DNA of 64,000 bases from Saccostrea echinata (taxonomy: Eukaryota): positions 5,952,001-6,016,000 of the forward strand of contig NW_026889782.1 in assembly GCF_033153115.1 (NCBI RefSeq), written 5' to 3'. The notes beneath the pieces were generated by a model. That model had not been told where the DNA came from. It was given only the letters and a program-made list of their open reading frames with translations, and searched no databases. A program made the translations under genes and the position numbers. This document shows, piece after piece, positions 1-64,000 of this stretch. Within the stretch, counting starts at the first letter, position 1. Each line of letters starts with the position of its first letter.

Positions 1-605
1 TAAATTAGCAAGAAAGCATGCACATGTGTTCTGATTGTCTGACACAAAAAATCTCAATAACCTTCTTGTTTTTTGTCATAATACTTTGAAATTTAAAACG
101 TACTCATACATAAGGAGGTTCCAAATTAAGATGTATATGAGATATCATGAAAAATTGTGTGCATGCACGTGTGCTGCAATTTGATTGGTTTAAACTTTAA
201 ATGGCTGTAACTTTCTTAGTTTTCAACAAAACAGGATAAAATTTCGAAGATAGGTAGGTATAATGGGTTCCTATAGGTGATGCTATCAAAATTGAATGCT
301 AAGAACGTCCATGAACTTGTGCTGAATTCTAATTGACTAATACTTATATGGCTGTATCTCTCATAGTTTTTAATGAAAATGTTTGAGATTTCTTACATAG
401 TATTTATTATGAGTCTTGGGGAAGACATGAGAAATATCTGGAAAACAAGGGTATGAGTGAGCTATGAAATCTGATTGGTTAATACTCAAAAGACTATATC
501 GGGTGTTATTTCTTGATTAAATATTTCTGAAAATAAGATGTAGATTTATTACACAAAGAATTGCCTAATTTAATAAAGGGGCCCATAAGGGAGTGAGGGA
601 GGGTG
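1..605 (+). mobile_element. Degenerate, 3'-truncated remnant of a HINE family, related to the element at 50845-52475
   Basis: Repeated motifs 'gcatgcacatgtg', 'ctgattggtt' and 'ttgattggtt' are reverse complements of motifs at 51780-52140. 'ggggcccataagggagtgagggagg' (578-602) resembles the subterminal part of that element. Confidence 0.55.
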
Positions 606-1663
606 TACTGGTAAGTCTAAGTGCTACCTTTCTCTACCTTTTTTAATTTACTTAAAACCAGTAGAGCTACTGTCTCATCAAAGACTTCTGGATTGAGGGT
701 GCTCTTATACATTTAGGTTTATTGAACCCTGTAATCTTTATTTCTAGTTGCCTGAAGGAGTAATGCTTTCCATGTAGGTGGTAATTATTTTGTTGCTGTT
801 GTTTTCTGAGCTTCATTACCAATTTGACATTAAAAATCATTATGCATTGTTTTGTACTGAACAGAAAAATAGGAAAAATAATTCTTCCTAAATCTAAAGG
901 TGAGGTATTTGCAAGAATGTATAGTATGATCAATGATGATAGCTACTTTCAATGTTGCTATTATATATATATATATCATGATGGTAAATTTGTCTAGAGA
1001 GCTTTGCTGATTAAGAATTGAATTAAATGTTGTTTGTTATTACAGGAGTCTGGAAAATAATAATAGGAACTTCTATATTAGCCTTTGTGTTCATATTTTT
1101 CCAAAAACTGTTGATATTATTAGTAGTACAAAGCCATTCTGTTTTAGAGAATTTATGACGTTTGAAAATGTTACATAGTACTTAAAATATTTCTAGCATA
1201 GTAATCTTGTATATAATATTTGATTTAATCTGATTTCACTTAATTTTTATTCCCCGCCATGAATTTAGCCATGGCATCGGGGCTCGACATTAACACTTGT
1301 CCAGTACCAGTGGAAAAAAAATTGAGGACAAGTGAATATTGCTGGGCACTTTTTTGATTGGACAAGGGCTTTTATATTTAAAGAAGTAATTCAAATAATA
1401 AAAAGAACGACTGGTGAATTGTTTATCTGTAGTTCAAAGATGGAAGCAGTGCATGAAAAAAAAAATTGTATCCCGATCAATCTCTATATAATTGAGTCAC
1501 ACTCAATCGGGATCAAAGTTCACTAATTGCGTACTACTTTCAATTTTAAATTGCAAAGGGAAAAGGCATGAATCTTAGGAAGTTTTGATTCTCCAGATCC
1601 AGCACAATTTCACTTGTGTTCATTTTTGTTGTTGACAGAAAGTCTAGATAAAATTTTGTTTTA

Positions 1664-2094
1664 GGCCAAAAAAAATTATGTTTGTTTCCTGTAACATTCC
1701 TAAAAAATCAAGGGTTGGTCAGGATTTTTTTTTTTATTATTATTTTTTTATTTTTTGGCTAATGAATAATAGGGTCAAACATCCCCAGACTCAATTAACC
1801 AGGTGCGATATTTACAGCGGACACCCAGCATGGCGGTAGAAAACGACTTCTAAAAGTTGTGGGGGAAATGCTTGATGTTACAATAATGATTACTCTTTAT
1901 ATTTAAGATAAATGTTGACTAGGTTGGCATGTTTTTTTTTTTTTTTTATCTCAAATAAAGTTACAATTTAATTTTTTGTATATAATGAAGTGGCTGATTG
2001 ATCAAACGCAGATTTTGCTGAGAAAAAAAATCCACCTGGGGGTAATTGGTATGGGTCGGTCGGGTTACAGGAAACAAATGATTTTTTTTAGGCC
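1664..2094. mobile_element. MITE, PIF/Harbinger-like
   Basis: Terminal inverted repeats 'ggccaaaaaaaaattatgtttgtttcctgtaac' / 'gttacaggaaacaaatgattttttttaggcc'. Flanks are tta / ttt (imperfect 3-bp TWA-type TSD). Confidence 0.7.
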
Positions 2095-2199
2095 TTTTGT
2101 TTTTTGTAATTATCAGTAACATCACAAATGAATCAAGCATAATGGACTTTTTAAAAGTAATGCAGTGCTGTTGTTTTCAAGTTAACAATATTTTTTTTT

Positions 2200-2560
2200 T
2201 ACCTTGACCTTTCCTTTGACCATGACCTCACTTATCAGAAATTTGTGTTGAGCTCAGTTTTACAGAAATTATTCAAGATTTTTTTAATGAAATAGACAAA
2301 ATATTTTTATGAAACTTCATATGCTGATAAATACTGATGAGAGGTATTCAACTGCATAAACACTTTTTGACACTGACCTTGACCTCACTTATCAAAAAAT
2401 GTGTTTGGCTCAGCTTTTTAGAAACTATTCAAGATTTATTTCTTTTCATCAAACTTCATATAATGATAAATATTGATGTTAGCAGCTGTTCAACTACATC
2501 AACAGTTTTTGTCCTTGATCTTTCGTTTGACCTTGAGCACCATTTTTATCAAAATAAGTG
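2200..2560 (+). repeat. Degenerate tandem repeat (~150 bp, 2-3 copies), probably a HINE-type satellite remnant
   Basis: The block 'tgacc(a/t)tgacctcacttatca...gctcag..ttt..agaaa.tattcaagatt' occurs at ~2217 and ~2374, and partially at ~2528. Confidence 0.5.
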
Positions 2561-2655
2561 TAGTCTTGTAGATATATTGCAAGTGCCCGGGTTTTTAGAT
2601 TTCCCTGCAAATGCAGTTCAAGAACAACTCATATGTCATGGTCCAATAAACAGTA

Positions 2656-2849
2656 CTGTAAATGTATTATATATTTGGAGGAAATTGATTTTTCAGCAAG
2701 TTCGTGAAGATTTGAGTTTGTGAATTTCTGAATGTGCATAATATGAATGTATGTATAAAAGACATTTGTGATGTACTTGATTTGATGAAAGCTCCTTTCT
2801 GCCAAAGGTGTTTAAAAAGAACACACAGCCAAATATAATACGTTAACAG
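2656..2849. mobile_element. Short TA-flanked MITE (Tc1/mariner-like)
   Basis: Ends read ta|ctgtaaatgtattatatatttgg ... ccaaatataatacgttaacag|ta: imperfect TIRs with TA on both sides. Confidence 0.55.
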
Positions 2850-4127
2850 TATTTATAAGCGATTATAAACAAAATGGTGTCAATCAATAACTGATGAAGT
2901 ATTGTCAAAAGAAACCTTTTGTGAATTTTCATGTAGCATTGCAGCTAAATAGAGTAGTAGGTAAGAAAAAACTGATAAGTATTTTTATGCAAAGGATAAG
3001 CAATATGAAAATTTCAGCTAGCTTTAAGATATACACGCTATATAAATGCAATTTCTTATGTGAAACAAAATGATTAAATGAATTGAGAAACATGATGTGT
3101 AATAAAAAAATAATTACTTTCCACAAAGTTTTACTAAATAAGTTGTAATTACAAAACAATTAAGCAAGATCTGCAATTAAAAATTCAGCCTATTCATGAA
3201 TATTGATGAAGGAAGTGCGTAAGCAATATATAGACATGCATGTCCCCGGGAAATCATAGACAACTAGGTACATTGCATTTTGACTACGATTTCGAATAAA
3301 AGTTAATATCTGTCATTACAGAGTAGATGGTTAATACTGGTTGTTTTCAAAGATAAGTATCTTTAAGCATAAAACGTATGCCATCCATATCAAAGTTATT
3401 TTGTATACCAAACAGCCTACCTCGTTTTCTTGATGCCATTTTTGTTTATCAATCTAAAAGTAGCGATGGTGTCACATGATGCATGAATTTAAATAGAGGC
3501 ATTACTTTCCTAGTAGGATATTAAAGAAATAATTATAATTTGAGATCTTTATAATGCATTCATTTCCAATTGTGTAATTTACAATATTTTCGTATCTTTA
3601 TTTGGTAAACAAAATAAATAAATTTCCAACTTTATTTTTAACTGACGCAAGTTATAGCGTGTATATCTTGAAGTTGTTTTTTTTCATCTGATCACAAGAA
3701 ATGAATGCAGCTTTTGATAGGTAATTGATATTTGTGCCATTACTTTAGTACAATTTAGATGTTTTCAACTAAGTTCATTTGGAAAAAGAAAAATAGGCCC
3801 AACCTTACCTAGTGTGGCTGTAAATTTAATGAATATGTTTAAAACAGTTCCTTCTGTAGTGTATTGTATGATATCAGGTTTACTGTTATCTGTGATTAGA
3901 CAGCTTGTATATTCTATGTGTATTCAATTTCAAACTTACTATAAATGAAGTATTTTAATGTTGACCTGTTTTGTAAACACACCCCCCCCCTCCCCCCTAA
4001 TAAGTCTCCTTTGAGCACTAGTGAATTTACACGAGATGCTGATGCATTCATAATTAAATAGAATGCTGTTTTCCAGAAGATTGTTAAGCCATTAATTACA
4101 CATTAAAATAGTCTACAGATTTTTGTG

Positions 4128-4210
4128 TTTGCCCGATCATGACAAGGAGCACATGGCAGTTGTAATCGGTCGACAAAGGATGCTTACTCCTCCATGGCAC
4201 TTGACCCCAT
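4128..4210 (+). mobile_element. 3' tail fragment of a Penelope-like retroelement
   Basis: 'ccgatcatgacaaggagcacatggc...ggatgcttactcctccatggcac' is shared with many copies in the window that follow RT C-terminal coding remnants. Confidence 0.6.
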
Positions 4211-4442
4211 AAAAGCCATGGCTTTGCAATAATTTGACTGTGGTTATACTGCTCTTGAGAAAAGTTTAATTAGTTTTTCATATTAAATCTTCAACTCTAA
4301 AGGTCCACCTTAGGCCCAGGGTTATACAAGTTAATTTAGGCAGATGTATTGTTAAAAAATACATAAAGTAAGTAAATATTAGATTAAGGAATTCTGATTG
4401 AATTAAAAGAAGTTGTATATTTTTTTTTTTAGAAACCTGGTG

Positions 4443-7400
4443 ATGCCACGTAAAAGGAACTGGCGCATGGCATTGGCAAAGATGGGGAACCAGAGTCGTG
4501 CCAGCAATGACAATAGACTCGTGGATACTAGCCACGTAAAAAATAGTACAAAGGACCCAACAATTGACGTAACAGATGACGGACCTTTGAGACTCGTGGA
4601 CACTAGCCACGTAAAAAATAGTACAAAGGACCGGGGGGATACTGCCTCCTTAAAAAGAGTACTAGATTTGCCTTCGGGCGCCAGTAACATTGCAAATTTG
4701 CCTTCGGGCGCCAGTAACATTGCAAATTTGCCTTCGGGCGCCAGTAACATTGCAAATTTGCCTTCGGGCACTATGAACTCTGCAAATTTTCCTTCGGGCA
4801 CTATGAACTCTGCAAAATTGCCTTTGAGCACTATGAACTCTGCAAATTTGCCTTCGGGCACTATGAACTCTGCAAATTTGCCTTCGGGCACTGTGAACTC
4901 TGCAAATTTGTCTTCGGGCACTATGAACTCTGCAAATTTGCCTTCAGGCACTATGAACTCTGCCAATATGTCTTCTGGGTCTCTGAACTGGGATAGTTTG
5001 TCTTCCAGCGTAATAATTTCAAACACATTACAAACAAATTTCATGAACTTAGAAAATATGGCTTCTTATCTTAAGAATACTGACAATTTTTCTTTAGATA
5101 CAAAAAACACAACTGAGTGTTCCTGTTGCTCTGAACAGTCTACATACGAGTCTTTAATGGAGAAAAATTTGTCTGTGACAAGATTATTTGGGACAATAAA
5201 TCAAGCAAGTAATTTATTTCCAGCTTTTTCTAGAGGAGTTCAGTGCACATGTAATGCTTTGATGTCCATCATTTTGCAAAATGTGTCAACTTCAGCAGAA
5301 CTTGATGAGGTGCTTTTTGCTGGGGATTATTTATTTAGAGTCAGAATTGCAGAATTACAATCAACTGTTCAATTTGTTTCAAAAATGCTACAATTTCAAG
5401 AACTTCCAAAGTTTGTTAATGTGCATGACAATGAGTATGAAATATGCTATTTTGAACAGATCTATGGAACAGTGACTCATATAGATTGGGATCAGTCATG
5501 TCAAAGTAATAATTTGAAGGAAGGCATTGAGAAACTCTTTACAAGATACAATCAAGGATTAATTATAGTTGGAGGAATCTGTTCTGCAATATATATGGAT
5601 GACATGAGCTGTCCTGTATTTTTTGATTCACATTCTCATGGAAAAGATGGTCTTTCATGTGCAGATGGACAGGCTGTAAAAATCACTTTTGGAAATATTG
5701 ATCAACTTGTGGATTACATGTTTGCATTTTATCAAAGTTGTAATATTTCAATGATAAGCCAGTTTGAGATTCAACCAGTGTCTGTAACACAAAAAACAAG
5801 TGTTTCCATTTCAGGAAGTGAGAGACTTTCTTTAATTGACAAGTATTTTGAGTTTCAAGAGAACATGTCTAGAAAATGTACCATTTCTGAATCATCACAC
5901 GGAAGTAAGAATGAATATATGAGAAACTATATGCGGAAAAGGAGGGAAAACTCGCAGAAAAGAGAGAGGGACAAAGAAAGTACTTTAAGAAGTATGACCA
6001 AAGCAAGACAAAGTAAAGAATTTAAAGAGAAAGAACTGGCTTCCAAAAACAGTTTCAGAAAAAATCCTGAGACAAAGAAGCAGGACAGAGAAAGTTCTTT
6101 GGAAAGTAAAAATAAAGCAAGAAAAAGTAAAGAATTTAAAGACAAAGAACTTGCTTCCAAACAAAGGGTCAGAGAAAATCCTGAGACAAAGCTCAAGGAT
6201 AGAGAAAGTACCTTAAAATGTATGAACAAGGCAAGAAAAAGTAAAGAATTTAAAGACAAAGAACTTGTTTCCAAACAAAGGGTCAGAGAAAATCCCAAGA
6301 GAAAGCTCAAGGACAGAGAAAGTACCTTAAAATGTATGAACATGGCAAGAAAAAGTAAAGAATTTAAAGACAGAGAACTTACTTCCAAACAAAGGGTCAG
6401 AGAAAATCCTGAGACAAAGCTCAAGGACAGAGAAAGTACCTTAAAATGTATGAACAAGGCAAGACTAAATACAGTATTTTGTTTAAAAGAAAGAGAAGCA
6501 AAGAAAAAGAAGAGAGACAATGTACAGCAGCTTGAGAAGGAACGGCTTTGTAAACAGCACAGTAGAAGAAATTACAGAGAAAAAGAAAAAGAGAGTGAAA
6601 GAATTTCTAAAGCTAAAAGGAGGCTTGATGCAGAATTTACAGACCATGAAAACAAATTAATGAAGAAAAGGTGTCATGGTAATTCTTTGGAAGATTGCAT
6701 AAAGAAATTTCATGAACAAGTGAAAATTGGTCCAATTTATGTGTGTACATGTTGTCATCAGACTTGGTTTTTGAAAAGCATAGTCAATCTAAATACAACT
6801 AATCTTAATGCTAGCAGTAAAAGTATTTGTACTGGCTTAAGATCTGTGGATGGTATAGAATGGCTATGTTTAACCTGCTTATCAGCTCTAAGGGATGGGA
6901 AAATTCCAAGACTTTCAGTTAAAAATGGAATGAAATGGCCTGATAAACCAGATGCTTTGAATTTACACCCATTGGAAGAGAGGTTGATATCTCAACGCAT
7001 ACCATTTATGCAAATTAGAGAATTACCAAGAGGAGGTCAAATGTCAGTCAAAGGAAATATTGTAAATGTTCCAGTTGATATTCAGCCAACTGTAAATGCC
7101 CTTCCGCGACAAATTGATGAGCATGTGACTATAGCTGTAAAATTAAAGAAAAGATTATCTCACAAATCAGCATGCTTCACAGAAAATGTTCGTCCAAATG
7201 TGGTAATAAATGCTTTACAATGGCTTATGAAAAATAGTGAGTTGTATAAAAATTCAGGTATAGTGATAGACCATTCTTGGAGAGGTGACATTGAAAAAAG
7301 TAACGAGGAAACAGTACAAGAACTGATAGGATCTTCAAATGATAGAGATGATCGTGAATCTGAAGGAAATGATTATGGTTTTTGTGAAGTTTCTTCAGAT

Positions 7401-10400
7401 GATTGCATTCAAGGCAATTCTGATACACTTGTTGATGAAGCAGACTTTGATACAAATAAACTCTATGTGTTTGCCCCTGGAGAAAACCAAAAACCAGTAA
7501 GTTTATTTACAGATAAAGATGCAGAATATCTCTGTTTTCCGACAATATTTTGTGGTCATCGGAGAACTGAAAGTGAGGAAAGGGAAGTTCCAGTACACTA
7601 CAGTGATATTGCAAAATGGGAGTTGCGCAGTGTTGATAGACGAGCAGCACAATCTGTACCGAACATCTTTTTTAAATTGAAAAAAATTCAAATTAAGCAA
7701 GTTAGTGATAAAGTTAACTTGGCATTGAGGAGATGTAAATCAGAGGGTAAGAAAATCACTGCTGAACAAGTTTTAAATCCAGCCTCTGCAGAAAAAATTG
7801 TAAGATTAAATGAAGGGTATTATATATTCAGAACCCTTAGAAATTCTCCTGCATATCTTTCATCTAAAAAGAAGGATGTGTTTGCCATGATAAGGCAGTT
7901 GGGTCTTCCAACCTGGTTTATTTCTCTCTCATCAGCTGATACCAGATGGCAAGATCTGCTAAAAACATTGGCAACACTAGATGGAAAAACCCTGTCACAA
8001 GAAGAACTAGAGGATTTGAATTGGAATGAAAAATCAAAACTAGTTAAACAAGATCCAGTGACGTGTGCAAGATTTTTCGACAACCGAGTTCAACTCTTCA
8101 TTAATACCTTTCTGAAGAGTCCTCACAATCCTCTTGGTGTTGTTACTGATGTGTTTCGAAGAGTAGAATTCCAAAACCGAGGTTCGCCACATATTCATAT
8201 GCTGGTATGGACAAGTGATGCTCCAAAGCATAAAGAAAATAGCAATGAGGAAATTGAAGCTTATGTAGATGAATATGTCACATGTGGTTTGCAGGAAAAT
8301 AATCCTCAAATGAAGCAGCTTGTAGAGCTTCAAGTACATAAACACTCAAAGACTTGCAAGAAAGGTGGTAAATCTGTCTGCAGATTTGGATTTCCATTGC
8401 CACCTTTGCCCAAAACCATGCTTCTTGAACCCTTGGATGCTGATATTGAGCATTATAGAAAGATATATTCTGATATTCAGAAGAAAATGAATGATTACAA
8501 AGATGGTTGCAGTTTGGACTATGATTCCTTCTTAGAGACTGTTGTAGAGATGTGCGAGGATGAGTATATAAAATGTATTCGAGCTTCATTGAAAGGTCCC
8601 AAAATGTTTCTCAAGAGAAGTCCATCTGAAATGAGAGTGAATTACTATAATCCATTAGTGCTAAAGGCTTGGAATGCTAACTTAGATATTCAGTTTGTAC
8701 TTGATCCTTATGCCTGTGCCACATACATTGTTGCTTACATCAGCAAATCTCAAAGAGGAATAAGTGCAATGCTTGATAAAGCATCTCAAGAAGCTGCAGA
8801 GGGAAATATGGATCTTAAGCGTCAAGTTCGACATATTGGAAACAAGTTCCTAAACTTTGTTGAGGTCAGTGCACAAGAGGCAAGTTACTTGATCCTTCAG
8901 ATGCCACTTACACAAGCTAGTAGAGAGGTTGTTTTTATAAATACCTCACCACCTGAGGACAGAGTTTTCTTGCTCAAACATCAAGATGAACTGAATGAGT
9001 TACCAAAAGACTCAACTGATATAAAGGCAGATGGTATGATACAGAGATATGCAAGAAGACCAAAACAACTAGAAAATTGGTGTTTAGCTGATGTTGTTTC
9101 TGTTGTTTCTTTCCCAAAAGAAATGCATAAAGATGTACAGGAGGAAGTGAATGATGATAACCCAGAAGAAAATTCTCAAGAAACTTTTTTTACTGATCAG
9201 GATGTGTTAGTTCATTTAAAAAATGGGGTTAAGATCAGAAGACGAAAAAACAAACGAGTTATTAGATATGTAGGGTACAGCCAAAAGACAAATTCTGAAC
9301 AGTATTACAGAGAAAGAATTCTTCTTTTTCTGCCTTGGAGAAATGAGAATACTGACCTGCTTGGTGGTTTTCAAACTTATGAACAGCACTACAGGCAACA
9401 AGCATGTATAATACAAGTGAAGCAAAAACAGTATGAGCATTTTGTGGATGAATTAGAACAAGCTCGACTTCAAGCTGAAGAAGATCTTGATAATATGGAG
9501 ACAGTAGCACCAAATACAGAACATGCTGAGGCAGAAGATGCAGAGATAAGTTCTGAACCATCAAAGGAATTTGTTCATTTTGATCCTGATACAGTTCAAC
9601 ACAGAGATTTTGATATTGGTCCAGAACTTGGCTTGTCTTCGAAAGTATCTGAAACAGAAATGAGTGCTGTCCGCATTCCCGATGAACAGTATTATAAACT
9701 TTTGCAATCCCTGAATACAAAGCAGAGAGAATTTTACAATCATGTGACAAACTGGATTCAAATCAGAGATGAACCATTATATGCTTTTCTTACTGGTGGA
9801 GCAGGTGCAGGAAAATCGGTGGTTATTGATGCCATTTTTCAAACATTACACAGAATATTGTACTCAAAAGAAGGTGAAAACCCAGATGATATTAGAATAT
9901 TACTTTGTGCTCACACTGGAAAAGCTGCATACAACATCAAAGGGACTACTATTGCTTCAGCATTTCACAGAAAAATGTATCAAACTCAGCAGCACATGAG
10001 TGCTGATGAATTGAACTCGTTTAGGACAAAGTACCGAAATTTGTCAGTTGTGTTAATAGATGAAATTTCAATGGTAGGGAATAATATGCTGACATTCATA
10101 AATGATAGACTTCAGCAACTTACTGGTAGAAAACAAGATTTTGGCGGTATAAGTATCATAGCTGTTGGTGATTTGTATCAGTTACCACCTGTTGGAGACA
10201 AGTGGATTTTCAAAGACCTTTCTAATCCAGGTCAGAGTTTAGCAAAAAATTTGTGGCATGAGCATTTTCACATGCATGAATTAACTGAAATTATGAGACA
10301 AAAGGATGACCTCAGATTTGCAGAAATGTTGAATAGACTTCGTGAAAACAAGATGACAGATGAAGACAAAGAACTCATTACTCAACGTTTCATCAGGCAA

Positions 10401-32165: not shown

Positions 32166-33009
32166 AAATGTTACGTTGTGTGTAAATAACCAAAGTTGAA
32201 CATTTTTTTTATATAGAAAACAGTAAAAATATTCATATAAATGTCACCTGTAAAAGCGTTAAAAGGAATTTCCTTCAAGTAAATTTGTCTATCATTTTAC
32301 TGTTGCATTACTTTATAATATCAAAAAAAGCCTAGATGAAAGAAATTCCTCAGTAAGAAGTGCAGATAAAGACGCTTACAGCGAACACGCTTGTAATGAA
32401 TTGACGCTTACAGCCAAGTTATTTTCATTTCCGAATGTGAACTTTACGGTTATAACGAATTACCTTAATAACGAATCACAATTGTCCATCCCTTCTTCAT
32501 AACCGCTTTATAAGCCTCTGCCATAGTAATTTAGTTTTGTTCAAAAGAAAGATTTTCCTTAAATTAAAGACTTAGGAACATTACACACATATATAGAATT
32601 ATTTTAATACGGTAACGTCGTTGTACAGCTAAGATATGAAGATACCATGATATAATGCATCAATGTTGGTTTCAATCGTTTTTTTAATATTCTTTTTTTA
32701 AAAATTATTTAAAGGAGATTTAGAATCTTCAAAGACTGACACGGTATCGATTTATTTATGCAATATTTCTTTTTTTATGAAATTTAAGAGATATCAGTCA
32801 AAAAATCTGAAAATGCATAATGTAACTTATTCAAATAAATCGGACCCAAATGTAACTCAGTTCCGACTAAATGACTCTCAATGATCGACAGAGACATATA
32901 AAGAATCAAAAACACTTGTCTGGGTTTTCTTCTTCTTTAAAATAATCTACAAAATATATTTGATGTAAAATCTCATGAATCTAGTAAACAAAACGCATCG
33001 TGATCGTGA

Positions 33010-33320
33010 GCAGGACAAAACACGGATCCCTGGAGAACACCAAAGGATGGATCAGGTGCCTAAGAGGAGTAAGCATCCCTTGATGACTGGTCATACCCGC
33101 CGTGAGCTCTATGTATTGATCAGGTATACAGAGTACTCAGTAGTCAAATTTAGTTAAAGTAATGACCTTACAAATCGTATCGAAGATATCAAACACAATA
33201 CGACCCAACGACAGGTTGTATTCACAAAACAACGTCATTAAAACGACCGTAGAATTTGCGGAAAGCTTACTTTAAACAGAGTTGTTGAAATACTTGTAAA
33301 TCAAGTTATATGTCAGTAGC
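33010..33320 (-). mobile_element. Penelope-like retroelement 3' remnant
   Basis: Reverse complement of the conserved tail, plus 'ttccgcaaattctacggtcgt' (FRKFYGR). Duplicated at 59565-59880. Confidence 0.7.
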
Positions 33321-33877
33321 TTCTGAAATAAAAGACAAATGAGAGTAAGCATTTTCTTACATCTTTCGAAAAAAAGTCATTCTCTCTTTAGTATCACATT
33401 AAGCTTAAGGCGTTACAATACGTATTGCTTACGTATTGCTTACATAATACACAAATAATTGTTTTCATTAAGGTAATGATGTTTTGAAAACTTACCCAGG
33501 CCTGTCGCTTGTAAATTTCCATTGGGGGGGGGGGGTCTAGAACAAGACCTCCGGGGGATAGCTCTAGAGTAAGCTTTCCTCATAGAAGCAGTCTCCGATA
33601 GGAAATCTTCCAGGGGAGAAATATGGCTCTAATCGGAGAGTATGCCTCTAGGGGGAAAGTATGACTCTAGGCGGAAAGTATGGCTCTAGAGTTTGTTTTC
33701 TTCCTCGGAGGGTAGTCTCATTTTAGAGGGAGGCTCCAGCGGAAGTCTCACTATCAAAGGAAGTTTTGCCGTACATCTATGTACGCACAGACGGTTGGCA
33801 GACTGATTAAAATCTCAAACTAAGCATCTCAATGCTAGAAAAAAAATGTAGATAGAATATTAACTGAATTATTTATA

Positions 33878-33920
33878 CTAATATGTCCGACGGTGAATCC
33901 GTTAGGGCGAGCGCTGTTAC
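33878..33920 (-). mobile_element. 3' terminus of a HINE related to the 18338-19167 family
   Basis: 'taatatgtccgacggtgaatccgttagggcgagcgc' resembles 44143-44180. Confidence 0.55.
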
Positions 33921-35169
33921 ATTTTTGTAATAATTATTCCACAACTTTATACACCTCTCAAATGTCGTTTTGCATTCTGCTATGAAATTTCACTTTCAGT
34001 AAACTCCTTTAGCCTGCGTTTACTGCGTCTCGTAAGTTCAACTACTTTAAAAAACGATATTTATCACAAAATAGATATATTCTCTTCCTTTGCAGACTTC
34101 CCATGCATCTGGATCAGATTCCAAACTTCTCGGATTTTTTTTCGAAAATTTAAGAAATACCCGAACCGTTTAAATGACGAATTTATTACGTCACATACAA
34201 AATCATTTGGTCTGAGCAAGCAACAAAGGATAGTTTTACGTTATGAAACTTGCATCAAATCTTTGTTTGTAATTTTCTTTCAAGCAAGATGTTGCTATGT
34301 TTAAGCAACCATCTTGCTATGACTGCAAAGGATTACTGGGAGATTGGAATTTTCTCACGTGGACTGATAAAAATATCTTTGAACAATGTGTAGATTTCAA
34401 CCCGAATTTCTTCCGTTCGTACACGCTGTCTATGGAGCTGGCTGCGCTCGTTATTAAGAAATTGTAATTTTTCAGAATATGAAAAGCACTAAAACTATTT
34501 GTGATATGTTATGATGTTTTATTTATCAAGCTTATATACAAATGTACAAGTATAGATAAAATACTAAATACTATACCCCACACTCACTCTCTTGCAATTA
34601 TTGTCTTTTAACTCCCTTCCTTATTTCTTCTTTCTTATTTCTGCATAGAAAGCTTTCCTAGGAAAGCATGTCTCATATACTGTTAGTTAGATTATGAAAT
34701 ATATTATTTGTAAATGCAACATATACTTATTACAAAAGAAAATGTATAATAAAAGATATAAGGAAGTAAAAACGAAAGTTTGTACTGATTGTTAACTTAT
34801 CTATGTTTATGTGAAAACATAATTAAAATTTATAAATAATTATTTTAAATTTTTACACTTGAGCTTAAATGATTGATTGTATGTTTTTTTACGTCCCGTT
34901 CGAGAATTTATCACTCCACTTGACCTTAAAGCTTGTTTGATAGAGAAAACGAATCTCCTTGATTTGAGAATGTCAATTGAAATTTTAAGTTCTATTAAAT
35001 CCTATGCAAGATTCTGATAATTTTTTGTAGCACTCTACCCCCTGGGATTTTGATTGAACAAAATTTATTTTACACTTCGTGAGGATGTCTGCATAATAAT
35101 ATGACTAATCTTTGCCCTGCAGGTCTTGATAAGAAAAGACTTGCGAACGATAGTATGTTTTGCCGCCTA

Positions 35170-37910
35170 CCCAGGTAGCACAAAACATTTTCAAAACATT
35201 TTACTGCAGTTATAAAAAGGTTTTTTCAAAACATTTCATAGTAAACATTTTTAAAATGTTTTTAAAACATTTTTCTTTCCCATTGTAACATTTTAAAAAC
35301 ATTTTTAAAATGTTTTCAAAATGGTTAATGTAAAATCTTTAAGGAACATTTCTATAAAATGTTTTGGAAACGTTTTAAAAACGATTCGAAAGGTATGTTT
35401 TGTTTGCATATATTAAACAGTTTCATATTACGTTATAAAAATGTTTTTAAAACATAATATAAAACATTCCTCTTCTATAAATCTGTAACATTGTAATGTT
35501 ACTTTTCTAAAACATTTTGAAGGAACGTCGTCAAAATGTTTTTAAAACACTCTACATACTGCTTATAGTATAATATTTAAATATTTTCAAGTGTTGGTCG
35601 TGAAAATGTTTTTAAAACATTTAACAAAACGTTTTCTTCTCCTACAACTGAAACATTTTATTTATGATTTATGCAACATTTTATAGAAACATTTTCAAAA
35701 TGCATGTTTTTAAAACATTTGTATCATTTTCAATATTAATGCATTTATTTATTTTCAAAGTATGTTGTAAAAATTTTTTCAGAACATTGACTTTAACGTT
35801 TATTCTTCTAAAGACTTTAACATTTTATTTAGCATTAATGCAACATTTTGTAATGTAATTTTCAAAATGTTTTGAAAATATTCACGACTAACCCAATTGT
35901 CTGAGGAAAAAAAAATGCATAGAATATCCAGAGAAGATTGGGATTAAATGAAAAATTGCTTTTCTTTTTTCAATAATACATTTTTTTTAAAAAGTCTTAT
36001 TGAGTTCACAGACTTGTAATCAATACAAAGTTCATTGAATAAATTTAAGATACTTTAATTTTAAAAAGAAACAAAATAATAAACAAACTGTTTACAATAA
36101 TTAACACAGCCTGATTTATGACGGTCTCGCCTGTTTGCATCATATTTCTTAAACTCCAAGGCAGCAGATTAGGAGTGGCTTCACTGGTCAGTTTCAGTGT
36201 CAAGATAACCTTGTTATGCAATTCTCCTGCTGGGCAGAGCGTTATAGAGTATAGTGGTTTGCAACTTATCTAGGCCAAAATTTGAATTCTGGTAAACAGG
36301 ATGTGCGCGTTTTCTTGTCGCTGATTTTCAAACAAGATTTTTGCATCATATAAGCCTGGAGAATGAGCGCTGGATTATTAACATCTGAATTGTGAGTATA
36401 CTTTAATCAGAGATTTCAAAATATAATTTTTAAAAATAACCTTTATGTAACCAGTACATCACTGTATTCTTGTATGCATATGTGTAGCAAAGACAAAGCT
36501 ATTATGTATTTGAATTCAATACTTTATTCAACAACAAATATACCTCCTTATCTTATGTTGATCATAATTCAAAATATCTTATTATTGAAACATGAAATCA
36601 TATTGCAGTTAGATGACAGTTCCAGCAACAGACTTGAATTCCATTCAAATTGCCACATTTGAAAGAACCGCCTCTAGCTGACAAAAACAAAGGCAATTTT
36701 TTTGTACGTAAATATCTTTGCTCTTAATATTATTGTGTTATAGTTATGAACAAGCAACAACTCTAATTCTTTTCATAATGCAAATGGGAAAAGTTCTTGT
36801 GATTTTATGATTTAATTAAAAAATGTTCTTGCATATTTTTATCATTTAAAGATCTGAAGTAGACGGATTACTTAAACACTGTTGTCTCCATATTTACAGG
36901 TTCTGCTTTATTGAAAAGATCGAGCGACTTGTTCAATTCTTTCCGAGGACAGACTTCTTGTGAATTTTATGTGTGCGATTCCATTTACATAATAGCTAGA
37001 TCCGCCGCTCTGTGGAACCTATACATATACATGTAGATACATGCTATGCGGGATCGTAATTGATAACAGTGATCTAGGCCTGGTTATTCTTTTTATGGGA
37101 AGGATTTGTGTGATTCTATTGTTTTTAAATTCAGTGAATGGATTTTTTTTCTTTAAAAATACCTGTTGGGTTAAAACAATATAACTCAGAACCTGTACTG
37201 GAAATGGAACTAAAATGTGTTTTGCATATTGCATAAGGGTTTGTATTAAAATTTGTAAAAAAAAAAAAAAAAAATGAATTCGTTCAGTTGTGATTTATTC
37301 TTTGAGAGTTATAATTAAGATGAAATGTATTAAAAGCGCTCTTAAAATCATACAAAATGATGTTCTCATGTCATTATTGAAAACGTCTATTGACATTTCA
37401 GGAAAGAGATGCCATTGCGACATTTGGGTAAAATGTTTTAAAAACGTTTTAAAAACCATACAAAATCACGTGAATAAAACATTTGCAAAAATGTTCTTGT
37501 AACATTTTAGGAAAATGTTCTGATAACATTTGCTGTAACATTTGGGTAAAATGTTTTTAAAACATTTTAAAAACCATACAAAATCACGTGATTAAAACAT
37601 TTTTGGAAAATGTTTTTGTAACATTTTAATTAAATGTTCTGATAACATTTGCTGAAATATTTTGCTGAAATGTTTTAAAAACGTTTAAAAAACCATACAA
37701 AATCACGTGATTAAAACATTTTTGAAAAATGTTTTTGTAACATTTTAATTAAATGTTCCGATAACACTTGCTGAAATATTTTGCTGAAATGTTTTAAAAA
37801 CGTTTAAAAAACCATACAAAATCACGTGATTAAAACATTTTTGAAAATGTTTTTGTAACATTTTGAAAATGTTTTAAAAACATTTTAAAAATGTTTTTGT
37901 GCTAGCTGGG
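35170..37910. mobile_element. Complete CACTA/EnSpm-like non-autonomous element, 2-bp TSD (TA)
   Basis: Ends read ta|cccaggtagcacaaaacatttt ... aaatgtttttgtgctagctggg|ta. Long aaaacatttt/aaaatgtttt subterminal arrays; ~119-bp tandem units at 37430-37860. Absent from the duplicate segment. Confidence 0.88.
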
Positions 37911-40900
37911 TACCTCCAAGTTAAATTTCAAAAGTTAACACGTTTGAATTCTTTTTTATAATTATATAGATATTTATGTGATTTTTCACAAAACATAATC
38001 TATTTGGGAAAACTAACAGAGATAACTCTTTAATTTTGGTAAAAATTGCGTTTATCTTGAATGGACTTTTGAGCTTGATTACTGTTCGTTATCGCTGTAT
38101 TTAATGTAAACATCTACAGGTAGTGCATATTGAAGTTTGTTTAAATCATAACCATTGGGGTTGGACCTGGCCACAGTAGGGATCAAAGTAAAAGAGGGGA
38201 ATGTAAAATAATATTCTTTAAAATCTTCTCATAAATAACAGGACATAAATTTGTGATATTTGAATGCAAGCATACTAAAGCATATTCAATTTTGAAAGAT
38301 CAAAGGCCAAAGGGGGATTTTTGGATTCAATAGGTTGGTCAAAATCCCATCCACTTTTTCTCTGTGGACTGAAGAAGACGTCTTTTGGTTGAAAATCCAC
38401 AGCAAACTTTACAACAACCTTTTGTTGCTTTTGTTTGTCTCAGGCAATGCAATTGAACTTCCGTCAGCCGTACCATTTTTTCAAGAATTCAAATTATAAC
38501 TTTAAATAGCGAAAAACAATGTGTATACCTCCAGAATATCAACTTGTATTACAAATTTGTTGACAAACCTGTCATTGTCAATCTGCAAGTGCTTTTGGTC
38601 TTTTAACACATTCCCCATGAGACGTCATACCATTTACGGTTGAGTAATTTTTAAAACCAATTTAGGTGCAAAGTAACCAAAATACTTCCCAGACAAATTT
38701 TCGTAATTTTCGGTGAAGTAGTAAAATAATTATTGAATATTATGTTACCCTGCGTTTCTTTTTCCTTTCAGTATATTAATTAAAAACTAGGACATTTGAC
38801 ATCATAGACAACTGCTTCCTCTATAAAATTGGAACTCATAAATTTTCGTATCTGGTGATTGGTCATCTATAAAATTACTTCGTTAAAATCATATTTGTTT
38901 TACATACAACTACTCTGAAGTTGATATTTAAAAATTGCTAGTGTATCAATGCAGACTTTGGAGACCAGCTCTTCCAACAATCCGTTGGGATTTTTTGGAC
39001 AGTAATTGTGCTCCTTTATTTATTATAACAAGACTCTAAGTGTTTTACAGAAATAACTCTTCTACTAGGTTTGTTTCAACGTACATTTTCACGCATTTTT
39101 TTCAACTTCTTTTTTTCAATTTCGAAAATCCAAAATAAATTACTGCGATTAGCTTTGGAGTTAAAAATAAATATGAGTTTCATAACAAAGTACAATTTTA
39201 TTTATTTACCAGTCGCATTTATCTTATTTTTCATTCGAAGTTTATAAACACATGGAGTTACGTGAAAACATATCTACACGGACGCCATTTTTATTTTTTA
39301 ATGAGGAAATAAAGAGGCAAACTTAGTTCAATTTCTCCTGAGTGTTAATATTTCTCTGAGGATGATTTAAATCATACTCAGGATTTCCATTAATGGAACT
39401 CTAAAAAGAAAAGAGGCGCGTTTGGTCCAGTGACTGGGACAACGTGTAAACAATATTTAGATGTAGAGGAATACACAGAAGATGCCGATCTCAATCCGAT
39501 TTTGAATGTTAAATGTATTCGTCATTCAAACTCAAGAATAGAAGAATTAATTAACAAATTTGAGAGTGCCGAAGCTCCGAATTTTTCATCCAATGATAAA
39601 TATTACGACGGTTCCGAGGCATGTATTTTGAGATGGACCGTCACCATATGTCAACAGCTTGTCAAAGGTAAAGGGTACCATATCAATTGAGTAAAACGCA
39701 GCTGACGATATTAGGCGTATGTCATCTCTAACCTCCATAACTCTGTGGATGGTCTACATAACGTTTAGAGGGAAAGAAAACAAGTAACATACACCTGTGA
39801 GTTGCAGTTGTGCATGATGTTGTTGTGGCTTTGATCACAGGTCTTGTGGACAGTTAAGAATATCTCCCCTCCCCCACCCCCACCCCATAAAACCCCTCAT
39901 TGAACCTACGTAATTAAAACATTCGACAAAAATTTCTAGCCAACTCTATATATCACTTATGGCTTTGTCAGGTACATGTATGTAAATTATGGCGCTAGTA
40001 ACATTGCTTACTTCAAGAAGAATCAAAGATAGTGTATAAATCAGCATGTATGAATATAAATTAAGATTATTTTATCTTTAATTTGAACTTTTTTCTCATT
40101 TCAAAATATGTATTATGCATAAACCGGAATTTTATGAGCGTGTGGTCTTTTCATTACGAAGTGTACAATTTTAATTAGTTTTCATAAATCAATTATCAGG
40201 AGATGATTCGTTCAATATCAAGAGAAATTGTTCCTGACACAAAGCAGTCAAACAGCTCATACTATGCATTAACTATAGAATACTGTAATACATAATTAAT
40301 GTGTAAGTCCCTTTTTAACAGTAAACCTTCGCATCGCGACCAAGGAAATACGAGTCATCACCATATACCTATTAATTTTATTTATTCCAGTTTTCTAGTT
40401 TGTGCTACATGTTTTACAAACATTGTATCTTGGTATCGATTTTACGATGATGAAACCGGCTTATGTAAGACATTAATGGATGCTTAATAAGGCAGACCAA
40501 TGATCTCATTTTCTGTTATGAATATTTTGTAAGGTACATTAACTATGTCGTATCAAAGCCGTACCTGTATACGGAAGGCATCGCTAAAGTTAGAAGGTTT
40601 AATTTAAAAAAAAAAAAAGCACAAAAATACCCTTTCAAATGTTTTTTTAAAAGATCAATGAGCTTGTATTTATCTGACTGTGATAAATATGTTTGAATAA
40701 TTACCTTACCAGGACCTGCATACCTTCATCTTACCATTTGTACGATTATTATGACTTTGAAATTGCCATGTAGATGATAATAGTTGCAGAACTAAAAACA
40801 GATATACGTCGGAATAACGGAATTTCTTATCACTTATTTTATTTATTATTATATTGCTCGACCGTCTGTCCATAAAGTCGTGTCCGAGACAATTTTGAAA

Positions 40901-40943
40901 AGGAGAAACATTTACAGCTCAATTAGAAACAAGGGTAGTATAT

Positions 40944-41118
40944 ATATAAGGAATGTTTTTAAGTTTTGTGTGAGTTATTGGTGTGTAAATCACACAGACT
41001 TGTCACGTAGGCATATTTCATGGAGCGCGCTAGCGCTTCATTAAAAATATGCCTACGTGCAAGTCTATGTGATTTACACACCAGTAATGCATAGTAAACT
41101 TCAAAACATTCCTTATAT
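40944..41118. repeat. ~175-bp foldback palindrome (MITE-like)
   Basis: Arms atataaggaatgtttt...ggtgtgtaaatcaca.agacttg.cacgtaggcatattt / aaatatgcctacgtgcaagtct.tgtgatttacacacc...aaaacattccttatat around the centre gagcgcgctagcgctt. Confidence 0.9.
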
Positions 41119-41528
41119 TTACATTTTAAATGTTCAAAAGCACCAAAGATATACTTTTTGAATTATTCGCTGCCCTATATCGTTACATTTTTATTAACGT
41201 CTCTGTAGCTAATTGTGAAGTCACTTTAGCGCGAGTTTCTCCGTGCATATTTCTACGCGTAAGTATACATGAAAATGGCATTGGAATCAATTTCAAAGTT
41301 GGCTTAGTAGAAAAACACAGCAAATGTAAATATAAAGCTTTATTCCATATTAAAATCGCCTACATAACTAAGCTCCGCCTATCATTCGATAACTTTTCAA
41401 ACTCAGCAAACGCATCAATTTAGAAGAAAGATTCATAGAAAATCCACTTGAAAAAAGAAGATTATTTTTAACTTTTAAAAGCTTGATACGCCTGATTTTT
41501 TCAAGTGCGGACTCAAGAAACAACGATC

Positions 41529-41820
41529 ATGAACAAGGCTTTGGTTTGGGCTTCGTTTGTTACTTTCTTCAGACTTATGAAATCTCTATCAAGGAGCTCC
41601 GTCGCTCAACTAGACCTGGTCGACGTGATATTTCATGGAAACCTTACGATAGAATATGATGCTTTTTCGCTAAGTATGTGTTCGGTAATGTGTGGTTCGG
41701 AGTGTACGTACTTTGGTGTTGATTTACAAAAAAAGAAATGTCGAATTCATACAGGGAGTCAATCAAGTAGCTTGAAGTTGGCGGAAACGGGATGGAGATA
41801 CTATAAACAGGAATCAGAAG
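41529..41820 (+). CDS. Lectin gene 2, exon 1: signal peptide + PAN/apple-like Cys domain
   Basis: ATG at 41529; MNKALVWASFVTFF...SLSMCSVMCGSECTYFG...CRIH...ETGWRYY; donor AG|GTATT in phase 1. The four exons join to 699 nt (232 aa + stop). Confidence 0.78.
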
Positions 41821-43050
41821 GTATTATGATTTACAATTACTTCAAATACAGTAAAATATGATTACTACGATCTCGAATGTGAGAATTTCAACATTTAAGG
41901 AATAATTTGAAACCCCTTAAAAATGGTAACGGTAATACAGAAAGTACCAAAAAATGATATAACAAAGCCAGCTATTTTGACTTTGTTAAAAAGAAATAAA
42001 TAACTTGTGCAGTAATTCAGAAACAATTCAAAATTCCTCATAACCGAGATTTTTATGAACACTTTTCTTCAAAGTAGAGATTGCAGAAGGATAGCCGAGA
42101 ATTTCAAATTATTCATCCTAATATTTTCTGTGTATACGTGTCACAGATATAAAACATACGAAGATGAAATTATATTTTTAAAAAAAAACCTCAAAATATA
42201 ATTAAACATTCTTCAAAATAATATACTTATATGAAAAACTTATGCAATTTACTAATACGGATAAACATGTAAGGTTATGACGAACTTCAATTAAAAGATT
42301 TTATATGTATCCGGAGGAATTTCTTGTTCTGTTACTTATTATAAATTGTCTGTCTTTCCGTGCTCTTGTGTCCGGTCAATACCTTTTAAATGAGAAATTG
42401 CAGCTAAACTCGATGAAAAATGGCTTACGACCTGCGGATATGTCACGTACTTTACCAAAGGTCTTTCTAGCAAGTTATAGATCACTGACAAAATTAGAAA
42501 GCATTTAACTCACGTCCATTCAACAACTTATGAGATTCGTTCGATACCAGGATGATTATTCATAGTATTGTGGCGACACACTATCCCGAATTTGAAACCA
42601 GATGGCAATACGTTCACGAAAACAAACTTCGAAATGATCCAGACTAGGCCATAGGCACCTGACGAATGGTTGGTGTAGTACCCCCCCCCCTCTTTCCTTC
42701 TTGAAGTTTTATTAGACACGATGACTTAGCAAAAATACATGTATTTATAGCCTATCGTACCTATATTCCGATATCTGATATCATTTTCCGTTTTTGTAAA
42801 GATTTAGAGATTGCCCCTCTACGGTGTATAAAAATACTAAAGGTAAGGAAAAAAATCTTGTAAACAAACAGGATACCCCGCTTCGTGGGAGAATTTCAAC
42901 TTTAATACATCATGACCAGTTGAATTAATGCAAGAGGCAAATCAAGGAAATGGAATTAATGCAAGAGGCAAATCAGAGAATTTTTTTTACAAGCCCCTTT
43001 TATTAACGCCGGGTCAAAATGACTTATTTGCCCTAAATTCGCTTTATTTA

Positions 43051-43215
43051 CCCATTTCCCTTCACTGGCACCCAAACAGAAGGCTGCGATTGTCAGTGTG
43101 TTGTATGGAAACACATCCAAGGAGTTTCGATTAGCTATCTCTGGATTTTTTCACTACGTTAAACAAAGTGGTACGTAATGACCTCCTGATTGGGTGCCAG
43201 TTAAATGAAAATGGG
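43051..43215. repeat. Imperfect foldback/MITE
   Basis: cccatttcccttcactggcacccaaacagaagg pairs with cctcctgattgggtgccagttaaatgaaaatggg. Confidence 0.7.
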
Positions 43216-44142
43216 TCAATAGAAGCCAATCATTCGTCAGGTGCCTGTGGACTGTAGAGTTTGCCCCACGGTTCCAACTTAATTACTTTTTGCATCATAT
43301 CCATATTATCTGGACTTTCCACCAGATCAAACTAAACTTTTTGATAGATAGAACTTATCTCCAAAAGTTATGCCTTGATATGAACATTGGAGTTCCATTT
43401 GTACAAAAAATACATGTACACCTATACATGTATTGATTTATAAGGCAACACATTCAACCTCTTCGGAGATCAATCGCAACTTCTCGGGCCTTGCCGACAA
43501 GCGGAAAGACGACCTCGAATTTGTTTCGAAAGCGTCCATGACATCCCCGTCTCAAAAAAATTGAAATAAATGTTGGGTGGTCTCTGATCTGTAGAGGTTG
43601 TCTTTATTTTCAATGAATACTCAAAACATGTAAAGGAGGGGCTAATGAACACTGTCCATCCAGTACTTAACTGAATACGAAGCGACACCATTTTGCATAA
43701 TTAAAATTTTAACATTCGATGTTGTTAATACATTCGAGGTACCAGAAACGCCCGAGAAGATGCGATTGTACGGAGATAAAACATTACAAAGAAATGGCCG
43801 CCACTATCATTTTCGTGAATTTCCCTTGCTTGGATCAAATTATATGCATCACATTCGGAAAACCTCTGGAAATAACGACAACATCTTGACAGCCATGGCC
43901 AAAATGTTTATCATAAATTCGTTGATTTTGAAAAGCTGTGTCAAGTGCTTGTTTTACCTTGTATATGTCAAATCTGGCTTAAACTGATTGGAAATTATGA
44001 AACGCTAATGGTTAATGATATTTTCTTTAAAAACACGTCACATTTTTCTATTGTTTAAAATTTGGTCGAAGCACTCATGTTGGTCATGTGATCACATGCC
44101 AACCCGTATTTACATCCTGATAAATCTTTTAAAATGATACCT

Positions 44143-44539
44143 TAATATGTTGACGGTGCGACCGTTAGGGCAAGCGCAGATACCTTTCAGTTTTAATTTA
44201 GATCGGGTTCGTCAAACCGCACGTGACATTTGGTACTTCTAGACTCTGACGTCATATGACGTCGTGTGTATGTTGCATTACCAAAACGGAGTCTGAACAG
44301 TGCTATTTTTAATCAATAACGTTTAATCGACTATCTGTCTGCTATATATCCATTAAATCAAGGTGATTTTATATTTTGTTGAATTTTTGTTGCTACCGCG
44401 AGAACGTGGTTTGCGGCGAGATGCAATTCGCTAAGCATTATGGGACCACAGGTAACTGCGGAAAAAAATTCACTTGGATCAATGTGCAAAATGCGAATTT
44501 TCTCTTCGCCCAGGCATTGCTTTAAGAGCTCGCTATAAC
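44143..44539 (-). mobile_element. HINE monomer, same family as 18338-19167
   Basis: Reverse complement of 18762-19167 from end to end (taatatgttgacggtgcgaccgttaggg ... ctcttcgcccaggc...gagctcgctata). Confidence 0.8.
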
Positions 44540-46559
44540 TTATATTTACATTTGTGACTGATTCATTATAAATAGTAAGGTACTGAAGTTTAAAACCCAT
44601 AAATGATCTATTTTTTTCAAACCTCAACGGTATAAATTGAATGTGTTGAACACGTCGATCACTTATGACGTCACTATGAAACTACGTAGATCGTTTTTTG
44701 ACTTAACAATCAATTTATGGTCACATGACGAACGTGTTTTACACAGGTGTAAAAACGCCTTGTTCAAATAGTGTTATATAAGGGAAAACATTTGCAAATG
44801 TAAATATTCTGATTTAAAAAGCAACGCTTCATTATGTTTCCTAATATGAATCAAATAGGTATGGCAGAAAATATTGTTTTCATATATTCCTCATGTTTTA
44901 TGCTGAGATAAAGAATTATTGATCTTCCTATTCACCATATCATGATTAGATATAATATTCATTTCCGAAAAAGTAAGTGATGCTTCGTACTTCAAACTAT
45001 TTTCTGTTTAAATCTAATGCTATTGTTGATGAAAATCAATGTTGGGAATTTAACAAAAATAGTGAAATTTAGAGCAGAGGGATATTTCATCTTAAGGTCG
45101 AGCCAAGACATATATGAGAATATATGTCTATGGTTCTGGCCGAGGAAAGAAGAATGGCGAACCCGACTACACACCATTCAAATGAATATTAACATTTGGA
45201 AAAGAGCGAAATCTTCTATCTTTTGTTTTTTTCCTTTCATTTAATTTTATTTAAATGAATGCAATAGAAGAATAACAGAAAAAAAAATAAATTCAAAGAT
45301 ATATAATTCAGTGAGTCATCTCATGCGCGGATCCAGATGGGTTGGGGTGGGTGGTGTCCGGACCCTCTGGAATTAGGGAAGTTATTTAATGTACATAGTA
45401 AATAATTAAATATTGACCTTGGACGCCCTCCCAGAAAATGCTCCCATGTTAAGTTGGTAGGAAGCGTCATACATAATTATGAAGCTTAAGAAGTGAAGGA
45501 AACCGGTTTAACCGCTAATGAGCGTATACATAGGAAGAAATTGTGGATTTTCTCCGGTGTAGCTTTACTGAACTGAATTGAATGAAAGTGCTAATCTTTA
45601 TATTTCAAATGAAAGTTGTACAAGGCAAATGATGTCAGCAGTTTTGAGGAAGGGATCCAAAACTTCAACAGATTAAAAGTTTTAAAACTTTATTGTCAGA
45701 GAACAATATTTTTTTTAGGGGGGGGGGGGGGTATTGTATCAATATCTTACGTGCTTAATAATATTGATGAGTAAAACTATTAAAAAACATATATAATAGA
45801 AAGAAATGAATAAATCATAAACAAACTAAAATAAGAAAGAAAATAAAATACATGTTAAAACCTGTAACCTTTAATTTGATGTTATGGAAAGCATAAATAC
45901 TGATGTTCATTGACCATTCAAGTAGTACAAATTCAAAAAAAAATAGCTTTTTTCATACAAATGTCTGGGGATGTATATGAGGTAGAATAGGCTGATTTTA
46001 GTGCATAGATGGAAAAGAAGAGTGTCTGTGGAAAAAATATATTGAGAAATTGCCTTTGAATGCGTAGTAGAAAGGTGTAAATAGACCGTATTTTCCATCT
46101 TCTGAAGGGGGAATTGAAATATGGAGGGTAGGGATAACTTGCAATGTTTTAGCGGAACTTGCATACTATGGATTCTCCTTAGATTCAGAAATACGAGGGT
46201 TGATCCAAAAAATCGTGGAATTTCTTCATATTTTATTTATTTTTTAATGGAAGCTATTGAAAATTACAGGTGAAAATATATACGCTTGTTGAATTTTCTT
46301 AATAAAAAATATTTTAAAAATCATGATAGTAACACTTCGGCAATTGCCATAGAAACGGATGTTCAAAAATGCAGGGAGACATTTTTTTTTGGTTCATTAT
46401 CATTCCAATTCCTGATACTCACTGTGAAAAAAAAACGAGATAAGTGTCTAATAAAACGAAAATAATTTTCATAATTACGATTGCTTGAACTCTTATAAAC
46501 CTTTGTGTGAGTTTTATCAATTTTACTGGATATTTAGTATTTTTAATGATGATTTGTTG

Positions 46560-46880
46560 ATCATCGTGACATCGGTAGACAATATCGAAATTCGCTGAAT
46601 TTAAAGTCAACACTCGTAAATTCTATGGTCGATACAAGACCTTGTTAACAAATACAATCCATCGTGAAGACGAATGTTGACTGACGTTTTTCATAAAATT
46701 TTTGAGCCATTATTTTCAAAAGGAATTGTCTACGATTTTTTTCTATTTGACCGATCATAACAAGGAGCACACGGCGACACAGGACGCTCACTCCTCCGTG
46801 GCACCTGATCCTACATCTGATGGTCTGGTCACAATTTATTTTTTGTGCTTGATTACTGTTCGTTATCTTCAAATTTCACT
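46560..46880 (+). mobile_element. Penelope-like retroelement 3' remnant
   Basis: 'ttaaagtcaacactcgtaaattctatggtcgatac..gaccttgttaacaaatacaat' (LKS..RKFYGRY.DLVNKYN, frameshifted) followed by the tail. Confidence 0.7.
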
Positions 46881-46951
46881 TAACATACATACATAATAAC
46901 AAATAGAGAGTAAGATAAATCATTACAAACTTAAGCATGTGATCTTTGTAG

Positions 46952-47025
46952 GAGAGGGTTGGCTTTTGTACGGAACACATTATTACCTACATATCAAGAA
47001 TAGCACCAGATGGCAAAATGCAAAG
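46952..47025 (+). CDS. Lectin gene 2, exon 2
   Basis: gtag|GA..AAG|gtaag; GEGWLLYGTHYYLHIKNSTRWQNAK; 74 bp, as in gene 1. Confidence 0.9.
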
Positions 47026-47463
47026 GTAAGAATTACATGTATGTTATACATGTTTTTATGCATAATGACATGAACACACGTACCGTTATATGGGGCCATA
47101 AAACCTGTTATATTTTCCACGAAAAAATATAAACATGTAATGTATTCTGTTTCGAAATTTTGAACTAGGATCATAGCTTAAAACCTTAACCAAGTAGCTA
47201 GGTTCCCTGGCTTTGCAACGAAGGTTTACAATTTCATGAAATTGATAATTGCAATAAAGTCAGAAGCAATTATCTTTCTTATAACGTCTCTTGAAATCAT
47301 TCACGGCAGACCTTTATGTTTATTTTAACTGACTAGTGCAATATACCATGGTATAATTTTTAGACATTTAAATTTTTAGGCTTTGCTTAGTATCTTTGTT
47401 CAGTTTATTATTCGCTATGTTGTTGTGTTCATTTTTCATGCCCTTCTCACTTAAATACATGTA

Positions 47464-49326
47464 TTTTTAGCTCACCTGAACCACGCAGCTAGGTTAAGGA
47501 CTCCCATATATACGTCAGCCTATGCAGAGGTTCGGGTAAGCTATTATGACGTCACGTTAAAACAATTCAAATGAATCTCGATGAATAAATACTATATGTT
47601 CTTTTTAAAACATACTAAATACTTTCGTTCCTCATAAATATTATAAAGATAAATGGATATGTAACTTATCTTGCCATAATAGCACTTAGCGCATGTAGAA
47701 TGAAAGTCAGCTTGATCTCGCTGTACTTACTGAGATGACGTCATTTCTTAGTTTGACACGCAGTTTCTCTGTACTTGAGGCGTGGATCAAGCTTTTATCG
47801 TAGCGTGTAAAAATAAAAATAAATACAAAACACACGTAGTCGGACCAAATGAGAGACATATTCTGAAATATATTAATCCACATTTTATTACCAAACTAAT
47901 TTGATAATGTGTAGACTTTATATAATGCCGTAGGGAGCACATTTGTACAGTAACATGCTAGAATGACAGGTCCAGCCTCTTGAAAATACCAAAAGTTCAA
48001 CGATATCCGCTTCACGATAAATTCTGAATTTTTAAACACTTGTAGCTATTATTCATACTATTCTGGAAAGTGCTGGGAGCTGGTTGTGCATTGTTTATTT
48101 ATCTCGTAATGTAACATTATTACAATGGGTATTACATTTTGGTTTGGAGTTTATAGAAAGACGGCTAAATTTTAAACAATTCCCGAGCATGAGGAAGTTG
48201 CTCCCAGCACTTTTCGTGTTAAGGAATTTGTCTCAAAGAAAACAGAATAAATTTTATAGCGGAAAGATGCCCGTATATCGTTGAACTTTTACGATCTTTG
48301 TAGTAGTACATATATGTTCTAATTTTAAACCTGTCACGTGACAAACAGCTGATGTATGCGATGTCGCTTTGGCCGAACTCAGCAGAGACCCGATATATGC
48401 AAGTGCGAACACCATAATTCACATTTATCAAAACTAATGCTGTTAAAAAAATTTATTAAAATTGTATTCATTTTCCCTAAATATATCAAGGCGAATATTT
48501 CATGGGCGTCCTTAACCTAGCTGCGCAAAGGCTCAAGTGAGCTTTTCTGAATCAGGTTTGTTCAAATCATGACACCCACACCCCCTTTGGGATGGCGCTA
48601 CAATTGGCGATCAAAGTTTTACATAGGAATACATAGGAAAAATCTTTACAAGACGGCAAAGCCTTGATAGGTCAAATTCATATGGATGCATCCTCATGTA
48701 GTATAGATTCAGGTGTGTTCATATCATGACCCCCGGAGGTAGGGAGGGGCCATAATGGACCATAAAAGTTATACATGGGAATACATAGGAAATATATTTA
48801 AAAATCTTCTTCTCAAGAACATCACAGCTATGATTGGCCAAATTTATATGGAAGCATCCTCAGGTAGTGTAGATGCAGATATATTCAAAACGTGATCTCC
48901 GGTGGTAGGGAGGGGGTACAATAGGCGATCAAGGTTCTGCAAAGGAATACATACGAAAAAACTTTAAAAATCTTCCTCTCAAAAACAGCAAAACCGTGAT
49001 TTGGCATATTTATAAGAAAGCATCCTCAGGAAGTTTAGATTTAGGTTTATTCAAATCATGGCCCCTAGGTAAAGGGAGGGACCACAACAGGGTAATCAAA
49101 CTTTTACAATAGAATAGAAGAGAAATCTGTAGGTAAAAATCGTGAAAAATCTACATAAGCCATGATTAGTCATAGAAATATGGAAGCATCCACAGGTAGT
49201 GTCGTGACCCCCCCCCCCCCCACACACACACACACACCGTACCACTTTTATATCTAACTTTTTCAATAATAACTGATTTCTCCCTTTTCCTAGTAACAGC
49301 TGAGCGATGTGGCCCATTGGCCTCTT
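47464..49326 (+). mobile_element. HINE with degenerate Cg170-like repeats in intron 2 of gene 2; its 5' hairpin is interrupted
   Basis: 5' tttttagctcacctgaacca[insertion]aaggctcaagtgagctttt; repeated 'gcatcctca.gtagt.tagat.cag...ttca.atcatgac'; 3' ctgagcgatgtggcccattggcctcttt. Confidence 0.85.
47484..48525. mobile_element. Non-autonomous TIR element with 24-bp TIRs and a 2-bp TSD (CA), CACTA-like
   Basis: Ends read ca|cgcagctaggttaaggactcccat ... atgggcgtccttaacctagctgcg|ca (23/24 match). Confidence 0.9.
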
Positions 49327-49385
49327 TTTTTTATTTTGATACACGGGGCCGACAGTCAATATATATTAAATATAAACAATTTCAG

Positions 49386-49482
49386 AATGAGTGTGAAAAG
49401 CTAGGGGCCTACTTGGTTACCATAGAAACAGAGGAAGAAAATTCATGGCTAACAGGAATGTTTCTGCCAACATGGGATCCTG
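49386..49482 (+). CDS. Lectin gene 2, exon 3
   Basis: ttcag|AAT...CCTG|gtatag; NECEKLGAYLVTIETEEENSWLTGMFLPTWDP; 97 bp, as in gene 1. Confidence 0.9.
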
Positions 49483-49664
49483 GTATAGATTTGCTTGTTT
49501 GTTTGTTTTCTACTTTGTGTGTATGTGTGTGTGTGTGTGTGTGAAGTAATTGGTTGGTTCAATGTATGACATATTTTAGTTAAACATTAAAAGTTAGTAA
49601 TTTGCATTATAATCAGTACGTTGCTAATTAATAAATACTGGTCGTACCGGCCGTGAGCCCGTGA

Positions 49665-49925
49665 TACAATGACCTAGTCAGCAAATACAATCTGTCATTA
49701 AATTTAGCAGGCTATTATTTACACACTAAATTTTCTACCGATTTTTTCCGTTTGCCAGATCATGACAATGAGCACATGGCGGGTGTGACCGATCGACAGG
49801 GGATGCTTACTCCTCCGTGGCACCTGATCAAACCCGTGATGTTTTCAGAGGTCCGTGTTTGCTCTGCTTCACATTTGTTATGCTCCAATGGACTTTTGAG
49901 TTTGATTACTGTTCGTTATCTCCAT
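49665..49925 (+). mobile_element. Penelope-like retroelement 3' remnant
   Basis: 'tacaatgacctagtcagcaaatacaat' (YNDLVSKYN) followed by the full conserved tail. Confidence 0.7.
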
Positions 49926-50379
49926 ATTTTAATTTTCTTGTTAACAATATCATTAAAACGATCATAGAATTTCAGACCTGTTTACTCTTACGATTTTGCC
50001 GTATTTTGTACGGATTTTGAGTCCAATTATGACAATACGAAAATCAAAAATCCGTTCGTTTCAATTTCAGCAGATTGTTTTCATTATAACCTGTCTCAGT
50101 TTGACGCTTTTCAATTATTAAAAAAGGAAAAAGATTTCAAACACTTGCGTGATGTCGGGTTGCCAAAACGCGTTGGTTTAAAAAACGACAGAAACCCCTC
50201 GAAAAAAAGCAAGATATAATGTTTTTCTTTGTTATCAAACATGTTTTCGTAATAAGAAATGTAGTTGTTCTCTAGTAATATATGTAAAATTGATGGAAAG
50301 TGAAATCTTACTGGCAAATGCCAAATATCACTGACAAATGTAATAAAAATACTGAGAGACAGCAATATGGGTAAAGAGG

Positions 50380-50835
50380 TCTGGAACTTCAAACGAGGTT
50401 GTTGAAATCCCTGTAACTTAGCTGTCAGTAGCCTGCCTCGATTTAAAAACTGATCGTGTTCAGACCATGTCCTTTAGTATCGAATACGTTTGGAGACGTA
50501 AACGCCATATGCAGGTGATAGAGATACATAAATAAGGATGGAAAAACTGAAGTCATCTCGTTCGTCATATATAATTTACTTGAGTGTTGGCCATATCGTC
50601 TATAATTGTAAAACATCCAAATATGAAACAAATGTGGCATACTCTGTCGTGTCTTTTATGTCATTATATCACTTGGATATATCGAGTTGACATATGATTG
50701 GAGTAATTATTGCTAATTGGTAAAGCGTCGTCGTCGATATATCTGTTTGTCGACTTGAAGGCAACTGCAAATGTTATCTTCTTCTCATGTAGAAGTTTTT
50801 TGAATAAATTCTGCTTGATAGGAATATAAAAAACA
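50380..50835 (-). pseudogene. Degenerate Penelope-like reverse transcriptase fragment
   Basis: Minus strand, with frameshifts and stops: FLYSYQAEFIQK..LLHEKK..FAVAFKSTNRYIDD...IKDTTE...YDERDDFSFSI...SPAYGVYVS.RIRY...FLNRGRLLTAKL. Confidence 0.85.
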
Positions 50836-50844
50836 ATATAAAAA

Positions 50845-52475
50845 ACTATTTCTAATTGTAACGGAGACAGTTACAGATGTTCCCAAAAAGCTCCTCCTAC
50901 TCCCTATGGGGACCCATTCCCTATATACTTCAACTAACTAAGAAAACCCATGTATTATAGACTTTAACAAATTACTTTCAAGTATTTTGAAGAAATTACA
51001 ACGCAATAGCACAGTGATCATAAGCAAATCAGATTTAAGTATACGTGCAAGCACCTGATTTCGAAAATTACCATATACATGTACAAAATCTGATAAAATG
51101 CCATTTAAAAGCCCCATTTTAAATTTCAAAGAATTTCACTGAAAACATAGAGAGTTACAGCAACATGGGTATTAAGGACATACGCAACGTACCTTACCTA
51201 CTGATAATTTTTCAAGATATTCTTAATTTAAGATTATAGTGCCATCAGATGTTCGTAGACAAGAAATCAGCATGTATTACCAGGGTTTCTGAAAAGATTT
51301 CAATTGATGAAGATTCTTGTATGATTCAAAGAAAAAAATTACTAAACATATATTCTAGATGTTTTGTTTATCCAAACTTATTTTAGAAAAAGTGAACAAT
51401 AGCATATATAGACATTGAAATGTAGCACACAGTTCCTTTCATTATTGGAACTCTTCATCTCCAAGGAAAAAGAAGTCCAAACTACGTTGCGTTTTTCCTT
51501 AAGCAGTCAGAAATTAGCGCAGGTGCATGCATGTCCTCATTTTCATTTCTGATGATTGAATAATGTAGGAACTTGTATTATTTAAATATACTCTGAATTT
51601 CATCTTTCGATAACAATTAGGAACCTTATAATACTACATGAAACAACCTTAGCAAATCAGATTTCAGTACACGTATTTGCTAGATTTCTCCCATACATGT
51701 ATATATTCTTATAGTGCCTTATAACATATGCCAATGTCTTACATTTCACAGAATTACATTGAATTAAATAATAAGAGAGATACAATCTATAAAGTATTAG
51801 CCAATCAGATTTCATCACCATCCACGTATATCTGATAGTAGCTTAATGTGTGAACCCCTTATGCATGTTACACCTATCTATATTCTAAATTTCATTCTGG
51901 TTTGTTGAAAATTAAAGAGATTATAGCCATTTAAAATTTCAGCCAATCAAATTGCAGAACACATGCATGCTCGTTATTTCAAGAATTTCTGTATAAAACA
52001 TATTGTAGAACCTTATGTAGAACCTTATGATATATACAGTATCTAGATCTTACATTTAAAGGACTTTGTCAAAAAACAAGGAAGATATTGAAATTTTTGT
52101 TTCAGCCAATCAGAGCAAAGCACATGTGCATGCGCGTGAGTTCATGCTTATTTGACCAGGTCATCTTATCAACACTATAAATATATCTTTTTGTCTTAAG
52201 TTTCAAAGCATTTCATACAAAAATATAAAGTTGTGGCTATGTTGAGTATATCAGTCATTTCACTCATTGCTCTCGCACTCACGTGCATGCATGTGCGTGC
52301 AAAATGACCTTCGTCCGCACATCTACACAACATGTCTGTTAAACCTAAAAAGGTTTCATCTCAATCGGATGATTAGTTTCCGAGCACACTCGCGGACAAA
52401 AAAGTACCGGAGAGGAAATTTTGAAAAAAGAAAGTAAAAACAATATGTTCCCAACTTCGTTTGGGGAACATCATA
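50845..52475 (-). mobile_element. HINE (third family) with degenerate internal repeats
   Basis: On the minus strand: 5' hairpin tgttccccaa-acgaag-ttgggaaca (52446-52470); 3' subTIR tttgggaaca + hairpin tgtaac-tgtctcc-gttaca (50857-50887). Internal 'agccaatca' repeats. Confidence 0.8.
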
Positions 52476-52484
52476 GGTAAAATT

Positions 52485-52742
52485 GCAACGTATGTTCAAC
52501 ATATGTTTCGAGTAACATATGTTGAACATACGTTGAACATATGTTGACCATTTGAATTTTCGACAGTATGTTGAACGTATGTTTAAAAAATGTGTTGAAC
52601 ATATGTTTAAATATAAGTTGAACATATAACAGACTCAAAACATATGTTGAACATATGTTTGTGGTAACTATATGTTTAACGTATGTTGAACATATTTTAA
52701 CATATGATTGTTTCAAACATATATTCAACATATGTTTTGAGT
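52485..52742. repeat. Array of ACATATGT / TGTTGAACA palindromes (CACTA-like subterminal remnant)
   Basis: Repeated 'aacatatgttgaacata'; no TIR found. Confidence 0.65.
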
Positions 52743-54849
52743 TTCACATAAAATTCATACTGAACACTATATAAAAACCAATAGCCTTTTCACATTTATT
52801 TCATTTAATATCAAAATAAATAAATGTTATCGTTATTTGAATTAATTTTATTTTAATTCAAAGAGATAAAAAAAATTAGCTAATTAAAACAATGTTAATC
52901 AGTGGTCCGGCAATAATTCAATATGAAGCCTAATATAAAAAACATGAGTTATATGTTATATTTTAACAAGTCAAGGGTGGATTCAAATTTTCAAAGGGTG
53001 GAGGGTCCAGGTCGTTGCCCCCAACACTCATGCATAGAATCGCACCATAGGCACTTTAAGACCTAGCAACGGTTATCAAATGGAGCAATCTCAGAATAGA
53101 GTTGACAAGCAAAGAAAAACCTCCACTACATTCTAACATCCTATTTCGGGGGTAGGGTGAGGGTTCTCATAAATTTTCGGCATTTTTTCTTTTAAATGCT
53201 TGAATTTGTGTATTTTGACCTTCCGGCAACTCAAAAGAGGGGGGGGGGCATCTAAATCAAAGCTTATATATTAAAACTACAGAAAAAGATTATTCTCAGA
53301 AAAAATGAACCCCCTCCCCCTGCATACTCCCCCTGCATACTACGGGACCATTTTAAATATTTCTCTTCATTGATTAAAATATCCATAAAATATAAGGAGA
53401 AAAATATTCCCTTATGCATACCCTCTTTCAAGATTTTGTAACAGACTTGTGTTGATGGTGATGAAAAACAACAAGGCTGTTGGTTCGATTTCTAAACAAG
53501 ACGGATCTCTTTATTATGGATCAATTAATAGTAATGGAAAAGAAATTAAATAACGAATTATAAATATTCAGCATAAAACTATAGAATTATTGATCAATAT
53601 ACAATCAATATAGCTTTATCAGAATCAAAAAAAATAATCCAATTATATGAAATGTACACAATCAAATTTCCCATTTCTTTAATCAATAAATATTTATCCT
53701 AAAAACTTTACAATAATTATCTTGACAATGTATATGTACATTATTAATTATTGTTATGCATAAAAACAATATTTATACCATTCAATGGGAACGGGCCATA
53801 AAGGAGCATATATAAGCTGCATACAATATACAGCTATAGGAATAATATCTACAAATCAACAATGAACAATTTTGTAGATATCTACACAGAGCATAAAATA
53901 AAGTTTACTTTAAAAACATGAAAAAGTGAGACATCCATGAATTTACTATTTACACATAACTTTATATCTATAGTCTCACTCTCACTATTCATTTACTCCA
54001 GGAAAAGTGACTTAAGGAATTAAATGCAAAATTACAGATTTCACATTTAATATATTAATATTAGTATGAAAGAATTACTTATCATGCAAGTGGAAATATG
54101 TCTCAATGTCAAAAGTCTTACGGTATAATATGAAACACTGTAAAACCACAGTCACCAAAACATGACCATAGCTTTCCACTGCTAAATCAGAATTAACCAA
54201 AAACACAAAGAAAACTTTGGAGGGAAAAACAGAACCCAATAAGACAAACTAAAAAAACCAATGAAATTAAAAGATACAAAATGACTATGGCCAGAATATA
54301 ATTACAGCCCTGAGGCTAACTCTGGACCCCTCTGGAAAAGAACAATTTAAAAGTCAATACACTTAAATACAGATTAAATGAATAATTGTATGATTCAGCT
54401 GTAGAAGTGTGCTGTAAATAAAAATATATACATAATTGATTTGATGAATAAATGCACATGCAATATGCATTGCTATGAAAATATATAAACCTGAGTCTGT
54501 CACACTTTCTTGTCTTTTTTTGCATAATTCTTAAAGTCTGTTAATTCAGAAAATTTGTCAAAAAAATGGCGTAGATAAAGTTCGCCGGAATCTTCCGATG
54601 ATATACAAGTGATAAAAGGGCTATCCTACTCACAGCAAGTGGATAAATGTATACTTTTACCCTCTGTATGATGAAACCACGCCCTCCAGCACGATAAGAA
54701 CATAGTAACGGTCAATTTTACTTGACGAAAGGTGAGTTTCCAAAATATATTTCAAACATTTTCAGTGTTTATACCCTCAACTACATATACAACTACATGT
54801 ACATGCAATATTATAAAGATATCAAACGTTGTAAGGATAACATCTGACA

Positions 54850-54920
54850 TTTTTATCCCTTGAAAACCATTGTTGACCCAGGCGCAGCCGGGCAAAAAAG
54901 GTTTCCAATGGATAAAAATT
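54850..54920. repeat. Short imperfect palindrome
   Basis: atttttatcc..tgaaaacc...caggcgcagccggg...ggtttcca..ggataaaaat. Confidence 0.6.
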
Positions 54921-56556
54921 TCACGTCACTTTATTTAAAAAAAAATGTAATATTTTTTAAATGTATCTAGAATGCATTTAGAGGAAAATAAGGTGCAATG
55001 TACACGCAAAGATTCTGCGAACTTCTTAATTTTTATACTGTTGCATTTTAAACCGTTGCTACGTTATGTTACCTAGACGGCGTGGTTTATGTACAGTAAG
55101 ATACTAGCACTTTTTATCAAATACTTTTAAACAAATTAAATTGACTATTTAACACGAAAGTATAACAATTATATGACATTACAATACTTCCTTGAAATAA
55201 TTACTTGAATTGTTCTCTTTTATTTGCTTGCATTTTTACTTACTGCTTTTAACTTCGGATTTTTTTTTATCAAAACGAATAAAATTACTGTTTTTCAATA
55301 CTTTGTATCCATGGTAATGTATGTAATATTTTTTTCCAAATATTTTTGTCATTACAAGACAATATAAGACTTTGGCTCCGATCTAGAAACATCCCATTTC
55401 CTTTTTTCAATGTTGCTCAAATCTAGAGAATGACTCTGAAAGTGTTCCAATTGCTATTGTTCATGGAAACACCTCTAGTACCAATCTCCTTAAAACGGTG
55501 CTAAAATAAGTGCCACCTCAGGCATTTTACTATTGCAAAAATCAACGCATAAGCAATTGGTAAATGGAAAAAATTCCGCAGGGAGATATATGGTTTTAAA
55601 GAATGTGTTAAAAATATTTTTAAAGTTTTTTTAAAATTAAGATTAAAAACTTCAATTACGTACTGTCTAAATAACTCCATTTGAATGAATTATATGTCTA
55701 AGCATGACGCAGCACTTGTACAAATAATACAGCCATTATAGAGAAAAAGCTCAATATTGACATTTTTTATATATGAGGCTTGTTACTGTTCACAAAAACA
55801 CTTGGAAGCAAAAAATTGCTTGAATGATACAGCCCAAAATCAGGATCCGGAAATGAGAGCATGGATCGAAATATTTAACTCTACCAATTTTCTACTATAA
55901 AATCAAATCCTATACACTCAATCCCATAAATGATGTACCCTTGCTGTAAATTACATTTTGTCAAAGCAAATGTATAATTGATGGTTTGTTTACACATTTC
56001 ATTAAATACTGTAAGCTTAATCCTATCACTACATAGCATGTTTAATTATATTCTGTTTGGAACCAGCAGAGAAACAACCCATCATTCGCATTCTTGTGAT
56101 AAAAAATAATAAAAGGTTAATGTTGTATAAAAAAAAACTCTACAGAAATTTTATGATAAATTTGAATATACATATCTATGCATGCCACAGCTCTGATATA
56201 CTTGTATGCATAAGCATATTTGTAGAGTTCTTTAAAAGTTCTTTAAAAGACTGTTTTTATGTATTTTGTTGACAAACTGTGTTCCATACATTTTTTGTGT
56301 TTATGAATATATATCTTATTTTAAGTGTGTAACGCACACTAATATTAAAAAATATTATTTCTATTCTAGTAAACAAATAAAATGAAAATAAGCATATTGC
56401 ACATTTAGGATTTTCCTATATATTGTAATCACAAACAGGGTTCCATATATTTTTTATGTCCATGAAGCTAGTTTTTATGTCTTGTACGTGTAAATGGAAT
56501 ATTTAAACAAAGAATAATTATTCCTTTTAAAACGAAAGTAAAAATTGTACTATTAA

Positions 56557-57479
56557 GGAGGGATTCTTGTCCGGTTTCTGACTAGATGAAATATTCAAAG
56601 GATATTTGCTTATATGTTTTATATAGTTAGATGTAAGAGATTTAAAAGATCATATTTTTCTTTCCTCATCACAATTGTACAACTTTCAATAGAAATGGTA
56701 AACTGAGTTTGAAATCTAGCCGGGACAATATTTTTGGCGGAATGGCGGAGTATGAAAATATCTTCTTTTCTGCATCTCAAAATAATTATAGAACAATGAT
56801 TCAGTTATAATTTTTACACAATCAAAGACTTGGAGAAATTTTTTAAATGTAAGTTAAATTAATAATAAAGGATTAAAGTTTTAAAATATATCAAATAAAT
56901 ATGATTTTCCAAACAAACTACAATTATGTTAGCTTTTAAAAGCTTCCTATCTAAGTTCATATTTGAGCCAAAAATCCGTAAAAAGTGTTTTTTCTCTCTT
57001 AGTAAACGGTCAAAACTTTTTCTTTTTATATCTTTTTGTATATTTATGTGACAACTTTACCATATGTGAAAATAAGAAAAATTAAATATAGGAAGCATAT
57101 AAAAATAACTAAAATATCTTAAAATTTTAAGAAAAATAGAGAAAATTCGGATTAGCCAATATTCATTTTAGTTAAGTTATTTATGTCAATTTGGTAATAT
57201 CATCTTATAGACCCTATATGGTAATATCTCTTTATGCAAAAAGAAAAACATTTAATTTATTGAAATAGAAGTAGGCATTGCATGATTGGGAACAGTAATT
57301 TTTTATTCTTAATGTCCAGGGAAAAGGTACTGACCTTGACCTGACCTTGCCTCTAATATAAAACGGTCAAATTCAATCTAACTGATACCATCACTTAGTG
57401 ATATTGTCTTCTTGATTCTGTGAAAATTTCATTGATTTTTAAATATAAAAATAACTGTTCTTATGAGAAGAATCCCTCC
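56557..57479. mobile_element. Kolobok-like non-autonomous element
   Basis: Ends read ttaa|ggagggattctt ... aagaatccctcc|ttaa: 12-bp TIR, TTAA TSD, RR...YY termini. Confidence 0.85.
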
Positions 57480-58479
57480 TTAATGATACTGTTATTTGTA
57501 AGCACAATGAAATCACCCAAACCCATGCCAACTGGGCCTAACCTTTAGTAGAGATGGTAGTGTTTGGAAATTAGACCTTTTTTTGAAAATCAAAATTTAT
57601 AGTTTTTTATTTCATTATGATTGAAAAAAAAATAGAACAGCAACTTCCAATACTAAATGGATGTTCTTTACATGTTGTCTACCACATTGAAAAAGGACGA
57701 TGTGCAAATGGGTCATTCTAAATTAATTGTGATCCCCTAATTTTAATTTTTCGATTTTCCTGGGGTTTTTTGTTTGATAAGAAAACATCATTATGAATCT
57801 GAGTTTTAAACATACGTTGTAAGTTTTATTCAGTTTAAAACAAAATTATATTGTGAAACAGAATAATTGTGTACATCTGTAAGTGTTGACCTTAAGGTCA
57901 TTGTACACATAATAATTTAGTCAGAACGCTATAAAATAATTTTGAGGTGTACTGTAGGCAATTCTGAAGTAAGAAAATATACTGAGCTTTGATTGTACAC
58001 TATAAGTAAATACCTTTTTATTTATTTCCCGTGCAACTATGGCTTCTTGAATACTAAGCAGAAAATTCAATCATTTAGTTGGATACGCAGACAGTATTTT
58101 CCTTGTATTTTTTGTAGCAAAACAATGATGTCACTTTTTTTATCGTGAAAAAAATTCTGTTAGATTACATAAGAGGGGGGATGGGATTGGGGTGCTTGGA
58201 ACGGTTCATATGGATGATAATAAGCGTCCCATTCTCAGGTTCCATTGCTTCTATTTTTCGGAAATGTAAAAGTATTAGTACTTTAAACGGTATCTAAATA
58301 ACATTCAAAGCAAAAATATTTTTATGATTTTGAAAGGTCTTTTTATTCAGCAATTGCACCACGTTCATTTCTATTCCTTTTTATACTGATAGGGTTCTAT
58401 TATAAATCTGCTGGATATATATTGTTTCACTTCTGCTAATTTTTTATTTTATATCTCATTTGATATCTGCATTTTTCAG

Positions 58480-58715
58480 CGCAATGTATGAGGTGGTGGG
58501 ATTGTTGTTCACATTGGATTGGTGCAAACGATATTGCCCAGGAGGGGAGATTCGTCTGGACAGAAAACAATCGTGACGTCACTTCCTACTCCAACTGGCA
58601 TCCCATAGAGCCTGATGACGTCGGCGGACAGGATTGTGTCCAAATATGTCGTGAAGGGGTTTGGGGGGATACCCCGTGTGGCGAAGTGTATTCATACATT
58701 TGTGAAAAAGATTAA
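58480..58715 (+). CDS. Lectin gene 2, exon 4 (CTLD C-terminal half, perlucin-like)
   Basis: tttcag| acceptor; 236 bp, as in gene 1; WIGAND, EPD, WGD, YICEKD*. Confidence 0.93.
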
Positions 58716-61544
58716 AAATGTTACGCTGTGTAAAAATAACCAAAATTGAACATATTTTTTTTATAGAAAGCAATAAAAATATTCATATAAATATCACCTG
58801 TAAAAGTGTAAAAAGAAATTTCCTTTAAGTAAATTTGTTTAATATTTTACTGTTGCATTACTTTATAATATCAAAAAACGCCTAGATGAAAGTAATTCCT
58901 CAGTAAGAAGTGCAGATAAACAAGCTCATTGCGAACACGCTTGTAATGAATTGACACTTACAGCCAAGTTATTATCATTTCCCATTGTGAACTTTACGGT
59001 TATAACGATTTACCTTAATAACGAATCAAAATCGTCCGTCCCTTCTTCATTACCGTTCTATAAGCCTCTGCCTTAGTAATTTAGTTTTGTTCAAAAGAAA
59101 GATTTTCCTTAAATTAAAGACTTAGGAACATTACACATATATATATAGAATTATTTTAAAACGGTAACTTCGTTGTACAGCTAACATATGAAGATATCAT
59201 GAAATAATGCATCAATGTTGGTTTCAATCGTTTTTTTAATATTCTTTTTTAAAAATTATTTAAAGGAGATTTAGAATCTTCACAGACTGACACGGTATCG
59301 ATTTATTTATGCAATAGTTCTTTTTTTTATGAAATTTAGGAGAAATCAGTCAAAAAGTCTGAAAATGCATAATGTAACCTATTCAAATAAATCGGACACA
59401 AATGTAACTCAGTTCCGACTAAATGACTCTCAATGATCGACAGAGAAATATAAAGAATCAAAAACACTCGTCTGGGTTTTCTTCTTCTTTAAAATAATCT
59501 ACAAAATATATTTGATGTAAAATCTCATGAATCCAGTAAACAAAACGCATCGTGATCGTGAACAGGACAAAACACGGATCCCTGGAGAACACCAAAGGAT
59601 GGATCAAGGTGCCTAAGAGGAGTAAGCATCCCTTGATGACTGGTCATACCCGCCGTGAGCTCTGTGTATTGATCAGGTATACAGAGTACTCAGTAGTCAA
59701 ATTTAGTTAAAAGTAATTACCTTACAAATAGTATCAAAGATATCAAACACAATACTACTCAACGACAGGTTGTATTCACAAAACAACGTCATTAAAACGA
59801 CCGTAGAATTTGCGGAAAGCTTACTTTAAACAGAGTTGTTGAAATCCTTGTAAATCAACTTATATGTCAGTAGCTTCTGAAATCAAAGACAAATGAGAAT
59901 AAGCATTTTCTTACATCTTTCGAAAAAAGATATTCTCTCTTTAGTATCACATTAAGCTTAAGGCGTTACAAAACGTTATGTTTACGTATTGCTTCAATTT
60001 CAAAGTTTGTTCATATCTAACTTTCCCATTCCTACTTACGACAATCAAAGGTCAGTCTGGACGAATTTAAAACTGGAAGAAATCGATTGAACTTGTGACA
60101 GTGCCAAAATGTCTGGGGTGAAATTAACCCTGCGTACAGTACGTATTGTTAGAAACATTATGATCAAAACAATTAACTGAAATGTGAAGTCCAAATAAAA
60201 GAGTTTTCTTTTTAACTGAAATACAGAATTTTAAACTATGATAATTTTCTAGAGGGTCAAAAAAAATTTTCATTTCTATATACAGCTTAAATAACTTTTA
60301 AAATTCATTAATCAGAAGGCATTGTATGGGACAATCATAGTAAATCTAAAGTAGCAAACACCCACTAAAGCTATCATTGTACCAAGAAAAAAATACACAA
60401 ATAATTGATTTATTAAAATAATGATTTTTTGGACACTTACCCAGGCCTGTCGCTTGTAAATTTCCATTTAAGGGGTGGACACCATTTTCTTTTCTCTGAA
60501 TCTTTGCATGTTTATATCTTCTCTAGCTTTATAAGAATAAAATTCATCTTCAGATGACACTGTGACATTGACCTCTTACTTTGACCCAGTTTTCAAATAG
60601 ATAATCATGCCTATATCACTGTCAGTTTTAGAACGAGGCTTTGATCTTTTACATATTACACACAGTTCTTATGAGATTATACACTCTGTGTTTTGACCTA
60701 ACCATGTTTATGGAAATTGCATCAAATTGTTGTTTGTAATTTCTTTCAAGTAAGATGTTGCTAGCTTAAGCCACCATCTTGCTATGACTGCAAACAATTA
60801 TTTGGAGTTTGGAATTTTCTCACGTGGACTGATAAAAATGTCTTTGAACAATGTGTAGATTTCAACCCGAATTTTTTCAGTTCGTACACGTTGTCTATTG
60901 AGCTGGCTGTGCTCGTTATTAAGAAATTGTAACTTTTCAGAATATGAAAAGCACTGGAAAACTATCTGTGATATGTTAATATAATGTTTTATTTATTTTA
61001 TCAAGCTCAATACTCAATACTGTACCCCACACTCACTCTCTTGCAATTACTGTATTTCAACTCCCTCCCTTATTTCTTCGTTCTTATTCCTGCATTTCCT
61101 AGGAAAGCATGTAATATATACTGTTTACTTCCTTTTAGTTAGAGTATGAATTACACTATGTAATTATATTACATGTAAATGCAACATACATATATTTATT
61201 ACAAAAGAAAATGTATAATATAAGATATAAGGAAGTAAAGACGATGTACTGATTGTTTACTTATCTATGTTTATGTGAAAGCATAATTAAAAGTTATGAA
61301 TATTTTTTTAAATCTCACTCTTGAGTTTAAATGATTGATTGTATGTTTTTTTTTTACGTCCCATTTGAGATTTTTTTTTCACTCCACTTGAGCTTAAAGC
61401 TTGTTTGATGAAGAGAAACGAATCACCTTGATTTGAGAATGTCAATTGATATTTCAAGTTATTTTAAATCCTACATGTATGTAAATTTCTGATACTCTAT
61501 TGTTGCCCCACCCTACCCCCTGAAATTTTGATTGAACAAAATGT

Positions 61545-61765
61545 TAGGCCATTATTTACACACTGAATTGTCGACGGATTTTTCATTTTTTCCCGATCAT
61601 AACAAGGAGCTCAAGGTGTGTGTGACGGTCGGCAGGGGATGCTCACTCCTCCATGGCACCTGATCCCACCTCTGATGTTTTAGAGGTCCATGCTTGCTCT
61701 CCTCCTGATTTGTATTGTTTGTATGGACTTTTGAGCTTGATTACTGTTCGTTATATCTATATTTA
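61545..61765 (+). mobile_element. Penelope-like retroelement 3' tail
   Basis: Conserved tail sequence, very similar to 16432-16628. Confidence 0.65.
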
Positions 61766-61769
61766 GTGT

Positions 61770-62340
61770 AAACATCTACAGGTTATGCATATTGAAGTTT
61801 GTTCAAATCATGGCCCTTGGGGTTGGACTTGGCCACAGTAGGGATCAAAGTAAAAGAAGGGAATGTAAAAGAATAATTTTTAAAGTCTTCTCATAAAAAA
61901 GGGACATTAATTTGTGATATTTGAAAGGAAGCATACTAAAGCATATTCAACTTTGAAAGATCAAAGGCCTCAGGAGGAATTTTTGGATTCAATAGGGAAT
62001 GCAAGTTTTCAATGGTATAAAATATTTTCAAAAAAGCCTAGTCTCACAAAATCTTTTAAATATGCAAAAATCGCAAATTGTGCGATTTCAATTACTTATT
62101 TAGAAATTATGGTCCCTTGGTTTAGGATAGAGCTAAAATCGTGGATTTTATTTTACATAAACAGAAAAATTGCTTTTAATAAATCTTCTTTCTCAAGATC
62201 AGTAAGGCCATACTTTGATATTGTAATATCGAATGATTTTGTTAGTCGTAACCTCTGAAAAATGCTAAAGAGGACCCTAATCAGAGGTCATGATTTTTCA
62301 TGTAAACAAAAAGGGTAAAAATTTTCTTATCAAAATCATT
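61770..62340 (+). repeat. Degenerate Cg170-like/HINE repeat remnant
   Basis: 'gaagtttgttcaaatcatggcccttgggg..gggatcaaagt' resembles the units at 48550-49100. Confidence 0.55.
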
Positions 62341-64000
62341 TTCTGAAGAACAGAGCTATGGCCGAACGGCTTTTTCTTTTGTTCGAAAAACACGGAGGAA
62401 GAGAAATTTGAAATACTTGTAAAGGAATCAGTTTTCTTTAGATTTCTAAGCATCAAAGAAAACCTTTGCTTTTACATGTATCAAAAAAATATAATTGAAC
62501 GACGTAAATCCCGCATAAAACTTTACTGTGGCCTAGCAACATCTGTGTCCCTTGTTTATTACACATATCAATGTAGAACATCACATCATTTAATGTACTT
62601 GTCATGATATATTTTTATCAGTTTAATCTCTCATAGAAAATTGCATTCTTTCTTGCAAAACCAGTTCAATCAAATAATGATATTTCATGTCTTCTAACCC
62701 CTACTCAAATTAAAAGTTATCAAGTCAGCTTATGCATTCAAGCTGAAACTGATTTCCTGCTGTCCTGTCCATTTCACATCTTAAATTCAGACCGTTGCAT
62801 GCATTAATTTAATATAAAGACTATCTGCATGCTTTGAATAAACAGGATTCTAGTCTGGCACACAAATTTTGTTTGGTGTATACACAAAGAATGACTTTTT
62901 TTTGCCACTTTATTAATATTATTTCCTTCCAAAAAAAAGAAACAGGAGAATTTAGAAAAGAGGTATGAATGAACATATTTATTTACTTATTTCAAATCAC
63001 ACAAAAGAGTATTGCTATTAAGTTTTGTGATCTTTCGACAAATCTGTTCTTTTAAACAACATATGTATGTATTTATTAATCATCATTTGATGATTAATAA
63101 TCATTTACAACTTACAAGTAGACAAATTTAAACAATAAGACACATCTTCACCGCTCACATATCCCGAATAGATTGCCAGCTGGATTTATTATAATTGGTG
63201 ATATAAGTAAATTTCAAAATAACGGCCTAAAAGGAAAAATTTCAAAAAAAAAAGAAAAGAAAAAAAGAAAGGTACTAGAATTCAGGAAGCCAATATCTTT
63301 CAAACGGTGACAGAACATCATTTCTATTTTGAATTCTGTCGAGGGGTATGCTAGACTATAGGCTAAAAATGAAGGAGAAGACCTTGATACTGTCAAAATG
63401 GATTAAACGTGACAGATATATATCAAAGAATCGTATAAGAAAAATAAAGGGCAAAATGCAATCTATATATCTTTCCGATTTCAGCATAAAAGAACTAATT
63501 AAAAAATTAGAAAGATATCATGAAATATATATTTGATTCCATCTGACAAAGCTTATATCAATACAGTCTTTGTTTGAGAGGTTCATTTTTACAACTGCAC
63601 TTTTGAAGAACGTAGTACAGTTATGGTGCCAAATGGAAATATCGGCGAATTTTTTTAAGATAGCAAATACATTCTTTACAAGGATAGGCGATTCCTTTTA
63701 GGAATTTTCTATTATCGGACAAATGCAATGTGGTTGAAAACCACATGTTGAGGACGATTAGATTTCTTATTTAGACTTTTCATGTGATGTAGCAGTCACG
63801 TGATTTAAGCAAATATAGCTGAAGTATTGAGGTCATCTATAAATTTCAATATTGCACGGGCATAACCAAGTTAAAAATTTAAGTTTAATTTATAATTACT
63901 TTCAACACTCCTTCTTGTTTGTGAAAAGTGCTGCGAACCTATATAGATTCTACTATCTTATTGCTAAAATTATATTTGTTAGAGCGTATGTTGAATATTA

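Follow-up and report, generated by a model that had tools for sequence, protein, structure and literature searches.

Viral tegument-like deubiquitinases (VTDs, peptidase C76 type) have been reported in Helentron transposons, together with a crystal structure and with ubiquitin and NEDD8 assays, and molluscs are among the hosts (Erven et al. 2022, PMC9741609). In that study, the VTDs of zebrafish Helitrons all react with Ub-PA, two of the three also react with NEDD8-PA, and K48 and K63 chains are preferred. The substitutions C322A, D451A, and H453A in zebrafish DrT1-VTD2 each abolish activity, and loss of D376 lowers it (PMC9741609). The HELIANO study of 2024 also placed Herpes_teg_N within the RepHel frame, nearly always in HLE2 elements (PMC11417382). 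Since both the module and its enzymatic activity are already published, the VTD domain itself is no discovery, and the family is not new, as an earlier note on this DNA had said. Published work leaves the question of why a transposon carries a deubiquitinase.

The window, which is the whole stretch of 64,000 nucleotides from Saccostrea echinata analyzed here, contains an open reading frame of 2460 amino acids that belongs to a Helentron (HLE2) element of about 20.0 kb. Our preferred reading, to which we assign a probability of roughly 0.6, is that this frame encodes a Helentron transposase with a triad-intact N-terminal VTD, predicted to be an active deubiquitinase that likely spares the transposase from degradation. 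The features of the element, numbered from the first base of the window, are as follows.

1–15784, + strand: portion of the element that the window covers; the 5' end is found 4242 bases before base 1 (in locus L079, near 5759)
4418–4432, + strand: likely splice acceptor, a pyrimidine tract followed by AG, about 10 bases upstream of the ATG
4443–11825, + strand: VTD-RepHel-APE open reading frame of 2460 amino acids, with no stop and no N
4666–4989, + strand: 30-bp (10-amino-acid) tandem repeat upstream of the VTD, differing in copy number among copies of the element
5175–5790, + strand: VTD domain, amino acids ~245–450
5244–5246, + strand: codon TGC of the catalytic Cys268, placed by alignment to 8ADD
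5625–5633, + strand: Asp395-Ser-His397, the D-x-H motif, placed by alignment to 8ADD (GAT at 5625, CAT at 5631)
5969–6464, + strand: 114-bp (38-amino-acid) basic tandem repeat downstream of the VTD
6744–6892, + strand: CxCC and CxxC zinc-finger-like motifs, read by eye and without a profile match
6897–7277, + strand: DUF6570, above the Pfam cut-off
7635–8750, + strand: Rep (HUH) domain, with motif 2 FRRVEFQNRGSPHIH (VEF at 8163) and the YIVAYISK tyrosines near 8721
9711–11040, + strand: PIF1 helicase, above the Pfam cut-off (GGAGAGKS at 9795, LIDEISM at 10053)
11193–11801, + strand: AP-type endonuclease with motifs NARSL, GDYN, and SDH (Pfam E 8.9e-5)
15750–15784, + strand: 3' end of the element, a 13-bp subterminal inverted repeat ACTCAGGTGACCT and a 14-bp palindrome AGGCCCATGGGCCT

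The in-frame fusion to a rolling-circle transposase that the earlier note described is present: VTD, Rep, PIF1, and the endonuclease share one uninterrupted frame, and the only run of N in the window (29627–29766) lies outside it. All of the motifs quoted in that note also lie in this frame, with FGTINQAS at amino acid 249 (nucleotide 5187), VQCTCNAL at 266, ELDEVLFAGDYL at 286, LQFQELP at 316, FFDSHSHG at 393, and FEIQPV at 441. The note had named the catalytic codons correctly; its span of amino acids ~255–460 hit the domain but was slightly displaced, the domain lying about 10 residues earlier.

Assignment of the domain to the C76/VTD family holds. The VTD scores 38.3 bits against Pfam Herpes_teg_N (E 1.4e-9), above the curated cut-off of 25, and its sole match among PDB sequences is 8ADD, the zebrafish Helitron domain DrT1-VTD2 (E 9.2e-23); as sequence matches, both exceed chance. 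A structure model built from an alignment of 82 sequences has a pLDDT of 96.5 and is predicted to adopt a papain-like fold of the M48/8ADD type. Its best fold match is 8ADD (TM 0.93, rmsd 1.5 Å, 30% identity), followed by the herpesvirus enzyme M48 (PDB 2J7Q; TM 0.77–0.78, 13–14% identity); the match to the Waddlia VTD is lower (TM 0.52–0.55). The lowest-confidence block of the model, residues 101–110, is the counterpart of a loop that is flexible in 8ADD. Its nearest solved relative thus comes from a transposon and not from a virus.

Cys268, Asp395, and His397 align with the catalytic motifs of 8ADD, so that the residues described earlier as intact are all present. Glu320 aligns with E377 of DrT1-VTD2, which together with D376 forms an acidic pair for binding the tail of ubiquitin; Gln319 stands where DrT1-VTD2 has D376, and the loop residues P405/A406/L407 are not conserved. 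The rate or specificity of the window VTD may therefore differ from that of DrT1-VTD2. Among 17 VTDs of the genome, the first position of the acidic pair varies widely even where the triad is intact, and the second is always E or D. By analogy with the zebrafish enzymes, the window VTD is predicted to be active and would cleave ubiquitin (K48, K63, and possibly K11) and perhaps NEDD8, which is consistent with the DUB/deneddylase activity proposed at the outset.

The remainder of the frame places the element among Helentrons. Rep scores above the Pfam cut-off for Helitron_like_N, and its motif 2 bears both Helentron signatures, F/Y-x-R and the Ser in RGSPH, as defined in PMC4067079. DUF6570 is a marker of HLE2 transposases (PMC11417382). 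The AP endonuclease (Exo_endo_phos) scores 22.8 bits, below its cut-off of 24.5; its motifs are nevertheless present. A 53-bp palindrome at 11901–11953, just past the stop codon, is conserved in most copies.

Both ends of the element were located. Homology stops sharply at 15784, and 23 of 30 loci share this end although their flanks, mostly rich in T, are unrelated; the window copy has just one T there, then A. The 5' end consists of a T run, the subterminal inverted repeat (subTIR), an inner inverted repeat, and a microsatellite, and upstream extension of 15 loci revealed a matching end in 14, some loci having two or three 5'-end motifs. Because short non-autonomous elements share the 5' motif, the 5' end of the window copy was assigned by collinearity with L059. 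The 5' hairpin exceeds shuffled sequences in stability by a wide margin (z -9.3); the 3' hairpin does not (z -0.69), though it is conserved. Inside the element, ~8.7 kb of mostly non-coding DNA lies upstream of the reading frame and 4 kb lies downstream. These parts contain no stop-to-stop frame longer than 130 amino acids that could represent RPA, OTU, or another extra frame, and tblastx of the non-ORF parts against six copies gave no convincing conserved peptide, a search that small exons could escape.

Several repeats lie in or near the element. A ~350-bp insert at 12604–12997, which sister copies carry upstream of the frame (~71% alike) or inverted elsewhere, is likely to be a small mobile repeat that sits within the element; a 55-bp tandem array occupies 13301–13632 in the 3' part. 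Beyond the element, a second Helentron-type 5' end at 21267–22535 has the same 13-bp subTIR at 21272 and 21286 and is followed by a 168-bp tandem array (21593–22535); it resembles an oyster HINE non-autonomous element. At 29982–30902, 31 tandem copies of a 30-bp unit give rise to spurious open reading frames on both strands.

The public gene model P0006 bears on whether the element makes the VTD at all. It corresponds exactly to amino acids 340–2460, uses a short upstream exon (3701–3720), and skips 4611–5459, which drops amino acids 57–339; since this in-frame intron removes Cys268, the VTD of the locus is truncated in the protein record. Taken at face value, the skipped segment favors a reading in which the VTD is a passenger, or mostly spliced out, and useless to the element. 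Yet 11 of 30 copies have GAG at the acceptor of P0006, and contigs of related copies from RNA libraries, which may be DNA, cross 4611 and 5459 unspliced (records 25, 27, and 17). Of the 14 copies aligned at the upstream donor (3721), just 3 conserve it, the P0006 splice joint was not found among the joints listed in the RNA-library contigs, and the related gene models P0007, P0009, and P0019 retain the whole VTD. P0006 is probably a prediction artefact. An acceptor-like tract precedes the ATG in all 26 copies with a located start (of 30), and in one RNA-library contig the alignment begins at 4431, preceded by 109 letters that do not align. Nine RNA runs contain 5–8% of the words, and contigs from four runs cover the reading frame; these contigs represent related copies, possibly DNA, and carry neither strand nor level.

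Copies of the element in the genome provided a second view of the passenger reading. A DNA search gave at least 34 matches, of which 29 long ones and the window were used as 30 copies after four matches of ~55 bases were dropped. Three of the 30 (the window, L027, and L047) have an uninterrupted frame between the start codon and the last endonuclease motif. In L059 and L075 the open stretch starts just upstream of the VTD and reaches that motif, and the frames of L025 and L035 stop early within the endonuclease. Cys268 is encoded by TGC in 30 of 30 copies and His397 is kept in 29 of 29 covered copies; Asp395 is kept in 26 of 29. The loss of Asp395 in the other three (L023, L041, and L051), a G-to-T change to Tyr at the codon matching window 5625, would suit a domain that no longer matters. 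However, these are unrelated copies whose sisters keep Asp, and each altered G adjoins a T run: the change arose three times independently, at a mutation hot spot or through assembly error.

Purifying selection on the VTD also speaks against a passenger. Mean pairwise dN/dS is 0.23 for the VTD (406 copy pairs), 0.10 for Rep, 0.13 for PIF1, and 0.28 for the endonuclease, the pairs being non-independent; constraint on the VTD is about equal to that on the endonuclease and weaker than that on Rep. VTD changes common to two or more copies comprise 86 non-synonymous and 87 synonymous substitutions (omega 0.25), and private changes comprise 75 and 34 (omega 0.55; Fisher p 0.002 for shared versus private). 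The lower omega of shared changes indicates that the VTD was under selection in the lineages that went on transposing. We regard the passenger reading as the least probable of those considered here. The copy nearest to the window is 97.5% identical, so other copies are younger than that of the window; sister subfamilies seem to have been active recently, judging by their dispersed copies and short terminal branches.

These selection data also fit a deubiquitinase or deneddylase that would act on host proteins and switch off cullin ligases, ubiquitin-dependent silencing, or immune signals, in the manner of herpesvirus BPLF1. DrT1-VTD1 and DrT1-VTD2 cleave NEDD8-AMC better than BPLF1 does, and a role in the germline has been speculated on (PMC9741609). 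Against this stands the negligible NEDD8 activity of DrT2-VTD in the same source, which argues that deneddylation is not a common trait, and fusion in frame with the transposase would more simply fit action in cis. Host targets thus make a tentative alternative that we consider rather unlikely.

The wider family was examined in the genome and beyond it. P0001 has at least 127 matches in the genome (150 of 189 candidates scored), and DUF6570 has at least 150 (of 244 candidates). From the 150 DUF6570 matches we picked 20 HLE2 loci by hand, not at random, for long frames and diversity. In searches of each locus's longest frame, Pfam detects a VTD at 16 of these loci and an OTU domain at 15, and a local profile detected a broken VTD in L113; 18 of the 20 carry a VTD, an OTU, or both. 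L094 and L095 showed neither, which indicates that a deubiquitinase is not needed by every HLE2 element. L111 and L112 have the OTU ahead of the VTD, and the reverse order is seen in L097–L099, L101, L102, L104–L108, and L110. The triad is intact in all 17 diverged VTDs (16 loci and the window), which share 19–39% identity with the window domain. Distances between VTDs are correlated with those between Rep domains (rho 0.69, 0 of 5000 permutations), a value that kin pairs inflate; in the unrooted trees the main clades agree and their order differs, which fits long vertical inheritance. L100 (C13:1535200–1545199), with matches on C9 and C72, represents another VTD Helentron family of four equal-score matches, each with an open frame of 2555 amino acids, that is apparently very young.

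Outside this genome, 454 cluster representatives match at E ≤0.001, and the nearest named proteins among the matches listed are labelled rock oyster and scallop. There are 310 long homologues, of which the best 120 were examined; most form one tight group. C, D, and H are all kept in 104 of the 120, four keep only the D-x-H half, and 12 have no VTD alignment.

These alignments also bear on the self-processing protease suggested in the earlier note, under which the VTD would divide the polyprotein into parts. Viral deubiquitinases often cut polyproteins at di-glycine sites (PMC9741609), and subunit cleavage has been proposed for the OTU domains of Helentrons (PMC4067079). Of six Gly-Gly sites in the frame, one, LPRGG at amino acid 861, resembles a ubiquitin tail, and ELPRGGQ recurs in 118 of the 120 listed homologues. 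But LPRGG sits within DUF6570, and the residue preceding the di-glycine varies (R, K, Q, or H). L100 and L107 lose the di-glycine yet have triad-intact VTDs, and L094 keeps it with no deubiquitinase found. We rejected cleavage at LPRGG because the site is independent of VTD presence and looks like a structural motif of DUF6570. Self-processing is accordingly unsupported and, in our judgment, very unlikely.

We return to the preferred reading, in which the VTD protects its own transposase. By our best guess, it acts on that transposase directly, perhaps at the stage when the protein is covalently linked to DNA. The VTD would stay attached to the transposase and strip degradation tags from it or its partners; removal of the tags would raise transposition, and the OTU domains of related families would serve the same job. 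Protection from proteasomal degradation is a published speculation (PMC9741609).

A narrower proposal concerns repair. HUH transposases bind DNA covalently while working. DNA-protein crosslinks are reported to be ubiquitylated by hosts for removal by SPRTN and the proteasome. The fused deubiquitinase, VTD or OTU, might be an anti-repair device that strips ubiquitin in cis from the transposase-DNA intermediate, letting rolling-circle transposition finish. We hold this doubtful; if true, it would explain both the fixed in-frame fusion and the presence of a deubiquitinase in 18 of 20 sampled loci. The top-ranked matches in the crosslink-repair literature make no mention of Helitron, and the titles and abstracts found report no test of a VTD role in transposition.

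For the question of role, the locus offers a complete element of ~20 kb whose ends are defined, an open frame of 2460 amino acids, and evidence of selection on the VTD in transposing lineages. With one deubiquitinase and no OTU, a Cys-to-Ala change could probe the role of the VTD without masking by a second enzyme.

Many proteins in the viral structure collection BFVD match the VTD model. At rank 3 is Q06VS9, an unnamed viral protein of 810 amino acids (23% identity, TM 0.85), above every herpesvirus protein listed. Its accession series is one that we take to be that of an insect ascovirus; if ascoviral, it would be a case of a non-herpes virus carrying a Helitron-like VTD. The literature found on this question makes no mention of ascoviruses. 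Ranks 27–30 are uncharacterised giant-virus proteins (Indivirus, Catovirus, Tupanvirus, and Yasminevirus; TM 0.51–0.59) that, judged from modeled structures, are possible distant VTD-like proteases. The best 50 BFVD rows, several of them nameless, name no mollusc herpesvirus, and phage records gave no match. Sequence comparison gives no sign of a recent exchange of the VTD with a virus.

Compared with the herpesvirus tegument deubiquitinases M48, UL36, and BPLF1, the window VTD is predicted to have the same fold and triad order (TM 0.77–0.78, profile E 2e-11 to 3e-5). In contrast, identity is 11–20%, and the viral domains are fused to a capsid-tethered tegument protein rather than to a transposase. 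Like Helentrons and HLE2 elements (PMC4067079 and PMC11417382), the window element combines Rep motif 2 with F-x-R and RGSPH, DUF6570, PIF1, and an endonuclease; unlike that comparison set, it yielded no RPA or OTU frame. The 13-bp subTIR with inner inverted repeat, the 5' microsatellite, the 3' palindrome, and T-rich flanks are shared with Helentrons and with the oyster Cg_HINE elements (PMC7492417). The closest counterparts are DrT1-VTD2 and DrT2-VTD of zebrafish, which have the same Cys and D-x-H triad, the same location in the RepHel frame, and a C-terminal AP endonuclease. The window domain is predicted to be active by homology, and its Gln at the D376 position and different substrate loop set it apart from DrT1-VTD2. 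DrT1 carries two VTDs and DrT2 a VTD with an OTU, whereas the window element carries a single VTD and no OTU.
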